Shown: in pieces, positions 1-64,000 of the stretch | How positions within the stretch are numbered: position 1 is the first letter of the stretch | Layout of the letters: each line of letters starts with the position of its first letter | Assembly (NCBI GenBank): GCA_963781885.1 | Contig: CAWAHW010000006.1 | Location: 96,001-160,000 of the forward strand | DNA from: an uncultured Spirochaetota bacterium | GTDB taxonomy: Bacteria; Spirochaetota; Spirochaetia; SZUA-6; Fen-1364 | Reading direction: 5' to 3' | DNA length: 64,000 bases | Notes under the pieces: model-generated | Told to the model about the DNA's origin: nothing | What the model saw: the letters and a program-made list of their open reading frames with translations, nothing else | Database searches by the model: none | Position numbers and translations under genes: made by a program

Positions 1-1063
1 TCAACGGCATGGGGGAGAAGGTGCAGGACCTCTTCCGCGAGCGCGTCCAGCGCATGCAGGAGCTGGACGGCATCTTTTCCTCCGTCCGGCAGGGCATCCT
101 CCTGCTGGACAGCGAGGGCCGCATCGTGCGCAGCAACCGGGGCTTCGAGGAGCTCTCCGACGTGCGTCCCGTGGAGGGAAAGACGCTCTGGGAAGCGGTG
201 CGCGCCCCCCGTCTCACCGAGCTCGTGCAGCACGCGCGGACGAGCGGCAGGAGACAGTCAGAGGAGGTGGCGCTCGGCGACCGGTGGATCCTCTGCACGG
301 TGGAGCACATGGCAGACCGCGAGGAGCTGATCGTTGTCTTGAATGACGTGAGCGACGTGCGGCGCCTGGAGACCCTCAAGCGGGACTTCGTCGTCAACGC
401 GTCCCACGAGCTGCGCACGCCCCTCACCTCCATCGTCGGCTCCCTGGAGATGCTCGAGGGAAAGCTTGACGAGGAATCCACGCGCTGGGTCGACGCGATA
501 CGCCGAAACGCGGAGCGCATGACGGCGATCGTGCAGGATATGCTCATGCTCTCCGGCCTGGAAGCCCCGGGCGAGGTGCCGGCCGCGGAGCAGGTGGACC
601 TGAAGCGGCTCGCGGAGGACGTGACGGGCATGTTTCTCCACCGCGCCGAGATACAGGGGCTTGCCCTGACGCTCACCGTCTCGCCGGACCTGCCTCCCGC
701 TGCACGCCGATCCGTTCCTGCTCGAGCAGATGCTCGTGAACCTGATCGATAATGCGCTGAAGTACACGGAGAACGGCGAGGTGCGGGTGAGCTGCACGAC
801 GGGATGGGCCGGACCATGTGCGCATCGAGGTGGCCGACACGGGCATCGGCATCCCCGAGGAAAGCCTCCCGCGCATCTTCGAGCGCTTCTACGTCGTGGA
901 CAAGTCCCGGTCGCGGAAGCTCGGCGGCACGGGGCTGGGGCTCGCAATCGTCAAGCATATCGCGCAGAGCCACGCCGGCACCGTTGACGTGGAAAGCACG
1001 CTGGGCCGCGGCACGCGGTTCATCGTGCGCCTGCCGCTCGATTTCCGCACCGCCGGGATTTAA
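1..1063 (+). CDS. phoR: Phosphate-regulon sensor histidine kinase (PAS-HisKA-HATPase), 5'-partial, two apparent frameshifts (~697, ~810)
   Basis: H-box [15 protein letters not shown] (9..752), N-box [10 protein letters not shown] (730..987), G-boxes DTGIGIP and [12 protein letters not shown] (818..1063) in three successive frames; directly upstream of pstS. Confidence 0.9.
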
Positions 1064-1098
1064 CACAAAATTAACAGAACCTTCACCCCTGACTAACA
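1060..1098 (+). promoter_or_regulatory. Pho box (PhoB/PhoP-type tandem repeats) upstream of pstS
   Basis: TTAACA (1060), TTAACA (1071), TTCACC (1082), CTAACA (1093): exact 11-bp period. Confidence 0.8.
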
Positions 1099-1173
1099 GC
1101 GGGCGGACAGATTGGACGAGCACATGCGTTGCCACGCATGAAGCCTCACGTATTGCTGTGAAGGAGGATATCC

Positions 1174-2217
1174 ATGAAATTGTCCCGGATCATGGTGGCG
1201 GCCCTGCTGCTCACCGCTGCCGCCGGCTTTGGCTTCGGCCAGGGCACGGAGCTCGTCGGAGCGGGCGCCACGTTCCCCGCCCCGTTCTATTCGAAAGTGT
1301 TCGATGAGTACAACAAGCAGTTCAGCGTGAAGGTGAACTACCAGGCCATCGGCTCTGGTGGCGGGCAGACCCAGCTCAAGAACAAGACCGTGGACTTCGG
1401 CGCCAGTGACGTCGTGGTCACCGACGACGTTGCGAAGTCATTCCCCGCGCCGTTCGTTTCCATCCCCATGGTCGAAGGCGCGGTCACCATCACCTACAAT
1501 CTTCCCGGCAGCCCCACGCTGAAGCTCACCTCCGACATCGTCGCCGACATCTTTCTCGGGAAGATCAAGAAGTGGAATGACAGCCGGATCGCGGCCCTGA
1601 ACCCGGACGTGAAGCTGCCCAGCACCAACATGACCGTGGTGCACCGCTCGGACGGCAGCGGCACGACGGCAGTCTTCAGCGACTATCTGAGCAAAGTCTC
1701 CGACGATTGGAAGACCAAGGTGGGCGTGGGACAGTCCCTGAACTGGCCGGTCGGCGTGGGTGGCAAAGGAAACCCCGGCGTCGCGGGCCTCGTCAAGCAG
1801 CTCCCGGGCGCCGTCGGCTACGTCGAGCTCATCTACGCCTTGCAGAACACCATGCCGTATGCGACATTGAAGAACAAGAACGGGAACTGGATCGTGCCGT
1901 CCCTCGCTTCGACGAGCGAAGCAGCAATGGTGGCCATCCCCGATGACGTCACAAAGGTGAATCTCACGGACTCCACCGCCCCGAACGGGTATCCCATCTC
2001 GACGTTCACCTGGATCCTCGTGTACAAGGAGCAGAATTACGACAATCGCCCCAAGGACAAGGTCACCGCAATGATGAAGATGCTGTGGTGGATGGTGCAC
2101 GACGGTCAGCAGTACGCCCAGCCTCTGGCGTACGCCACACTGCCCAAGGCAGTGGTCGACAAGGCCGAGGTCATCCTGAAATCGGTCACCTACAACGGGA
2201 CACCGGTCCTGCAATAG
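1174..2217 (+). CDS. pstS: Phosphate ABC transporter substrate-binding protein
   Basis: Signal peptide; GAGATFP, IGSGGG, DFGASD, HRSDGSGTT, GYVELIYA motifs; AAGGAGG RBS. Confidence 0.97.
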   Translation: MKLSRIMVAALLLTAAAGFGFGQGTELVGAGATFPAPFYSKVFDEYNKQFSVKVNYQAIGSGGGQTQLKNKTVDFGASDVVVTDDVAKSFPAPFVSIPMVEGAVTITYNLPGSPTLKLTSDIVADIFLGKIKKWNDSRIAALNPDVKLPSTNMTVVHRSDGSGTTAVFSDYLSKVSDDWKTKVGVGQSLNWPVGVGGKGNPGVAGLVKQLPGAVGYVELIYALQNTMPYATLKNKNGNWIVPSLASTSEAAMVAIPDDVTKVNLTDSTAPNGYPISTFTWILVYKEQNYDNRPKDKVTAMMKMLWWMVHDGQQYAQPLAYATLPKAVVDKAEVILKSVTYNGTPVLQ

Positions 2218-2225
2218 GTCGGTGA

Positions 2226-3105
2226 ATGAAGAGCGAGCGGTCATCCGACACGGCATTCAGGACCCTGCTCGTTCTCGGGGGGATCGCGGTGAGTGTCCTG
2301 CTCATCGCGATCTTCTTTTCTCTGACGCTCACCTCCCGCAGCGCCATCGTGGCCAACGGGTTTCGGTTCATCACGGGCTCGGAGTGGGACCCGGTCACCA
2401 ACTCGTTTCACTCCCTGGCGTTCGTGGTGGGCACGCTCATCACGTCCCTCATTGCCCTGGTGATTGCGACGATCTTGGCCCTGGCGCTCGCCATCCTCAT
2501 GGGAGAATATTTCCGGTCCGGTGCGTTCAGCGCGATCATGACGACGGCCGTCGAGCTGCTGGCCGGAATCCCTTCCGTGGTCTATGGGTTCATCGGACTG
2601 TTCTTCTTTGTGCCGGCCGTCCGGGTGCTCCAGACCCTTCTCGGCCTGCCGCCCTACGGGGTAGGCATGTTTACCACCGCGCTGCTCCTGGCTTTCATGA
2701 TTCTTCCCTACTCCGCTTCAATCGGGCGGGAGATAATCACCCTCGTTCCCGCGGACCTCAAGGAAGCGGCGCTCTCACTCGGAGCCACCCGATCGGAGAC
2801 GGTCTGGAAGGTGACCTTGCCCTATGCCACATCGGGCATCATGGGCGGGGTTCTGCTGTCGCTTGGTCGCGCGCTCGGAGAGACAATGGCGGTGACGATG
2901 GTCATCGGGAATGCGAACACCCTCACCTTCAACATATTTCGCCCCCGGCAACACCATGGCGAGCGTGATTGCCAACGAGTTCTCCGAGGCATCCAGCAAT
3001 CTCTACCTTTCGAGCCTGATCGAGATCGGGCTCCTGCTTTTCATCGTCAGCACGCTGATCAACATCGCGGGGAAGATCGTCGTGAACCGCATGACGGCCA
3101 GATGA
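2226..3105 (+). CDS. pstC: Phosphate ABC permease PstC (frameshift near 2940 makes an apparent fusion to pstA)
   Basis: ELLAGIPSVVYG, RALGETMAV; the C-terminus FAPGNTMASVIANEF continues in the 2911..3105 frame. Confidence 0.9.
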
Positions 3106-4013
3106 GGGCGGACATGGGTGATACGCAGGAAAAGGAAGCGCGCGTGCCGACGACGCGAACACGAAAGCTGGATGCCGGGGTGGCAGCCCGGCTCCGCCGC
3201 GATCTTGGCTTTCGTGTGCTGATGATCGTCCTCTCCCTCATCGCCGTCGTCCCGCTGGCGTTGATCCTGATCTACATCGTCGTGAAGGGAGCCTCCTCGA
3301 TCAACTGGCAGTTCCTCACCCAGCTGCCCAAGCCGATGGGAGAGACGGGGGGAGGCATCTCCAACGCAATCGTCGGCACCGTGATCCTCGTCGCGATCGC
3401 CAGCGTCATCTCGGTGCCCGTGGGGATCTTCGCGGGGATCTTCCTCTCCGAGCAGTCAAAGAGCCGGCTGGGAACGGTTGCCCGCGTGTCCGTGGAAACC
3501 CTCATGGGGATTCCCTCAATCGTCATTGGCATCGTGGCCTATACCTGGATCGTTCGTCCGATGGGGCATTTCTCCTCCCTCTCCGGCGGCGTGGCGCTCG
3601 CGATGATCATGCTGCCGGTCATCACGCTGGCCACGGAGGAAACCCTCCTCCTGATCCCGATGTCGCTGCGGGAGGCGGCACTTGCCCTGGGGGTTTCCTA
3701 CCCCCGCACGGTCATGCGCGTCATTCTTCCGGCCGGCATGAGCGGCATCGTCACGGGCGTTCTTCTGGCCGTGGCGCGGGGCGCGGGGGAGACGGCTCCG
3801 CTCCTTTTCACCGCGTTCGGGAGTCCCTTCATGGCGGTGAACATCTTCAAGCCGATGGAATCGCTGCCGCACACGATTTTCTATTACGCCACGAGCCCCT
3901 ACCCTGAATGGCAGGCTCTCGCGTGGGGCGCCTCCTTCGTCCTCCTGGTCATCGTCCTGGCGCTGAACATCGTCACAAAGCTGGTAACATCGAGATGGAA
4001 GGTCCGATTCTAA
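3102..4013 (+). CDS. pstA: Phosphate ABC permease PstA
   Basis: GIPSIVIG, LREAALALG, ARGAGETAPLLFT; ATG overlaps the pstC stop (alternative start 3114). Confidence 0.92.
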   Translation: MRADMGDTQEKEARVPTTRTRKLDAGVAARLRRDLGFRVLMIVLSLIAVVPLALILIYIVVKGASSINWQFLTQLPKPMGETGGGISNAIVGTVILVAIASVISVPVGIFAGIFLSEQSKSRLGTVARVSVETLMGIPSIVIGIVAYTWIVRPMGHFSSLSGGVALAMIMLPVITLATEETLLLIPMSLREAALALGVSYPRTVMRVILPAGMSGIVTGVLLAVARGAGETAPLLFTAFGSPFMAVNIFKPMESLPHTIFYYATSPYPEWQALAWGASFVLLVIVLALNIVTKLVTSRWKVRF

Positions 4014-4774
4014 CACCTGAAACCACAATCCTGGAGACCCGCGGTCTCGTTGCGGGTTTCGACGACAAGGATGTCGTCAAGGCGATCTCCCTCGCGATCC
4101 CCGCGGGCAAGATCACCGCGATCATGGGGCCGTCGGGATGCGGCAAGACCACGTTCATGCGGTGCATCAACCGCATGCACGAGCTGGCAGCCAACGCGTT
4201 CGTGAAGGGAACGGTGCTGCTGGACAACGAGGACGTGTACAAGCTCAACCCCATCCTTCTGCGGCGCCGCATCGGGATGGTGTTCCAGAGGCCCAACCCC
4301 TTCCCGACCATGAGCATCTACGACAACGTGGTGGCCGGCTACAACCTGAACGGCGCGCGCATGGCCCGGGTGGACCGGGACCGCATCGTGGAGGAGACCC
4401 TCCGTCGGGTGACGCTCTGGGACGAGGTGAAGGACAACCTCTACCGCCGCGGCACCTTTCTCTCCGGCGGTCAGCAGCAGCGCCTCTGCATCGCGCGCGC
4501 GCTGGCGATGAAACCCGAGATCATCCTCCTGGACGAGCCGACGTCCGCCCTGGATCCGAAGGCCACGGCGGCCATTGAGGAGCTGGTCGTGATGCTCAAG
4601 GGAGTGGTCACGATCGTCCAGGTCACGCACAACATCCCGCAGGCGGCACGCATCTCCGACTACACCGCGTTCATCCACCTTGGCGAGCTCGTGGAGTTCG
4701 GGCCGACGAAGACGGTTTTCACCGTCCCGAAGGATTCCCGCACCGAGGAATACCTCTCGGGGAAATTCGGATAG
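3995..4774 (+). CDS. pstB: Phosphate ABC ATPase
   Basis: [49 protein letters not shown]. Confidence 0.96.
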   Translation: MEGPILTPETTILETRGLVAGFDDKDVVKAISLAIPAGKITAIMGPSGCGKTTFMRCINRMHELAANAFVKGTVLLDNEDVYKLNPILLRRRIGMVFQRPNPFPTMSIYDNVVAGYNLNGARMARVDRDRIVEETLRRVTLWDEVKDNLYRRGTFLSGGQQQRLCIARALAMKPEIILLDEPTSALDPKATAAIEELVVMLKGVVTIVQVTHNIPQAARISDYTAFIHLGELVEFGPTKTVFTVPKDSRTEEYLSGKFG

Positions 4775-4776
4775 GA

Positions 4777-5448
4777 GTGGCAATGCCGATACCGGAGATG
4801 GATGACCTGAAGGCGAAGCTCGTCGGATACAGCAGGTTCGTGGAGGGCATGATCGGGAAGAGCCGGCAGGCGCTCGTGACGCGTCAGGCGGAGGTGCTCG
4901 CCGAGATCATCGACGACGACGAGCCGCGCGCGAACGACACGGAAATCGCGCTGGAGGCGGAGTGCACGGCCGTCATCGCCCGGCACCAGCCCATGGCCCG
5001 CGACCTGCGCGCCATCCTCATGATTCTCCGCATCGTCAACGACCTGGAGCGCATCGCCGATCACGCGGTGAACATCGCCGAGGCGGTGCGCGACCACATC
5101 AACGGCACCGTCATCGCGCCTGACGACGCCGTGCTCACGATGTTCGACAAGACCTCCCGCATGATGGACGACGCCATTCGCGCCTTCATCGACGGGGATT
5201 CCGCGCTGGGGCAGCAGGTGTGTCTTGCCGATGCCGAGGTGGACGCGCTTGCCACCGGCATCCTCGAGCGGATGAGCGCCGCCATGACGACGGATGCCAC
5301 CCGCATCCCCCACAACCTTGCCCTCCTGAAGATCGCCGCGAATCTGGAGCGCGTCGCGGACCTTTCCACCAACATGGGTGAAGATGTAATCTACATGGCG
5401 GAGGGCCGCGTGATCAAACACCACCGCCAGGAGCACCCCCCGACGTGA
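4777..5448 (+). CDS. phoU: Phosphate signalling protein PhoU
   Basis: QPMARDLR, DLERIADHAVNIAE, LERVADLSTN repeats; end of the pst operon. Confidence 0.95.
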   Translation: MAMPIPEMDDLKAKLVGYSRFVEGMIGKSRQALVTRQAEVLAEIIDDDEPRANDTEIALEAECTAVIARHQPMARDLRAILMILRIVNDLERIADHAVNIAEAVRDHINGTVIAPDDAVLTMFDKTSRMMDDAIRAFIDGDSALGQQVCLADAEVDALATGILERMSAAMTTDATRIPHNLALLKIAANLERVADLSTNMGEDVIYMAEGRVIKHHRQEHPPT

Positions 5449-6554
5449 CCCCGGCGCATCCCGACCCCGGGAGCGACTGGTCCGGTGCCCCGCTGTACCG
5501 CCGGTACATCGAGGGGACGCTCCAGCACCTCTACGATTCCTCGCCGCTCAACGGCATCGGTCCGCGCGACCGCATCCTCATCATGAGCGATCTCCACCTC
5601 GGCGACGGCGGTCCGCGCGACGACTTCCGCCACAATGCGGCCCTCGTGGAGACGGTGCTCCGCGACCATTACCTGGCCTCTGGATGGGCGCTCGTGCTCA
5701 ACGGCGACATCGAGGAGCTGCAGCGCTTCTCCTACCCGGCCATCCATGCAAAATGGAAGGACGTCTTCGCGCTTTTTGCCGAGTTCGGCAGGCGCGCGGC
5801 GCTGTACAAGATCGTGGGAAATCACGATCAGACGTTGCGGGCGCACGCGCCGCGCAAGGAGGCCTCCGCGCTCCTGGACGGCATGCGTCTTGCCAGCAAC
5901 GGGAGCGAGCTCTTTCTCTTCCACGGACACCAGGCGACGATCTTCTTCGAGCGCTTCAACGGGGTGTCGGAGTTCTTCCTGCGCGCGTTCGCCAACACCT
6001 TCCGGATCCCCAACACCCCCGTCCTGTACGAGAGCCAGAAGAAGTACCTTACCGAGCACCGGGTCTACACCTTTTCGGCAAGCCGCAAGATCGTCTCCAT
6101 CATCGGCCACACCCATCGGCCGCTTTTCGAGTCGCTCTCCAAGATCGACACGCTGCGCTTCAGGATCGAGCAGCTCTGCCGCGACTATCCCACGGTGTCC
6201 CCCCGGGCGCGGGCGGCGATCGAGACGGCCGTCGCGGTGTACCGTCGGGACCTCGCGCGTCTGTGGGCAAAGGATCGCGAGGAAGGCCTTCGCGGGAGCC
6301 TCTACAATGAGCAGATCTGGATCCCCTGTCTCTTCAACTCGGGCTGCGCCATCGGCAAGCGCGGCGTGACTGCCCTGGAGATCGCGGGGGGCAAGATCGC
6401 GCTCGTGCACTGGTTCGACCGCACCCGGGGGGAGACCCGTCTCACGCAGGACGTGGCCCCTGCCGAGCGGCTGGGGGAGAGCGATTTTTTCCGCACGGTC
6501 ATCAAGCAGGACAGGCTGGAGTACGTCTTTTCCCGCATCCGGCTGCTCGCCTGA
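5445..6554 (+). CDS. Calcineurin-like metallophosphoesterase
   Basis: SDLHLG, NGDIEEL, GNHD, FHGH, GHTH motifs; GTG start overlaps the phoU stop. Confidence 0.85.
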   Translation: MTPAHPDPGSDWSGAPLYRRYIEGTLQHLYDSSPLNGIGPRDRILIMSDLHLGDGGPRDDFRHNAALVETVLRDHYLASGWALVLNGDIEELQRFSYPAIHAKWKDVFALFAEFGRRAALYKIVGNHDQTLRAHAPRKEASALLDGMRLASNGSELFLFHGHQATIFFERFNGVSEFFLRAFANTFRIPNTPVLYESQKKYLTEHRVYTFSASRKIVSIIGHTHRPLFESLSKIDTLRFRIEQLCRDYPTVSPRARAAIETAVAVYRRDLARLWAKDREEGLRGSLYNEQIWIPCLFNSGCAIGKRGVTALEIAGGKIALVHWFDRTRGETRLTQDVAPAERLGESDFFRTVIKQDRLEYVFSRIRLLA

Positions 6555-6585
6555 CGCGGCTGCACGGGATCGCCGGCACGCCGAA

Positions 6586-6613
6586 TCAACACATTCCTAA
6601 GAGAAGCTTAACA
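6586..6613 (+). promoter_or_regulatory. Putative Pho box
   Basis: TCAACA (6586), CTAAGA (6597), TTAACA (6608): 11-bp period, same consensus as the pstS box. Confidence 0.6.
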
Positions 6614-6647
6614 CTGCCGGGATACCTTCCGGAGCGGGAGGTTCATC

Positions 6648-6923
6648 ATGTCCAGAAAAAGCGTCCTTGGTGTCACGACGCGCGTGCAGGCCTGCGAGCT
6701 GTGCGGCGAGGAGATCACCCATGACGTGGTCCGCGTCGACGAGGGAAGGATCTATCACCTGCGCTGCTTCCGCCAGCGCGTGCCGCAGTCCGAGATGGGA
6801 TTGTACGAATGCCCGAAATGCCGCACCCTTGGCCGCGTGTGGGAATGGGGAGCCCGCCGGTGGCGCGCGTGCAGCCTCTGCAGCGGGTATCTCTCCGCCC
6901 CCGGGGAGCCGTGTGGGAATTGA
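6648..6923 (+). CDS. Small Cys-rich Zn-finger-like protein
   Basis: GGAGG RBS; CELC, HLRC, CPKC, CSLC in 91 aa. Confidence 0.7.
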   Translation: MSRKSVLGVTTRVQACELCGEEITHDVVRVDEGRIYHLRCFRQRVPQSEMGLYECPKCRTLGRVWEWGARRWRACSLCSGYLSAPGEPCGN

Positions 6924-6927
6924 GGCG

Positions 6928-7692
6928 TTGACAGGCGGGAAGCAGAGAAAGGCGGGGGCCGCCAAAAGCAGGCGCACCCCGCTCGTGCTCGGTCATCGCG
7001 GCTACCGCGCGCGCCACCCCGAGAATACGCTGCTCGCCTTTCGCGAGGCGCTTGCGGTGGGCGCCGACGGCGTGGAGTGCGACGTGCAGAAGACTGCCGA
7101 TGGACGCTACGTCGTCATCCACGATCCGAGCGTGGATCGGGTGACCGGGCAGCGTGGTGATGTGGCAGCCATGACGCTTGCCGATCTGAAGCGCCTGGAT
7201 TTCGGGGCGGGGCAGAGCATCCCCACCCTGGAGGAGCTCCTCCGTGCAATGCCCCCGGAGGCCTACCTGGACGTGGAGCTGAAGGAAGAAACGCTCCTGC
7301 CGGCGGACTGCGCGCCTATTGCCGCGCTGCTCGATGCACTGCACGGGCGGACGAATCTGATGGTTTCCTCATTCGGGTCGCGGCTGCTTCTGGATTTCAG
7401 AAAAAGGGGCTTCTCCGTCGGTTACCTGGTCGGAGAGACCGCGGCGGAGCAGGGATTCATGGCATTTGTGAGGGTGCTTTTACGGCTGCGGCCGCGCTAC
7501 CTGAACCTGCCTGTGGACATCATCACAACGCTTGGCAAGCGCCGCGCGGGTCTCCTGTTTCGACTTTTTCAGGCGCTGGGCTTTTCGCTTCTTTTCTGGA
7601 CCGTGAACTCAGCCGATATGGCGGCAGCGGTAGCGCCCTATGCTCGTATGATCGCCACCGATGAGGTGGAAAAGGCGGTGAATGAATGGTGA
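6928..7692 (+). CDS. Glycerophosphodiester phosphodiesterase (GDPD/UgpQ-like)
   Basis: GHRG..HPENTLLAF, ECDVQ, IHD, IPTLEE, VELK motifs; start uncertain. Confidence 0.9.
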   Translation: MTGGKQRKAGAAKSRRTPLVLGHRGYRARHPENTLLAFREALAVGADGVECDVQKTADGRYVVIHDPSVDRVTGQRGDVAAMTLADLKRLDFGAGQSIPTLEELLRAMPPEAYLDVELKEETLLPADCAPIAALLDALHGRTNLMVSSFGSRLLLDFRKRGFSVGYLVGETAAEQGFMAFVRVLLRLRPRYLNLPVDIITTLGKRRAGLLFRLFQALGFSLLFWTVNSADMAAAVAPYARMIATDEVEKAVNEW

Positions 7693-7702
7693 GAGGAGTG
7701 CG

Positions 7703-7912
7703 TCACAGTTCCTCAGCGTCGGGGTTGCTTTTCCATCTTTCGAGGTGGTCGACATAACGCTTGATGGCGTCATCATTGAGATAGCGCAGATCGAGTGCGA
7801 TCTCGCCGAATATGCGCGTGTCGCCTTCTGACTGGAGCTTGAGAACATGATCGACCTGTTCCTGCTTCATCGCTCCGATATTGACAAGGAACTCCCCGAT
7901 TTTGTTCGCCAT
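7703..7912 (-). CDS. Stand-alone MshEN-like (c-di-GMP-binding-type) microprotein
   Basis: KIGEFLVNIGAM..EQVDHVLKLQ..RIFGEIALDLRYL resembles the tandem RLGxxLxxxG MshEN motif. Confidence 0.65.
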   Translation of the reverse strand: MANKIGEFLVNIGAMKQEQVDHVLKLQSEGDTRIFGEIALDLRYLNDDAIKRYVDHLERWKSNPDAEEL

Positions 7913-8003
7913 GAGCGTGCCTCTTCCATTATTTTAGACCTTTTAAAGAATTTTACAATGCATAAGTCGCCAATATCTCCATTCACACGGGCATCGTTGC
8001 CTT

Positions 8004-9215
8004 TTGGACGGCAAAGTGAAAGGACATAGCCGCTTGCCCGCTGTCATAGAAGTTTTCCTTGCAGCCTTGAAGCTCGGCGTCACGTCTTTTGGAGGTCCCA
8101 TCGCACACCTGGGCTATTTCCGCGACGATTATGTTCTTCGCAGAAGGTGGATCACGGACGAGGGCTTCGCCGATATCGTCGGTCTCTGCCAGCTCCTGCC
8201 CGGCCCGGCAAGCAGCCAGGTGAACATGGCGATCGGCATGTCGCGCGCGGGAATGGGCGGGGCGATTGCCGCCTGGGCGGGGTTCACGCTGCCATCGGCG
8301 GCAGCCCTGACCGCTTTTGCGCTGCTCTTCAGCGGGCCCGCATTCGTCGCGTCCGGGTGGATGCACGGCATCATGCTCGCGGCGGTCGCCGTGGTGGGCC
8401 AGGCGGTGTGGGCGATGGCGAAGCGACTTGCGCCAGATGCGGCGCGCGCGTCATTCGTCATCGTTGCGGCGATTGCGAGCCTCCTTCTGCCTTTTGCGCT
8501 GACGCAGGTGGCCTTAATCGTTGCGGCCGGCATCGCCGGCCTCCTCCTGCTCCCGACGCGCGTCGAGGCTTCGCGCCAGGACCTTCCCTTTCATATTCCG
8601 CGCGCGGTCTCCATCGTTTCCCTCTGCCTTTTCTTCGTGCTGCTCGCCGGGCTCCCGATTGCGCGCGCGCTTGTTTCCGCGCATTGGCTCGCGCTCACGG
8701 AAAGCTTCTACCGGGTCGGCGCGCTCGTGTTCGGCGGCGGGCACGTGGTCCTGCCGCTCCTCCAGCGCGAGGTGGTGCCCCCGGGATGGCTGGGCAACGC
8801 GCAGTTCATGGCAGGCTACGGCGCCGCGCAGGCCGTTCCCGGTCCCCTTTTCACGTTCGCCGCGTACGTCGGCGCCGCGTCCGGGCCGGCACCGAACGGC
8901 GTTGCGGGTGGACTGATCGCGCTCGCCGCGATTTTTCTCCCGTCCTTTCTCCTGCTCGTCGGCATCCTGCCGTTCTGGGCGGGCATCCGCGCGCGGCCCG
9001 GTTTCCAGTCCGCGCTTGCCGGCATCAACGCGGCGGTCGTGGGTCTGCTCGCCGCGGCATTCTACCAGCCGGTCTGGACGGGCTCCGTGCACGGGATACC
9101 CGACGTCTGCATCGTCCTGGGAGCCTTTGCTCTTCTGACGTTCTGGAAGGTGCGGCCATGGATGGTGGTTGCCGCGGGTGCGCTCGCCGGGGCGGCGCTG
9201 CGGCTTCTGGGCTGA
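8004..9215 (+). CDS. chrA: Chromate transporter (CHR family, long form)
   Basis: SFGGPIAHLGYF, QLLPGPASSQ, FGGGHVVLP, AQAVPGPLF. Confidence 0.93.
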   Translation: MDGKVKGHSRLPAVIEVFLAALKLGVTSFGGPIAHLGYFRDDYVLRRRWITDEGFADIVGLCQLLPGPASSQVNMAIGMSRAGMGGAIAAWAGFTLPSAAALTAFALLFSGPAFVASGWMHGIMLAAVAVVGQAVWAMAKRLAPDAARASFVIVAAIASLLLPFALTQVALIVAAGIAGLLLLPTRVEASRQDLPFHIPRAVSIVSLCLFFVLLAGLPIARALVSAHWLALTESFYRVGALVFGGGHVVLPLLQREVVPPGWLGNAQFMAGYGAAQAVPGPLFTFAAYVGAASGPAPNGVAGGLIALAAIFLPSFLLLVGILPFWAGIRARPGFQSALAGINAAVVGLLAAAFYQPVWTGSVHGIPDVCIVLGAFALLTFWKVRPWMVVAAGALAGAALRLLG

Positions 9216-9224
9216 GAAGGGACG

Positions 9225-10364
9225 CTACGACAGGGGAAGCTCGAACCAGAATGTGCTCCCGGCCTCCAGGATGCTTTTCACGCCGATGGAGCCGCCATGC
9301 ATATCCACGGCCAGCTTGCAGAAGGTGAGACCGAGGCCGCTGGAGCTCTTCCTTTTTTCCGCCGAGCCGTCCACCTGCGCGAATTTCTCGAACACCCTCT
9401 CCAGTTGCCCGGGCGGAATCCCGATGCCGTTGTCGGCAACGGCGATCCTGACCGCCGACGGACCGCCGTCGACGGTGACCGCGATCTCGCCCTTGTCGCG
9501 ATCGGTGAACTTTATTGCGTTGCCGATGAGATTCTGGAGGATGCGGACAACGAGGTCGCGGTCTGCCGCCACGATCGGCGCCGGCTCCGAGACTGTCACG
9601 GTGAGCTTCCGCTTGCCGCCCAGAAGCCCGAGCTGACGGAAGACCTGGCGTACGAGCGCCCCGGGATCGCAGGGCTCCTTTGTCAATGGAAGCTTGCCCG
9701 CCTGCATGCGGCTCACGTCCAGGACGGAGCTCACCATGCCGATGAGGGCGATCACGGAGCCCTTCGCGTCATGGAGCACTGCCTTTGCGTCCGCGGAGAG
9801 CCCGGGCTCCGTCATCTCCAGGAGATCGAGACACCCGCCGACCACGGTGAGCGGGGTGCGCATGTCGTGGACGAGCATGTGCACGAAGTCGTCGCGCAAC
9901 GCCTCCAGGACGCGCAGGTTGTCGTTCGCGCCGGCCAGGTCGCGGTTGGAGGTCTCCAGCTCCCGCTGGAGGGCGCCGATGCGCAGATGCGTTTCCACGC
10001 GCGCCTTCACCTCCTCCACCTGGAACGGCTTCGTGATGTAGTCGACGCCGCCCGCACGGAACGCCTCGAGCTTGTCCGCCGCGTCTGCCAGGGCGCTCAG
10101 GAAGATCACCGGCACCTCCCGAAGCCTCTCGTCGGCCTTCAAGCGCCGGCACACCTCGTAACCGTCCATGTCCGGCATCCTGATGTCCAGGAGCACGAGA
10201 TCCGGCCGCTCGCTCTGGGCGGCGCCGAGCGCCAGGGCGCCGCTGGGTGTCGGGCGCGGCCTGTAGCCTGCCTGCGACAGCATCGAGGTGAGGACGTGGA
10301 GGTTGGCCGGCGTGTCGTCGACGATGAGGATGTTTGCGGGAGGAGCGCCATCTGCTTTTTGCAT
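9225..10364 (-). CDS. Hybrid response regulator-histidine kinase (REC-HisKA-HATPase)
   Basis: ILIVDDTPANL, DLVLLDIRMP, VHDMRTPL, NLIGNAIKFT, GLGLTFCK. Confidence 0.92.
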   Translation of the reverse strand: MQKADGAPPANILIVDDTPANLHVLTSMLSQAGYRPRPTPSGALALGAAQSERPDLVLLDIRMPDMDGYEVCRRLKADERLREVPVIFLSALADAADKLEAFRAGGVDYITKPFQVEEVKARVETHLRIGALQRELETSNRDLAGANDNLRVLEALRDDFVHMLVHDMRTPLTVVGGCLDLLEMTEPGLSADAKAVLHDAKGSVIALIGMVSSVLDVSRMQAGKLPLTKEPCDPGALVRQVFRQLGLLGGKRKLTVTVSEPAPIVAADRDLVVRILQNLIGNAIKFTDRDKGEIAVTVDGGPSAVRIAVADNGIGIPPGQLERVFEKFAQVDGSAEKRKSSSGLGLTFCKLAVDMHGGSIGVKSILEAGSTFWFELPLS

Positions 10365-10426
10365 GCGTTTGCCTTGAAAACGTATCACGCACGAGGCGGT
10401 GCCGCAACACGAACACGGTCGGAGAA

Positions 10427-10465
10427 TTAACCGAAAGCTAACGCGGGGTTCGAATTTTCTTAACC
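10427..10465 (+). promoter_or_regulatory. Putative Pho box upstream of the ABC importer
   Basis: TTAACC (10427), CTAACG (10438), TTCGAA (10449), TTAACC (10460): 11-bp period. Confidence 0.6.
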
Positions 10466-10526
10466 CACCCAGGGTACCCATTCTCTGTCCGCAGAATCGG
10501 ACCAATGCACGTAAGAAGGAGAACCT

Positions 10527-11696
10527 ATGAGGAAGATTCATGTTTCCCTCCTCGTCCTCGCCCTCCTGGCTGGCACCGCGGCCATGGCATCGGCAACGGG
10601 CACCCAGGAGACGAAGGCGGGCGCCCAGGAGATGAAGACGGGCACCCTCCTCACCATGGCCCCCGCGAATTTCGACGACCTGGTGGCCGCGGCGAAAAAG
10701 GAAGGACAGCTTTCCATCATCGCATCGCCGCGCGACTGGGCGAACTACGGTGAGATCATCGACACATATGCAAAGACCTATGGCATCAAGGTGAACGAGC
10801 TCAACCCCGAGGGGGGCTCGGGAGACGAGATCGAGGCGATCAAGGCCAATGAAAACAACGCGGGGCCCCAGGCGCCGGATCTCATCGACGTCGGTCTGAA
10901 GTTCGGCCCGCAGGCAAAGGCGGACGGCCTCCTGGCGCCCTACAAGGTGCGCACGTGGTCCACCATCCCCGACGGCGTGAAGGATGCCGACGGCTACTGG
11001 TACGGCAACTACTATGGCACCATGGCCTTCGAGGTGAACCTCGACGTCGTGAAGGTCCCCCCGCAAGATTGGTCCGACCTCCTGCAGCCCATGTACAAGG
11101 GCCAGGTCGCCCTCGCCGGTGATCCTCGGACTGCCAACCAGGCCATCATGGCGGTGCTCGCCGCGGGCCTGGGCAACAATGGGACCCTGGACAACTATGC
11201 GCCGGCCATCGATTTCTTCTCGAAGCTCAATGCGGCGGGCAACTTTGTGCCCCTCATCGCGGACGGAGGAACGGTGGCGTCGGGTGAGACCCCGATCACG
11301 TTCCGCTGGGACTACAACGCGATGGCCAACCGGGACAAGTCTGACGGCAACCCCAACATCGGCGTCATCATCCCCACGTCCGGCCAGGTCGCCGGCGTCT
11401 ACGCGGACGCCATCAGCAAGTACGCCCCGCATCCCAACGCGGCCCGGCTGTGGATGGAGTTCGTCTACTCGGACCAGGGCCAGCTCATGTGGCTGAAGGG
11501 CGGCGCCCATCCGATCCGCTACTCCGACCTTGCCGCGCGCAAAGTGATTCCGGCCGACATCGCGGCGATGCTCCCGGACGCGACGGCCTATTCCAAGGTT
11601 GTCTTCCCGACGCTCGACCAGCAGACCGCCGTTGCGAAGTACATCAACGACAACTGGGATTCGGTGGTGGGCGTGACCGTGCAGGCCAAGCAGTAG
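10527..11696 (+). CDS. ABC transporter substrate-binding protein (PotD/PhnS/Fe-like family)
   Basis: Signal peptide; AAAKKEGQL, PQDWSDLL, APHPNAARLW. Confidence 0.88.
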   Translation: MRKIHVSLLVLALLAGTAAMASATGTQETKAGAQEMKTGTLLTMAPANFDDLVAAAKKEGQLSIIASPRDWANYGEIIDTYAKTYGIKVNELNPEGGSGDEIEAIKANENNAGPQAPDLIDVGLKFGPQAKADGLLAPYKVRTWSTIPDGVKDADGYWYGNYYGTMAFEVNLDVVKVPPQDWSDLLQPMYKGQVALAGDPRTANQAIMAVLAAGLGNNGTLDNYAPAIDFFSKLNAAGNFVPLIADGGTVASGETPITFRWDYNAMANRDKSDGNPNIGVIIPTSGQVAGVYADAISKYAPHPNAARLWMEFVYSDQGQLMWLKGGAHPIRYSDLAARKVIPADIAAMLPDATAYSKVVFPTLDQQTAVAKYINDNWDSVVGVTVQAKQ

Positions 11697-11697
11697 A

Positions 11698-12603
11698 TTG
11701 AGCAGCTCCTCCCTTCCATTGGTGCAGAGAGGCGCGCCGGCGGCGCGCCTCTCCCTTTCGCGCATCATCGGTCGCTGGGTGCCGTTGGTGCCCTTCTTCC
11801 TGTTCGCGCTTCTTTTCATGCTCCTGCCCGCGGCAATGCTTTTTATCGGGAGCTTCCTCGACATTCACGGGCATTTCACGCTCATGAACTTCGTCCACCT
11901 TTTCCGGCCCTCGATCCTCACCTCCTATCGCCTGAGTCTCGAGGTGAGCCTGGTGAGCGCGCTGGGCGGCGCCATCCTCGGATTCCTGGTGGCATACGCC
12001 GTCACGCTCGGCGGGCTGCCGCGGGGGGTGCGGGAGTTCCTTCTCACTTTCAGCGGCGTCGCCTCGAACTTCGCCGGGGTCCCTCTTGCCTTTGCGTTCA
12101 TCTCCACGCTCGGCCGCGTGGGTTTCGTGACGGTGCTGTTGAAACAGCTTTTCGGCATCAGCCTCTACGACGCCGGTTTCAATCTCTACAGCTTCTGGGG
12201 GCTGACCCTCACCTACCTCTATTTCCAGCTTCCCCTCATGATCCTGATGATCACCCCGGCGCTGGACGGCATGAAGAAGGAATGGCGCGAGGCCTGCGAG
12301 AATCTGGGCGCGAGCCGCCCGCAGTATTGGTGGCATCTCGCGCTGCCCATCCTCATGCCTTCCCTGCTTTCCTCCACGATTCTCCTCTTCGGGAACTCAT
12401 TCGGCGCGTATGCAACGGCGTACGCTCTGACGGGCGGTTTCATCAACCTCATCACGATCCAGATCGGGGCGCAGCTGCGGGGCGACGTGCTGCACGACCC
12501 CAATCTCGGCTACGCGATGGCATTCGGCATGGTCATCGTCATGACCGCGACGATCCTGGCCTATTCGGCATTGCAGAAAAGGGCATCGCGATGGCGCGCG
12601 TGA
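11698..12603 (+). CDS. ABC permease (PotB-like)
   Basis: Hydrophobic; EAA loop EWREACENLGA. Confidence 0.88.
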   Translation: MSSSSLPLVQRGAPAARLSLSRIIGRWVPLVPFFLFALLFMLLPAAMLFIGSFLDIHGHFTLMNFVHLFRPSILTSYRLSLEVSLVSALGGAILGFLVAYAVTLGGLPRGVREFLLTFSGVASNFAGVPLAFAFISTLGRVGFVTVLLKQLFGISLYDAGFNLYSFWGLTLTYLYFQLPLMILMITPALDGMKKEWREACENLGASRPQYWWHLALPILMPSLLSSTILLFGNSFGAYATAYALTGGFINLITIQIGAQLRGDVLHDPNLGYAMAFGMVIVMTATILAYSALQKRASRWRA

Positions 12604-13379
12604 AAAACCGCGCGGTCTCGTGGCTGTTTCTTGCCCTGGCGGGGCTGTACTTCCTGGTCCCGCTCCTGGGCACGTTCCTCTTCTCCTTGCGCGCCCGCAA
12701 AGGGGTCTTGAGCTTCCTCGCGTATGCGCGTGTGTTTTCCGATCCCCACTTCCTCGGCACCTTCACCTTTTCCCTGGAGATGGCGGCGCTCACGATCATC
12801 GTCGGGCTGGTCCTCCTGGTGCCGACGACGATCTGGGTGCACTTGCGGCTCCCCGCGGCTCTTCCGCTCATTGAGGTATTCGCGCTGCTGCCATTCGTGA
12901 TTCCGCCGATCGTGCTCGTCTTCGGTCTCATCCGCACGTACAGCCGTCCGCCAATCGCGCTGACAGGCACACCCGTCCTTCTCGTCGCCGGCTACGTGGT
13001 GATCTCTTTTCCCTATATCTTCCGGGCAATCGACACGGGGCTTCGCTCCATTGACCTGCGCCGTCTCGTGGAGGCGTCCCAGAGCCTGGGCGCAGGGTGG
13101 GGGCGCACGCTATTGCGCGTGATCGTGCCGAGCATCCGCGTATCGCTGCTCAGCGCCGCCTTTCTCACCATCGCCATCGTGATCGGGGAGCTGACGCTTG
13201 CCGTCATGCTCAACTGGCCGGCGTTCGGCCCCTATATGGCACTCATGGGAAGGACCCTGGCGTATGAGCCCGCGGCGCTCGCCATCCTGAGCTTCCTCTT
13301 CACGTGGGCGTCAATCGGGCTCCTCCAGGCGGCAAGCCGGGGTCTCGGCGGTCAGGCGACCGCAGCCGGGCCCCACTAG
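12591..13379 (+). CDS. ABC permease (PotC-like)
   Basis: Hydrophobic; LVEASQSLGAG. Confidence 0.88.
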   Translation: MARVKNRAVSWLFLALAGLYFLVPLLGTFLFSLRARKGVLSFLAYARVFSDPHFLGTFTFSLEMAALTIIVGLVLLVPTTIWVHLRLPAALPLIEVFALLPFVIPPIVLVFGLIRTYSRPPIALTGTPVLLVAGYVVISFPYIFRAIDTGLRSIDLRRLVEASQSLGAGWGRTLLRVIVPSIRVSLLSAAFLTIAIVIGELTLAVMLNWPAFGPYMALMGRTLAYEPAALAILSFLFTWASIGLLQAASRGLGGQATAAGPH

Positions 13380-13393
13380 AAAGAGGGCACAGC

Positions 13394-14455
13394 ATGGCAT
13401 TCGTCGAGCTTCGCGACATCACAAAGCAATTCGGCAGGCACACCGCCGTGCAGTCGTTCTCACTCGACGTCGCGGAAGGGGAGTTCGTTTCCTTCCTCGG
13501 CGGCTCGGGCTGCGGCAAGACCACGACGCTGCGCATGATTGCCGGCTTCGAGACGCCGACCGAGGGGCGCATCTGCATCGGGGGGGCGAATGTCGTCGAC
13601 GTCCGGCCGAATCGTCGGGACGTGGGCATGGTGTTCCAAAACTACGCGCTCTTCCCCACCATGACGGCGCGCCAGAATATCGGCTTCGGGCTGAAGATGC
13701 GCCGACGCCATCCGCAGGAGGTCGAGCGCCGGGTGGGCGAGATGCTCGAGCTCATCCACATGCAGGATTTCGGCAACCGCTACCCTCACCAGCTCTCCGG
13801 CGGGCAGCAGCAGCGCATTGCCCTTGCACGCGCCATCGCACCGGAGCCGCGCGTGCTGCTCCTGGACGAGCCGCTGTCGGCGCTGGATGCGAAGATACGC
13901 GTGCGTCTTCGCGGCGAGATCCGCGCGATCCAGCAGCAGCTGGGTATCACGACTATCTACGTGACCCACGACCAGGAGGAGGCTCTCTCCATCTCCGACC
14001 GAATCGTCGTCATGCGCGACGGAAGGATCGAGCAGGTGGGCACGCCATCCGAGATCTACAACAGGCCCGCCACGGGTTTCGTCGCCTCTTTTATCGGAAC
14101 GCTGAACGTCGTGCCCGCGACGGTGCTTGACGCGGCGGGGGGCCGGCTCGCGGTGGAAGGGCAGGAAATCAAGGTGACGCAGGCCCTGCCGGCGCGGCAC
14201 GGGGACGCCGTGCGCCTTTCCGTGCGGCCCGAGTCGATTGCACTGCACAACGGCAATGCGGACGGCAATCACCTGGTGGGCACGCTCGCAAGCGTCCTGT
14301 TTCTCGGCTCCATTGTGCGTCTGGTGGTCCGCATCGGCGGCCGCGAGCTTCTGGTGGATACCTTCAATGCGCCGCACCTGGCGCTGCCGGACGTTGGCGC
14401 GGCGGTGACGCTCGGCTTCTCACCGGAATCCTGCATCCTCCTGCCGGCGGAATAG
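13394..14455 (+). CDS. ABC ATPase (PotA-like, TOBE domain)
   Basis: [43 protein letters not shown]. Confidence 0.92.
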   Translation: MAFVELRDITKQFGRHTAVQSFSLDVAEGEFVSFLGGSGCGKTTTLRMIAGFETPTEGRICIGGANVVDVRPNRRDVGMVFQNYALFPTMTARQNIGFGLKMRRRHPQEVERRVGEMLELIHMQDFGNRYPHQLSGGQQQRIALARAIAPEPRVLLLDEPLSALDAKIRVRLRGEIRAIQQQLGITTIYVTHDQEEALSISDRIVVMRDGRIEQVGTPSEIYNRPATGFVASFIGTLNVVPATVLDAAGGRLAVEGQEIKVTQALPARHGDAVRLSVRPESIALHNGNADGNHLVGTLASVLFLGSIVRLVVRIGGRELLVDTFNAPHLALPDVGAAVTLGFSPESCILLPAE

Positions 14456-14474
14456 GGCGCCGCGCGCCGCGATT

Positions 14475-15248
14475 TCAGCTCCGCGCCTTGTTCCTGCCGG
14501 CGATGACGCGCAGCCCGTCGAGCGTGAGCCACTGCTCGTGCACCACCGCCTCCCCGAGGAGGGGCGCCATGACCTGCGACTGGCCGCCCGTGACGACGAC
14601 CGCGGCGCTCCCGCCCAGCTCCGCGCGCATGCGGCGGATGATCTCACCGACCAGCCCGATGTAGCCGAAGACGAGGCCTGCCTGGATGGAATGCGTGGTG
14701 TTGCGCCCGCACGCCACCGGGGGAGGCGCGAGCGGGACCGTGGGAAGCTGCGCCGTGTTGCGCGCCAGCGCCTCCATCGCGGAGGTGAGCCCCGGCGCGA
14801 TGGCGACGCCGCGCAGCTCGCCCGATGCCGCGACGGCCGTGAAGGAGAGCGCCGTGCCGAAATCCACGACGATGCAGTTGTCGTGGAATCGGTTGAGGGC
14901 GGCGACGGCGTTCGCCACGAGGTCAGCGCCGACCTCCGCGGGATTTTCCGTGGTGATGGAGAGGCCCAGATCGAGGTTCGAGGAGAGCAGGAGGGGGGCC
15001 TTTCCCGAGAGCTCGCGGATGGTGTCGGCGATGGTCACCGTCAACGGGGGCACGACGGAAGAGAGGATGGCGGAATCGACGCGGTCCGGGCGGCGCCCGG
15101 CCGCCTCGAACAGCGCACGGAAGGTGACGAGGTATTCGTCGGCGGTCCGGGCATGCACGGTCTGGATGCGCCAGCGCCGCGTCCACTCCGTGCCCTCGAA
15201 CGTCCCCAGGGTGATGTGAGAATTGCCGACCGACACTGCAAACAGCAT
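14475..15248 (-). CDS. coaX: Type III pantothenate kinase
   Basis: VSVGNSHI, SSVVP, GADLVAN, VVDFGTA, IAPG, VTGG, LTLDGL. Confidence 0.88.
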   Translation of the reverse strand: MLFAVSVGNSHITLGTFEGTEWTRRWRIQTVHARTADEYLVTFRALFEAAGRRPDRVDSAILSSVVPPLTVTIADTIRELSGKAPLLLSSNLDLGLSITTENPAEVGADLVANAVAALNRFHDNCIVVDFGTALSFTAVAASGELRGVAIAPGLTSAMEALARNTAQLPTVPLAPPPVACGRNTTHSIQAGLVFGYIGLVGEIIRRMRAELGGSAAVVVTGGQSQVMAPLLGEAVVHEQWLTLDGLRVIAGRNKARS

Positions 15249-15361
15249 CAGGTTCCCCCTTGCGCGCGGTATGGGTCTCAATGTAGCCGCATGGCGGGCC
15301 CTGTCAACAATTGTGCGATTTTCTTGAGAGGGGCCGGCCCGCTCACTATACTATTCATTGA

Positions 15362-16732
15362 ATGGTCGACGTGAGGAAACTCATGCGGTCCATCCCGGTC
15401 TTCCCGACCGAGGGCACCGCAAAAATCATCTATAACGCCTTTCTCATCATCGCCTCGCTGGCAGGCACGATGATCACCTCGTATCGTCTCACGTTCCGCA
15501 TCTATGACTTCGACGCCATCTACTGGATCATCACCGCCGTCTACCTCGTGGACATACCGTACACATTCAACCAGTCGGTGAAGAAAGGATTGACCGTCTA
15601 CACCGACAGGAGGAATATCGCCCGGCTCTATCTGCGTGGCTGGTTCGCCGTGGACGCGATTGCCGCCCTCCCGCTCACCTGGTTCTTCTTCATCGCCTCT
15701 CTCTGGAATCCCAGCGCCCAGGTGGAAGTGGGAGCCGCGGTGGACATCATCATGGTCACCAAGATCCTGAAGATGGTGAAGATCAGCAAGGTGAGCGCGA
15801 TCTTCAACGACATCAAGAACAGCCTGTCGGTGAATCCCGCCCTCATGCGCCTGGTGACATTCGCGTTCTGGTTTGTCACGGTGGTCCACCTCATGGCATG
15901 CGGCTGGGTGCTCATCGGGGCGAGCGAGCATCAGCGCAGCCCCTTCGACCAGTACCTGCGCGGGGTGTACTGGTGCGTGACCACCATCGCCACCATCGGC
16001 TACGGGGACTACACGCCCAACCACGACAGCAACCTGCAGATCATCTACACGATCGCGGTGATGGTCTTCGGCGTCGGCATGTACGGCTACATCATCGGCA
16101 ACGTCGCCACCCTCATCGCCAATCTCGACGTCGCGCGAGCCAACTACCAGGCAAAGATGGAGGAGATCAACGATTTCCTCCGCACGAAGCGCGTACCGGG
16201 CGGTCTCCAGTCGCGGGTGCGCAACTACTACGCCTACCTCTGGGAGACGCAGAAGAGCATCGCCTCCATACCGATCACCGAAGAGCTGCCCCACACGCTC
16301 GCCATGGAGATCCTGCTCTTCCTCAACAGGTCCATTTTGGAAAAGGTGACGCTGTTCAAGAGCGCGAACGAGATCTTCATCCGCGAGATCGTGCAGCTCC
16401 TGCGGCCGATGGTCTTCCTGCCCGACGACTACATCATCCGGCAGGGGGAATACGGGGACTGCATGTACTTCCTCTCCAACGGCGACGTCGAGGTCGTCGT
16501 GAACGGCGTCCGCGTCGCGACCCTCGGCCAGGGCTCGCCCTTCGGGGAGACGGCGCTCATCCAGGGGGAGAAGCGCATGGCGAGCATCCGCGCCCTTTCC
16601 TATTGCGACGTGTACAAGCTCTCCAAGACCGACTTCGACGCGCTGCGTGCCCACTACCCGGACTTCGACGCCGAGGTGAAAAAGGTCGTGGAAGCGCGTC
16701 TCAAGGACACGCAGGAGAAGACCCAGAAATAG
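15362..16732 (+). CDS. Cyclic-nucleotide-gated K+ channel (SthK-like)
   Basis: 6-TM region, TTIATIGYGD filter, C-linker, CNBD with FGETALI..RMASIRA. Confidence 0.9.
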   Translation: MVDVRKLMRSIPVFPTEGTAKIIYNAFLIIASLAGTMITSYRLTFRIYDFDAIYWIITAVYLVDIPYTFNQSVKKGLTVYTDRRNIARLYLRGWFAVDAIAALPLTWFFFIASLWNPSAQVEVGAAVDIIMVTKILKMVKISKVSAIFNDIKNSLSVNPALMRLVTFAFWFVTVVHLMACGWVLIGASEHQRSPFDQYLRGVYWCVTTIATIGYGDYTPNHDSNLQIIYTIAVMVFGVGMYGYIIGNVATLIANLDVARANYQAKMEEINDFLRTKRVPGGLQSRVRNYYAYLWETQKSIASIPITEELPHTLAMEILLFLNRSILEKVTLFKSANEIFIREIVQLLRPMVFLPDDYIIRQGEYGDCMYFLSNGDVEVVVNGVRVATLGQGSPFGETALIQGEKRMASIRALSYCDVYKLSKTDFDALRAHYPDFDAEVKKVVEARLKDTQEKTQK

Positions 16733-16761
16733 CCCTCGCCCGCCTGCTGCATCAGCCGGGG

Positions 16762-17982
16762 CTACGCGCCCGGCGATCCGGTGGAGCTCGCCGACGCGGC
16801 CGGTGGCCGCGTCTTCAGCATCGTCCTCCCGACGAAAACGGCGAGCCCCGCCATGATCAGCGCCCCCAGCACGCCCATGGACCACGATCCGAGCTGGCCG
16901 AGGAGGAATCCCCCCACCACCGGGCCGATCACCTGTGTGAGGCTCTGGAGGGAGCTGGAGAGGCCGAGGGTTCCCCCGACGTCGTCGCGCGTGACGGACT
17001 TCGTGAGCGCGCTGTTGAGCACGGTGCCGAGCACGCCGGCCGCCAGCGCCATGGGGGCGAAGACGATCATGAGGAGCGGGATGCTGCCGACGAAGCCCCA
17101 GGCGAGCAAGGTGATCCCCACGACGATCACCCCGGCCTGGATGAGCATCGGCTCGGAGAAGCGCGCCGTGAGCGGGCCGATGGCGAATGCCTGGACGAGC
17201 ACCGTGATCACCCCGACGTAGGCGAGGATGTATCCCGTCACGGCCGCGGCGAGGTGAAGCCGCACGAGCGCGTACAGGGTGAATGTCGACGTGAAGATGC
17301 CGAAGGCAAGCGAATAGAAGAACAGCGTGTTGAGGATCGGGCCGACGCGCGGCGTGCGCAGGGCGGCAAAGAGCGCGGACGCGGTGACCGCCGGCCGCGT
17401 CACGATTGCAAGCTCCGCGCGTCTTTGCGCGGAGAGGGATTCCGGCAGCGCGGCGAGGATCCAGATGAAGTTCACCAGGGCGAGCCCCGCCGCCACGAGC
17501 GCCGGTGTGCCATAGCCCCAGGTGGAGAGAAAACCGCCCATTGCCGGACCGACGATGAATCCAATCCCGAACGCGGAGCCCAGGATGCCGAGACTCTTTG
17601 CCCGGTTTTTCTCATCGGTCATGTCCGTGATGTAGGCCTGGGCAAGGGCGAGGTTGCCGCCGAGCAGGCCGTTGATGATCCGGCTGGCAAATATCGTCGT
17701 GAGGGACCGCGCGAATCCCAGCATGATGAAGCAGGCGAAGCCCGCGAAGGTGCCCAGGAGCAGGAGAGGCCGACGACCGAACCTGTCCGACAGGCGCCCG
17801 ATGATGGGCGCGGCAATGACTTGCGCGAGCGCGTTCGCCGTGCCCAGAAGCCCGATCACGAACGGGGTTGCGGAGAACGTCTTTGCGTAGTACGGAAGCA
17901 GGGGAAGGATGAGGCTGTAGCCGAGCAGGTCCACGACCACGAACACGAAGAGGATGGGCAGGGGGCTCGCCTTGGCGCGCAT
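16762..17982 (-). CDS. MFS transporter (TetA/DHA1-like)
   Basis: LILPLLPYYA, GRLSDRFGRRP, AYITD, GFIVGPAMGG. Confidence 0.9.
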   Translation of the reverse strand: MRAKASPLPILFVFVVVDLLGYSLILPLLPYYAKTFSATPFVIGLLGTANALAQVIAAPIIGRLSDRFGRRPLLLLGTFAGFACFIMLGFARSLTTIFASRIINGLLGGNLALAQAYITDMTDEKNRAKSLGILGSAFGIGFIVGPAMGGFLSTWGYGTPALVAAGLALVNFIWILAALPESLSAQRRAELAIVTRPAVTASALFAALRTPRVGPILNTLFFYSLAFGIFTSTFTLYALVRLHLAAAVTGYILAYVGVITVLVQAFAIGPLTARFSEPMLIQAGVIVVGITLLAWGFVGSIPLLMIVFAPMALAAGVLGTVLNSALTKSVTRDDVGGTLGLSSSLQSLTQVIGPVVGGFLLGQLGSWSMGVLGALIMAGLAVFVGRTMLKTRPPAASASSTGSPGA

Positions 17983-18044
17983 CGAGTGAAAATACGGCCG
18001 TATCCTGCGCGCGGTCAAACGCCGCGGACCCGAGGCCTCCTCTC

Positions 18045-19049
18045 CTACGCCGCCTCCTCCTGGATTCCTCGCATTGCCCGGTACCAGGCGAGCGTGCGCC
18101 GGACGCCTTCCTCCAGCGTCGTCGGTGAGAATCCGAAACGCGACTGGAACCTGCCGCCATCCACGACGTACGGCTCTTCCTTCTGGTAGAGCACGTCCAC
18201 CACCTCGCGCAGAAGAGGGCTCACGATGCCGGCGGCCCGCAGCACCCCCCGGGGGATGCGCCCCAGCTCGGTGCCGCGCCCCGCGGCCGTGAAGAAAAGG
18301 CGCGCCACGTCGCGCGTCGTGAGCGTCCGGTCGTTCGGCACGATCCAGACACCGCCGTGCGCGGCGGGGTCCAGTGCCGCCGTGGCAAGCGCGCGGCCGT
18401 AGTCTTCAATGTAGGTGTAGGTGTGGGGCATATCCACATCGCCGATCATGGCAGGACGCTTTCCCGCGAAAAGGGGATCGAGAAAGCGCTCGGTGCCGAA
18501 GACGCTCTGGAGCATGCCGCCGGGCCCATAGTAGTCCGATGCGCGCACGACGGTCCAGGAAAGGCCCGTGCGCCCCGCCGCATCGACGAGCCTTTCGTGC
18601 AGCGCCTTCTGCAGCCTGCCCTTGCGTGACGGTGCTTCCTCGCGCGTCGTCTCCGTGATGACGGGGACGCCCCGGCTGTACATGTAGAGATTCTGAGCGA
18701 TGGCGATCACCGCCCCATTGATGCGGGCGGCTTCCAGCATATTGGCGTGCAGCGGCGGCAGGATCCTCTCCCAATCCCGGTAGAGGACATTCGCGCAGTG
18801 GTAGATGTGCGAGGCTCCGCGCGTTGCCGCGATCAACGCCTGCCGGTCCAGCGCGTCGACCGCCTGTATCTGGAGCCTTCCCCGTTCTTCCCGGGTGAGA
18901 TCGTCAAGGAATACCGACGGCCGCCTTCCCGATTTGCCGAGCATGCTCACGCGCAGGCCCCTCTTTAAAAGGGTTTTCGCGGTCGAGGCCCCGACGGGTC
19001 CCGTGCCGAGCACAACGTGCGCTTTGTCCGCCGAACCAGCCAAGCTCAT
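18045..19049 (-). CDS. NAD-dependent epimerase/dehydratase family protein
   Basis: VLGTGPVG Rossmann motif, NLYMY, RASDYYGP, TTLEEG; GGAGG RBS. Confidence 0.85.
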   Translation of the reverse strand: MSLAGSADKAHVVLGTGPVGASTAKTLLKRGLRVSMLGKSGRRPSVFLDDLTREERGRLQIQAVDALDRQALIAATRGASHIYHCANVLYRDWERILPPLHANMLEAARINGAVIAIAQNLYMYSRGVPVITETTREEAPSRKGRLQKALHERLVDAAGRTGLSWTVVRASDYYGPGGMLQSVFGTERFLDPLFAGKRPAMIGDVDMPHTYTYIEDYGRALATAALDPAAHGGVWIVPNDRTLTTRDVARLFFTAAGRGTELGRIPRGVLRAAGIVSPLLREVVDVLYQKEEPYVVDGGRFQSRFGFSPTTLEEGVRRTLAWYRAMRGIQEEAA

Positions 19050-19060
19050 TTTGAACCTCC

Positions 19061-19079
19061 ATGTAGGCATTGCCAACAT
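19061..19079. promoter_or_regulatory. Palindromic operator upstream of the epimerase
   Basis: ATGTAGGCA-T-TGCCAACAT near-perfect inverted repeat. Confidence 0.5.
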
Positions 19080-19089
19080 TTCAAGAAGA

Positions 19090-19197
19090 CACTGGGTGCA
19101 CGGGTGGGCGACGCTCCTCATTGACGATCTCCTGCCGCAGTGGCTGGCCGGAGACGGCGATGCATGGATCGCGCACGCGCAGGCGCTCCTCATGTGA
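19090..19197 (+). pseudogene. C-terminal remnant of a TetR/WHG-type regulator
   Basis: Frame reads HWVHGWATLLIDDLL...LM*; no start codon or HTH; divergent from the epimerase. Confidence 0.4.
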
Positions 19198-19221
19198 CGG
19201 CCCGCCCGCTTCACCGCCTTC

Positions 19222-21057
19222 CTATGGCATGAAGGGGCGAAGGTGAATGGTGACCGGTGAGTCGCCGTAGTAGCCGAACCTGCTTGTCATGGTCTGGCTG
19301 GTCAGCTCGCAAAGCGTCACGCTCCCGCCGACTTGCACGTCCTCCCACTTCCCGCCCTTCGGATTGTAGTAACTCTTGCAGGGGCCGTTGGGGTGGAGGA
19401 AATCGATCAACCGCCATGCCTCCTGGGCGTTGATGCCGTCCGGCGCGGCGTCCAGCGCGTCGAGGATCTGCCGGTTCAGCTCGTCGTAGCGCCACTGGAT
19501 GTCGTTCTGCTCGCCGCCGGCGAGCAGGGCGATCCATTCGGTCATCGCCGAGAGGCGCATCTCGGGACAAATGGCGGCATTCGTGGCGATAATGATGTCG
19601 CTGCGCTTCTCCCGCTGCGGCGCGAAATAGAACGGCCCCGGACAGTTGCGCTCCGTGTGGTGCCGGTTGATGTAGCCGCGGTCGCCGAAATCGGCCTTCC
19701 GATAGTCGAGGCCGCGGTGGAGCCGCCACACGTCGCGCATCAATCCCCCGCGACGGCGCGTGGAGAGGGGGCGGATGAGCGAGCCCAACGCCGCGGCTGT
19801 CACCTTCCACGCGAAGCCCAGCCGGGCCGTCCAGGTGGCCCCGAAGGCGCTCCACAATCCCTCGTTCCAATCGTCCAGGTATGCGCGGGGGTAGGCGTAG
19901 CCGCGCGGCCGCACGCAAAGCCCCGCCGTGGGCGCGGCAAGGTCGTGAGCCTTCCGCGTTCGCTCGATGTAGGGAATATCCGGTAGATGCTTTTTGTAAT
20001 AGTCGGGTACACCCTCCAGATAAGGAAAAGGTCGGTCAGGGTCCACGCGGCTGCCCGCTTCCACCACGAACGCATTCCCCGCGGCATCCGCCACCGGGTA
20101 GAGCCAGGACACGCCGCGCGGGGCCGCCTGTATCCGTGCCACGGCGTCCGCGGCATTCCTGCAGCGTTCGACGCAGTCGCGGAGCAGGAGGAGCGAATTG
20201 AGGCCCGGCCGCGCGGGGTCGCAGAGCCGGGACGGCATCATATCGACGCCCACCGCGAGCCCTGCATCGTTCATGCCCGTCATGCTGCCGACGAAACCGG
20301 GCGCGGTCAGGCTCACGAAGAAATGCCGGTCCCCGTCCGCCGGCGCGGCGATCACGATACAGGCGGTCTCTTGGAAGACGTCGGCCGTGGGGAACATGAA
20401 GTCCCTGCCGAAAAAGTGCCGGCCGCCTGCCGCCCGGCCTGAGATGGAGAAGAAATTGCAGCCGATGGGGGTGCGCAGGGAAGAGGGATGCACGTGTCTG
20501 TCCGCGAAGAGCTCGCCGGTGTAGACGTGGGCAAGCACGCAGTCGATGCCCAGGTTCAGCGCCAGCAGGTGCTCCAGGGTGACGTCGGTCCGGGGGTTGG
20601 TGTCGCGGCAGCCGGCCTCGATGCCTTTCATCTCCTCCACGTACTCCGCGGGTATGTCCGGCAGCATCTTCCGCGCCGCCCCCTCGATGATCTCGATCAG
20701 GAGCGCCTTGATGCCGGGGAGCGCCCGGGGCCGTGACAATGGGTTGGGGCCGAAAAAGGCGAAGACGACATCGCGGATGTAGGCGCCGGCCATCCGCGAT
20801 ACCTCGGGCTCCGCCATCCTGCCCATGAGCCAGCCCTTTTCGAAGCCGGTGCCTTCCACGTAAAACGCCTTCTTTGGCTTGCCGTGGGCGGAGAGGGCAC
20901 CATTGTGGACCGCGGCGACCCCCATGCTCTGACCCGTCTGCTGCCAGCCGAGCGTCTCACCGGGCGCCCTCCTGTCGGGGAAACGCACGACGGTGAAGCC
21001 ATCGGCGGTGAATGCCCGCGCAACGCGCGGGAAGCGCTCCGAGACGGATGCGGTCAC
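19222..21057 (-). CDS. C45-family (AAT-like) Ntn-hydrolase / acyltransferase
   Basis: EEMKGIEAG, IGCNFFSISG (putative autocleavage Cys), GRDFMF, GSMTGMNDAGL. Confidence 0.72.
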   Translation of the reverse strand: MTASVSERFPRVARAFTADGFTVVRFPDRRAPGETLGWQQTGQSMGVAAVHNGALSAHGKPKKAFYVEGTGFEKGWLMGRMAEPEVSRMAGAYIRDVVFAFFGPNPLSRPRALPGIKALLIEIIEGAARKMLPDIPAEYVEEMKGIEAGCRDTNPRTDVTLEHLLALNLGIDCVLAHVYTGELFADRHVHPSSLRTPIGCNFFSISGRAAGGRHFFGRDFMFPTADVFQETACIVIAAPADGDRHFFVSLTAPGFVGSMTGMNDAGLAVGVDMMPSRLCDPARPGLNSLLLLRDCVERCRNAADAVARIQAAPRGVSWLYPVADAAGNAFVVEAGSRVDPDRPFPYLEGVPDYYKKHLPDIPYIERTRKAHDLAAPTAGLCVRPRGYAYPRAYLDDWNEGLWSAFGATWTARLGFAWKVTAAALGSLIRPLSTRRRGGLMRDVWRLHRGLDYRKADFGDRGYINRHHTERNCPGPFYFAPQREKRSDIIIATNAAICPEMRLSAMTEWIALLAGGEQNDIQWRYDELNRQILDALDAAPDGINAQEAWRLIDFLHPNGPCKSYYNPKGGKWEDVQVGGSVTLCELTSQTMTSRFGYYGDSPVTIHLRPFMP

Positions 21058-21103
21058 GATGGTCCCCCTTTTTGTATGGTCCGATTCTACCGATTATCAG
21101 AGT

Positions 21104-21325
21104 ATGGAAGCAACCCTGGGAATCATGGTCGATGCGACCCATGGGATCGAATACCGTGCGGTTGCCCGCAACAATCGATGGTTCGCGCAGTGGCGCCCCG
21201 CGCGGGCTCTCGAATCTTTCCCTGCCTTTTCCTACGTGACGCGCTCCGAGCATTTTGACACCGAGGGGGAAGCTATGGATTTCATCCGCCGCAACGCCGC
21301 ACAGATCGTCGGCCGCAGGATCTGA
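21104..21325 (+). CDS. Small hypothetical protein (73 aa)
   Basis: Open frame filling the gap with host-like codon usage. Confidence 0.55.
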   Translation: MEATLGIMVDATHGIEYRAVARNNRWFAQWRPARALESFPAFSYVTRSEHFDTEGEAMDFIRRNAAQIVGRRI

Positions 21326-21411
21326 GGCCGCTTTCCCCTGCCTTAAAATTTAATATCTATAAGCTATAGTCTGTCCTGATTCAATAGAATCATACCTCGA
21401 CAATCCAGGCA

Positions 21412-21465
21412 TTGACAACCCGGCATTTTTCGTCATAATTCGACCAATTTACTGTTTTGGTCGAA
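21412..21465 (+). promoter_or_regulatory. Sigma70 promoter plus TetR operator
   Basis: TTGACA (21412)-16 bp-CATAAT (21434); inverted repeat TTCGACCAA-N9-TTGGTCGAA (21439-21465). Confidence 0.75.
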
Positions 21466-21487
21466 AGGTCCAAACGAGAGGAAAGCG

Positions 21488-22075
21488 ATGTCAGGAATCA
21501 CGCGCGAGGTCCAGAAAGGCCAGATCCTCCAGGCTGCGGAAACGGTCGTTCATCACTTCGGATTCGCCAAGACGACGATGAGCGATATCGCGAAGGCGAT
21601 GCGGAAGGGCAAGAGCTCTCTTTACCACTATTTCACGAGCAAGGAGCAGATATTCGTCGCGCTCCTGCACAAGGAGATCGCCGACCTGAAGGACGAGTTC
21701 CTCCGCGTCGTCGAAGCGGAGCCGACGCCCGAGCTGAAGATCCGCGCATACATCCTGACGCGCATGCGGATGTTCCACGACAAGATGAACCAGCATATGT
21801 CCTTCATGGAGGAAACGTCGGAGAGGTACGACCTCCTCATGAGGATCCACGAGGTCTATGACCCCGATGAGATCAAGATCATTTCCGGCATTCTCGCGCA
21901 GGGGGTGCGCGACGGCCGCTTCGTGATCGACGACATCCCCGCCACGTCCACGGCCATCGTCTTTGCGCTGAAGGCATTCGAATATCCCTTCACCCGATCC
22001 GTGGATGAGGCGGAGATCGAAGGGAAGCTGGATAGAACACTGAATATTCTCTTTTACGGTATCGTGCCGCGCTGA
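21488..22075 (+). CDS. TetR/AcrR family regulator
   Basis: GFAKTTMSDIAK..GKSSLYHYFTSKEQIF HTH. Confidence 0.93.
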   Translation: MSGITREVQKGQILQAAETVVHHFGFAKTTMSDIAKAMRKGKSSLYHYFTSKEQIFVALLHKEIADLKDEFLRVVEAEPTPELKIRAYILTRMRMFHDKMNQHMSFMEETSERYDLLMRIHEVYDPDEIKIISGILAQGVRDGRFVIDDIPATSTAIVFALKAFEYPFTRSVDEAEIEGKLDRTLNILFYGIVPR

Positions 22076-22092
22076 AAGACCGAGGAACATCC

Positions 22093-24768
22093 ATGAAAAA
22101 GCTGACCGCGTTCGTCTTCCGGTTCCGTCTGCCCATCGTGATCGTCTTCGGCGTGCTCACCCTGTTCTTCGGGTTCTGGATCAAGGACCTGAAGGTCAAC
22201 AGCAACGTCGTCAGCTATCTCCCGCACGACGACCCTGCCGTCCAGCTGTTCACGCATCTGGACGAGAGCTTCGGCGGGAACGACCTGGTCATGGTGGCGG
22301 TGCAGGCCGATGCCATTTTTTCCCGCCGCACCCTGGCAGACCTCAACAGGCTGACCGAGGCATTCCGCCAGGTGGAGGGGGTCTCCTCCGTCACAAGCCT
22401 CACCGACGTCATGGACATCCGCAAAGCCGCGGGCGGCGGCATCGAGGTCGGAAAGCTCATCGACGTGGACAATCTCCCCGCGACGGATGCCGGCACGCAG
22501 GCGCTTCGTGACTCCGTGATGGGCAAGGAGCGGTATCGCGGCAGCCTCATCTCCAACGACGCGACGGCGACGCTCGTCATTGCCCAGCTCAAGTCCGGCT
22601 CGGACAAGACCGCGGTCATCCGCCGGATGCAGGCCGCGGCCCCGCCCTCGTCGTTTCCCGAAAAACTGTCATTCGGCGGCATCCCCTACCTGACGGCCGA
22701 GCTCGCCTCCTTCATCGTGCACGACTTCGGGCTCCTGATCCCCATCGCGGCGATCCTGATCATCCTGACGCTGTTCCTCACCTTCGGCACCCTGCGCGGC
22801 GTCCTGGTCCCGCTCGGCGCGGTCGCCGTGAGCACCGTCTGGGTGCTCGGGTTCATGAGCCTTCTGAAGGTGCCCCTCACCCTCGTCTCCGACATCATCC
22901 CCGCCATCCTGATCGCCGTCGGCACGGCGCCCTGCATCCACATCCTCAGCAAGTACGACGAGGACCTCACCCTCTACGGACGGACCGGCCCGGAATCCCA
23001 GGCAGCGTTCGGCGAGGTCGGCATGCGGGTCATCCTCGCCGCCGTCACGATCGTGCTGGGCTTTTCCTCGTTCATCATCGGCTCGTACCTGACCACGATC
23101 CGCGACTTCGGCATCTTCACCTCCGTCGGGGTCTGCTTCTCCCTGGTTGTCTCGGTGATCCTCGTGCCGGCCGTGCTCTCCATGATCACGGTCAGGCCCC
23201 GGCAGCGCAGGCACGGGAATGCCCACGCGATCCGCCGACCCGAGGACCGGCCGATGTTCCGCGCCATGACGGCCTGGGGCACCATCGTGGTCCGCCGGCG
23301 CAGGGCCATCCTGGTCGTCTCCCTCGTCGTGCTCCTGGCGGGGCTCGCGGGAACCCCGCTCATCCAGCGCAAGGCCGACTTCGTGGAGTTCTTCGATCCG
23401 CAGAGTCAGGTGCGACAGACCGACGCCCTGCTGTCGAAGCAGTTCGGCGGCTCGCGTCCCCTCCAGATCAGCTTCAATGGCGACCTTTCGGACCCGTTCG
23501 TCCTGAAGGAGATGCTCCGCTTCGAGCGCTTCCTCGATGGAAACGGCCTGGCGCGGAATCCCGTCTCCATCGCGGACTTCATCGTCGAGATGAATGACGT
23601 CATGGACGACACGCGCACCGTCCCGGCGGAGAAGGCGAAGATCGCCAACCTCATGTTCCTCCTGGCGGGCCAGGACATGGTGCGCCAGCTCCTGAACGAC
23701 GACTCGACCGAGGGGCAGATCCAGGCCATGGTGGGGTCGCAGGGGGTCGGGGACCTGCAGCGCACCATCGCGGAGATCGAGGGGTACATCAAGGGCATGG
23801 AGACCCGGCTCGTCGCGGTGGACCTCGCCTCTCTGCCGCCGAACGACCGTCAGACGGTGAGGGACTTCCGCGTCACCCGGTCCCGGGAGATGCTTGGATG
23901 GCTCGCGGGGAAGCGGCAGCCCGGCGCGCGCGTCGATGACGCCCTGCTTGCCGCGGCGTTGAGCGGCGCGGCACCGCAGACCGGCCCCGGGCCGGGGCGG
24001 GTGCCTCAGGAGATCCTCGCGGCCTTTCCGCCCGCGCTGCAGGCGGACGCGGGATTCAGACAGGACCTGATTGCCGAGATGCAGGACCTGTCGCAGGGCA
24101 CGGTGGCGGTTCCCGAGCGGCTCTACAAGGGACTGTCGGTCGCCGCGCAGGGAGAACCGGACGTCATCACATACTCCGTCGGCTTCACCGGCATGCCCCT
24201 CATCTCGTGGCATCTGGACCGCAGCATCCTCCTGAGCCAGGGGGAGAGCCTCCTGATCGCCCTGGTGTTCATCTTCCTGCTCCTTGCCGCGCGGCTGCGC
24301 TCCGCCCTTGGCGGGATGCTGGGGCTCGTGCCCATCGTGCTGGCAATCGTGACGATGTTCGGCATCATGGGCTTCACCGGCATTCCGATCAATGTCGCGA
24401 CCGTGCTCGTCGGCAGCATCGCCCTCGGCATCGGCATCAACTACGTCATCCACTTCAGCGTCCGATTCACCACGTACTATCGAGGCCCGACGACCGCCGC
24501 CGAGGCGGTGAAAAAAACCATCCAGACCACGGGCATGGCGATCATCATCAACGTGCTGGCCGTCACCATGGGATTCGTGGCCCTCTTGTTCGCGAACCTG
24601 CTGCCGTTGCGGCAGTTCGGCATCCTCACGGCGATCGCGATGCTCGCCAGCGGGCTGGGGGCCTTCACCCTCCTGCCGGCGCTCATCCTGTTGAAGCCGT
24701 CGGCTTTCGCGGGCCGTGGAAAAGGAAGGCCTTCCGAAAAAGGACGCAAGGAGGCGCCTGCCCAATGA
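22093..24768 (+). CDS. MMPL/RND family transporter
   Basis: Two TM blocks with large loops; SIALGIGINYVIH, LRQFGIL. Confidence 0.9.
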   Translation: MKKLTAFVFRFRLPIVIVFGVLTLFFGFWIKDLKVNSNVVSYLPHDDPAVQLFTHLDESFGGNDLVMVAVQADAIFSRRTLADLNRLTEAFRQVEGVSSVTSLTDVMDIRKAAGGGIEVGKLIDVDNLPATDAGTQALRDSVMGKERYRGSLISNDATATLVIAQLKSGSDKTAVIRRMQAAAPPSSFPEKLSFGGIPYLTAELASFIVHDFGLLIPIAAILIILTLFLTFGTLRGVLVPLGAVAVSTVWVLGFMSLLKVPLTLVSDIIPAILIAVGTAPCIHILSKYDEDLTLYGRTGPESQAAFGEVGMRVILAAVTIVLGFSSFIIGSYLTTIRDFGIFTSVGVCFSLVVSVILVPAVLSMITVRPRQRRHGNAHAIRRPEDRPMFRAMTAWGTIVVRRRRAILVVSLVVLLAGLAGTPLIQRKADFVEFFDPQSQVRQTDALLSKQFGGSRPLQISFNGDLSDPFVLKEMLRFERFLDGNGLARNPVSIADFIVEMNDVMDDTRTVPAEKAKIANLMFLLAGQDMVRQLLNDDSTEGQIQAMVGSQGVGDLQRTIAEIEGYIKGMETRLVAVDLASLPPNDRQTVRDFRVTRSREMLGWLAGKRQPGARVDDALLAAALSGAAPQTGPGPGRVPQEILAAFPPALQADAGFRQDLIAEMQDLSQGTVAVPERLYKGLSVAAQGEPDVITYSVGFTGMPLISWHLDRSILLSQGESLLIALVFIFLLLAARLRSALGGMLGLVPIVLAIVTMFGIMGFTGIPINVATVLVGSIALGIGINYVIHFSVRFTTYYRGPTTAAEAVKKTIQTTGMAIIINVLAVTMGFVALLFANLLPLRQFGILTAIAMLASGLGAFTLLPALILLKPSAFAGRGKGRPSEKGRKEAPAQ

Positions 24769-25517
24769 AAACTCACGCTGCCGTCGCTCTTGTCGCCCTT
24801 TTGTCGCTCCTCGGCCCGCTGCCCGCGGCGGCCCAGGACAACGCGCTTTCCGCGCTCGACATCCTCAACAAGGTCGATGACGCGGTCAACGGCGCGAAGG
24901 ACCAGAGCTACACCCTGAAGATCGTGCTGACGGACAGGAACGGCGCGCAGAAGACGCAGGAGTTTCTCATGCTGCAGAAGGGCAGGGACAGGCGCCTGGC
25001 AAGGGTCCTCTCGCCTGCCGATCTCCGCGGGATCAGCTTCCTGTCGCTTGCCGGGGGGGTGCAGTATCTGTATCTGCCCGCTTTCGGCAAGGCGCAGCGC
25101 ATCGAGTCCCACATCATGAACTCAAGCTTCACCGGCACCGACTTCACCTACGAGGACATGGAGGCGGGCAGGCAATCGGACAGGTGGGATCCGCAGATCG
25201 TCCGACAGGACCAGGATGCCATCGTCCTGTCGATGACGCCGAAGAAGGGGACAACGAGCGACTATTCGAAGGTCGTCATGCAGATCCGACCCGACAACTT
25301 CGTCCCCGTCCGCATCGAGCATTACGACAAGGACGGGAAGCTCTTCAAGGTCCTCGTGCGCGACAAGCTCCAGCAGGTCCAGGGCTACTGGGTCGCCATG
25401 GAGACCACGATGGAAGACCTGAAGAAGAAGCACAAGACGACGATGATGATCTCCGACATGAAATTCGACACCGGCATCCCGGATGAGAGGTTCACCGATC
25501 GCGCCATGGGCCAATAG
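24765..25517 (+). CDS. Outer-membrane lipoprotein-sorting (LolA-like) protein
   Basis: Signal peptide; SPADLRGISFL, YLYLPA, SFTGTDFTYED; follows the MMPL gene. Confidence 0.85.
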   Translation: MKTHAAVALVALLSLLGPLPAAAQDNALSALDILNKVDDAVNGAKDQSYTLKIVLTDRNGAQKTQEFLMLQKGRDRRLARVLSPADLRGISFLSLAGGVQYLYLPAFGKAQRIESHIMNSSFTGTDFTYEDMEAGRQSDRWDPQIVRQDQDAIVLSMTPKKGTTSDYSKVVMQIRPDNFVPVRIEHYDKDGKLFKVLVRDKLQQVQGYWVAMETTMEDLKKKHKTTMMISDMKFDTGIPDERFTDRAMGQ

Positions 25518-25588
25518 TCCGGCCACGGTACCCCGTGGCATTTGTCCGTCCTTCCGCGGCGGTGTACACTGGCGCGGGAAGGTGATGC

Positions 25589-26218
25589 ATGGAAAAAAGC
25601 GATCGAAGGGCCCTCCTGGTTGTCGACGTGCAGAACGACTTCTGCCCGGGCGGCAGTCTTGCCGTGGATGACGGCGACAGCATCATCGCCGTCATCAATC
25701 GCCTCATGCCCTTGTTCCCGCGCGTCATCGCCACCCAGGACTGGCATCCGCCCGACCACGTGTCCTTCGCCTCGACGCATCCCGGGCGCAAGCCCCTGGA
25801 TGTCGTGGATGCCGGCGGCATTCAGCAGGTGCTGTGGCCGGATCACTGCGTGCAGGCAACGCGCGGCGCGGAGCTGCATCCCCGGCTCGATGCGCGGCCG
25901 CTCGGTCTCATCCTCCGCAAGGGCATGCGGCGCACGCTCGATTCCTATTCCGCCTTTTTCGAGAATGACCGCCGCACGGACACGGGACTGCGGCAGTATC
26001 TCAAGGGGCTCGCGGTGCGCGAGCTTTTCGTCTGCGGCCTGGCGACGGACTACTGCGTGATGGCGTCGGTCCTGGACGCGCGCAGGCTCGGTCTTCGCGT
26101 CACGCTCGTGCGTGATGCCTGCCGCGGCGTCGACTTTCCGCGCGACAGCGTCCGCGAGGCCATCGATGCAATGAAAAAGGCCGGGGCGCGCATCGTCGAT
26201 TCCCCGGCGCTGGACTGA
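25589..26218 (+). CDS. pncA: Nicotinamidase/pyrazinamidase
   Basis: VDVQNDFCPGGSL, TQDWHP, WPDHCVQ, DSYSAF, GLATDYCV. Confidence 0.95.
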   Translation: MEKSDRRALLVVDVQNDFCPGGSLAVDDGDSIIAVINRLMPLFPRVIATQDWHPPDHVSFASTHPGRKPLDVVDAGGIQQVLWPDHCVQATRGAELHPRLDARPLGLILRKGMRRTLDSYSAFFENDRRTDTGLRQYLKGLAVRELFVCGLATDYCVMASVLDARRLGLRVTLVRDACRGVDFPRDSVREAIDAMKKAGARIVDSPALD

Positions 26219-26224
26219 GCCGGC

Positions 26225-27100
26225 TCATCCGGTCTCCAGCGGGTCGATGTGGATGAAGGCGCGCGAGACCTCATCCATGTCTTCGATGGCCTTCTGCACC
26301 TTCTTGCCGATCCCGTGCGCCTCCTCGATGGTGATGTGCCTGTCCACGTTGATATGCACCTCGATCTCGACCGTCGTGCCCACGTAGTGGGCAAAGACAT
26401 CGTTCAGGCCGCGCACGCCCTCGATCGCCTTCGCCTTGCCGACGATGCGCGCCACGAGCTCCGCCGGCGGGGCCTCACCCATGAGGTACTTGATGTTGGC
26501 CTGGCCGATGGAGAATCCCGCGCGGATGATCCACAGGCCCACGACAATGGCGGCCACGGGATCGAAGATCGGAAGCCCGATATTCGACATGACGATGCCG
26601 ATCAACACCGCGATGGAGATGAGGACGTCGTTCCTGTGATCGGTGGCTGACGCCATGAGCGCGGTGCTGCCGGCGCGCACCGCGACGGCGCGCACGTAGA
26701 GGTGCATGCCCAGCTTGATGACCATGACCGCGAGCAGCAGGACAATAGGCAGCAGGCCCTTCTCGGGCTGCTCGCCGCTCCAGAGCCGGGCCACCGATTG
26801 GGCGATGATCTGGAACCCCACGATGCCGGTGAGGATTGCGACCACCAGACCGGCAAGAGGCTGGGCGCGCTTGTGCCCGAAGGGATGGTCGGCGTCCGGC
26901 GCCTTGTGGGAGCTGCGCACGCTGATGAGGACGATCGTGGACGCCACGATGTCGGTGAGGGAGTTGAACGAGTCGGAGATGATGGCGATGGAGTTGAACA
27001 GGAGCCCGACGGCCAGCTTGCATCCGAAGAGCACCGCGTTTCCGACGATCCCGAGCCACGTGGCGATTCTCTCCGTCGTCTGCTCGGCGGCTTCTTTCAT
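26225..27100 (-). CDS. Cation diffusion facilitator (FieF-like)
   Basis: SDSFNSLTD, HPFGH, DHRNDV, HIDP. Confidence 0.92.
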   Translation of the reverse strand: MKEAAEQTTERIATWLGIVGNAVLFGCKLAVGLLFNSIAIISDSFNSLTDIVASTIVLISVRSSHKAPDADHPFGHKRAQPLAGLVVAILTGIVGFQIIAQSVARLWSGEQPEKGLLPIVLLLAVMVIKLGMHLYVRAVAVRAGSTALMASATDHRNDVLISIAVLIGIVMSNIGLPIFDPVAAIVVGLWIIRAGFSIGQANIKYLMGEAPPAELVARIVGKAKAIEGVRGLNDVFAHYVGTTVEIEVHINVDRHITIEEAHGIGKKVQKAIEDMDEVSRAFIHIDPLETG

Positions 27101-27128
27101 GCGTCCCTACCTTAAGCGTTCGCGGGGC

Positions 27129-27154
27129 AAAAAAAAAGGGGCCCGAAGGCCCCT
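27129..27154 (-). terminator. Rho-independent terminator
   Basis: Minus strand GGGGCC-TTCG-GGCCCC hairpin followed by a T9 tract. Confidence 0.8.
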
Positions 27155-27181
27155 CGCGTGAAGGCCCGTTGGCCCCCCGCG

Positions 27182-27613
27182 TCATGCGTCCTGCACGGGC
27201 GGCTCCCCCGCCTGTTTCTCCGCGCCCTGCTTGCGGTCGACGAACTTGTCGAACGCATCGCGTCCTTCCTGTTCCCAGAACTCGCGGTAATAGCGCCAGT
27301 TGTCGCGTCCCCGCGGCAGGTCATGCGGTCCGCCGCGTCCCGGCGGCTTGTGGCCGTGCGGGCCCCTGCCCCCGATGCCGCCGAAGATCAGCTTCGCGAG
27401 GATCACGATCCCGAAGGCCTGCCAGTAGCCGATCTGTCCGAGATGGAAGATCACCGGCATCAGCCAGTTCCAGAGGATCATCACCAGCCAGCCAAAGACC
27501 AGCGCGAAAAGCCCCGCGCCGATCACCCCCAGCACGACGAGACCCGCGATGCGGAGCCCCCGCACGGCCGGGTGAACCCCCGGCCACATGTCATGCATCC
27601 TGTGTGCACTCAT
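27182..27613 (-). CDS. Membrane protein coupled to an ECF sigma factor
   Basis: VMILWNWLMPVIFHLGQIGYWQAFGIVILAKLIFG; start overlaps the sigma stop. Confidence 0.75.
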   Translation of the reverse strand: MSAHRMHDMWPGVHPAVRGLRIAGLVVLGVIGAGLFALVFGWLVMILWNWLMPVIFHLGQIGYWQAFGIVILAKLIFGGIGGRGPHGHKPPGRGGPHDLPRGRDNWRYYREFWEQEGRDAFDKFVDRKQGAEKQAGEPPVQDA

Positions 27614-28122
27614 TCCGTACCTCCTGTGAGCGTCTCTCGCAGAGCGAGCATCGCGCGGTGCTTCCGCGCCAGCAGCGTGCCGATGGGCACGTCCCACTCC
27701 TCGGCCAGCTCCCGAAACGTCCTTCCCTCGAGCTCGGTCGCCACGAGCACCTCCCTCTGGGGCACCGGCAGCTCGTCGATGGCCTCCATCATCTCCTCCT
27801 GACTCTCCGTCCGCGCGAAGTCCTCCGACGCCTCGAAGCGCATGTCGGAGATCTCCGCGGTGAGGTCGACCGTGTTTCCCCGCTTCCTGCGGTACAGGTC
27901 GACGACCCTGTTCCGCAGCGAGCGGTAGATGTAGGCGGGGATGTCGACGACGTCGGCGGCGACGTCCGGCTGCTCCAGGAAGTGCTCGATGACGTCCTCC
28001 ACGACGTCCTCCGCGTCCCGCTCCGCCGTGTCGGCAATCCAGGTGCGCACGTACCCGACCAGCCGGTTCCACTCGGTGGCGATGAAGCCCGCGATCCGCT
28101 TTTTCTGCGTTTCTGCGCTCAC
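27610..28122 (-). CDS. ECF RNA polymerase sigma factor
   Basis: DAEDVVED, YIYRSLRNRVVD, IDELP..QREV, PIGTLLARKHRA. Confidence 0.9.
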   Translation of the reverse strand: MSAETQKKRIAGFIATEWNRLVGYVRTWIADTAERDAEDVVEDVIEHFLEQPDVAADVVDIPAYIYRSLRNRVVDLYRRKRGNTVDLTAEISDMRFEASEDFARTESQEEMMEAIDELPVPQREVLVATELEGRTFRELAEEWDVPIGTLLARKHRAMLALRETLTGGTE

Positions 28123-28157
28123 ATTATTCCTGACGCCTTTTCGGGTCTTTTATTGCA

Positions 28158-28943
28158 TCATGCGCCGGATTTTCCCGCCGCCCGCGCGAGAAATCCCCGC
28201 AGGAGGGCCTCCAGCTCCGCCGGCGCCGTCACGTGGGGCCAGTGATCCGCGGCGGCGAGCGTTTCGATCCGCGCCCGGGGGAAGAACCTGCGCATCGCGG
28301 CATGATCCTCGGCAACGACGTAGGGCGAGCGGCCGCAGGCGACCAGGAGGGCTTCGCCGGTGTAGCGGCCGCTCACGCCCGCAAAGTCGGAGGCGACGGT
28401 GCTCGCCGCGAGCACCGCGGGGTCCAGGCGCCAGCGGAAACCGTCGCCGTCGCGCACGGCGTTGGTGAGGAGGAACTGGCGCACGCGAAGGTCGGGGACG
28501 ATCGGCGACAGAAGCGCGTCAAGGTCCGCGCGCGTTCGGCAGCCGCTCACGTCCGTGCCGAGCGCGGCAAGCTCCTGCTCGTGATCGGGCGGATAGGGGC
28601 GGGGCGCGATGTCGATCGCGGCAACCCCCGCGGTGAGCCGTGGATGGCGCAAGGCGAAACCCATGGATACCAGGCCGCCCATGGAATGGCCGATGAGGCG
28701 CACGCGCTCGGCGTGGTGGGCCGTGCACCATGCATGGAGATCCTCGACGCAGTCCTCCAGGGTATGCGTCGGAGAGTGGGGGGAGTCGCCGTGGTTGCGC
28801 AGGTCCAGGGCGAAGACGCGGCCGTCCGCCGCCAACCTCCTGCCTATGCCCGCCCAGTTCTGGGCGGAACCGAAGAGCCCGTGCAGGATGACGATGGGCG
28901 CTCCCGAGCCCGGCCCGCCGAGATCGCGGAATGAAAGCTCCAT
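28158..28943 (-). CDS. Alpha/beta hydrolase (YbfF-like esterase)
   Basis: LHGLFGS, DLRNHGDS, GHSMGG, DIAP, HWPH. Confidence 0.9.
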   Translation of the reverse strand: MELSFRDLGGPGSGAPIVILHGLFGSAQNWAGIGRRLAADGRVFALDLRNHGDSPHSPTHTLEDCVEDLHAWCTAHHAERVRLIGHSMGGLVSMGFALRHPRLTAGVAAIDIAPRPYPPDHEQELAALGTDVSGCRTRADLDALLSPIVPDLRVRQFLLTNAVRDGDGFRWRLDPAVLAASTVASDFAGVSGRYTGEALLVACGRSPYVVAEDHAAMRRFFPRARIETLAAADHWPHVTAPAELEALLRGFLARAAGKSGA

Positions 28944-29063
28944 GCCACAAGGGTAGCGGCGCAGGTGTCACGCGGCAATCGCCGCGCGCATGCCCCCCGC
29001 GTCGCCGGGCGCCTCCATTGACTTTTTCCATCACACGTATATTTATACTTCAAAGGAGTCATC

Positions 29064-30386
29064 ATGGAGGCGGCGAAGACGGCGGCGGCTGCAACCCCTG
29101 CGACCGAGACCGCGCGGCTCATCATCGAGGGCAAGGAGTACGCGCTTCCCATCGTGCGGGGCACGGAAGGGGAGAAGGCGGTCGACATCTCGAGCCTCCG
29201 CAAGACGACGGGATTCGTGACGCTCGACAAGGGCTACGAGAACACCGGCTCCTGCCGGAGCGCCGTCACATTCATCGACGGCGAGAAGGGGATCCTCCGG
29301 TATCGCGGCTATCCCATCGATGAGCTCGCGGAGAAATCGACCTTCACCGAGGTGGCCTACCTCCTTCTCTACGGCGAGCTGCCCACGATCAACCAGCTGG
29401 ACGAGTTCTCCACGTTCCTGAACGAATCCTCCCTCATCCACGAGGACATGCTCCATTTCTTCGTCGGCTTTCCGCGCGGCTCGCACCCGATGGGGATACT
29501 GGCCACCACGGTGGCGTCGCTGTCCACCTTCTATCCCATCCCCGAGGTGATGGATGAAAAGGCGGAGCGCCAGATACTGGCCAACCTCATCTCCCAGGTG
29601 CGCACCATCGCCGCCATCTCCTACAAGAAGTCCATCGGCGAGCCGATCGTCTATCCGTCCTATCGCCTGCGCTACGTGCCGAACTTCCTCAACATGATGT
29701 TCTCCTCCCCGGTGAAAGAGCAGCAGATCGACGACGACATCGTGCGCGCCATCGACCTTTTCCTCATCCTCCACGCCGACCACGAGCAGAACTGCAGCAC
29801 CTCCACGGTCCGCATGACCGGCTCGAGCCTCGCCAACGTGTACGCCGTCATCTCGGCGGGCATCTCCGCCCTCTGGGGGCCGCGCCACGGCGGGGCCAAC
29901 CAGGAGGTCATCCGGATGCTGGAGAAGATCCGCGACGACCATGGGGACGGCACCGAGTACGTGAGACGGGCAAAGGACCGCAACACCCCCGAGCGGCTCA
30001 TGGGTTTCGGCCACCGGGTGTACAAGAGCCACGATCCCCGCGCGAAGATCCTGAAGGAGGCCTGCCACACGCTGCTCAACAAGCCGGGCATGAACGATCC
30101 TCTCTTCGACATCGCCCTGCGGCTGGAGGAGATCGCGCTGAACGACGATTACTTCATCTCGCGCAACCTTTACCCGAACGTGGATTTCTACTCCGGGCTC
30201 ATCCTCCGCGCGGCGGGAATCCCGTACGACATGTTCACCGTGCTCTTCGCCATCGGGCGCATCCCGGGCTGGCTCGCCCACTGGCGCGAGATGTACCACG
30301 GGGAAGACTTCCGCATCATGCGGCCCCGCCAGATCTACACCGGCAACCCCTGCCGCGCCTACGTGGATCGCGCCCTCCGCGGCTGA
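29064..30386 (+). CDS. gltA: Citrate synthase
   Basis: LHADHEQNCST, GPRHGGAN, GFGHRVYK, YPNVDFYSG. Confidence 0.97.
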   Translation: MEAAKTAAAATPATETARLIIEGKEYALPIVRGTEGEKAVDISSLRKTTGFVTLDKGYENTGSCRSAVTFIDGEKGILRYRGYPIDELAEKSTFTEVAYLLLYGELPTINQLDEFSTFLNESSLIHEDMLHFFVGFPRGSHPMGILATTVASLSTFYPIPEVMDEKAERQILANLISQVRTIAAISYKKSIGEPIVYPSYRLRYVPNFLNMMFSSPVKEQQIDDDIVRAIDLFLILHADHEQNCSTSTVRMTGSSLANVYAVISAGISALWGPRHGGANQEVIRMLEKIRDDHGDGTEYVRRAKDRNTPERLMGFGHRVYKSHDPRAKILKEACHTLLNKPGMNDPLFDIALRLEEIALNDDYFISRNLYPNVDFYSGLILRAAGIPYDMFTVLFAIGRIPGWLAHWREMYHGEDFRIMRPRQIYTGNPCRAYVDRALRG

Positions 30387-30399
30387 CAGCGGCACGTCC

Positions 30400-31299
30400 T
30401 TGACGACACGCAACACGCCGCGCACCGGTACGGGCGCCATGACCCGCGGCATGCTGGTCATGGCCCTCTCCAGCGTGCTCTTCTCCGCGATGTCCCTCCT
30501 GGTCCCCTTCACCAAAGAGGTGAGCGCCTTCATCATCGCCGCGGCGCGCTTCGTCACGGGCATCGTCGTGATCCTCGGCGTCGCCGCCCTGGGCCGCGCG
30601 AGCATCAAGGCAGTGAACAAACCGTGGCTCATCGTGCGCGGCGTGATCGGGGCGACATCGGTGTACCTGCTCTATCGGGGCATCATGACGCTCGGCCTCG
30701 GCAAGGGAACGGTCCTGAACTACACCTACCCGGTCTTCGCGGCACTTCTCGCGCCCCTCATGCTGAAGGAAAGGCTCACGTGGGACGTTCTTGTCGCCGC
30801 GGTCGTCGCCTTCTTCGGCATCTGGCTGGTCATCCGGCCCACCGGGGGGGGCGCCGGTGCGTTTTCCTTCAGCGTCAACGACCTGCTTGCGCTGCTCGGG
30901 GGCCTGCTCTCCGCCGTCGCGGTGGTGGCGATCAAGAAGCTGCGCGAGACCGACACCTCGTCCATCATCTATCTCGCCCAATGCGTCTTCGGGCTGCTCG
31001 TGGTGGGGGTGCCGACGGCGACGAGCTCATTCGCCTTTGCCGGCATCGAGTGGCTGATCCTCCTGGGCATCGGGCTCATCGCGACGATCGCGCAATTGAC
31101 GATGACCTGGGCGTACAAGCACGTGCCGGCCACCGAGGGGAGCCTCCTGGCATTCCTGACGCCGGTCCTCAATGTGCTGCTGGGCGTGCTCGTCTTCGGC
31201 GAGAAGCTGCAGGCCACGACGCTCCTGGGCTCGGCGCTCGTGCTGCTCTGCTGCGCCTACGTGGCGTTCCGTGACAGGATCCTGCGCCTGGACGCGTGA
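30400..31299 (+). CDS. DMT/EamA family transporter
   Basis: About 10 TMs; NYTYPVFAALLA..LKE, FGE motifs. Confidence 0.88.
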   Translation: MTTRNTPRTGTGAMTRGMLVMALSSVLFSAMSLLVPFTKEVSAFIIAAARFVTGIVVILGVAALGRASIKAVNKPWLIVRGVIGATSVYLLYRGIMTLGLGKGTVLNYTYPVFAALLAPLMLKERLTWDVLVAAVVAFFGIWLVIRPTGGGAGAFSFSVNDLLALLGGLLSAVAVVAIKKLRETDTSSIIYLAQCVFGLLVVGVPTATSSFAFAGIEWLILLGIGLIATIAQLTMTWAYKHVPATEGSLLAFLTPVLNVLLGVLVFGEKLQATTLLGSALVLLCCAYVAFRDRILRLDA

Positions 31300-31407
31300 C
31301 GCGCTCCCTTTCGTCGCCGTTCTGACAACTGCCGCTGCTTGACGCCCGGCGTGCTCTCTGCGAGAGTCCGGCTGTTCGGCCCGAAGTGGATTCAAAAGGA
31401 GCGCGAC

Positions 31408-32220
31408 ATGACGGCACGGAAATGTATCGTTCGGATGGCGTGCGTGGTGCTCCTGACCGTGACAGTCGGCGGTTGCAGCTACGTGGCGAATCTCTTCTAC
31501 TCCCAGCAATCGTACACCAATTCGAGCTTCTCCAGCGCGGGGGACCTCGTTCTGAGCGGCGATGCCACAGTCGGCGTCATGAGCGCCGACTATGACTTCG
31601 ACGTGCTGCGTCTGGTCGCGTCGGGATCGTCGAATCAGCTCGGGACCGCCTACCTCCCGACGACCATCCAGCCCGATACGGGCTTCAGCACGAGGTTTCA
31701 GTTCCGGATCGATGGGGTGACGTCCGGCTCCGGCGCTGACGGCTTCACGTTCGCGCTGCAGAGCATCCCGTTCATGGGTTCCACCCCCACGATCGGCGAT
31801 GGCGGCGGGAGCATGGGCTATGGAGGAGTTCCGCATTCCATTGCGGTTAAGTTCGACACCTATCAGAACTCTGAAACGCACGATCCGAGCTCCCACTACA
31901 TCGGCGTTGCGCTGGCGGGCGACATGGACAACACGAACTATTCCGGCGGCCAGAGCACCGTCTCCACGAATTTCGACAACGGGTCCATCTGGACCGTGTG
32001 GATCGACTATGATGGCTCGATGCTGTCCGTCTACGCCGTCAACTCGGCGACGACGTCGAAACCTTCGCTTCCCACCCTCACGTACCATTTCGACGCGGCA
32101 TCCATCCTGAGTGGGGTCGGCACCTGGGTCGGCTTCACCGCCGCCGGTGGAAGCTCGTGGGAAGAGACGAACATCCTCAACTGGTCGTTCTACAACTACA
32201 ACAATCCCTACGGCTCTTAG
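31408..32220 (+). CDS. Lipoprotein with a legume (L-type) lectin domain
   Basis: Lipobox-like TVGGC; GADGFTFALQ, VKFDTY, VWIDYDG, WVGFTAAGG, NILNWSF. Confidence 0.82.
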   Translation: MTARKCIVRMACVVLLTVTVGGCSYVANLFYSQQSYTNSSFSSAGDLVLSGDATVGVMSADYDFDVLRLVASGSSNQLGTAYLPTTIQPDTGFSTRFQFRIDGVTSGSGADGFTFALQSIPFMGSTPTIGDGGGSMGYGGVPHSIAVKFDTYQNSETHDPSSHYIGVALAGDMDNTNYSGGQSTVSTNFDNGSIWTVWIDYDGSMLSVYAVNSATTSKPSLPTLTYHFDAASILSGVGTWVGFTAAGGSSWEETNILNWSFYNYNNPYGS

Positions 32221-32272
32221 AAAGGGGTTTCGCGCCCGTCTTGCCGCCGTCCGGGCAAGGCACCGGCGGGTG

Positions 32273-33451
32273 TCAGAACTTTCGGATCGTCCGTTCGAAA
32301 CCGGGAAGCGATCTTTCGATCACGGCCGTGTCCACACAGTAGGCAATGCGGAAATAGCCCGGCGCGCTGAATCCCCGGCCCGGCACCACGAGGATCAACT
32401 CTTCCTGCAGGGCGCGCACAAAGGCGAGGTCATCGCCGCCCGGGGCGCGGGGGAAGATGTAGAAGGCGCCCTGGGGCACCTCCAGCTTGTAGCCCATCGC
32501 GCGAAGGGCGGCGCAGAAAAGGTCGCGCTTGCGCCGGTAGATCTCCACGTCCACGGCCGCACCCTGGAGGGACGCCACGGCGCGCTGCATGAGCGCGGGT
32601 GCGTTCACGTAGCCGAGGATGCGCGTGCACAGGACAACGCCGTCCACCAGACGCTGGCTGTCGTCCGCCGCCGGGTTGACCGCGGCGAAGCCGATGCGCT
32701 CCCCGGGCAGCGAAAGGTCCTTCGAATACGACGTGACAACCACCGTGTGCGGGTAGAGCGCGAGGATGCCGGGCACGACGGCCCCGTCATACGCGAGCTT
32801 CCGATAGGGCTCGTCGGCGATGAGGTAGATCGTGCGCCCGATCCTCCTGCCCGCGGCCAGGAGCATGCCGGCGAGCGCCGCGAGTGTCTCTGCGGGATAG
32901 ATGCGGCCGGTCGGGTTGTTCGGCGAGTTGACGATCACCGCCGCGGTGCGCGCCGTGATGCGGCTCTCAATGGCCGCGATATCGAGGTCGAAATCGGCGG
33001 CCGTGGGCGCGAGCACGAGCGAGCCGCCGTGGTTGTCGACGTAGGAGACGTACTCCATGAAGCAGGGAATGCTTGCGATCACTTCGTCACCGGGATCGAG
33101 CAAGGTCTTCAGCACCGCGTTCATGGCGCCGCTTGCCCCGCAGGACATCACGACGTGGCCGCCGTCCATCCGCACGCCCTGCTCGCGCGACACCTGCGCG
33201 GCGACCGCGGCGCGCACCTCGGGGAAGCCCGCGTTGGGCATGTAGCCGTGCTTGCGCGCCATCGGCGTGGCGACCAGCTCCGTCAGGACGCGCTGGAAGG
33301 CTGCCGGCGGCTCGACATCGGGATTCCCGAGGCTGAAGTCACAGACTTTCTCCGCGCCGTGCGCGGCGCGCAGCGTATTGCCCGCCTCGAACATCCTCCG
33401 TATCCAGGAGGAGCTCTCGATGGAGTCGCGTATCTTCTTACTGACCGCCAT
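32273..33451 (-). CDS. PLP-dependent aminotransferase class I/II (aspartate aminotransferase-like)
   Basis: DFSLGNP, NSPNNPTG, DEPY, SYSKDLSLPGERIG. Confidence 0.92.
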   Translation of the reverse strand: MAVSKKIRDSIESSSWIRRMFEAGNTLRAAHGAEKVCDFSLGNPDVEPPAAFQRVLTELVATPMARKHGYMPNAGFPEVRAAVAAQVSREQGVRMDGGHVVMSCGASGAMNAVLKTLLDPGDEVIASIPCFMEYVSYVDNHGGSLVLAPTAADFDLDIAAIESRITARTAAVIVNSPNNPTGRIYPAETLAALAGMLLAAGRRIGRTIYLIADEPYRKLAYDGAVVPGILALYPHTVVVTSYSKDLSLPGERIGFAAVNPAADDSQRLVDGVVLCTRILGYVNAPALMQRAVASLQGAAVDVEIYRRKRDLFCAALRAMGYKLEVPQGAFYIFPRAPGGDDLAFVRALQEELILVVPGRGFSAPGYFRIAYCVDTAVIERSLPGFERTIRKF

Positions 33452-34529
33452 GGCATTCTTCTCCGATCGCGCGCAGGAGCGCGTCCATGTCACCGTCGGC
33501 GCCGATGCTGATGCGAAGCCCGTCGGATACGGGTCCCGTCTTCCAGTGCCGCACCAGAAAGCCGCGGCGCAGGAGGCCGTCGTACAGGCGCCCGGCGTCG
33601 CTGCCGGCGGGCGGCACGGCGAAGAGGAAGTTCGCCCGCGAAGGAAGGACCCGAAAACCCCTTTCGGCAAGAGCCGCGCTGAAGCGGCCGCGGGTGGCGA
33701 GTATCGCGTCCCGCGTCTTTCGAAAATAGGCCTGGTCGTCGAGCGCGGCATCGGCGGCGATCTGCGCGAGCCCGCTCACATTGTAGCTGTCCTTCGTCTT
33801 CATCATCTCGCGGATGATGGCCTCATGGGCGAAGGCGAAGCCGACGCGCATTCCCGCGAGCGAATAGGCCTTTGACATCGTGCGCACGACGATGAGACGC
33901 GGGGAAGAGGCCAGGAGCGGCAGGCTTGATTCGGCAGCGAAGTCCACGTAGGCCTCGTCGGCCACCACGATGCCGTCGAAACGCTCCAGGAGGCGCGCCA
34001 CCCACGCGGTGGGAAAGCCCACGCCGTACGGCGAGTTGGGCGAAGACAGGAAGAAAATGCGGGCCTTCGGTGAGGGCACGGGGATGCCGCTCATGTCCGC
34101 GTCATTTTCCACCCGGGGGAGCGGGACGGCCGCCGTCCGCGCGTCCGCGAGCGTCGCGAGCACCGGATAGAGGGAATACGACGGGCTGAAATAGGCGATG
34201 GCATCGCCCTGGTTCACGAACGTGCGCATGAGCAGGGAAAGGATTTCGTCCGAGCCGTTGCCGCACAGGATCTGCGACGCTTCCACGCCGTACAGGGAGG
34301 CAGCGCGTTCGCGCAGGGCGCCCGCGTCAGGACTGGGGTACAGCCGCAACGTGCCTTCCGTCGCGTCGCGCAGCGCGGCGAGCACCCGCGGGGAAGGCGG
34401 GAAGGGGTTCTCATTCGTATTCAGCTTCACGAGGCGCTCGCCCGGTTTCGGCTGCAGGCCGGGAACGTAGCCGTCCATTTTCCGTACCGTCTTGCGGACG
34501 AAACCGAGGGCCTTCTCGACTTGGCTCAT
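33438..34529 (-). CDS. hisC: Histidinol-phosphate aminotransferase
   Basis: KLNTNENP, GNGSDE, DEAYVDF, RTMSKAYSLAGMRVG. Confidence 0.93.
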   Translation of the reverse strand: MSQVEKALGFVRKTVRKMDGYVPGLQPKPGERLVKLNTNENPFPPSPRVLAALRDATEGTLRLYPSPDAGALRERAASLYGVEASQILCGNGSDEILSLLMRTFVNQGDAIAYFSPSYSLYPVLATLADARTAAVPLPRVENDADMSGIPVPSPKARIFFLSSPNSPYGVGFPTAWVARLLERFDGIVVADEAYVDFAAESSLPLLASSPRLIVVRTMSKAYSLAGMRVGFAFAHEAIIREMMKTKDSYNVSGLAQIAADAALDDQAYFRKTRDAILATRGRFSAALAERGFRVLPSRANFLFAVPPAGSDAGRLYDGLLRRGFLVRHWKTGPVSDGLRISIGADGDMDALLRAIGEECHGGQ

Positions 34530-34628
34530 GCAGGGAGTGTAGCAGAACGGGCGGGGCGGCAACAAGAAGCAGCCGCGCGGCGTTTCAATGGACTTGACTT
34601 CGCCTGCTTTTCTTCCTATATCTCCATT

Positions 34629-35018
34629 ATGGCGATTATGGTTTCTGACAAGGCAGCAGGACAGCTTTCGACGATCCTCTCGGAGCAGGGAAAGCCCGGG
34701 GCATGTCTTCGGGTCTGGGTCGCGGGTCTTGGTTGCTCGGGTTACCGCTACGGCATGGGCATCGACGAAAAGGAGCCCGAAGAGGGCGACCAGATATTCG
34801 AATCGCACGGGATACGCATCCTCGTGGATCCGCAGAGCCTCTCCTATATGGACGGCGCCTTGGTGAACTGGGTGGACGAGCCGGACAACAGCGGCTTTGC
34901 CATCGACAATCCCAACCCCGCGCCGGAGAAGGAATGCGACTGCGCCGGCGGATGCGCAACCGGCGCCCACGCTCACGGCGACCACGTGCACGCTGAGGAA
35001 GGCGAAGACCGTTGCTGA
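34629..35018 (+). CDS. HesB/IscA/ErpA-family Fe-S carrier with a His-rich tail
   Basis: GCSGYRY, LVDPQS..YMDG, NPN, CDC. Confidence 0.88.
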   Translation: MAIMVSDKAAGQLSTILSEQGKPGACLRVWVAGLGCSGYRYGMGIDEKEPEEGDQIFESHGIRILVDPQSLSYMDGALVNWVDEPDNSGFAIDNPNPAPEKECDCAGGCATGAHAHGDHVHAEEGEDRC

Positions 35019-35073
35019 CCTGACGCTGCGGCGGCACGCCGCGGTCATCTGCCGAAAAGCGTACTCTGCCCGG

Positions 35074-35547
35074 TCAGAATGCCATCATCTCGGAAAGCTT
35101 GTGTATGTGGCCTTCCTCTTCCGCGATGATTGCCATGATGTCGCGGGCAATGGGTTCCGCGCCCGGCAGGGCTGAAAGAGCCTTGTAGAGATCGATACTC
35201 TTCTTTTCCATCGCCGCGCCGAAGCTCAATGCGTCGTGACTCGATGAAATGGCATCCGAGGCGAGCAGCTGTTCCAGGGGAACGACGATATCATGCTGCA
35301 GCATCTTCTCCAGGCCTGCGCCCGGCTTGCTCGACACGGACTTTCCCTTCTTCTTCAGCATCTCCTGAAAGAGCGCCTTGTGGCGCGCCTCCTCTTCCCG
35401 GAGGAACCTGACCTCGTTCTTGACCCTGCGCTCGGGGCTCTTCTCGATGAAGGCCGAATAGAAGTCGTAACCCTTCTGCTCCAGGACCACCGCCATCGCC
35501 AGCAGCTCCTCCACCTTGAAGCCCGTGAGGTCCCATTCCTCCGCCAT
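35074..35547 (-). CDS. Ferritin/rubrerythrin-like diiron protein
   Basis: LEQKGYDFY, EEARH, MEKKSIDLY, EEEGH. Confidence 0.82.
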   Translation of the reverse strand: MAEEWDLTGFKVEELLAMAVVLEQKGYDFYSAFIEKSPERRVKNEVRFLREEEARHKALFQEMLKKKGKSVSSKPGAGLEKMLQHDIVVPLEQLLASDAISSSHDALSFGAAMEKKSIDLYKALSALPGAEPIARDIMAIIAEEEGHIHKLSEMMAF

Positions 35548-35681
35548 CACATCCTCCTTCATCATTTCAACACTCCGCAAACTGTGGACCCGCGCCGGGC
35601 ATTTGGCAAGGAATTGTTGCGCAAAAAGCATCCAAACCGGCCTCTCCGGTGTAGTACCTTCATGTGAGAAGGGGTGCGGTG

Positions 35682-36704
35682 ATGAAGACAGACCAGGAGA
35701 CCTTGCAGAGCGTCGAGTCGAGCGACGAATCGTGCATGCGCGCCCTCGGCCGGCGCCAGTCGGATGGGCTTCAGCCGCTTTTCTCCCGCTACGCGCCCCT
35801 TGTCTTCCACATCGCCTCGGAAAGCCTCGGACCGGCCGCCGCGGAAGACATCGTCCAGGACATCTTTCTCACCGTCTGGAGAAAGGCCGACACCTTCGAT
35901 CCCCGTCGCGGCGCGTTCCGCCCGTGGCTCATGCAGATCACGCACCACCGGATCCTCAATGAGCTGCGCACCCGCAGCCGGCGACCCCTGATCGACGCCG
36001 AATCGGGAGTGGAGGAGGTGGAGCGACTTCCCGACGCGCGCTCGGAGCCGGCGGAGGCCGCCTGGCAGGCGTATCGGCGCGGTGCGGTGCGCGCGGCGGT
36101 CGAGCGGCTTCCCCCTTCGCAGCGCCAGGCGCTCAGTCTTGCCTTTTTCGAGGAGCTCACGCACGACCAGGTCGCCGCTGCGCTGAACCTGCCGCTTGGA
36201 ACGGTGAAGGCGAGGATACGCGCGGGGCTGGGGAAGCTGCGCTACATTCTGGCGCCGCTGGGGGTGGCGGCCGTCGCCGTCGCCGTGCTGGCGGGCTATG
36301 GACTGCGCGTGCACGCGCAGCGGGTGCTCGCGCAGAGAAACGACCGCGCCCTGTCAATGGCGACGATGAGCGACGTCACGATCCTCCACGTGCCCGCCGC
36401 GCCCGGCGTCACGGGCGGCACCCATGGTTCTTATCGATACCGGCCGAAGTCGAACATCGGCGTGTTTGCGCTGCACGAGTTCCCCGCCGCGCCGGCGGGA
36501 AGGACGTACCAGGGATGGGCGCGGAGCAATGGGAGTTGGATCTCCATGGGCACGGCGAAGCCCGATTCCGAAGGGGACGCGCTGCTCGTGGCGGAAAACC
36601 CCGCGGTCACGGAGCCGCCGGAGGCGGTGAAGGTCACCGTGGAGCCCGCGGGCGGCAGCAGCCAACCCACGGGTCCCGCCGTCATCCTCTGGGAAGGAAA
36701 ATAG
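35682..36704 (+). CDS. SigK-like ECF sigma factor fused via a TM helix to an RskA-like C-terminal domain
   Basis: Sigma2 AEDIVQDIF..WL; sigma4 LPLGTVKARIRAGL; TM; TYQGW and VTVEPAGGSSQPTGP. Confidence 0.8.
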   Translation: MKTDQETLQSVESSDESCMRALGRRQSDGLQPLFSRYAPLVFHIASESLGPAAAEDIVQDIFLTVWRKADTFDPRRGAFRPWLMQITHHRILNELRTRSRRPLIDAESGVEEVERLPDARSEPAEAAWQAYRRGAVRAAVERLPPSQRQALSLAFFEELTHDQVAAALNLPLGTVKARIRAGLGKLRYILAPLGVAAVAVAVLAGYGLRVHAQRVLAQRNDRALSMATMSDVTILHVPAAPGVTGGTHGSYRYRPKSNIGVFALHEFPAAPAGRTYQGWARSNGSWISMGTAKPDSEGDALLVAENPAVTEPPEAVKVTVEPAGGSSQPTGPAVILWEGK

Positions 36705-36731
36705 CACCCGCCGCGGCGCGGCGGGTCGCTC

Positions 36732-37373
36732 CTACGTCAGCGAGAAGGGCGGATAGAGGTCCGTCACCAGGAGAAACGCGTACGATGTGGCCCGCAGCGA
36801 CCAGCGCCCGACGCCCACGACGAACGTGAAGAAGCCCCGCGGATAGCGCCCCGTGAAGAGAATGGCAAACCAGGAGATCACGACGCAGAAGGCCGCCGCG
36901 ATCCCGAGGAAGAACAGGATGAACCAGTGGGGGATGGCGAGGAACCATTTCACCAGGGGCATGCCCCGCTTCAGATCCTTGCCGGCATCCGGGTAGGAGA
37001 AGCCGATGTGCACGGCCTGCTCGCGCTCGGTGGAGGGGAACTCATCGGTGAGCAGGGCCGCGTAGGCGCCGACCCGCCCGGCGAATCTCGTGAGGTTGAG
37101 GTTCCAGTCGAACCACCAGCGCGGGTACTTCCGGCGGAAGAGGATCATGAGGAGCACGGGCACGAACAACACCGTGCCGGAGACGAAAAGGATCCTCCAG
37201 GCATTGGCCACCCACGCGTGCTCGCCGATTCCCCACCCCCATGCCGGGCCTGCGAGCAGGGCCAGCATGACGGCGGGCGGGATGATCGTGATGAAACGGA
37301 AAAAGGAGGTGAGCCGGTTGAGCGCCCTGTCGGGGTAGTCCACCTCGAAGGTTACGGGATAGGTATCGGCCAT
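36732..37373 (-). CDS. DUF4389-like membrane protein
   Basis: Repeated ILF.xxYPR, LTDEFP / VTDLYPPFSL motifs. Confidence 0.82.
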   Translation of the reverse strand: MADTYPVTFEVDYPDRALNRLTSFFRFITIIPPAVMLALLAGPAWGWGIGEHAWVANAWRILFVSGTVLFVPVLLMILFRRKYPRWWFDWNLNLTRFAGRVGAYAALLTDEFPSTEREQAVHIGFSYPDAGKDLKRGMPLVKWFLAIPHWFILFFLGIAAAFCVVISWFAILFTGRYPRGFFTFVVGVGRWSLRATSYAFLLVTDLYPPFSLT

Positions 37374-37468
37374 GTCGCCACTCCTTGCATCCAGGATGGG
37401 CAGATTCTAACCCCCGCGTAACGGATCGGCAATCCTGCGGCCGCATCCCGGTTCGGCGAAGGCCGCTC

Positions 37469-38551
37469 TCATCGACGATCCTTGCGGAAGCTCTTCGCGT
37501 ACTTCGCGCGAGCCTTCAGCATCTGCCGCTGCTCCGCCTGCGCCCGCACGTCGTCGCGCGTGAGCAGGTAGGTGAGCTCCCGCTGCTGCTTCCTCCAGCC
37601 CTGGTAGCGCTCTTCGGTGAGCGTCCCTTGCTCCCGCGCGGCCTGCACCGCGCAGCCGGGCTCCGCGGCGTGCGTGCAGTCGGAGAACCGGCACGCGTGC
37701 GCGAGCTCGTCGATGTCGGAGAAGGACGCCGCCAGGTCCTCCTCTGTGCCGTAGAGACCGACCTCCCGCATTCCCGGGTTGTCGATGAGCAGCGCGCCGG
37801 ACGGGATGACCACCAGCTCCCGGTGCGTCGTCGTATGCCGTCCCCTGCTGTCGTCGGCGCGCACCGCCGCGGTTGCCATGTGCGCGCTGCCCAGGAGCCG
37901 GTTGATGAGCGTGGACTTGCCGACGCCGGATGAGCCCAGCAGGGCCGCGGTCCGGCCGGGCAGAAGCGCTCCCTGAAGCGCCTCCATGCCCATGCCCGTC
38001 TCCGCGCTCACGGCGAGCACGGGCGCGCCGATGGCCGCCGCCTCGGTCTCCGCGACGCGCGCGGAGAGCTCCGCGCACAGGTCGGCCTTGTTGAGGGCGA
38101 CGACAGGCTGCGCGCCGCTGCCCCACGCGAGCGTGAGGTAGCGCTCCAGCCGGCGAAGGTTGAAGTCGTGATCCAATGCCATGACGATGAGCGCCGTATC
38201 GATGTTCGCCGCCACGACCTGCCGCTGCGGCATACTGGGCGCACCGGACCCCTGCGCAGCCCTACGCACGAACGCGCTCGACCGGGGAAGCAGGGCGTGG
38301 ACCGTTGCCCGTCCGTCCTCCGGCCGCGGCGTGACGGCGACCCAGTCGCCCACGACGGGGAAATCGGATTTCTCCACCGTCTCATGGCGATAGCGGCCCG
38401 ACACCTCCGCGCGCAGCTCGCCTTGCGGACCGGTGACGGTGCACAGCTCGCGCTGCCCGACGATCACGCGCGCGGGCACGAGGCCCGTACCCGAATACGA
38501 TTCGAACTCCTGTGCGAAACGGCTGTTCCAGCCGAGTGATGCAAGCTCCAA
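37469..38551 (-). CDS. rsgA: Ribosome small subunit-dependent GTPase A
   Basis: PVVGDWV, NKADL, GSSGVGKSTL, GRHTTT, DNPGMRE, CRFSDCTH..EPGC; start uncertain. Confidence 0.93.
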   Translation of the reverse strand: MELASLGWNSRFAQEFESYSGTGLVPARVIVGQRELCTVTGPQGELRAEVSGRYRHETVEKSDFPVVGDWVAVTPRPEDGRATVHALLPRSSAFVRRAAQGSGAPSMPQRQVVAANIDTALIVMALDHDFNLRRLERYLTLAWGSGAQPVVALNKADLCAELSARVAETEAAAIGAPVLAVSAETGMGMEALQGALLPGRTAALLGSSGVGKSTLINRLLGSAHMATAAVRADDSRGRHTTTHRELVVIPSGALLIDNPGMREVGLYGTEEDLAASFSDIDELAHACRFSDCTHAAEPGCAVQAAREQGTLTEERYQGWRKQQRELTYLLTRDDVRAQAEQRQMLKARAKYAKSFRKDRR

Positions 38552-38717
38552 TGGTTTTTCCTCCGTGTTCGCAGCGGCACGGCGCGCGGACGCGCGTCTG
38601 CCGGACACTGCGGTCGTGCCACGGCGGAAAGAGGAGCCTCGGCGTTTTGCGGAAAGGGAGGACTACCTCGATCCGCCCCGGGGGGACGTGTGTGTGAAGA
38701 AGGTGCGGGCAATCATA

Positions 38718-40088
38718 TTACGGTGTCCTCCTCTGCAGTTGATTTTGACTTTCGGCAGACACTACCGCCGTGGGACGGAACGTGTCAAGCGCGCCGTGCA
38801 CCGCGGCAAGCGCGTCCTCCAGAAAGCCCGACAGTCCCAGGACGACGCTGTCCCACGCGCGGCGGACAAAGCCGGCGGCGTCCACGCTCGTCGTGGCAAG
38901 CAGGGGGATCCGCGCAATTTCTCCCGCGGGCGACGAGTAGACGAGCTCGCCCACCGTCTGGCCCTTGTAGACAGGGGCGACAAGCGGCGAACGGCTCAGC
39001 ATGGAGTAGGTGAGACCGGCCATTTCGTCGTCGCGCACGGTGAGCTGGAGGGGATTTGCCGGCGCCACGGCCACTCCCTTTGCCGTTCCCTTCCAGACGC
39101 GGACGGGCGGAAGCGTGGGGGTGTCCAGCGATACGGTGGTATAGGTGCGAAAGCCGTAGGAAAGAAGGGCAAGGGCGTCCTGCGCCCTTTTCATCATGCC
39201 TTCCGGCAGCGTGAGCCCCGCGACCCCGAGCAGCACGGCAACGACGCGGGTGGAGCCCTGGCGCGCGGTGATGGCCGCGGTGAAGTCCTCATCGTCCAGC
39301 CGGCCCGTCTTCAGGCCGTCCACGCCGACCCCCCACCAGACGAGGTTGTTGGCGTTGTACTGCTTTTTCACCGGGTCACGGGGCAGGCGCCCGTCCGGCA
39401 TGTTCTGCGCCAGGGGATATTCGAACTCCCGTACGGAATGCAGCTCTTCCAGCGCATCCGGGTGCAGCATGATATAGCGGCGGCAGAAGTCCGCGAACTC
39501 CCGCGCCGTGACGACATTCCCCTCCTCCGCGCCCGCGGGGTCGGTGAAATGCATCCGGGTGTAGCCCATGAAGCGCGCTTCGTCGTTCATCCACTGGACG
39601 AAGGTGCGGATGCTGCCGGCGGCATATTCCGCCAGTGCATTGGCGGCATCATTGCCCGATGCCACCGCCGCCCCTTTCATGAGCTCTTCCACGGTCACGA
39701 TCTGCCCCGGCCCCAGGTGCATGAGGGTGGAGCCCGGTACCTGGTGATCCGCCCACGCATTGGAGGACAGGTACACCACGTCCGTGCGGCGGATCTGCCT
39801 TTCGTCGAGCATGCGCAGCACGATGTGGAGCGTCATGAGCTTGGCAAGGGACGCCGGCACGAAGTCCTGGTCCGCGTTGTACTGGTAGAGGACACGGCCC
39901 GTTGCCTGGTCGATGAGGATGGCCGCGCGCGCCCAGCTCAGGAGCGGCTTGTCCGCCGGCATCCCCGTTGTCTGCACGGGCTGGGCACAGAGACTCCCGC
40001 CCATGGAGGCTGCAAAAACGAGTGCGATGAGCAGGTGACGTGCGAAACGGCGTTTCAGACCTTCCTCCCGTGTCTGAGACCTCGACAT
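38718..40088 (-). CDS. D-alanyl-D-alanine carboxypeptidase (peptidase S11)
   Basis: PASLAKLMT (SxxK), SGNDAA (SxN), GLKTG (KTG), PBP5 C-domain. Confidence 0.92.
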   Translation of the reverse strand: MSRSQTREEGLKRRFARHLLIALVFAASMGGSLCAQPVQTTGMPADKPLLSWARAAILIDQATGRVLYQYNADQDFVPASLAKLMTLHIVLRMLDERQIRRTDVVYLSSNAWADHQVPGSTLMHLGPGQIVTVEELMKGAAVASGNDAANALAEYAAGSIRTFVQWMNDEARFMGYTRMHFTDPAGAEEGNVVTAREFADFCRRYIMLHPDALEELHSVREFEYPLAQNMPDGRLPRDPVKKQYNANNLVWWGVGVDGLKTGRLDDEDFTAAITARQGSTRVVAVLLGVAGLTLPEGMMKRAQDALALLSYGFRTYTTVSLDTPTLPPVRVWKGTAKGVAVAPANPLQLTVRDDEMAGLTYSMLSRSPLVAPVYKGQTVGELVYSSPAGEIARIPLLATTSVDAAGFVRRAWDSVVLGLSGFLEDALAAVHGALDTFRPTAVVSAESQNQLQRRTP

Positions 40089-40173
40089 TCTGGATGGTGG
40101 TACGCGGCAGGTGACGAGCTGGCCGCAGTATACATCGAACGCCGCGCCTGCGGGAAGCGGCCGTCACTCATCC

Positions 40174-40292
40174 CAGCAGTCTCATTTTGGACCATCCGGA
40201 GCTGACGACCGGGCATTCTTGCCCAAAAATGGCTTATTACCATGGGACAAAATGAGAACTGCATCGTTCGGTTGCCAAACTGAAAATTGCTG
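40174..40292. mobile_element. MITE copy 1 (119 bp) with imperfect TIRs and a perfect 9-bp target-site duplication
   Basis: Ends CAGCAGTCTCATTTTGG...CCAAACTGAAAATTGCTG; flanked by CACTCATCC at 40165-40173 and 40293-40301; AT-richer than its surroundings; second copy at 42487. Confidence 0.9.
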
Positions 40293-40295
40293 CAC

Positions 40296-41786
40296 TCATC
40301 CGCAGATCCGGCGCACACTGTCCATGTCGAGGTTTTGTGCGACAACGTCCGCCACCCTGTCGATTTCCCGCTCCACGATGGCATGCAAGGGCTCACCCGT
40401 CTCCCGCGCGCGCCACCCGAGTGACGAAAGCCACGCGCGTCTGAAGGCGGGAGCGCCGAACACGCCATGCAGGTACGTGCCCCACACGCGGCCGTCCCGC
40501 GCCGCCGCGCCGTCCGGCGTGCCGTCCTCCCGCGTGAACACGGGCAGCCAGCCGGCGGCAGGGAACGTGCGCCCGCGATGTATCTCATAGCCTGACACCT
40601 CGCGACCGGCGCAGGAGCGGAGGAATCCCGGGCCATCGTTCACGGTGGCGGCCACCTGCCGCACCTCCTTCTCCTCCTCGAAGCTTGTCTCCACGGGGAG
40701 CAGGCCCAGGCCTTCCCGTGTGCCGGCGGCACCTTCACTTCCGCCCTGGTCGTTCACGGCAAGCCCCATCATCTGATAGCCGCCGCAGATGCCCACCACG
40801 ACTCCTCCCTGGTCCGCGTATGCCCGCACGGCGTGGCCGAAGCCCCGGGATGAAAGCCAGGCGAGGTCGGAGAGCGTCGCCTTGCTGCCGGGGATGATGA
40901 GCGCATCCGGCGAACCGAGGTCCCGCACCGAGGAGACGAACCGGACGTGCACACCGGCCTCCATGGCCAGAGGATCACAATCGTCGAAATTGGAAATGTG
41001 CGGCAGGTGGATCACCGCGACGTCCACGCCCCCGGGATCCGGGGAAAGCCCACCGCCGGAGATCATGGCCGCATCCTCCTGCGGCAGGCGCAGATTCTCC
41101 ATGTAGGGAATGACGCCCAGGGTGGGCACGCCGCTTGTGAGCTTCTCCAGCATCTGGAGTCCCGACGCGAGCTGGTCGGGGTCGCCACGGAACCTGTTGA
41201 TCACGAAGCCCTTGACGAGCGCCCGCTCCTCCGGTTCCAGGAGCGCGAGGGTGCCAACGAGCGCGGCAAAGACGCCGCCCCGCTCGATGCTCGCCGCGAG
41301 GAGCACCGGTGCGGAGCAGGCGCGCGCGACGCGCATGTTGACGATCTCTTCCTTCTTGAGGTTGATCTCCACCGGGCTTCCCGCCCCCTCGATAAGGAGG
41401 AGATCGTAACGCGCGCGCTGGCGCTCCAGCGCCTCTTCCACCGCTTTCCAGAGCAGCGGGCGGCATTCCGCCCAGTCATCGGGGCCGATGGATTTCCACG
41501 CCCTGCCGTTCAGCACGACCTGGGTGCGGTTCCCCGTCTCCGGCTTCAGAAGCACGGGATTCATATCGGCGTCGGGCTCCAGGCGGCACGCCTGCGCCTG
41601 CACGGCCTGGGACCTTCCGATTTCCGTTCCGTCGAGGCTCACCGCGGAGCTCAGGGAGAGATTCTGCGCCTTGAACGGCGCCACGCGGATGCCGTCGCGC
41701 GCGAAGATCCGGCAGAGCGCCGTCACGAGCAGGCTCTTGCCTGCCGCCGAGGAGGTGCCCTGGATCATGAGGACGCGTGCGGGCAT
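40296..41786 (-). CDS. cobQ: Cobyric acid synthase
   Basis: QGTSSAAGKS, PFKAQN, NPVLLKP, EGAGSPVEINL, ISNFDD, GICGGYQM, GTYLHG. Confidence 0.95.
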   Translation of the reverse strand: MPARVLMIQGTSSAAGKSLLVTALCRIFARDGIRVAPFKAQNLSLSSAVSLDGTEIGRSQAVQAQACRLEPDADMNPVLLKPETGNRTQVVLNGRAWKSIGPDDWAECRPLLWKAVEEALERQRARYDLLLIEGAGSPVEINLKKEEIVNMRVARACSAPVLLAASIERGGVFAALVGTLALLEPEERALVKGFVINRFRGDPDQLASGLQMLEKLTSGVPTLGVIPYMENLRLPQEDAAMISGGGLSPDPGGVDVAVIHLPHISNFDDCDPLAMEAGVHVRFVSSVRDLGSPDALIIPGSKATLSDLAWLSSRGFGHAVRAYADQGGVVVGICGGYQMMGLAVNDQGGSEGAAGTREGLGLLPVETSFEEEKEVRQVAATVNDGPGFLRSCAGREVSGYEIHRGRTFPAAGWLPVFTREDGTPDGAAARDGRVWGTYLHGVFGAPAFRRAWLSSLGWRARETGEPLHAIVEREIDRVADVVAQNLDMDSVRRICG

Positions 41787-41804
41787 CCCGCGTGGCGCCC
41801 TGTG

Positions 41805-42341
41805 CTACTGGGGCCCGGACTCGCCGCCCGAGCGGATGTTGATGCGGATCTCCTCCCCCGAATCCGGCTGCTCCCGAGGGGGAACGACGAGCCGCAGAAG
41901 CCCGTTGTGGTAGCGCGCCTCCGTGCCCGCCTGGTCGAACTTGTCGGCCGGCGCGTAGTACCGCTGCTCTTCGACGTCCTTCAGCTTCAGGCGGCGCTTG
42001 AAATACTGCACGCCCTCTTCACTCTCCAGCGCCTGCGGCGCCTTTGCCGAGAAGATGAGGTGGTCGCCGCGGAACTGCACGGTGAGGTCTTTCTCCTCGA
42101 ACCCGGCGAGGGCGATTTCCACCACGAGCTTCTTGTCGCGCGTGAGGTAGATCGTGGACGGGGGATACATGTAGGCGGGGTAGTAGTCGGGGTTGCCGAA
42201 TGGTCCCTTGCCGAAATGCTCGGCGGCCTGACGCATCCTTTCCGCGGCCTCCTGGTCGAAGTGGCCGCCGAAGTTTTCGGCGAACTTGAACGCTTCGTCC
42301 ATGATGCGGCCGAGGTCGAACGTGAATACCCGATTGGTCAT
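41805..42341 (-). CDS. Hsp20/alpha-crystallin family small heat-shock protein
   Basis: YPP..IY, EIALAGF, ARYHNGLLRLVVP. Confidence 0.88.
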   Translation of the reverse strand: MTNRVFTFDLGRIMDEAFKFAENFGGHFDQEAAERMRQAAEHFGKGPFGNPDYYPAYMYPPSTIYLTRDKKLVVEIALAGFEEKDLTVQFRGDHLIFSAKAPQALESEEGVQYFKRRLKLKDVEEQRYYAPADKFDQAGTEARYHNGLLRLVVPPREQPDSGEEIRINIRSGGESGPQ

Positions 42342-42486
42342 GGGAGTGCCTCCCTTGTGCAACGTGTCGGCTCCCCATGCGGGCGAGCCACCGGGCCCCC
42401 CATGCGGGGCGGCTCGAGGAAGCCACAGCCTCCACCCTCAATGTACTGATTGCCGGAGCGGGTGGACAAGTGAAGGAGGGCGCCGA

Positions 42487-42598
42487 CAGCAATTCTCAGT
42501 TTGGCAACCGAATGATGCAGTTCTCATTTTGTCCCCTGGTAATAAGCCATTTCTGAGCAAAAATGCTCGTCGTCAGCTCCGGATGGTCCAAAATGAGA
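42487..42598. mobile_element. MITE copy 2 (inverted relative to copy 1); its last 7 bp (44083-44089) are displaced by the IS insertion
   Basis: About 92% identical by eye to the reverse complement of 40174-40292; flanks GGGCGCCGA (42478-42486) and GGGCGCCGC (44090-44098) are an 8/9 TSD. Confidence 0.88.
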
Positions 42599-42701
42599 CA
42601 ATATGAAGTGCCCCCAGGTGGTTGCTACAACGTGGATCGGCCGTATCATGAGATTGGCGTCTCGATGCGGCACGCCACAAACAACGCACAAGGGGGCAGT
42701 C

Positions 42702-43796
42702 ATGGGTATTGTACATTACGTTGGCATGGACGTCGACAAAGAAAAGATCGCCATAGCGATCCTGAGCGGGCGCGATCAGAAGCCGAGGGCCGAGACGGTG
42801 ATTCGCAATGAAAAGAGCGTAATCCAGGCCTATTTCAAGAAGCTCCAGTCCGCGGGGGACTTGGTGACATGCTACGAGGCGGGATGTCTAGGGTATTCCC
42901 TGTATCGACAATTGACGGAACTGGGTGTGCCGTGTGCGGTGCTGGCTCCGTCTCAGATTCCACATCGTCCGGGAGATCGCATAAAGACCGATAGAAGGGA
43001 CGCTGTGATGCTTGCTCGCGCACTTCGGAGCGGGGATGTGAGTGCCGTTCATGTACCCACGCGGGAAGACGAAGCGGTTCGCGACTATCTACGAATGCTG
43101 GAGGACATGAAGTCCGATCTGCGCAAGGCCAAGCAGCGCGTGCTGGGTTTTCTTCTGCGGAGGCGGATACGTTATGAACAAGGAGCCACATGGACGCAGC
43201 CGCATCGAGCATGGTTGCAGGCTCTTGAGTTGGAGGATCCGCTGGAGCAGTTGACTCTCACCGAGTACCGCTGCCAAGTCGACGAGCTGGAGGAGAAGTG
43301 TCGGCGGATCAAGGCGGGCATCGAAGAGATCGCGGCAGGTAAAAGCTATGCCGAACCTGTAGCCAAGCTGAAGGCGTTCAAGGGCGTGGAGACGCTGATC
43401 GCCTTGTCGCTTGTTTCGGAGATCGGGGACTTTCGGCGCTTTGCAGGTGCGGATCAATTCATGGCGTTTTTGGGGTTGGTGCCCTCCGAGCGATCCAGCG
43501 GAAACAAGAGGCGCTTGGGAGGAATCACAAAGGCGGGTAATTCCCACCTGCGCAAACTTCTGGTGGAGGCCGCCTGGCAATACCGCAGCTACCATCCCAG
43601 TAGCACTCGGTTGATGAAACGACGCGAGGGTCTTTCTCCATCCTTGGTCAGCTATGCCAACCGTGCGTGCAGGCGGCTAAACAAGAAATTTCTGCGTCTG
43701 CTTTTTCGCGGCAAAGCTTCTCAGACCGTGGTGACGGCGGTGGCGCGAGAGCTCTCGGGGTTCCTGTGGGGCGCGATGGTTGATCGGGTGGCTTGA
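42702..43796 (+). CDS. IS110-family DEDD recombinase/transposase
   Basis: GMDVDK, YEAG, KTDRRDA (DEDD); EIGDFRRF, GLVPSERSSG (catalytic Ser loop), ITKAGN. Confidence 0.96.
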   Translation: MGIVHYVGMDVDKEKIAIAILSGRDQKPRAETVIRNEKSVIQAYFKKLQSAGDLVTCYEAGCLGYSLYRQLTELGVPCAVLAPSQIPHRPGDRIKTDRRDAVMLARALRSGDVSAVHVPTREDEAVRDYLRMLEDMKSDLRKAKQRVLGFLLRRRIRYEQGATWTQPHRAWLQALELEDPLEQLTLTEYRCQVDELEEKCRRIKAGIEEIAAGKSYAEPVAKLKAFKGVETLIALSLVSEIGDFRRFAGADQFMAFLGLVPSERSSGNKRRLGGITKAGNSHLRKLLVEAAWQYRSYHPSSTRLMKRREGLSPSLVSYANRACRRLNKKFLRLLFRGKASQTVVTAVARELSGFLWGAMVDRVA

Positions 43797-43812
43797 GGAG
43801 GCTGCGTATGCA

Positions 43813-44017
43813 ATCGAGGCAACCGGGACGGATGGGGAAGGTTCGTGGCGAACGGAGAATCCTCGAGCGGTTCTGCAGGCAGACTATGGTCTGATCCTGG
43901 TAATGAGACGGAGGCAAGCTCCTGACGATCACATTGGCCTGCGGTAACCAATCCACGCATATCAGACTGGTCGATCGTCGGTTATGCCCTTCTCCATCTC
44001 TTCGGGTTGGCCTCGAT
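43813..44017 (+). ncRNA. Putative bridge RNA / seekRNA of the IS1111-type element
   Basis: Closing stem 43813-43841 with 43988-44017; two internal loops carry segments matching the target (AGCGGTTCT, AATGAGA) and the donor junction (CACATTG, CATATCAGAC). Confidence 0.8.
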
Positions 44018-44058
44018 GTTCAGAAGGAGTTCTAAAGAAAAAAGGAGGCTTTTAGAGC

Positions 44059-44082
44059 TTGACGGGGGCACATCATATCAGA
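44059..44082 (+). promoter_or_regulatory. Outward-facing -35 box of a predicted circle-junction promoter
   Basis: TTGACG at 44059-64; circularisation places GACAAT 16 bp downstream. Confidence 0.55.
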
Positions 44083-44098
44083 ACTGCTGGGGCGCCGC

Positions 44099-46111
44099 TC
44101 AGACCCTGACGGGCATGACCAGAAAGGGGATGCCCAGCTGGTGGAGACGCCGCTGGACCGCGAAGGTGGTGTGGTTGAAGAGCAGCCGGGTAAGAAAAGA
44201 ATCTTCGGCGAAGACGATCTGCCCGCCGAAGAAGACGGCCGCGGGGTGTCTGCGATGGATTGTCACCGCCAGGCCGCAGATCTCGTCGGAGACGTCGGTG
44301 CCCACCGCGGAGTATCCCTCCGCGTGGAATCCCTCCGTCTCCAGGAAGCGCACGTACCGGTCCAGTCCCGCGTCCACGTGTGTCCGCAGGTCGTTGAGCC
44401 CTTCCACGCCCTTGAACCGGTCCGCGTCCACGATGCCCGCCTGGATGAATATCCAGTTGCGGAAGACATCGCCAAAGACCTTTCGGACGTTGAAGAGCGT
44501 ATGCAGGCCGGTGCCGTTGAATCCGGACACCAGGAGCACGGCGGTCTTCGCCTTCGGATCCAGGTGGGACTTCCTTTTGCGCGCATGCGCCGCCTGCACA
44601 GCCGCGACCGCGGCCGGCGCATCGCTCAGCTCCGTGACACCCGTCATGAGGTGGTCCAGGCGCGACAGCCGCCTGCCCGTCGATCTATAGAAGCGCTTCA
44701 CGACGATCGCGACCACCACGAGCGACCCGGTCACCAGAAGCGTGATCCACCCGCCCACGGCGAATTTGAGGATCACCTGGGAGACGAGGATGAAGCCCGT
44801 GAGGAGCAGGCCGAAGCCGTTGATGAGGATCTTCCGCTTCCAAGAGCGCACGGTCTTTCGCTCCTGCCACCAATGCCGGACCATGCCCGCCTGGGACAGG
44901 CAGAAGGTGATGAAGACGTTGATCGCATAGAGGACGATCAGGAAGGAAACGGCGCCCCGGCTCACGAGCATGAGCACAAGGGCGGCGCCGCCCATGAGCA
45001 CGATGCCGTTCTTGATCACCAGGCGCTCGCTGAGGAGGCTGAACTGGCTGGGCAGCCACCGGTCGATCGACATGTTGGCAAGCACGCGCGGGCCGTCGAG
45101 GAAGCCGGTCTGCGCCGCGACGAAGAGCAGCACCGCCTCGGAGATCAGCGTCACGAGCACAAAAGCGTAGCCGGGCGCGCCCCAGCCCGCGGCGATGCGC
45201 TCCATGAGCGTGGCATTCAGGGTCCTGCCCGGCACCTTCACCACGCCGAAGAGCAGGTACCCGATCATGAGCCCGGCCGCCATGAAGGCAAGGGAGACGG
45301 CCATGTAGCGCATCGTGCGCTTGGCGGTCTGCACGCGCGGCTCGCGCAGGATGGGAAGACCGTTGCTCACCGCCTCGATGCCCGTGTAGGTGCCGGCGCC
45401 CATGCTGTAGGCGCGGAGTATCAGCACGAAGACGCCGAAGGTCCCGAGCTGCGTCGCCGCGGCGCCCGTCTCCCGGACGGTGCTGTTCGCCACGGCGCCC
45501 ATCTCCGGCAGGTGCGCGCCGATTGCGTAGAGCACGGCAAATGTGTGCGTCACGAGGAAGAGCAGGAAGATGGGCACCAGCGGCGCCACCGATTCCTTGA
45601 CCCCGCGGAGATTGAGCACCGTGAGCCCGAGGACCCCCACCACGGCAAGCACGATCTTCAGCGGCTGCGCGGCAACGGGAAGAAAGCTGAAGATGGCATC
45701 GGCGCCGCTCGCAATGGAAAGGGTGATGGTGAGGACGTAGTCGATGAGGAGCGCGCAGCCGGAAATCATGCCGATTGTCGGGGAGAGCAGCTTGCTCGCC
45801 ACGAGATAGCCGCCGCCGCCCGACGGAAAGAGCTCCACGATCTGGGAATAGCTTGCGGCAATCACGAAGATCGTGACGGCCGTGGCAAGGGCGACGAATA
45901 TGCCCAGGTAGCCGTGCCGGCCCAGGGACAGGAAGGACTCCTCGGGGCCGTAGTTGGCGGATGAGAGCCCGTCCGCTCCCAGGCCCACCCAGGCGAAAAA
46001 GGCGATCAGGGAGAGCTTGTGGAAAAGGTTCGGGTCGCGGATGTCCCGCGCGCCGCCGATCACGGCGGTCCGGAGCTTGTCGATGATGCCCGTGTGTTCG
46101 TGGCTGCTCAT
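44099..46111 (-). CDS. APC-family permease (KimA/YdaO-like)
   Basis: ADGLSSANYGPEE, GGGGYLVA, DYVLT, NLRGVKES, TGIEAVSNG. Confidence 0.85.
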   Translation of the reverse strand: MSSHEHTGIIDKLRTAVIGGARDIRDPNLFHKLSLIAFFAWVGLGADGLSSANYGPEESFLSLGRHGYLGIFVALATAVTIFVIAASYSQIVELFPSGGGGYLVASKLLSPTIGMISGCALLIDYVLTITLSIASGADAIFSFLPVAAQPLKIVLAVVGVLGLTVLNLRGVKESVAPLVPIFLLFLVTHTFAVLYAIGAHLPEMGAVANSTVRETGAAATQLGTFGVFVLILRAYSMGAGTYTGIEAVSNGLPILREPRVQTAKRTMRYMAVSLAFMAAGLMIGYLLFGVVKVPGRTLNATLMERIAAGWGAPGYAFVLVTLISEAVLLFVAAQTGFLDGPRVLANMSIDRWLPSQFSLLSERLVIKNGIVLMGGAALVLMLVSRGAVSFLIVLYAINVFITFCLSQAGMVRHWWQERKTVRSWKRKILINGFGLLLTGFILVSQVILKFAVGGWITLLVTGSLVVVAIVVKRFYRSTGRRLSRLDHLMTGVTELSDAPAAVAAVQAAHARKRKSHLDPKAKTAVLLVSGFNGTGLHTLFNVRKVFGDVFRNWIFIQAGIVDADRFKGVEGLNDLRTHVDAGLDRYVRFLETEGFHAEGYSAVGTDVSDEICGLAVTIHRRHPAAVFFGGQIVFAEDSFLTRLLFNHTTFAVQRRLHQLGIPFLVMPVRV

Positions 46112-46186
46112 GGGGACGCGGCGGGTACTTTATCCGCTCCGGGAAAGGTGTTCAAGCGACCCGGGAGGGCCGGGAGGGCCCGGGGT

Positions 46187-46855
46187 CTACATCGCGGGCG
46201 GCGTGTCCAGCTCCTCGCCGTGGCCGGTGATGGAAAAGACCACCCGCTCGCAGATATTGCCCACGCGGTCGGCGACCCGCTCGAGGTTGTGCGCCACCCA
46301 GGTGAGGCGCGTCGCCTGGTCGGTGGCCTTGGGATCGGACATGATGAATTGCGTGAGGTCGCGGTAGATCCGCTCGTAGAGCTGGTCCACCTCGGCGTCT
46401 TCCTTCGGGATGGCGCGGGCAGCCTCCACGTCCTGGCGGAGGAAGGCCTCCAGGGCGCGGTGGAGCATGTCGCAAGCCTTCACGGCCATGCGGGGGATGT
46501 CCACGAGGGGCTTGATCAGGAGCTCGTCGCCGATCATGACGGCCACCGTGGCGATTCCCTTCGCGTAGTCGGCCATGCGCTCCAGCTCCGAGGCGATCTC
46601 CAGGATGGAGGCGAGCGTGCGCAGGTCCCCCGCCATGGGCTGCTGCGTGGCGATCAGGGTGAGCGTCTCGTTCTCAATGGCGTAGCGTTTCTCATTGATC
46701 GTCCTGTCGGCGTCGATGATGCGGTGGGCGCGCGTGAAATCCCTGTCCTGCAGGGTCTGCACGGACTCCGCCACCGCGCGCTCGGCCATCGCGCCAAGCT
46801 CGATGATCTCATCCTGCAGCCGGTGCAGGTCGTGCTCGAACTTTTCCCTCGGCAT
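46187..46855 (-). CDS. phoU: PhoU (second copy)
   Basis: QQPMAGDLR, ELERMADYA, LERVADRVGNICER. Confidence 0.93.
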   Translation of the reverse strand: MPREKFEHDLHRLQDEIIELGAMAERAVAESVQTLQDRDFTRAHRIIDADRTINEKRYAIENETLTLIATQQPMAGDLRTLASILEIASELERMADYAKGIATVAVMIGDELLIKPLVDIPRMAVKACDMLHRALEAFLRQDVEAARAIPKEDAEVDQLYERIYRDLTQFIMSDPKATDQATRLTWVAHNLERVADRVGNICERVVFSITGHGEELDTPPAM

Positions 46856-46948
46856 ATCTCCTCCTGGGCGCCCGGGGATTCCGTCCGCGGCATGCCGCGG
46901 AGTTTCCGCGCCCTGCGGGCCGCGCGGCAACCGCCGCAGGCTCCCGCC

Positions 46949-47716
46949 TCACCCGAATCTCCCCGTAATATAATCTTCGGTACGCCGGTCGGTCGGGCTC
47001 GTAAAAATCTGCTGCGTCGCATCGAACTCCGCGAGTATCCCCGCGTGGCGCTCGTTCAGCCAGAAGAAGCCCGTCCGGTCCGACACCCGCGCCGCCTGCT
47101 GCATGTTGTGCGTGACGATGACGATCGTGTACTTCTCCTTCAGCGCGCGCATGAGCTCCTCCATCCGCAGCGTGGCAATGGGGTCCAGCGCGGAGCACGG
47201 CTCGTCCATGAGGATCACGTCGGGGGCCACGGCGATCACGCGCGCGATGCAGAGGCGCTGCTGCTGCCCCAGGGAGAGCGACAGGGCGTCCTGGTGGAGC
47301 GAATCCTTCAGCTCGTCCCAGAGGTCCGCCCCGCGCAGGCTTTTTTCCACCACGCCGGAAAGGGCGCGGCCGCGGTGCGTCCCCATGACCCGGGGACCGA
47401 AGGCGACATTGTCGTATATGCTCTGCGGGAACGGGTTGGGCCGCTGGAAGACCATGCCCACCCGCTTGCGCAAGTCCACGACGTCGGTGCCCGGAGCGTA
47501 GATGTCGCGGCCGTCGATCCGCACCGTCCCCTCCACCCGGGTGCCGGGGATGGTATCGTTCATGCGGTTGAGGCAGCGCAGGAACGTCGACTTCCCGCAT
47601 CCCGATGGGCCGATGAGCGCCGTGATCTGCCTTTCTTCCACCGTCATGCTGACATCCTGCAGGGCAAGACGGGCGCCGTAGTGGAATGTGAGGTTTCGCA
47701 CGACGATGCCGCCCAT
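46949..47716 (-). CDS. pstB: Phosphate ABC ATPase (second operon); signature reads LSLGQQ
   Basis: [34 protein letters not shown]. Confidence 0.93.
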
Positions 47717-47718
47717 GC

Positions 47719-48543
47719 TCAGCCGAACCTCCCCGTGATGTAGTCCTCCGTCTGTTTCACCTTGGGCGCCGTGAACACCTCGGGGCCTTCGCCGCATTCC
47801 ACGAGCTCGCCGGCGAGGAAGAATGCCGCCACGTCGGCGATGCGCGCCGCCTGCTGCACGCTGTGCGGCACGATCACCACCGCATAATCCCTTTTCAGCT
47901 CGTCGAGCGACTCTTCCACCTTGGCCGTGGAGATGGGGTCGAGACCGGATGTCGGCTCGTCCAGGAGGAGGACCTCGGGCTCCAGAGCGAGGCTGCGCGC
48001 GATGCAGAGGCGCTGCTGCTGTCCGCCGGAAAGGCTCAGCGCGGGTGAATCGAGCCGGTCGCGCACCTCGGTCCAGAGAGCGGCCTGCGTGAGGCTGCGC
48101 TCCATGATCTCCGACAGCCGCGACGCGCTGCGTTCCCCCGCAAGCCGCGGACCGTAGATGACGTTCTCACGCACCGTGCCCGGCAGGGGCAGGGGAAGGG
48201 CAAAGACCATGCCGACCCTGCGGCGCAGCCCCGTCACGTCCATGCCGGGGGCGTAAATGTCCTCGCCGTCCAGGAGGATGCGGCCCGTCATTTGCGTGTC
48301 TTCCACCAGGTCGTTCAGCCGGTTCACCAGCCGCATGAGCGTGGTCTTTCCCCCGCCCGCGGGACCGAAAAGCACGGTCACCGCGTGGTCCGGCACGGAC
48401 AGGGTGACGCCGTTCAGCATCTGCCGGCCCGAGTACCAGTAGCTCACCCCTTCGATGCGGATCTTCGGCTCGAGTCCCGCATCGGAGGCGGCGGGCGCGC
48501 GACCCCGTTCCATGGCGCCCTGCGTGGCGTTCGGCGCTACCAT
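47719..48543 (-). CDS. pstB: Phosphate ABC ATPase paralogue with atypical Q-loop
   Basis: [45 protein letters not shown]. Confidence 0.88.
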
Positions 48544-49382
48544 TGCCGCTTCCGCCTGAAATGCCGCCGGATGACGGATGCCACGATGTTGAGGGAGAGC
48601 ACGAGCGCCAGCAGCACGAGCGCCGTGCCGTACTGCACGGAAAGCGGCATGCCGGGGACCTGCGTGCTGATCACGTACAGGTGATAGGGCAGGGCCATGG
48701 TCTGGTCCATCGGCGATCTAGGGAGCCGGGGAAGATAGAATGCCGCCACGGTGAAGAGAATCGGGGCGGTCTCCCCCGCGGCGCGCAGGAGCCCGAGGAT
48801 CACGCCGGTGATGATGCCGGGAAGGGCCTGGGGAAGGACGATGGTGCGGATGCCCTGCCAGCGCGTGCCCCCCAGGCTGGCCGACACCGTGCGGAACTCC
48901 TGCGGCACGGCGCGCAGGGCCTCCTCCGCCGTGCTGATGATGACGGGCAGGGTCATGATGGCGAGCGTGAGGGACCCGGCGAGTATGGACGTGCCGAATC
49001 GGAAGAACAGCACGAACATGCCCAAGCCGAAAAGGCCGTACACTATGGAAGGAATACCGGCGAGATTGACGATGGCCAGCCGGATGGCGCGCGTGAGACG
49101 GGTGTCCCGGGCATACTCGGACAGGTAGATCGCGCCGCCCACCCCGATGGGCACCGCCACGAGCGCCGTGCCGAGCGTGAGGAGCAGCGTGCCGACGATG
49201 GCGGGAAGTATGCCCCCCTCCTTCATGCCCCCACGCGGCATCGTGGAGAGAAACTGCCAGTTGATGGCCACGATGCCGCGGGCCACGATCACCCCGATCA
49301 CCAGCAGAATCGGCGCAACGACAACGAAGGTGATGAAGCCGAGGAACGCGAAGCCCAGCCGCTGCACGCCAGCCCTGTTCAT
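48537..49382 (-). CDS. pstA: Phosphate ABC permease PstA (second operon)
   Basis: NLAGIPSIVYGLFG, RAAGETAPILFT. Confidence 0.93.
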   Translation of the reverse strand: MNRAGVQRLGFAFLGFITFVVVAPILLVIGVIVARGIVAINWQFLSTMPRGGMKEGGILPAIVGTLLLTLGTALVAVPIGVGGAIYLSEYARDTRLTRAIRLAIVNLAGIPSIVYGLFGLGMFVLFFRFGTSILAGSLTLAIMTLPVIISTAEEALRAVPQEFRTVSASLGGTRWQGIRTIVLPQALPGIITGVILGLLRAAGETAPILFTVAAFYLPRLPRSPMDQTMALPYHLYVISTQVPGMPLSVQYGTALVLLALVLSLNIVASVIRRHFRRKRQW

Positions 49383-50317
49383 CGCAGGCCCCCCTTGCGT
49401 TTCTTCTGGAAGATCGCAGAGGCCGCCGCGAGATTGATGAGGAACGTGAGGATGAAGAGGATGATGCCGATGCCGAATAGCATATGGTAGTGCGTGCTGC
49501 CGCGGGCAACCTCGCCCATCTCCGCGGCGATGGTGGCCGTCATCGTGCGGACCGGGCGGAAGAGCGACGAAAGCGACGTCGGCATGACCGCCGCATTTCC
49601 CGTCACCATCATCACCGCCATCGTCTCACCGATTGCCCGGCCCATGCCCAACATGACCGCCGTGAGGATGCCCGAGCGCGCGCCGGGCACGACCACCCGC
49701 CATATCGTCTGCCACTGGGTGGCGCCCATCGCGAGCCCGGCGTCCCGCAGGCTCTTGGGCACGGAGTCCAGGGCGTCTTCCGCCACCGTGATGATGGTGG
49801 GAAGCGCCATGTAGGCAAGGATGAGCGCCCCGGAAAACGCGGTGAGACCGGTGGGCACGCCCAGCACTTCCCGCACCAGCGGCGCGACAAATGTCATGCC
49901 GAAGAAACCCAGCACGACGGAGGGAACGCCGGACAGCACCTCGATGATCGGCTTCAGGATCTCGCGCGCCCATCGCGGCGCAACCTCCCGGACGAAAACG
50001 GCGGTGGCCAGGCCGAGGGGGAGGGCGATGACAATGGAGAGCAGCGTGACCAGGAGCGAACCGAGTATGAGCGGCAGGGTGCCGAAGATGCCGTACGTGG
50101 GATACCAGTGGGCAGAGAAAAGCTCCCGCGGGGAGACCTGGAAGAACGCGGGCACTCCCTCTTGCAAAAGGAACAGGAAGATGAGGAGCACGAAGCCGAT
50201 GGTGGAAAACCCCAGCGCGCGGATGAGGGTCTCCAGCGCAAACTCGGAAACGCGCGTGCGTCGTCCCCGGCCCGTCGCGCCGGGGGTGCGCTTCTTCATC
50301 ACCGAAGGATCGCTCAC
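49379..50317 (-). CDS. pstC: Phosphate ABC permease PstC (second operon)
   Basis: EVLSGVPSVVLG, GRAIGETMAV, TIAAEMGE. Confidence 0.93.
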   Translation of the reverse strand: MSDPSVMKKRTPGATGRGRRTRVSEFALETLIRALGFSTIGFVLLIFLFLLQEGVPAFFQVSPRELFSAHWYPTYGIFGTLPLILGSLLVTLLSIVIALPLGLATAVFVREVAPRWAREILKPIIEVLSGVPSVVLGFFGMTFVAPLVREVLGVPTGLTAFSGALILAYMALPTIITVAEDALDSVPKSLRDAGLAMGATQWQTIWRVVVPGARSGILTAVMLGMGRAIGETMAVMMVTGNAAVMPTSLSSLFRPVRTMTATIAAEMGEVARGSTHYHMLFGIGIILFILTFLINLAAASAIFQKKRKGGLR

Positions 50318-51213
50318 GTGCCGCTCCCCGAAAGCGGCACGAAACCGAGCGGCGTGACGATCTCCTGGCCCCCGGTCCGCACCCAGTCGAGGTACTCCTT
50401 CACCAGGCCCGTCGGCTGCCCGGCGGTGTACATGTACAGCGGCCGGGAGATGGGGTAGCTCTTGTCCAGGACCGTGCGGGCCGAGGGCAGCACGTAGGGG
50501 CCGTCGGCGGTGCGCGCCACGGCGATCGTCTTCTGGTCCGCGGTGACGTATCCCAGACCGTCATACCCGATGGCATTCGGGTTCTGGCGTATCTCGGCGC
50601 TGATGCCCTCCGACGACGGCATCAGGAGCGTCTCCGGTGAAAAAAGCGCGTTGCTCTTCGCGTCGCCGCCGCGCAGGACCTGCTCCAGGAAGTAGACGTA
50701 CGTGCCGGAGTTCGATTCGCGCGACAGGAGGACCACCGGTCGATTCTCTCCACCGACGCCGCTCCATCGCGTGAGCGCGCCGACGTACAGCGAGGCGATC
50801 TGGCCGATGGTGAGGCCGCTCACGGGGTTGCGCGGGTTTTCCACCACGGCAATGGCGTCCAGCGCAACGGTGAACCGCACGGGCTCGATGCCGTTTTTCC
50901 GTGCCTGGGCGATCTCCTCCGCGGTCATCTCGCGGGACGCGTTGGCAATCTGGATGGTGCCGTTGATGAGGGAGGCGATTCCCGTGCCCGAGCCGCCGCC
51001 AGTGACCGAAATGCGCACCTGCGGCCGCAGGCTCATGTAGCGCTCGGCCCAGGCAAGGGCGAGATTCACGAGCGTATCGGAGCCCGTGTTCTGGAGGGAC
51101 ATGATCTCCTGGGGAGCACCGGCCTGCGCGGATTTTCCGCCCGCGCATCCGGCAATGAATGCGGCCGATAGACACACCACGGCCAGCATTCGCTTGCTTC
51201 CCTTGCCCGACAC
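50314..51213 (-). CDS. pstS: Phosphate-binding lipoprotein (second operon, different PstS subfamily)
   Basis: Lipobox IAGC; GSDT, GGGSGTGI, NASR, RESNSGT, YPISRPLY. Confidence 0.92.
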   Translation of the reverse strand: MSGKGSKRMLAVVCLSAAFIAGCAGGKSAQAGAPQEIMSLQNTGSDTLVNLALAWAERYMSLRPQVRISVTGGGSGTGIASLINGTIQIANASREMTAEEIAQARKNGIEPVRFTVALDAIAVVENPRNPVSGLTIGQIASLYVGALTRWSGVGGENRPVVLLSRESNSGTYVYFLEQVLRGGDAKSNALFSPETLLMPSSEGISAEIRQNPNAIGYDGLGYVTADQKTIAVARTADGPYVLPSARTVLDKSYPISRPLYMYTAGQPTGLVKEYLDWVRTGGQEIVTPLGFVPLSGSGT

Positions 51214-51315
51214 GGGGGTGAGTGTTGTCGATTACCGGACAGGTGTCAAGAAACGGCCTGTCGACGCCTCATCGGCGCGCTGCGCGGGAACGGTCCCTCC
51301 GCTTTAATAAAGTCG

Positions 51316-51368
51316 TTGACAGAATGTAAAACATGTTATACATTACGAATTGTAAAACATATTTTACA
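51316..51368 (+). promoter_or_regulatory. Sigma70 promoter overlapped by two palindromic XRE operators
   Basis: TTGACA (51316)-17 bp-TACATT; TGTAAAACATGTTATACA (51325-42) and TGTAAAACATATTTTACA (51351-68). Confidence 0.78.
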
Positions 51369-51383
51369 TGGAGGAATCATGCC

Positions 51384-51785
51384 ATGACGCGCAAGAGGTA
51401 TTCACTCCTGCTTCCCGCCGCGATGACGTTTCTCATGGTGTCCGGCTTTGCCCTGGGGATTGCCGATCCGAAGCTTACGTCCCTCTTCTTTCTGCTCTAC
51501 GCACTCGTGGGCGGCGTGATTGTCGTCGTTGTCGATCGGGCAGCCCGGCAAAAGGTCGATGAGCCGTTGACAGACGAAAGGATCCAGGGTATCGCCGAAA
51601 AATCTGCCTGGCTCTCCCTGCGTGTCAGCATGGCCCCCCTCGGTGTCGGCGGCTTCCTGCTCATCTATGCATTTCCGTCGGTTGCAGGGCTTCGGCTGAT
51701 CGGCATCGGCGCGGTTTGCTCGCTTGCCCTGCTGTTCCTGATCTTTGGAGTCGCTTACGGGTTGGTGCGGAGCAGGACAGAGTGA
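51384..51785 (+). CDS. DUF2178-like small membrane protein
   Basis: 4 TMs around TDERIQGIAEKSA; coupled to the XRE gene. Confidence 0.7.
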   Translation: MTRKRYSLLLPAAMTFLMVSGFALGIADPKLTSLFFLLYALVGGVIVVVVDRAARQKVDEPLTDERIQGIAEKSAWLSLRVSMAPLGVGGFLLIYAFPSVAGLRLIGIGAVCSLALLFLIFGVAYGLVRSRTE

Positions 51786-51982
51786 TCCGCAACAAGGTGC
51801 ATGAGCTGCGCGTCCAGGCGGGGTTGACGCAGGAGGAGCTTGCGCGACGACTCATGGTGACCCGGCAGACCATCATCTCTCTTGAAAAGAACAGGTATGT
51901 CCCTTCCCTCGAGATGGGGTTCAAGGTCGCCCGGGCATTCGGCAGGAGCATCGAGCAGGTCTTCGAGCATCGCGAAAAATAG
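51782..51982 (+). CDS. XRE-family HTH regulator
   Basis: NKVHELR..LTQEELA..VTRQTIISLEKNRYVPSLE. Confidence 0.92.
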   Translation: MIRNKVHELRVQAGLTQEELARRLMVTRQTIISLEKNRYVPSLEMGFKVARAFGRSIEQVFEHREK

Positions 51983-52056
51983 CGGTCGGATCCGGCCGCT
52001 GCCGGTCGTTGACTTCTGCTTTTCTTCACCATATAGTCCGGCGCATTCAAGGTGGC

Positions 52057-54589
52057 ATGATGAAAAAGAAAGTTCTTCTCGTCGCGCTCTATCTCCAGTC
52101 CATGCTCGTGTTTCCCCAGGCGGCAACCAGCGTCATCCATGGCAAGGTTACGGCGGACGGGCCCGTTGCCAACGCCAATGTCGGGATCAAGGAAACCGGC
52201 GAGCTTGCCACCACCGACGCGAACGGGCTCTTCTCACTGGAGACAACCTCTCTGGGAAAGGTCACCCTGGTCGTGACGGCCATGGGCTTCGACGCGTATG
52301 AAAGGGCGCTCACGCTGCCCTTCACGGAGGAGATCGACATACGCCTGCAGAAGCAGACCGTGGAGATGGAGGCCATCCACGTGGAAGCGCCGCGCGTGCC
52401 CACGCCGGACCAGACGGCGACCATCGACACCGTGCCCAAGGAACAGATCAAGAACGAGCCCACGGCGGGGGATCCATTCGCCGTCGTGGACCAGGAGGAG
52501 GGAGTCGTCCCGCCGGACCAGCTCAGCGATCCGGGGTATGCGGTCTCGTCGCTCACCCTGAGCCTTTCGGACACGGGGCGTTCCACATACTCCGTCTACG
52601 GCGCCGACAGCGATTTCAATACCTACTATTATGATTACATCCGCATCCCTTTCAACGAGCACGCCGGTGTCGATACCCCCGTGATTCCGGTGGAGGCGGT
52701 GTCATCCATGGATATCACCAAGGGCATCGCTCCGCTGGATTTCGGTCCGGGCATCGGCGGCTTTTTCCGCGCCATACCGGATTCCAGCTTCACGAAGGAT
52801 TCCACGGTGCTCCTCACTCCCAGCTCGAACCAGGTCGGTGTCATCTGGAAGAAGAGATTCTCACCGCAAAGCGGCCTGCTCCTCTCCGCGACAAAGTCCC
52901 TGACGGAGCTCACCTCGCCGGTTTTCATCTGGGCCTACAAGTACCTGTTCGACTCCATGGGCCTCCCGATCTTCACGGCATCGCCGGTCCTCATCCCCTC
53001 CTATGGCGACCTTCTCCTGCGCTATTTCACCAGCGTCAATTCCCAGACGCTCTCTCTCGATGCGCTGGGCTACTACGACTGGTCGCGCAGCGCGCTGGAC
53101 ATGCTGGGCAACTACGACGAATCGTCACAAACGTTCCCCTGGTACGGCGCGGTGGGCTTCCACTGGACCGCGCCGCCGGCGCCGTCCGTGCTCAACGACG
53201 CGAGCGCTTACGCATCCATGTACATGCGCACCGGGACCGCCGACATGAACATGGACCTGGAGAGCTTCGTCAACTCCGTTGCCGGGCTGTACAACATCGA
53301 CCCGCAGGCGATGATGGCGGAGCTCCAGGGTGACGTGGTGAACGCGCACATGCACGAGGTGCCGACCATGCAGATCACGAGCTTCGAAGGAAAGGATGCG
53401 GTGTCCTTTTTTCCATCGGATGCAACCAGCCTGACGGTGGGCCTGGACGGGCGCTACTCCATCCTGAGCGGCAGCTATGAGGCGAACACCGACCTCAATA
53501 TCCAGATGTTTGGCGTCTCCATGTCGGAGAAGTATACGGTGCCTCTTTTCGTGATCAATGAGAATGTCGCGAAGATCAACGCCTTCGCGTCCGTGGACAC
53601 CCAGGTGGCGCCGTTCGATCTGCGCGCGAGCGCGGCGTACACGTGGTTTCCCCTCCACGGCTTTTCCGCGCCGTCCCTGGACGGGGAAGTGTCCTGGAGC
53701 GGCGCCGGCGGGTGGAGCGCGTCGCTGCGCACGGGGTGGTCCGTCGGCGCCTACGACGAGTTCGCCTACCTGGAGCGCCGGATGAACGAAGCGGTGCTGG
53801 GACTGTCCCAGACATCCTCCTATTCAAACCTTCCCTCGTCCGTGGCGGCAATGGGCAAGGTGATCTATTCGCCCAGCAAGACCTCCAGCCTCGTGTTCGA
53901 GCCCTATTTCTCCTGGTACTACAACCTGTCCGGTCTTGCCCTGTACGCGTCGTACCTCGATCCCTACAGGACGGGCGCGGACGCGCGTGACCTTGTGTCC
54001 ATCACGGAGACGCTGGACCCCGACGTCGGTTTTTCCGCGGGCGCGGGCCTGTCCTGGCGGTACACGCAGGCCGGCACCCACTGGGAGCTCAGCTACATCC
54101 CGTCTCTCACCATGTACCACAGCCGAAACCCCGGGACGGACCCGTGGTTCTACCCGAACAATGACGTGCGCCACGTCCTGAAAAGCACCTGCTCTTTCAC
54201 ACTGCCCGGCAACAACCTGCTCTCCGCTTCCCTGGACTTCTACATGGACAAGCCGTTCACCCCGGAGGTCGTGGTGGACCCGACGAACGGGACGCTTGCC
54301 AAGCAGGCTTTCAACAGCGCGCGGGACCTCGTGCCCCGGTTCACGCTGGGCGTGAAGTGGGAAAGGGATTCCGAAGCTCTTCGGCCTTCCGGGGCGCTAC
54401 GAGATCAACTGCCGGAACATTCTGGCGTTCCTGGATCCCGAGCTTATCGGCATGAAGCAGGACAGCCTGTCGGTGCAGGGCGCGTCCACGAGCGATTTCG
54501 CCAACAGGAACTACACGTTTCTGCGGACGGACCTCTTCGATATCCTTCAGAACATGGAGATCGAGATCGGAGGAACCTACTCACTCTGA
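52057..54589 (+). CDS. TonB-dependent-receptor-like outer-membrane protein (frameshift near 54370)
   Basis: Signal peptide, CarboxypepD_reg-like domain, plug-like IPVEAVSSMDITKG, barrel-like region; alternative frame ends ...IEIGGTYSL* overlapping the tonB ATG. Confidence 0.72.
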
Positions 54590-55335
54590 TGCGACCTGCG
54601 CGGGATCGGCTTCTTCTCGGGACGGCCATCCTCGTTTCGCTGGCGCTGCACGCCGCCCTTGTCGTGATCCACGTTCCCGCCGCGGAAAGGGCGCCGTCCG
54701 TTTCCCTCGAGGTCGTGCCGGTGGACCTGAACGCGGATGCAGACGATGTTCCCATGGCCGGTGGTCCGCCCGCCGCCCGGCAGGACCTGCCGCCGGAGCG
54801 CGCGGAGGAAACGACGCCTCCCGCGTCCCCTCCGCCGCAGGAAATCGCCGACATTCCGGAAGTGACGCCCCCGCCCGAGGCCGCGCCCGCGCCCGAAAGC
54901 CCCGCACCGGAAAGCCCCGCGCCCGAAAGCGCCGCCGACACCACACCTGCCGCCGCGGTCACTCCGGACCTCGTGGAGATCCCGAAGGAGGCCGTTGCAA
55001 GCGGCGGCGTCTCCGGCGGCACGGGGCTTCCGGGCGGGGGCGCGTCGGTCACCGGGGCGGAAACGGGCGGTTCTTCCGCGCAGGCGCCGGCATCGAAGGA
55101 ACGGCACTATATACCGTACTTCACCGTTGACCGGCCGCCCCGGGCCGTCACGCAGGCCGCGCTTATCTACCCCTACCAGGCCCGACGGAGGAACCTTGAA
55201 GGCACGGTGGTGCTGGAGGCGGACATCGATGAGACGGGGAAAGTGCAGGCGGTCCGGGTGGTGAAGGCCGCCGGCTTCGGATTCGACGAGGCGGCGGTGA
55301 CGTACATCAAGGGGTCGACGTTCACGCCCGCCTAA
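54589..55335 (+). CDS. tonB: Energy transducer TonB, C-terminally truncated at the prophage junction
   Basis: SLALH TM anchor, Pro-rich linker, YPYQARRRNLEGTVVL...FDEAA..FTPA*; the last strand(s) are missing. Confidence 0.82.
   Translation: MRPARDRLLLGTAILVSLALHAALVVIHVPAAERAPSVSLEVVPVDLNADADDVPMAGGPPAARQDLPPERAEETTPPASPPPQEIADIPEVTPPPEAAPAPESPAPESPAPESAADTTPAAAVTPDLVEIPKEAVASGGVSGGTGLPGGGASVTGAETGGSSAQAPASKERHYIPYFTVDRPPRAVTQAALIYPYQARRRNLEGTVVLEADIDETGKVQAVRVVKAAGFGFDEAAVTYIKGSTFTPA
54886..54930 (+). repeat. 3 x 15-bp coding tandem repeat (PAPES)
   Basis: CCCGCGCCCGAAAGC-type units in the tonB linker. Confidence 0.7.
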
Positions 55336-55418
55336 GTAGAATATATCTATTATTACCCCAATGAATTTAGGGCTTGATACCCAATTTGGACTTTTCAAAC
55401 ATAAAAACGTCGAACAAC

Positions 55419-55613
55419 TTATTCTGCTTTACCTCGGCCAAAACAAGGAGCTTGAAGTCGGCGAGGTTCAGGGGCAGGAGAGTGGGTTGTCAATTGTTCG
55501 TACCGCGAAAAAGCTTCGTCGAGTAAGCGATCTTTTGAGGCTTGTGAGAGATCGAGATCGGTCAACGATATCAGGTTATCGTTCATAAAAACTATCATAT
55601 CGGTCCGCGTCAT
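55419..55613 (-). CDS. Small phage hypothetical protein
   Basis: AAAGGAG RBS; 64 aa. Confidence 0.5.
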   Translation of the reverse strand: MTRTDMIVFMNDNLISLTDLDLSQASKDRLLDEAFSRYEQLTTHSPAPEPRRLQAPCFGRGKAE

Positions 55614-55683
55614 CAGGTGTTCTCCTTTCACTTCTCTATGCTGCCAAGCCTATCATACCCCTACGGATGCCGACATACAAACT

Positions 55684-56046
55684 TCAGTCTTCGCCCTCGA
55701 CCATTATAGTCAGAACTGGATCGGGTGTGTCCCCGGGTCCGCACCATCCCCAAAGTTCAACTTCCTGCAAACCCCCTTCCTGCTGGTAGGCAACTTTGAA
55801 ATGAACTTCCTGGCTGTTGGTCTTCTTGGCCACGACGGCAAACAAACAGAGAGTGTCCCACAGCCTGCCCATTACGCTCTGTCCGCTCTTCTCAGGGAAT
55901 GTTGAAAGCAAGGCCCATACTCTTGCGGTCACAGCCGTCGGCCATTTGATCCCTACTTCCTTTGCCAATGTGGTCACATCCACGAGGGTGCCATCTGCCA
56001 GTGCTTGTGCTCTGGTATAGGAATAGATGACATCCCATTCATCCAT
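55684..56046 (-). CDS. DUF6573-like phage/plasmid protein
   Basis: VIYSYTRAQALADGTLVDVT, GRLWD, GPGD..PVLTIM..ED. Confidence 0.75.
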   Translation of the reverse strand: MDEWDVIYSYTRAQALADGTLVDVTTLAKEVGIKWPTAVTARVWALLSTFPEKSGQSVMGRLWDTLCLFAVVAKKTNSQEVHFKVAYQQEGGLQEVELWGWCGPGDTPDPVLTIMVEGED

Positions 56047-56209
56047 CAGCCATTCCCTCATCAGCTGCGATCTGATCCACCATCTCCGAGGGAGCCATTC
56101 CACTCTCATAGAAGTCAGCATAGAGTTGGTCGGGCAGATCGTGGATGGAAACGCCGTACTTCTGCTCCATCAACTCATCCACCTTCTCCATCCACTGGTC
56201 GAAGTTCAT
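56039..56209 (-). CDS. Acidic 56-aa phage microprotein (not in the ORF track)
   Basis: MNFDQWMEKVDELMEQKYGVSIHDLPDQLYADFYESGMAP...; overlaps both neighbours; AAGGA RBS. Confidence 0.65.
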   Translation of the reverse strand: MNFDQWMEKVDELMEQKYGVSIHDLPDQLYADFYESGMAPSEMVDQIAADEGMADG

Positions 56210-56538
56210 TTCAAGTCCTTCTCCTTTGCCCCTTTCCTTTGCGGTTTGAACTCAACGTGCTCAGCCACGATCACCACTTTCTCTGTTTCTTGTTTGAGGC
56301 GTCCAACGACTCGCACTCCGCGGCCCTTCTTTAGGTGTTCAGCGCAGACTTCAGCAAGCCGAAGATGAGTATCAACCGCGAAGTAGAAGACCTCCTCTAC
56401 GAGGTCTTGGCCTTCAACCTTGACGGTCCGATAGTTTTCAAGTTTGAACCGACAGACGGCTGCACCTTTCTCGGTGTAGGACAACTCTGGATCGCTAACC
56501 AGGAAGCCTTCCAAAAGGACGCTATTCAAATTATTCAT
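56206..56538 (-). CDS. ssb: Single-stranded DNA-binding protein, short, without an acidic tail
   Basis: NSVLLEG.LV.DPEL.YT.KG.AVCRF, KKGRGVRVVGRLKQ, VAEHVEFKP. Confidence 0.9.
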   Translation of the reverse strand: MNNLNSVLLEGFLVSDPELSYTEKGAAVCRFKLENYRTVKVEGQDLVEEVFYFAVDTHLRLAEVCAEHLKKGRGVRVVGRLKQETEKVVIVAEHVEFKPQRKGAKEKDLK

Positions 56539-56732
56539 CTGCCCCTCCTCTTATTTTTTATTGTATAAAAGTGGGGGGTAGATAGGTAAACAAAAGGGCT
56601 GAGTCGCGGCAGGTTGAAGTTCTATTTTCGCTATTGAGTCTTGAAGTATTTGCGGTTGTACCCCACTATTAGACCTTCAACCAAGGTTCTGTGTTGATGA
56701 AACACTGTAGTTGGCCTTAGGGAGGCAAACAA

Positions 56733-57332
56733 TTGCAGATAAAAAGTTTCTTCAAGAGCGCAGGCGGAGTATTGGTAGTTGTAGTTCTGATTGCGGCCTA
56801 CTTCTTAGGCGTGGGTTACAGCTTCTATCGTTTTGGCGTCGGCGAAGGCTTAACAACCATATCTGCACCTCCATATGCTTGGTTTAGAGCCGCCTCTATT
56901 ATCTGGACGCCACCCAAGTGGAAAGAAGACTGGGATCTAAACACAGGCAACCTGGCATTTGTTCTCATTTATGATGATGGATCAGATGCTTCAACTACAT
57001 ACAAGTTTCGTCAGTATGAAGATGACCTGAAGAAGTGGCTAAACACAGTGCCTGCCTCTGTTCGGAAAGGTCTTAGGGCAGACGCAACCGGACTGTGTAA
57101 CGCCTATCTCGCATATGGTGAACAACTTATTAACAGATTAATTCGGATGAAAAATGCGGGCGACCTTGACATCATTTTCAAGTCACAGTCTGTTCAAGAG
57201 TCTGTTGACGTGTTCAAACATCAAAAGGGCTTCTCAGATGTATGGGAGAAGTTTAGAACCCAACAGATGACAGCGGTGGCAGCGCTAAATGATCAACTCA
57301 GCAAACTTGGCGACACGAGTTCCCTGAATTAA
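56733..57332 (+). CDS. Hypothetical membrane protein (moron-like)
   Basis: GGAGG RBS, N-terminal TM, opposite strand to the flanking phage genes. Confidence 0.6.
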   Translation: MQIKSFFKSAGGVLVVVVLIAAYFLGVGYSFYRFGVGEGLTTISAPPYAWFRAASIIWTPPKWKEDWDLNTGNLAFVLIYDDGSDASTTYKFRQYEDDLKKWLNTVPASVRKGLRADATGLCNAYLAYGEQLINRLIRMKNAGDLDIIFKSQSVQESVDVFKHQKGFSDVWEKFRTQQMTAVAALNDQLSKLGDTSSLN

Positions 57333-57421
57333 CAACCACTCTACGCGATAGTTTCCAAGCAGGCAAGAAGCAGTTTGAAGCGAGAATAGACTCTTACTTC
57401 TCTCCAGTACCAGGACAGTAG

Positions 57422-57976
57422 ATGTGTGACATACTTCAGCACTACGGTTCTTTTATCTCTGGTCTTCTTGGCTTTAGCGGCATCATTTTGACTCTAATCA
57501 TTCAGAGAGCTGCCAGAACCGTCAATATGCACGTGAAGATGAGAAGTCTCAAAGAGAGCTGCTAGGAAGCTAAGGCAGAAGAACTGCTTTACACACTGGA
57601 AATGCTGGACATTGCACGGGAGGAAATAACGAGGAACACGAGCATTTTTGATGAAAAGAGCGGTCAACGTCCTGCGAGGAAGGCTGCACAGAAGTGTGAA
57701 GTCCTGATGCAGTACTACTTTCCCTTTCTTTTGTCAAACGAACTTAGTCCAACTGAAATACTGGCTAAATGGAACAACGAATGGAGCGAACTTGATAAGA
57801 AGGCTTTGGCCGGAGAGATAAAAACCCCTCAGCACCTTGTGGACGAGAGGAAGCGACTATTACGGGAAGCCGAGACAACATCCAATAAGTTTCAAGAACA
57901 GTTCTTGAAGATGGACCTGTATCAGAAAAAGAAGGCTTGGGGACAGGAACAAAAGAAGCTCCCTCAAAGCCGATAG
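57422..57976 (+). CDS. Hypothetical N-terminal-TM helical protein, apparently frameshifted
   Basis: MCDILQHYGSFISGLLGFSGIILTLIIQ in one frame, joining the 57602..57976 ORF. Confidence 0.45.
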
Positions 57977-58161
57977 GTTTTCATCTTACTAGCTTCGATC
58001 ACCGCGTCCAGTACAGCATCATCTGAAAGTACATTATCGACATACCAGTCGATCATCCGTCCAACAGAGCATCCGTTCTGACGGGCGAGGTTGTTCAACT
58101 TGTCGATATTCTCAGGCTTCATTCTGATCTGAAGAAACTTTCTCATTAGCTTATCTTTCAC
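57964..58161 (-). CDS. Small ribbon-helix-helix-like DNA-binding protein
   Basis: KFLQIRMKPENIDKLNNLARQNGCSVGRMID pattern. Confidence 0.5.
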   Translation of the reverse strand: MKDKLMRKFLQIRMKPENIDKLNNLARQNGCSVGRMIDWYVDNVLSDDAVLDAVIEASKMKTYRL

Positions 58162-58164
58162 ACC

Positions 58165-58192
58165 AAAAAAGAGCGGCTACCGATCAGCCGCT
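58165..58192 (-). terminator. Rho-independent terminator
   Basis: GAGCGGCT...AGCCGCTC hairpin plus T6 on the minus strand, just after the 58192 stop. Confidence 0.65.
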
Positions 58193-58455
58193 CAGTCGTT
58201 ATTTTGGCAGATGCTCACTTCCGCTTCGGTTTGAGCACAAGGATGATCGTCCGTGGTGCTATCTCCTGCCCAACTTCCAGAATCCTCGTCATTGAACGCC
58301 GCATCCTCTTTCACAACTACTCGGGTACATCTGAATTCGTCCAGCTTGTGTGAATAACGTGCCATACTGATCGCGCTTGTTTTGTTGTCTGTTCCGCTCT
58401 CCATCGTGAGACTTGTATCCTCACTGACCCGATATACGTTGAACCTTGCCATCAC
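58192..58455 (-). CDS. Phage hypothetical protein
   Basis: GAGGAG RBS; member of the leftward small-gene cluster. Confidence 0.55.
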   Translation of the reverse strand: MMARFNVYRVSEDTSLTMESGTDNKTSAISMARYSHKLDEFRCTRVVVKEDAAFNDEDSGSWAGDSTTDDHPCAQTEAEVSICQNND

Positions 58456-58574
58456 TTCTGCTCCTCTTCGATGAAAGTCCGATGTCCTGGTCGCCCAACC
58501 GCTCGATAGATGTGGATGTGGTCGTCATCCACCAGGTAATACACAATGGTCTTCTGGACTGTCTGCTTGCTCAT
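58452..58574 (-). CDS. 40-aa phage microprotein
   Basis: MSKQTVQKTIVYYLVDDDHIHIYRAVG...; RBS present; stop overlaps the next start. Confidence 0.45.
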   Translation of the reverse strand: MSKQTVQKTIVYYLVDDDHIHIYRAVGRPGHRTFIEEEQK

Positions 58575-58593
58575 CCTTTGCCTCCCATTTCAA

Positions 58594-58621
58594 AAGAGCA
58601 GCCTTCTTAAGGGCTGCTCTT
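58594..58621. terminator. Terminator-like hairpin
   Basis: AAGAGCAGCC-N8-GGCTGCTCTT. Confidence 0.65.
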
Positions 58622-58639
58622 CTCTGTCCAGGCCATCGC

Positions 58640-59354
58640 TTACTTGCCTGCCCTTTCCTTCCTGACGATCTCCTTGGCCTTCTCTCCCAGTTCCTTCTTG
58701 GTGAGCCTCGGTTTCTTGGTCTCGACCTTGACCTCTTCGGTCTTGGTCTCGGCTTCCTTTGTGTCGGTCTCGGCCTTCTCCACTGCCGTGGAAAGCCTTC
58801 GGCTTCTTGGTCGCCTTCAAGGTCTCCTGCTCCTTGGCCTTCGTGACCATCAGTTCGGAGCATTCTGAGCAGAAGTTCTCTGGATGAGCCGAGGCTCCAG
58901 CCGCTTCCCTATAGCTCTTATGGAAGCTGACCTTTTGGTGAGTCTCGCACCTGGCAGCCCAGACGTATTTGGTATCTGGCACTGCCACTCCTGCCTTCTC
59001 GTGGTCGGTGATCTGAGAGGCATTCCAAAGCGTGACCTCCGTGCCCCACTTGGTCTTGTGTCGGCCAATCAGACCTTCGATCCCGTCCCAGGCATTGATC
59101 TTGTTGAACTTCCTAACCTTAGCCTCCTCCTTCGTCGGCTGTTCCAGAGCCTCCTTCGGGTTCTTGGCCTCCTGAGCGGTCTGCTGAGGCGCCTCAACGG
59201 TCGCCGGTGTCGCCACGTCCGTCTTCACGGGCTCGGCCTGTTCGGTGCCTTGCGGGCGATGCAGCTTGAGCTGATCGGACGCCTTCCTGATCCCTGGCTT
59301 CTTCGTTGCCTTTGCCATCTCGGAACCCTCCATCTCTTCTGTCTTCCTGCTCAT
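58640..59354 (-). CDS. Lys/Glu/Ala-rich phage protein with a central C-x2-H / C-x2-C domain (frameshift near 58795)
   Basis: Strong codon bias; CETH...HPENFCSEC; the true tail probably reads ..ETKKPRLTKKELGEKAKEIVRKERAGK*. Confidence 0.6.
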
Positions 59355-59548
59355 CTGCTACACGAGCAGCTATGCGAGCAGGTAAGACATAGTTGTGATC
59401 GCTTTTGGCTTATTCACGACTTATTCATCAACAAACTCTATTATATCCATTTTCTCTAAGTTGTACATAAAAACGTTTCCATTTTTAGCAGAACGTTTTC
59501 GTGTTGCCTGGAATTAGGTTTTGGTGATGAAAAAGAGGTGAGCTAAAA

Positions 59549-59592
59549 AGTTGTGAGCATTTTAGGAGCAAGTTGTGAGCGAGTTATGAGCA
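59549..59592 (+). repeat. Four 11-bp phased direct repeats
   Basis: AGTTGTGAGCA, TTTTAGGAGCA, AGTTGTGAGCG, AGTTATGAGCA. Confidence 0.75.
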
Positions 59593-59625
59593 AGCAACCA
59601 GCGACTACTTATTCGACCGCCGTAT

Positions 59626-59675
59626 AGTCATTCATCCGTATGTTCAGTCATTATCCGTATTTTCAGTCGTTTCAT
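59626..59675 (+). repeat. About 2.5 x 19-20-bp tandem repeat
   Basis: AGTCATTCATCCGTATGTTC, AGTCATTATCCGTATTTTC, AGTCGTTTCAT. Confidence 0.7.
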
Positions 59676-59978
59676 ATATATGAAGAGGTCGGACGGCTTA
59701 CTGGTCTTCATCCCGTCAGGGATGTAAGTCCAGATCTCTCCCTACCTGAGACCCGATCCCCTCGTGTGTGGCGGCGAGAGCAGGACTGAGGTTCAGCGTG
59801 AGTGTGTGACGGCGGCCCCCTGCTGATGGTCTGGCTCAAGCGTGGCAAGGGACTCGGAAGTGGTCAGGGGGGTGATACTGGTCTTCATATAAACTTCTGT
59901 TCGTATCCCGGAGTAGCCTGCCCCGGGGGAGGCATTGCCTCCCACCCCAGAGCCATCCCAGCCGAATAGAGATGACTA

Positions 59979-60423
59979 CTAAAGATCAGCGATGATTTGG
60001 CTGACGAATCCGGATGTGTCGTTTATTTGCTCCTCGGCTAGATGGGCCAGATCTCTCAGCAGCTTTTGGATAACCTCCAAATGAATGCCTTCAACAACTG
60101 ATGGCCGCGCTTCAGGTTTCGGCTGCAAGGCAAGGTAGAAAGTTGTCTCAAGAACCTTTACCAATGGCTCAATACAAAAAAGAAACATCCTACCACCAGA
60201 AGGTGGTCTGACAGAGTATGATTTTGACTTGTCGAGCCTCAACTCAAAGTTTATGTCACCAGTTGTGCGACGACTCATCGACCTCTTTCCTTGCCATAGT
60301 TCTGAATGAAGTCGTATAGAAGAGGGTTGTCTGAGGTGTCCAAAGAAGAAGTCGATGCCACTCCAGCTTCTTCTCCTTTGTAGCCTCGATAAGCTTCTGA
60401 ACGAATTTGTCAACGTCCGTCAT
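59979..60423 (-). CDS. Hypothetical protein, apparently frameshifted; second gene of a moron pair
   Basis: ATG (60423) overlaps the upstream TGA; MTDVDKFVQKLIEATKEKKLEW.. then shifts into the 59979..60413 frame. Confidence 0.45.
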
Positions 60424-60917
60424 CACTGCACCTCTCCTATGCGCTTATCAAACATACTCACCACATAACCGTACCAGCCAACGAACCTGCCATTTTCCCT
60501 TTTGAAGTACTTGTCCAAAGTATTGTAGTTTCGAGATCTGGTATCCATCCTCTTGAAGGCTTGGATGCACGACCACAGCCGAAGACGATCAAACCAACCG
60601 AACAGCTTTCGATATCTCTGTAGTAGCTGGGCGTTAGTGTAGACTTGGCCTATCACGTTTGCATCAACAATGTTTGAACCGACCGAGAAGGCCAGCGTTT
60701 TTTGAAGACTCTGCACTCTCGAGATGCGAAGCTCATTGAAGTCCCGAATATCCGAAAACCTCAGCAAGCGCCTGCGGACTTTTGATGCAACAACCAAGGT
60801 AGCGAACGAGACAAGCAGACCAACGATGCTTGCCCAATTAGCGAGACTCCCGAAATTCTCGGTCATCCACTTCCAAGCCATATATCGATCAGACGTGAGC
60901 CTATCATAGGCTTTCAA
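60423..60917 (-). CDS. Hypothetical N-terminal-TM protein (moron)
   Basis: LANWASIVGLLVSFATLVVA TM followed by a basic helical domain. Confidence 0.6.
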   Translation of the reverse strand: MKAYDRLTSDRYMAWKWMTENFGSLANWASIVGLLVSFATLVVASKVRRRLLRFSDIRDFNELRISRVQSLQKTLAFSVGSNIVDANVIGQVYTNAQLLQRYRKLFGWFDRLRLWSCIQAFKRMDTRSRNYNTLDKYFKRENGRFVGWYGYVVSMFDKRIGEVQ

Positions 60918-61235
60918 GATAGAAAAGGTCGCACGCTGACTTGTATTCGCACTGCTTGACCAACTGCAACTACATCACTCTTCTTCATCTCTCTGAAGGA
61001 TCGTATTACAAACACCTATTCTCACATCGAAGTTTCACCCTTGCATATTTCATCACAAAGATAAGTCTATGACCACAGCACAAGAAGCCAAGAAATTATT
61101 GTTGGACGCCGTTTGCTTGAACTGCGAGTTTTGGACACCAACAGGCAAAGGCCCGTGGTACTGCAAACTGACCGGACGAAGCCAAACATCGTGATGATAG
61201 TTGCATCGAATGGGAGGAGTTTGAAGGAAACAAGA

Positions 61236-61859
61236 ATGCATATGGACGGCAAGCCATCCGCTCCTACTACTGAAGGCCAGAAGCAGACCATCCTTTCAAA
61301 CCGAGAGAATCAATACGTAGATGATCCCGAGAAGCAGTCTCGTGTTGGTGAGTGGCTGAGAGACTGTCTGACCGTAGCAGAGGCAAAAGGTTGTCTCGGC
61401 GTTCCAGGTCTCTCAGAAGACGTGAAGGTAGAGACCTTTGCCGATGCTTTTCCAGAAGATCACTATGTTCAGTCCTATCAGGCCACTCCCACTCCGCAGA
61501 ACCGGAACAAACTCCTCTTTCACATTGCCATTGCCGAGAAGCAGCTACCAGTTGCCTCGACCTTCGCACTCTATGGGCTCACGTCCGAGAGGCTCCTTAC
61601 GAAGTTGGCTCGACACGTTGACAGCAACAAAGATGATGTCTCCCTCAAGGCAATAGAACTCGCACTCAAATACATCCATCCAACAGAGAAACCCATCCGC
61701 GTTTACAAGCAAAACAATACTCAGATCAATGTGCAAGACGACGCCCGCAAGAAAGAACTCATAGACAGGATCTTAGCGCAGCAAACAAAAGGTTTACAGA
61801 AAGTTGGACCAAAAGGACCTCCGTCTTACGACGAACGAGTTATGGAACCTAACGCCTGA
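61236..61859 (+). CDS. Putative terminase small subunit-like protein
   Basis: Immediately upstream of and overlapping terL; LKAIELALKY..NNTQINV helical pattern; positional inference. Confidence 0.5.
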   Translation: MHMDGKPSAPTTEGQKQTILSNRENQYVDDPEKQSRVGEWLRDCLTVAEAKGCLGVPGLSEDVKVETFADAFPEDHYVQSYQATPTPQNRNKLLFHIAIAEKQLPVASTFALYGLTSERLLTKLARHVDSNKDDVSLKAIELALKYIHPTEKPIRVYKQNNTQINVQDDARKKELIDRILAQQTKGLQKVGPKGPPSYDERVMEPNA

Positions 61860-63448
61860 GCAACTTGAAGCGACCCTAATAGAAGTTGAACGAGAGAAAG
61901 TTAGGACAGACCTCTACTACCTCTGCCAAGAATACCTTGGCTACGAGGACCTAAACCCTACCCTCCACCGAGAAGTCACCGACAAGCTAAAGTCTCTCGG
62001 CACGCCACAGACTTCGCTCAAGAAGACATTCCGGTCACGCAAGAAGGCCCAAGAAAACGTCACGGAAGCGCTATTGATGCTTCCTCGTACGCATCTCAAG
62101 TCTGCCATCGCCACAATTGCTTGGCCCATCCAACAGATCCCTCATCAACCCCAACATCACGATCTCCATCACCAACGCCACCTACAACAACGCCGCCATC
62201 TTCCTGAAAGAGATCGCCGAACACCTACAGAACCCACGGCTGGTGGCGCTCTTTCCTGAGATCCTTGAGCCGACAGGAGACGACTACCGCAGAATCGGCC
62301 TCTCGTGGAAGGAAAACACTCTCAACGTCAAGCGAACCAAGATCGTCCGCGGAGAGACCATAGAGGTCTTTGGCATCGACAAGGGCATCACATCCCGTCA
62401 CTTTGACATAATGATCTTCGATGACATTCAGGATGACATCAACTCGGCCACCGCCGAGAGCATCCAGAAAGTCATTTTCAGATACCGAAACTGCGCTTCA
62501 ATCCTCAACCCCGGCGGCATCCGGGTCATCATCGGAACCAGGTGGAAAAAAGGCGACTTCTATGACTGGCTGATGGATCAGGGATACAAGCCCCTCATCA
62601 AGTCGGCCACCGTCAACTTACTGGGCATCCCTTGCTCGATAATGGACCCTGATGCACGGCCGATCTTTCCTGAGATGTTTGCGATCGAGCATCTACGCAA
62701 ACTCCGAAGCGAGCAAGGAGCCTACTTCTATTCCTGCCAATACGAGAACAACCCCCTACCTGATGAGGAAGTCACTTTCAAGAGTGAATGGATCAAGGAC
62801 TACAAGCCTGGAGAAGAACCAGATTTCAAACGCATCTATCTGCTGCTCGACCCTGCGCTCTCAAAGACGAGAACCTCTGACGAGACGGTGCTCTCCATCA
62901 TCGGCCACCCCAAAGACGACAAACTGCCCCTTCACGTTCTGAACTCCAAAGGCATCGGCTACACCAAGACACGTGGAGACGTGAATGTCGTCATAGACGA
63001 GTTGTTTCGGCAGTTTGTCTTTTTCGCGGCTAAGTATGAAGTGACCGTGGGGATAGAAACCGCCGCGTTTCAGGGAGTCTTGAAGCAGTGGGTAGAAAAG
63101 GAGCAACGAGACCGCAAGATCCACTTCACCGTCACTGAATTGAAGACAGGAAACAGGCAGAAGGTAAGCCGCATTCAACGACTACAACCTCTTTTTGAGA
63201 ACGGAGGGATAGTTCTTCATCCGACCAACTGCGGAAGCCTCAAGACGCAACTCCTCGACTGGCCATCCTCCACTCACGACGACCATCCCGATGCTCTGGC
63301 CTATCTGCTCGATGTTTTACAGACATCAGCAGAGATCGAGGTAAGGAACTATATGAACGGAGAGATCGGCGGCGATCCAGATGAGTTGGAAAGTGTGCTT
63401 GGACGAATGGAACTCAGCGGAGCAGGAAAGGACTGGAGAAGTTTCTAA
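61804..63448 (+). CDS. terL: Phage terminase large subunit (frameshift near 62140)
   Basis: LMLPRTHLKS Walker A-like, IMIFDDIQ Walker B, IGTRW motif III, LLDPA, GIET, HDDHPDALAY nuclease motifs. Confidence 0.88.
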
Positions 63449-63498
63449 ACGCCGTCACTTTCACATTCAGCACCACAAAGATAAAGGAGAATACTTCG

Positions 63499-63735
63499 AT
63501 GTCAGACAATATAGGGCCACTTCAGCAGAAACTCATCTCTCTCAGCAAAAACGGGCAGAAGCCGTCCGCGTTAGATCAAGGGTATGCAGTCGCGGCTGAC
63601 AATTACACAAGAGGCGCTATCCAAGATGCATATGACGGGCTGCAGCAGCTCATCAAAGCCCAACCAGATGCGATGAACGACGACAGAGTGAAGTTGCTCT
63701 TGAGGCGATGTGAGATCGCACTGAACTTGAGGTAG
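63499..63735 (+). CDS. Small phage hypothetical protein
   Basis: AAAGGAG RBS; 78 aa. Confidence 0.55.
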   Translation: MSDNIGPLQQKLISLSKNGQKPSALDQGYAVAADNYTRGAIQDAYDGLQQLIKAQPDAMNDDRVKLLLRRCEIALNLR

Positions 63736-64000
63736 ACCCGTGCTCTACGACTTTGAATGCCCTCACTGCAAACACAAGTTTGATGACTTTCGCCCAATCG
63801 AAGAGCGGCATACCGCAACCTGCCCCAAGTGCGGAGAAGTCGCAAAGTTGGTGATGAACTTCAGCAAAGAGGCTGCTCACGCTCACACATTCAAGCCTTA
63901 TTGGGACAAACACATCGACAAGCAACCCGTCTACATCGAAAGCGCTCAACAGAAGCGTGACCTCCTGAAAAAGAATGGGCTTATTCAAACCGAATTCCAC

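Follow-up and report, generated by a model that had tools for sequence, protein, structure and literature searches.

We consider it highly probable that segment 42599-44082 of a 64,000-nt stretch of DNA from an uncultured Spirochaetota bacterium (the window) is an active or recently active insertion sequence (IS) of the IS1111 group, with its own guide RNA directing insertion into the right terminal inverted repeat (TIR) of a MITE. The features of the locus are listed in Table 1. The preliminary description had claimed that taking out the IS restores a complete MITE end followed by the MITE's own target-site duplication, and both points were borne out. Without 42599-44082 the window reads CCAAAATGAGAACTGCTG, the reverse complement of which agrees with the left TIR (42487-42504) at 16 of 18 positions, and beyond the restored end lies a 9-bp duplication (8/9); exact 9-bp duplications flank other MITE copies. 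The uninterrupted end occurs once in the genome, on contig C1, and was present in five of six MITE copies that we looked at in two genomes of the same genus without the IS, the sixth having one substitution.

Table 1. Features of the IS, its putative guide RNA and its MITE host, in window coordinates
Feature	Position	Strand	Basis or remark
Unfilled MITE; 9-bp duplication GGATGAGTG on both sides, right end GAGACTGCTG	40174..40292	-	One A missing at crossover
MITE 9-bp target-site duplication, left copy GGGCGCCGA	42478..42486	+	8/9 match to 44090-44098
Filled MITE, left 112 bp; inner part of right TIR ends ...CCAAAATGAGA	42487..42598	+	MITE in 13 genome copies
MITE left TIR	42487..42504	+	16/18 against restored right end
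Internal inverted copy of target inside MITE	about 42517-42531		Comparison of MITE copies
IS1111-type insertion sequence, 1484 bp	42599..44082	+	9 genome copies
Left subterminal inverted repeat ATATGAAGTGCCCCC	42601..42615	+	14/15 complementary to 44064-44078; kept in relatives
Transposase/recombinase gene, 364 aa from ATG after AAGGGGG	42702..43796	+	Pfam, NCBIfam, alignment to 8wt6
Conserved structured non-coding RNA region, candidate long seekRNA/bridge RNA	43826..44006	+	Alignable in 10 elements
Putative top-strand guide AGCGGTTCT	43866..43874	+	Pairs with target AGAACTGCT: 8 Watson-Crick + 1 G-T
Hairpin separating the two target guides	43875..43900	+	Folding; relatives retain the hairpin, sequence differs
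Putative bottom-strand guide AATGAGA	43902..43908	+	Equals target top strand, left half + core
Candidate donor-recognising segment CATATCAGAC	43958..43967	+	Equals IS right end + core + first left-end base
Candidate -35 box TTGACG; promoter forming only on joined ends	44059..44064	+	CTTGAC kept in 10/10 aligned elements
Right subterminal inverted repeat GGGGGCACATCATAT	44064..44078	+	Partner of 42601-42615 repeat; conserved in relatives
MITE right TIR, outer 7 bp ACTGCTG, cut off by IS	44083..44089	+	Junction reading
MITE target-site duplication, right copy GGGCGCCGC	44090..44098	+	Partner of 42478-42486

Element ends and family assignment

The left junction reads ...CCAAAATGAGA|CAATATG (42598|42599) and the right one ...CATATCAGA|ACTGCTG (44082|44083). 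Since AGA stands at both, boundaries from 42596-44079 through 42599-44082 are interchangeable, and assigning AG(A) to the left end is a convention; under this convention and with the 13-bp repeat ATGAAGTGCCCCC, the terminal extensions are AGACAAT (7) on the left and ATC (3) on the right. The trinucleotide AGA had been put forward earlier as the core, and it is indeed present at both window junctions; nevertheless, the core common to target and element ends is most likely AG, not AGA, because relatives with a right flank that does not start in A share only AG.

The transposase gene of the element leaves 286 bp of non-coding DNA on its 3' side (43797-44082) versus 103 bp on its 5' side (42599-42701). 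Its product has the Pfam domains PF01548 (DEDD_Tnp_IS110, E-value 3.8e-13) and PF02371 (Transposase_20, E-value 4.8e-22) and scores 237 bits against the NCBIfam model NF033542 ('IS110 family RNA-guided transposase', cut-off 140). The D, E, D and D positions and the SG motif align with those of the IS621 transposase (8wt6, E-value 1e-7). The segment GLVPSERSSG, aligned with this SG, fits the motif GL-P----S(t)G given for the C-terminal domain of the IS1111 group (PMC11187229, in part). The protein has 364 aa, the range given for IS1111-family transposases being 330-350 aa (PMC11187229, in part); the open frame could begin as early as 42603. On plasmids, the best matches were unnamed 'IS110 family transposase' genes, 44-46.5% identical to the query across 96-98% of its length.

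Elements of the IS1111 group have subterminal repeats usually of 11-13 bp (7-17 bp), left and right extensions of 7 and 3 bp, respectively, a longer downstream non-coding region, and one target entered in one orientation with no target duplication. In the window element we found both domains, the motif, subterminal repeats, asymmetric extensions, the downstream non-coding region, the guide order described below and a single target. The placement in the IS1111 group of the IS110 family, already made in the preliminary description, holds because of the DEDD and Transposase_20 domains, the NF033542 score, the subterminal repeats and the long downstream non-coding region.

The MITE and its putative parent

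The interrupted host is ∼119 bp long, has no open reading frame of its own and is present in 13 genome copies, nine of which are filled by the IS. Small, ORF-less and multicopy, bounded by TIRs and a target-site duplication, and accompanied by an autonomous relative with like ends, it has the features of a MITE. The putative autonomous parent is represented by three 1653-bp elements, which have TIRs similar to those of the MITE and a 9-bp duplication and encode a DDE-like protein of 437 aa; from the ends only, we infer that the MITE derives from this 1653-bp IS.

It had also been stated that a near-identical empty site exists within the window. An empty MITE does exist there (40174-40292), but it is not an intact target: it reads CCAAAATGAGACTGCTG, one A short at the crossover, and misfits the guide. 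It is the copy on contig C1 that offers an intact empty site.

Candidate guide RNA region and covariation with the flanks

The candidate guide RNA lies in the downstream non-coding DNA. In the 10-sequence alignment RNAalifold predicted 40 pairs, eight of them with compensatory changes. The structural support comes from this alignment because single-sequence folds are uninformative alone (z-values of -1.26 and -1.44 for the window, no better than shuffles, and -2.76 for relative L004). No Rfam family matches the interval 39500-45000 at E-values up to 1; this is uninformative, as no match would be expected if Rfam curates no family of seekRNA/bridge RNAs. The predicted order of guides is top-strand complement, hairpin, bottom-strand match; in IS1111 seekRNAs, too, the top-strand complement comes first, 5' to the match with the bottom strand, with an overlap between them where the element inserts (PMC11187229, in part).

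Covariation was surveyed in 65 elements (the window element, nine genome loci and 55 metagenome loci), and we scored the 35 in which a top-strand guide was present and the right flank extended for 9 nt or more. Top-strand pairing was 9/9 in 15 elements, 8/9 in 12, 7/9 in three and 6/9 in five; the last group includes L001 and L043, where the right flank misfits the element's own guide. In 26 distinct guide/target combinations 6.15 of the seven non-core positions pair, against 3.37 ± 0.31 upon permutation, the observed score being slightly favoured by the choice of guide offset (0-2 nt) per element; not one of 10,000 permutations scored as high. With the bottom-strand guide, for which distinct combinations numbered 20, the match is 3.15 of five non-core positions against 1.70 ± 0.24 when permuted, again with 0/10,000 permutations reaching the observed value, though just 5-6 of 7 positions match in most elements. 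Guide and flank are seen to change together in the pairs AACTGAACT with AGTTCAGTT, AACTCAACT with AGTTGAGTT and TATCAACCT with AGGTTGATA. The window guide differs from that of relatives by two A-to-G changes, which convert AGCAATTCT to AGCGGTTCT. The earlier proposal of a guide RNA is supported because two guide segments covary with the flanks in 35 elements.

The state of potential targets in the genome was also compared. Sites ending in CTGCTG were occupied in nine of 10 cases, guide-matching sites ending in CTGCTT in none of three, and the internal target copies, which differ at the distal guide position and fit the guide at 8/9 positions, in none of 13; the MITE copy with the 1-nt crossover deletion is also empty. 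The empty CTGCTT sites and internal target copies suggest that target determinants exist beyond the 9-nt guide.

Such unused sites, unexplained by the guide alone, would favour a scheme in which the transposase protein by itself reads the sequence or structure of the target TIR and the non-coding region has another role, e.g. regulation; the RNA is, moreover, predicted here from DNA sequence and has no Rfam match. We regard this scheme as very unlikely, given that the guides track the flanks base for base through 26 combinations, to a degree that no permutation reached, and that experiments on the family have shown the RNA to be required and to be open to programming (PMC11187229 and PMC11208160, both in part).

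Independent insertions into MITE copies

The preliminary description had the element inserting into the terminal repeat of a MITE, and tabulation of all genome copies agreed with it: the nine copies (seven at full length, 99.87-100% identical) are inserted at the same base of the MITE right terminal repeat, with none in unrelated sequence. The left junction is identical in 9/9 copies and the right one in all eight that are readable, the ninth running into N. All nine have a single orientation and no target duplication, with only the core AG(A) at both junctions. This junction identity is far beyond chance.

The MITE parts flanking the element copies show 69-95% pairwise identity (median 76% in 36 pairs; two subfamilies), and there is a separate 9-bp MITE duplication at each filled copy. 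On this sequence comparison the nine insertions are judged to have arisen independently, because identity is no higher than 69-95% among the MITE parts next to the element but 99.87% or more among the IS copies themselves. The element copies vary at only two positions; all four combinations of these are found, which suggests some exchange between copies.

One could suppose that, instead of nine insertions of the IS having taken place, the DDE transposase mobilizing the MITE multiplied a composite MITE::IS unit in its entirety, given that MITE TIRs and a typical 9-bp duplication bound every filled copy and that three copies of the putative autonomous parent reside in the genome. However, copying of the whole unit should leave MITE flanks and IS equally similar, contrary to the identities just given, and relatives in other phyla occupy the same TIR position with guides that match their own flanks; this explanation is therefore extremely improbable. 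Homologous recombination or gene conversion on the MITE flanks, in place of the element's own recombinase, might have spread the IS between MITE copies. This would fit the four combinations of variable sites but can hardly be right, as on the right side the homologous stretch ends after 7 bp of MITE, where a unique duplication begins, left flanks are down to 69% identity and junctions are base-exact in all copies.

Donor side and predicted circle junction

Within the candidate donor-recognising segment, ATATCAG is invariant in 10/10 aligned elements; covariation is uninformative here, as the ends are identical in all relatives. A search for a second donor guide, complementary to AG-ACAAT at the left IS end, yielded none; the alignment showed only the imperfect ATTGGNCT with an extra base. 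Across joined ends the spacing from TTGACG to ACAATA/CAATAT would be 17-18 nt, with a poor match to a -10 box; because CTTGAC is conserved, we infer, but only infer, a junction promoter in the circle.

Relative L046, with abutted right and left ends, was considered as a tandem or circle junction and rejected: the DNA upstream is not an IS copy, and the left flank merely ends in CATATCAG. Contigs from four DNA sequencing runs contained no joints, and so neither a circle junction nor a read of an empty site; one of them was the contig C1 copy, not that of the window, and they have no bearing on expression or activity.

Proposed mechanism

In the mechanism that we propose, the element encodes a DEDD/serine recombinase, with the recombination chemistry presumed, and its 3' non-coding region would produce a structured seekRNA/bridge RNA in which two short guides flank a hairpin within one loop. 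The guide AGCGGUUCU (43866-43874) would pair with the top strand, at the core and right target half AG-AACTGCT, and AAUGAG(A) (43902-43908) with the bottom strand, at the left half and core AATG-AG. The sequence that the two guides would jointly specify, ...AATGAG|AACTGCT..., is the 119-bp MITE's right terminal inverted repeat. The IS would leave as a circle with its ends abutted (predicted junction CATATC-AG-ACAATATG), and an intact MITE end would take up the circle by recombination at the AG core, in a single orientation and with no duplication.

Each insertion puts 1.5 kb between the outer 7-8 bp and the remainder of the MITE end, which probably immobilizes that MITE copy. The MITE may serve the IS as a 'safe landing site'.

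Relatives and their hosts

Six relatives of the window element were found at this same end in autonomous transposons, and the transposase of these transposons is a homologue of the one in the putative parent of the MITE; on sequence evidence, this is what is new here. The host transposon of the relatives is an IS of ∼1.65 kb whose DDE transposase is IS4-like, host elements having been identified by transposase or by short TIR motifs. No inverted copies of the relatives' targets were found within 1.5 kb of left flank at up to six mismatches of 22. In L005 and L008 the left flank is single-copy and orthologous in two congeners; we ruled it out as a repeat family and regard these loci as one old insertion. 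A second group of relatives has the target CATAACATAGAG|TT(C/G)AG..., with a common left flank of about 12 nt and a right one of about 22 nt; an attC-like target was considered as a possible reading.

One could speculate that one lineage of IS1111-type elements is a long-term specialised parasite of one DDE transposon family and its MITEs, its guide being re-programmed base by base as the TIR diverges, with 9/13 MITE copies interrupted in this genome; we hold this tentatively, as somewhat less probable than an even chance. If true, this hyperparasite lineage would always enter the transposase-proximal TIR at one constant position, be it in Spirochaetota, in Pirellulales or in further bacteria from the environment. 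The element may act as a natural RNA-guided brake on a DDE transposon family.

Comparison with known systems

Partridge and Hall reportedly described in 2003 the targeting of the 38-bp TIRs of Tn21-family transposons by IS4321 and IS5075, members of the IS1111 family. Compared on a title and brief mention of them, these elements resemble ours in being IS1111-type, with subterminal repeats and with one position and orientation in the TIR of another transposon. The host element here, on the other hand, is a 119-bp MITE (in relatives, the ∼1.65-kb IS with an IS4-like DDE transposase) rather than a Tn3-family transposon, and the bacteria are uncultured Spirochaetota and members of other environmental phyla. 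Nearly 900 insertions of IS4321 have been noted (PMC11187229, in part).

A seekRNA has been demonstrated for the IS1111-family elements ISEc11/ISXne4, ISPa11, ISKpn4 and ISPst6, which share with the window element the downstream non-coding region, the guide order, matches overlapping at the insertion point and natural re-programming in relatives, their targets often being repeats, e.g. REP and attC (PMC11187229, in part). They differ in target class and transposase length (364 aa here against 330-350 aa), and the RNA described here is predicted from sequence. IS621 of the IS110 group is alike in having a DEDD and serine recombinase, a 2-nt core in donor and target, and one loop reading both target strands; however, the IS621 RNA lies in the left end with the opposite guide order, whereas the window element has its RNA in the right end and long subterminal repeats. 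The IS621-type layout, a left-end RNA with two-guide target and donor loops, was not seen, only one donor-like segment being found. By its sequence the element is thus one that would work like a bridge RNA system but has the IS1111 (seekRNA) layout. Elements of the ISPpu9/ISPa11 type are also multicopy IS110-family elements landing in a multicopy intergenic repeat (PMC12288879 and PMC1525189, both in part), but REPs are not transposon ends, while the landing site here is the functional end of a mobile element.

Our literature search found no paper on an IS110/IS1111 element targeting a MITE or an IS4-like TIR; the target lists of ISfinder or of the 2024 supplementary materials may include a member of this clade. 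Both the mechanism and the targeting of transposon TIRs are already known (from the 2024 seekRNA/bridge RNA papers and from IS4321/IS5075, respectively), and the locus is a clear new example.

The locus provides a compact natural data set on the specificity of an IS1111-type RNA-guided recombinase. The recombinase is small (364 aa) and its guide is mapped by sequence, which makes it a useful, though not unique, candidate tool. After IS4321/IS5075 the locus adds a second clear case of an RNA-guided IS living in the ends of another transposon, and it hints that hyperparasitism of this kind could last through different phyla while the guide follows changes in the TIR of the host element.

Insertion of the IS into a MITE end

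Inspection of the window revealed a 119-bp MITE interrupted by a 1484-bp insertion, the IS1111-type element (hereafter IS, with IS positions counted from its left end). The MITE end restored by removing the IS, proposed in the preliminary description, was found intact elsewhere, both on contig C1 of the same genome and in the genus. Two same-genus genomes carry the MITE (22 and 9 matches) with no match to the IS; the uninterrupted right end CCAAAATGAGAACTGCTG was present in five of the six MITE copies inspected there, the sixth having one substitution. As these IS-free genomes have the uninterrupted end, the restored site is the real ancestral sequence.

The non-coding sequence of the IS measures 286 bases 3′ of the gene versus 103 bases 5′ of it. 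With the repeat set at 13 bp and AG(A) counted as part of the left end, the IS has terminal extensions of 7 and 3 bp, the same as the family values stated in the available text of PMC11187229. The core was earlier taken to be AGA; because relatives whose right flank begins with T, G or C have only AG in common at both junctions, the core is better read as AG. The additional A in the window is part of the IS left end and, coincidentally, of the target.

The sole protein of the IS has the Pfam domains DEDD_Tnp_IS110 and Transposase_20 and matches the NCBIfam model ‘IS110 family RNA-guided transposase’ (237 bits, cut-off 140). Its D, E, D, D positions and SG motif align with the solved IS621 transposase, and these residues would have the roles reported for the IS621 structure.

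Features of the IS, its target and related elements (window coordinates unless a contig of the genome is named)
Feature	Location	Strand	Basis or remark
MITE left TIR	starts 42487	+	sequence inspection
MITE part left of IS	ends ...CCAAAATGAGA at 42598	+	sequence inspection
IS insertion	42599-44082	+	sequence inspection
MITE remainder right of IS, ACTGCTG	44083-44089	+	sequence inspection
9-bp duplication around MITE	42478-42486 and 44090-44098	+	8/9 match
IS subterminal inverted repeats, 15 bp	42601-42615 and 44064-44078	+	14/15 match
Promoter-like TTGCTA-16-TATCAT	42622-42649	+	in IS left end, 5′ of transposase start; consensus match only
Transposase gene, 364 aa	42702-43796	+	translation
Top-strand guide AGCGGTTCT, 9 nt after AATCCTCG	43866-43874	+	pairs with core AG and next 7 nt of own right flank
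Bottom-strand guide TAATGAG, 7 nt before A-N-N-GAGGC	43901-43907	+	repeats last 7 nt of left flank including core
AATGAGA	43902-43908	+	exact 7-nt match to target
Donor-like segment CATATCAGAC	43958-43967		repeats IS right end, core and first base of left end
Internal inverted target copy (...AATGAGAACTGCA...)	42517-42531		one in every MITE
Empty MITE	40174-40292	-	one A absent exactly at crossover
Empty MITE	C1		exact restored end CCAAAATGAGAACTGCTG
Empty MITEs, two copies	C2		both terminate CTGCTT
1653-bp element, three copies (L012)	C1:278052-279704, C4:220865-222517, C6:77551-79203		outside window

Independent insertions in the genome

A BLAST search with the IS over the seven contigs of the genome (4.64 Mb, ~63% G+C) detected nine copies, seven of them full-length (identity 99.87-100%); one of the others runs into N and one lacks IS positions 3-599. 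In the latter (C2:775980-776866) the deletion begins directly at the left junction and removes the left repeat along with half of the gene, the N-terminal part. The MITE end ...AAAATGAGA adjoins the IS on the left in all nine copies, and all eight readable right ends continue with ACTGCTG and a 9-bp copy of the sequence before the MITE left TIR. All nine thus lie in the same MITE end and none in unrelated sequence, in keeping with the targeting initially proposed. Two positions vary among the full-length copies, 263 (synonymous) and 740 (Gly to Arg), corresponding to window 42861 and 43338; all four combinations were seen, which suggests exchange among copies or recurrent mutation.

The MITE parts beside the nine copies form two subfamilies and are 69-95% identical (median 76%, 36 pairs). 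Since near-identical IS copies sit in such diverged flanks, the IS inserted recently, and in separate events, into MITE copies that were already old and diverged. Spread of the IS among MITE copies by gene conversion is unlikely, with just 7 bp of MITE sequence to the right of the IS. Copying of the MITE::IS composite as one unit would have made the flanks as similar as the IS copies, at odds with the identities observed.

A putative guide RNA that covaries with the target

Rfam gave no match in the downstream region. Relatives of the transposase were collected from nine usable genome loci (45-67% identity) and 55 metagenome loci; they have in common the ends ...CATATC-AG and ACAATATG..., the subterminal repeats and a well-aligned downstream block of ~180 nt. 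For ten sequences RNAalifold predicted 40 pairs, eight with compensatory changes, among them a long closing stem together with GC/CG (5 vs 5) and UA/CG swaps. Two short stretches vary within an otherwise invariant frame, AATCCTCG ... GAGGCAAGC.

The top-strand guide could be scored in 35 of the 65 elements examined, those with both the guide and a sufficiently long right flank: pairing was 9/9 in 15 elements, 8/9 in 12, 7/9 in three and 6/9 in five. The bottom-strand guide, scored in 32 elements, matched at 7/7 positions in two, 6/7 in 12, 5/7 in 14, 4/7 in three and 1/7 in one, probably mis-anchored. With the top-strand offset (0-2 nt) picked per element and many elements related, 6.15 of 7 non-core top-strand positions paired over 26 distinct guide/target combinations (permuted pairings, 3.37 +/- 0.31) and 3.15 of 5 non-core bottom-strand positions matched over 20 (permuted, 1.70 +/- 0.24); in both cases 0 of 10,000 permutations reached the observed value. 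The top-strand complement comes first in the IS, as in IS1111 seekRNAs and opposite to the IS110 type, according to the available text of PMC11187229.

ATATCAG is invariant in all ten aligned elements. Covariation is uninformative for the donor-like segment, because the ends are identical in all relatives. No convincing guide for the second donor strand was found in the IS; in IS1111 orthologues the donor-binding bases often lie in a multi-loop and not in a simple internal loop (PMC11208160, available text).

Filled and empty sites

A search anchored on an internal motif found 13 MITE copies in the genome, nine filled and four empty. The nearby empty site of the preliminary description is indeed an empty MITE; its near-identity to the target fails at the crossover, where the 1-nt deletion shifts the right half out of register and so accounts for this copy staying empty. 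The missing A is the sole indel in its target (40174-40190, minus strand), and reflects either survivorship, mutated targets staying empty, or an excision scar.

The internal inverted target copy fits eight of nine top-strand guide positions and the entire bottom-strand guide; such copies were filled in 0 of 13 cases versus 9 of 12 intact ends (Fisher p = 1.1e-4). Three sites, one outside any MITE, fully fit both guides but continue CTGCTT, and are empty, while 9 of 10 sites continuing CTGCTG are filled. The distal guide pair and the base that follows may be important; alternatively, something besides the two guides is read. The site outside any MITE, at C4:720262, fits both guides (AAATGAGAACTGCT) and is unoccupied; its next base is T, not G.

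Host transposon and other targets

The 1653-bp element has MITE-like TIRs and a 9-bp duplication, and is likely to be the autonomous parent of the MITE. Its 437-aa protein gave sub-threshold matches only (DDE_Tnp_1 and DDE_Tnp_1_assoc in Pfam, an IS4 family model in NCBIfam), and it may represent a poorly described IS group. All three copies are uninterrupted, and their TIRs do not match the guide. Six IS relatives (L001, L003, L043, L044, L045, L071) have a homologue of the 437-aa protein (47-59% identity) encoded in the left flank, with its N-terminus 91-115 nt from the IS junction; these relatives therefore occupy the same end as the IS does, in autonomous transposons belonging to this family. 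Two further relatives, L048 and L073, lie inside other small elements with like ends.

At C1:277900-281500 (L013) a MITE::IS copy stands immediately beside a 1653-bp copy, and three copies of the 9-bp CCGAGAAGC flank and separate the two elements, as would be expected from two successive insertions into one 9-bp target.

A second, larger group of relatives has a different conserved target motif. In L004-L006, L051-L064 and other loci from several phyla this is a ~34-bp motif, divided as CATAACATAGAG and TT(C/G)AG(T/C)TGC...CGCCGAATCAG, and the top-strand guide changes in step with its single-base variants. The closest relative found, on metagenome contig L041, has a 91% identical transposase and a very different left flank (…TTCGTGTGTGAG), which probably reflects re-targeting in the recent past; the contig stops before the guide region. 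In another relative (L046:1860-1945) the left flank terminates in CATATCAG, 8 nt identical to the IS right end, with no second IS copy upstream.

Overall, the case for the IS is well supported. Insertion into the TIR of another transposon, as seen here, reportedly has a precedent in IS4321/IS5075. The mechanism is very probably that of the seekRNA or bridge RNA, as published in 2024 (available text of PMC11187229 and PMC11208160). Literature searches, with ISfinder and paper supplements outside their scope, found no published description of the clade. What is new is this clade of IS1111-type elements, the IS4-like DDE transposon and MITEs that host it, the base-by-base covariation of guide and TIR across phyla, and the natural specificity contrasts between filled and empty sites.

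Follow-up and report, generated by a model that had tools for sequence, protein, structure and literature searches.

A probable bridge RNA (seekRNA) encoded in the 3' region of an IS1111-type insertion sequence from an uncultured Spirochaetota bacterium

Positions 43813-44017 of the 64,000-nucleotide stretch of Spirochaetota DNA analysed here (the window) very probably encode the bridge RNA, also called seekRNA, of an IS1111-type insertion sequence (IS) located at 42598-44081. [quoted passage not shown] The right target guide, the left target guide and the left donor guide have stood up to comparison with related elements, whereas the right donor guide has not, its match being at chance level and the variants of the DNA that it would read going uncompensated. 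The element fits the known bridge RNA and seekRNA arrangement and calls for no new mechanism or principle, RNA-guided recombination in the IS110/IS1111 family having been established since 2024 (PMC11208160, PMC11187229).

The IS is 1,484 bp long and, like all features described below, is given in window coordinates on the plus strand. It runs from ACAATATG at its left end to CATATC plus one copy of an AG core (44080-81) at its right end, limits that are taken from junctions and empty sites. The transposase gene (42702-43796; 364 aa from the ATG at 42702) is flanked by 104 nt of non-coding DNA upstream (42598-42701), as against 285 nt downstream (43797-44081), and it is inside this 3' non-coding region that the RNA segment falls. 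The protein has a DEDD/RuvC-like N-terminal domain (Pfam PF01548, DEDD_Tnp_IS110, residues 7-151, 3.1e-13) and a C-terminal Transposase_20 domain (PF02371, residues 222-300, 4.1e-22), and the NCBIfam model NF033542, "IS110 family RNA-guided transposase", matches it with 237 bits (cut-off 140). Published accounts of the IS1111 group give as its traits a C-terminal motif GL-P----S(T)G, a transposase of 330-350 aa and a longer non-coding region 3' of the gene (Siddiquee et al., 2024, PMC11187229), and define the group by subterminal inverted repeats of 7-17 bp (Durrant et al., 2024, PMC11208160). The motif is present in the translation as GLVPSERSSG, found by eye rather than with a profile. Subterminal inverted repeats lie at 42601-42615 (ATATGAAGTGCCCCC), 3 nt in from the left end, and at 44064-44078 (GGGGGCACATCATAT), 1 nt in from the right end, the former being identical to the reverse complement of the latter at 14 of 15 positions. 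Domains, inverted repeats, longer 3' region and C-terminal motif are all as expected of an IS1111 element; at 364 aa the transposase lies outside the quoted length range, which is an observed range and not a definition. Among annotated genes, the nearest copies that we found lie on Leptospira interrogans plasmids and code for IS110-family transposases, with 46.5% identity.

Upstream of the transposase gene there is a sigma-70-like promoter match at 42622-42649 (TTGCTA-16-TATCAT, 9 of 12 consensus positions), one of 2 sites in a scan in which 0.6 were expected and in which a site is a consensus match only. Just inside the right end, a -35-like CTTGAC (44058-44063) is invariant in 10 of 10 aligned relatives. 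After circularisation this hexamer would lie 17-18 nt from the left-end CAATAT, which makes the pair a putative junction promoter with a weak -10 match (3 of 6, by eye); junction promoters have been described for the IS110/IS1111 family (PMC11187229). Between the RNA and the right inverted repeat there is also an imperfect hairpin (44027-44057; AGTTCTAAAG ... CTTTTAGAGCT), which lacks a T run and whose sequence is not conserved among the aligned relatives.

The preliminary description had assumed a particular target and particular IS ends, and empty and occupied sites in the same genome prove both assumptions right. The element is found at 9 places in its own genome, as 7 full-length copies, 1 internally deleted copy and 1 copy that enters a masked block (L008), and all 9 are inserted at the same site within a palindromic repeat of about 100 bp. 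Every visible left junction (8 of 8) reads AAAATGAG joined to ACAATATG, and every visible right junction (again 8 of 8) reads CATATC joined to AGAACTGCTG, so that an occupied site has the form AAAATGAG, then ACAATATG ... CATATC, then AGAACTGCT. Empty sites in the same genome read AAAATGAGAACTGCT, and three uninterrupted copies of the repeat (L010, L013 and L014) read GGTCCAAAATGAGAACTGCTG. Together, the empty sites and the junctions fix the IS ends and show no duplication beyond the shared bases.

The target itself is the right-hand inverted repeat of the palindromic intergenic repeat, and the same repeat lies to the left of all IS copies. In the window the left part of the repeat occupies 42500-42597 and ends in the left target arm and the core (..AAAATG AG, with the core copy at 42596-97), and the right target arm, AACTGCTGG at 44082-44090, is the remainder of its right inverted repeat. 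Its left inverted repeat (~42516-42530) is the reverse complement of the target, except that it ends in ..AACTGCA. Members of this repeat family, about 100-120 bp long, have inverted ends (GCAGTTCTCATTTTG ... CAAAATGAGAACTGC) on either side of a middle that varies, and the 13-mer occurs in the genome in at least 12 left-end and at least 12 right-end copies. A further copy within the window (40175-40292, minus strand) has one A missing in the target (AATGAG-ACTGCT), and a search of the target repeat (40050-40400) against Rfam gave no match at E ≤ 1.

The core is the dinucleotide AG. A 3-nt core, AGA, had been proposed, and the relatives refute it: their left junctions read ..GAG followed by ACAATATG and their right junctions CATATCAG followed by TTCAG, so that only AG is common to both. 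The third base is shared in the window by coincidence, since the right target arm and the IS both start with A. Two sets of relatives have junctions of a different kind. In L053 and L067, both from genome G270, and in L021, the right junctions read CATATCAA in place of CATATCAG; the right target guide of G270 ends in UU, which matches AA, and its left target and left donor guides keep AG. Insertion into a target with a different core base may there have left unlike cores at the two junctions. In the metagenomic L034, the left junction reads GCATATCAG joined to ACAATATG, that is, 8 bases of the element's own right end plus core and no inverted repeat, where the left target guide would predict ..TTGAG; this may be an insertion beside a donor-like site or the remnant of a tandem copy.

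The copies in the genome bear the marks of recent activity. The 285-nt 3' region is identical in all 8 copies, and all 8 carry a C-A mismatch in a hairpin of the donor loop where 22 of 23 aligned sequences have a pair, a combination that points to a recent burst from one master copy. The occupied sites are separate insertions, since their flanks differ. One of the loci (L009/L012, contig C2, ~775886-776873) has an internal deletion corresponding approximately to window positions 42602-43198, by which the 5' half of the transposase gene has been lost together with the greater part of the left end, and the whole RNA region and the right end kept; it is a candidate non-autonomous copy.

The strings and stems that had been listed for the RNA segment are all present: AGCGGTTCT at 43866-74, a hairpin at 43875-43900, AATGAGA at 43902-08, GACGATC at 43924-30 with GATCGTC at 43973-79, CACATTG at 43930-36, CATATCAGAC at 43958-67, and the closing stem formed by 43813-41 with 43988-44017. 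The long closing stem round both loops is part of the minimum free energy (MFE) fold of 43810-44020 (-87.3 kcal/mol, z -3.30, with 0 of 200 shuffles as stable). The preliminary description had named folding and covariation across homologous IS ends as a check, and on an alignment of 23 distinct sequences (the window, 9 genome loci and 13 metagenome sequences) the fold carries compensatory changes in the closing stem, the framing stems and the inner hairpins. The 5' strand of the closing stem (43813-43841) pairs with 43988-44017, and 11 of its 13 counted pairs change on both sides among the 23 sequences. A first framing stem (43854-43864 with 43911-22; GGAG..CCTC with GAGG..CTCC) delimits the target loop, and its pair 52/135 switches between C-G (13 sequences) and G-C (9). 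The donor loop is delimited by a second (43923-43930 with 43973-80), in which pair 144/187 switches between U-A (15 sequences) and C-G (7). Within the target loop, the hairpin at 43875-43900 folds with differing stem sequences in 22 of 22 sequences that bear the stem anchor, L037 being the one among the 23 without it. Within the donor loop, a hairpin at 43940-43957 consists of UGCGG, an 8-nt loop and CCACG; its middle pair is the C-A mismatch in the own-genome copies, U-A in L050 and L054, and C-G elsewhere.

Counted over 34 pairs (closing stem, two loop-framing stems and donor-loop hairpin), 95.3% of 774 cells pair, compared with 35.5-49.7% when partners are slid, a control that flatters the structure because the structure was derived from the same sequences. 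That bias does not touch the compensatory changes at 11 of 13 pairs of the closing stem, nor the two framing-stem switches, C-G/G-C in one and U-A/C-G in the other. In all, 13 of the 34 pairs change on both sides, and the covariation score was reached by 0 of 500 shuffles. The pairing of AUUGG with UCAGU that RNAalifold proposed was kept out of the counted structure, all its columns being invariant. Rfam 15 has no match at E ≤ 1 in 42300-44300, from which it follows that no curated model fits and nothing follows about the kind of RNA; an RNA motif pattern search of viral contigs likewise had no match. Two metagenomic relatives, L037 and L039, retain the donor loop as well as the region of the left target guide and have unrelated sequence in place of the upstream framing stem and the right target guide, and may represent rearranged or degenerate RNAs.

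The right target guide, AGCGGUUCU at 43866-43874, is 9 nt long including the core. For each related element, the 9 nt after the first framing stem were compared with the 9 nt after the right end of the IS. Twenty unique insertions pair on average at 8.05 of 9 positions with their own flank; in 350 comparisons with flanks from other classes the average is 4.70. When each of the 15 guide classes is represented by a single member, 118 of 135 positions are paired, a value attained in 0 of 20,000 permutations (maximum 101); since the relatives are not independent, these and the other permutation figures overstate significance. Guide and flank pairs such as AGGAATTCT/AGAATTCCT, AACTGAACT/AGTTCAGTT and AACTCAACT/AGTTGAGTT illustrate how far both have changed together. 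The exceptions are the L015 group (L015, L027, L028 and L033, representing one insertion site on four contigs), with 5 of 9, and L021, with 6 of 9. In the window itself the match is 8 of 9, which 145 of 5,000 shuffles of the non-coding region also reached, and the remaining rG-dT wobble is fixed, as 8 identical RNA copies face a T in all 8 right arms. The claimed covariation of this guide with its target is thus borne out, as is its length; longer right target guides had already been noted in the literature (PMC11208160, PMC11208158).

The left target guide, AAUGAG at 43902-43907, equals the top strand (left arm and core) and would pair with the bottom strand. Its covariation with the left flank also holds: across 8 classes there are 28 identities at 48 non-core positions, against 15.1 expected, a result that 1 permutation in 20,000 equalled. 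Consistent matches are confined to positions -1 to -3 from the core, each of which agrees in 7 of the 8 classes. The AATGAGA match of the window was reached in 83 of 5,000 shuffles of the non-coding region. On these sequence comparisons, the target would be read as 3-4 + 2 + 7 bp, the right guide being the long one, and about 12-13 bp would be specified in all. The order that had been likened to IS1111-type RNAs, with the top-strand-pairing guide (43866-74) 5' of the bottom-strand-pairing one (43902-07), is as published.

More than 40 related elements served as evidence, at least 15 of them naturally retargeted. In G061 and G081, which hold two elements that are 87% identical, guides and flanks differ together, and deeper relatives (37-50% protein identity) display the same relation between guide and flank with still other targets. 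The host genome provides a further view of guide length. The exact 13-bp target is occupied at 8 of 12 sites and empty at 4, and the variant that differs solely in its last base (..AACTGCA) is occupied at 0 of 12 (Fisher two-sided p = 0.0013 against the exact target). The base at which the variant differs is the one opposite nucleotide 1 of the 9-nt guide, and the full length of the right target guide therefore appears to be in use; the variant sites are the left inverted repeats of the same palindromic repeats, whose avoidance may also have other causes.

The second loop contains, at 43958-43965, the left donor guide CAUAUCAG, which equals the IS right end plus core and would pair with the bottom strand. 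Its CATATCAG match was reached in 7 of 5,000 shuffles of the non-coding region. Among close relatives the right end is invariant, so covariation is impossible there; distant relatives differ in the final base of the right end, which may be C, A, G or T, and each time the RNA stretch carries the corresponding base. The RNA has ATATCAG with CATATC-AG in most elements, ATATAAG with CATATA-AG in L045, ATATGAG with CATATG-AG in L054 and L068, and ATATTAG with CATATT-AG in L052 and L056. An automatic scan finds the match over 7 nt in 23 of 26 unique combinations; L021, L053 and L067, which it misses, have the core AA at the right junction while their donor guide keeps AG. The proposed left donor guide, which follows one DNA base through all four nucleotides, is supported by this covariation. 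A longer, 10/10 match to the predicted circle junction had been claimed for this place, and that string is indeed present, with 8 nt of it supported; the last two bases are not kept (TC, GG and AG in relatives, while the junction stays AC). No handshake-like relation between the base after the left donor guide and the first right-arm base is seen (6 of 14 unique combinations, with 2,991 of 20,000 permutations as good), and so on present evidence these last two bases are not guide bases.

Identity between an internal site and the end of an element would also be predicted if the CATATCAG at 43958-65 were a second right end at the level of DNA, an alternative recombination site comparable to the extra end boxes of ISPpu9, whose duplication yields alternative circles (PMC12288879). 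We regard this as highly improbable: the internal site has no adjoining inverted repeat, GGGGGCACAT being found before the true end, all 8 of the 8 visible right junctions in the genome lie at the true end, and the site sits in a loop framed by compensating stems, in a place that mirrors that of the left target guide. As a guide, then, the stretch would read the right end of the donor.

For the donor's left end the picture is different. The candidate right donor guide, CACAUUGGCC at 43930-43939, is complementary to the core and the IS left end at 7 of 10 positions, and the 6/7 match of CACATTG on which the claim of a fourth guide had been based was reached in 1,199 of 5,000 shuffles of the non-coding region, which is chance level. 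Across relatives, conservation is limited to AUUG and one C, which would face the core G; at the position between them all four bases are found, and the DNA base that this position would face is A throughout. Two variants of the left end, ACAAAATGG in G061/G081 and ACTATATG in L044, come with no compensating change in the RNA. The right donor guide is in consequence unsupported as it was proposed, and 43930-39 may still pair with the IS left end in part. A stem AUUGG/CCAAU within the donor loop was considered as an alternative to the guide and rejected, both sides having changed in G061/G081 to an unpaired combination (AUUAU against CCAAC). By eye, the alignments of the relatives contain no RNA segment that convincingly covaries with the inner inverted repeats, and these inner parts change together at both ends of the IS.

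We tentatively propose, as a possibility that we rate well below even, that in this IS1111-type clade the donor is read asymmetrically, with the right end recognized by an RNA guide and the left end mainly by the protein through its subterminal inverted repeat, together with an RNA patch of at most 4+1 nt. If true, IS1111-type recombination would be more than IS621 with the RNA at the other end, and the sufficiency of a short, target-only seekRNA in ISEc11 would be accounted for. That same ISEc11 result, in which an 82-nt target-only seekRNA supported movement at 42% (PMC11187229), also agrees with a simpler scheme in which the RNA guides target choice only, 43923-43980 is a protein-binding scaffold, and the transposase recognizes both ends through the subterminal inverted repeats. 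The published account leaves the role of the long seekRNA form open (PMC11187229), the right donor guide is unsupported here, and inverted repeats that change together at both ends are what a single reader would lead one to expect. A pure scaffold, however, would have no need of a 7-nt stretch in the second loop that changes in step with the final right-end base, whether this is C, A, G or T, and potential donor-binding nucleotides have been reported in many IS1111 orthologues (Durrant et al., PMC11208160). We therefore hold a target-only role to be unlikely.

Taking the guide model for the target and for at least the right end of the donor, a course of transposition can be sketched. The RNA would most likely be transcribed together with the transposase gene and bind the DEDD transposase. 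As in the family at large, the IS would be excised as a circle with the junction ..CATATC-AG-ACAATATG.., and a promoter across that junction may drive the transposase gene and the RNA together. The long closing stem would carry the two stem-framed loops, the first for the target and the second for at least the donor right end, and strand exchange would take place at AG with the target ..AATG-AG-AACTGCT.

The new contribution is evidence, from covariation, that an IS1111-type RNA has a left donor guide. This gives computational support to the donor-binding loop of such RNAs, a point that is experimentally open, and marks out recognition of the left end as a well-defined question. The element also offers a clean natural data set: it is recently active, with 8 identical RNA copies and with empty and occupied targets in one genome, and it has at least 15 retargeted relatives and four right-end base variants, with a donor guide that corresponds to every one of them. 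The definition of ends, core and guide lengths is sufficient for the direct design of recombination assays.

Among known systems, ISPpu9 of Pseudomonas putida resembles the present element in recombining at an AG common to target and IS and in inserting into a palindromic intergenic repeat; according to its description, its guide RNA lies upstream of the transposase gene, and it has additional small RNAs and duplicated end boxes that are not seen here (PMC12288879). Another likeness is to the multi-copy element of G061/G081, which, like the IS110-family copies on Leptospira interrogans plasmids, has a transposase 46-47% identical to that of the window. It has the same layout, with an AG core, inverted repeats, and a 3' RNA with a UGCGG..CCGCG hairpin and an AUAUCAG donor stretch, and differs in its left end (ACAAAATGG), its target and its target guides. 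The Leptospira plasmid copies may be this same element, or IS1533.

With IS621, as described by Durrant et al. and Hiraizumi et al. (2024), the element shares a DEDD recombinase accompanied by one non-coding RNA, two stem-framed loops for target and donor, a 2-nt core within the guides, and a division of labour by which, in each loop, one guide would read the top strand on the right side of the core and its partner the bottom strand on the left side, the right donor guide of the present element being a candidate (PMC11208160, PMC11208158). The RNA lies 3' of the gene here and 5' of it in IS621, and within each loop the guides come in the opposite order. The right target guide is long here (9 nt) and the left one short (5-6 nt), whereas in IS621 the left guide has nine bases and the right one four. 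The core is AG here and CT there, both loops are here closed by one long stem, and the handshake-like relation is not detected here. The right donor guide of IS621 pairs discontiguously, as the candidate here would (PMC11208160, PMC11208158).

Bridge RNAs have been predicted in the right end of 93% of IS1111 elements, with donor-binding nucleotides in multi-loop structures (PMC11208160), and seekRNAs have been shown for four IS1111 members (Siddiquee et al., PMC11187229). The seekRNAs described for ISEc11, ISPa11 and ISKpn4 (Siddiquee et al., 2024, PMC11187229) are alike in their place in the 3' non-coding region, in the subterminal inverted repeats of the elements, in having the top-strand-pairing match 5' of the bottom-strand-pairing one with an overlap at the insertion point, and in natural retargeting. 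Their transposases are distantly related to the present one, and the likeness is drawn from their description rather than from direct comparison with a named member. Whereas the role of the long form is open in those elements, the donor-matching stretch covaries with the right end in the present clade.
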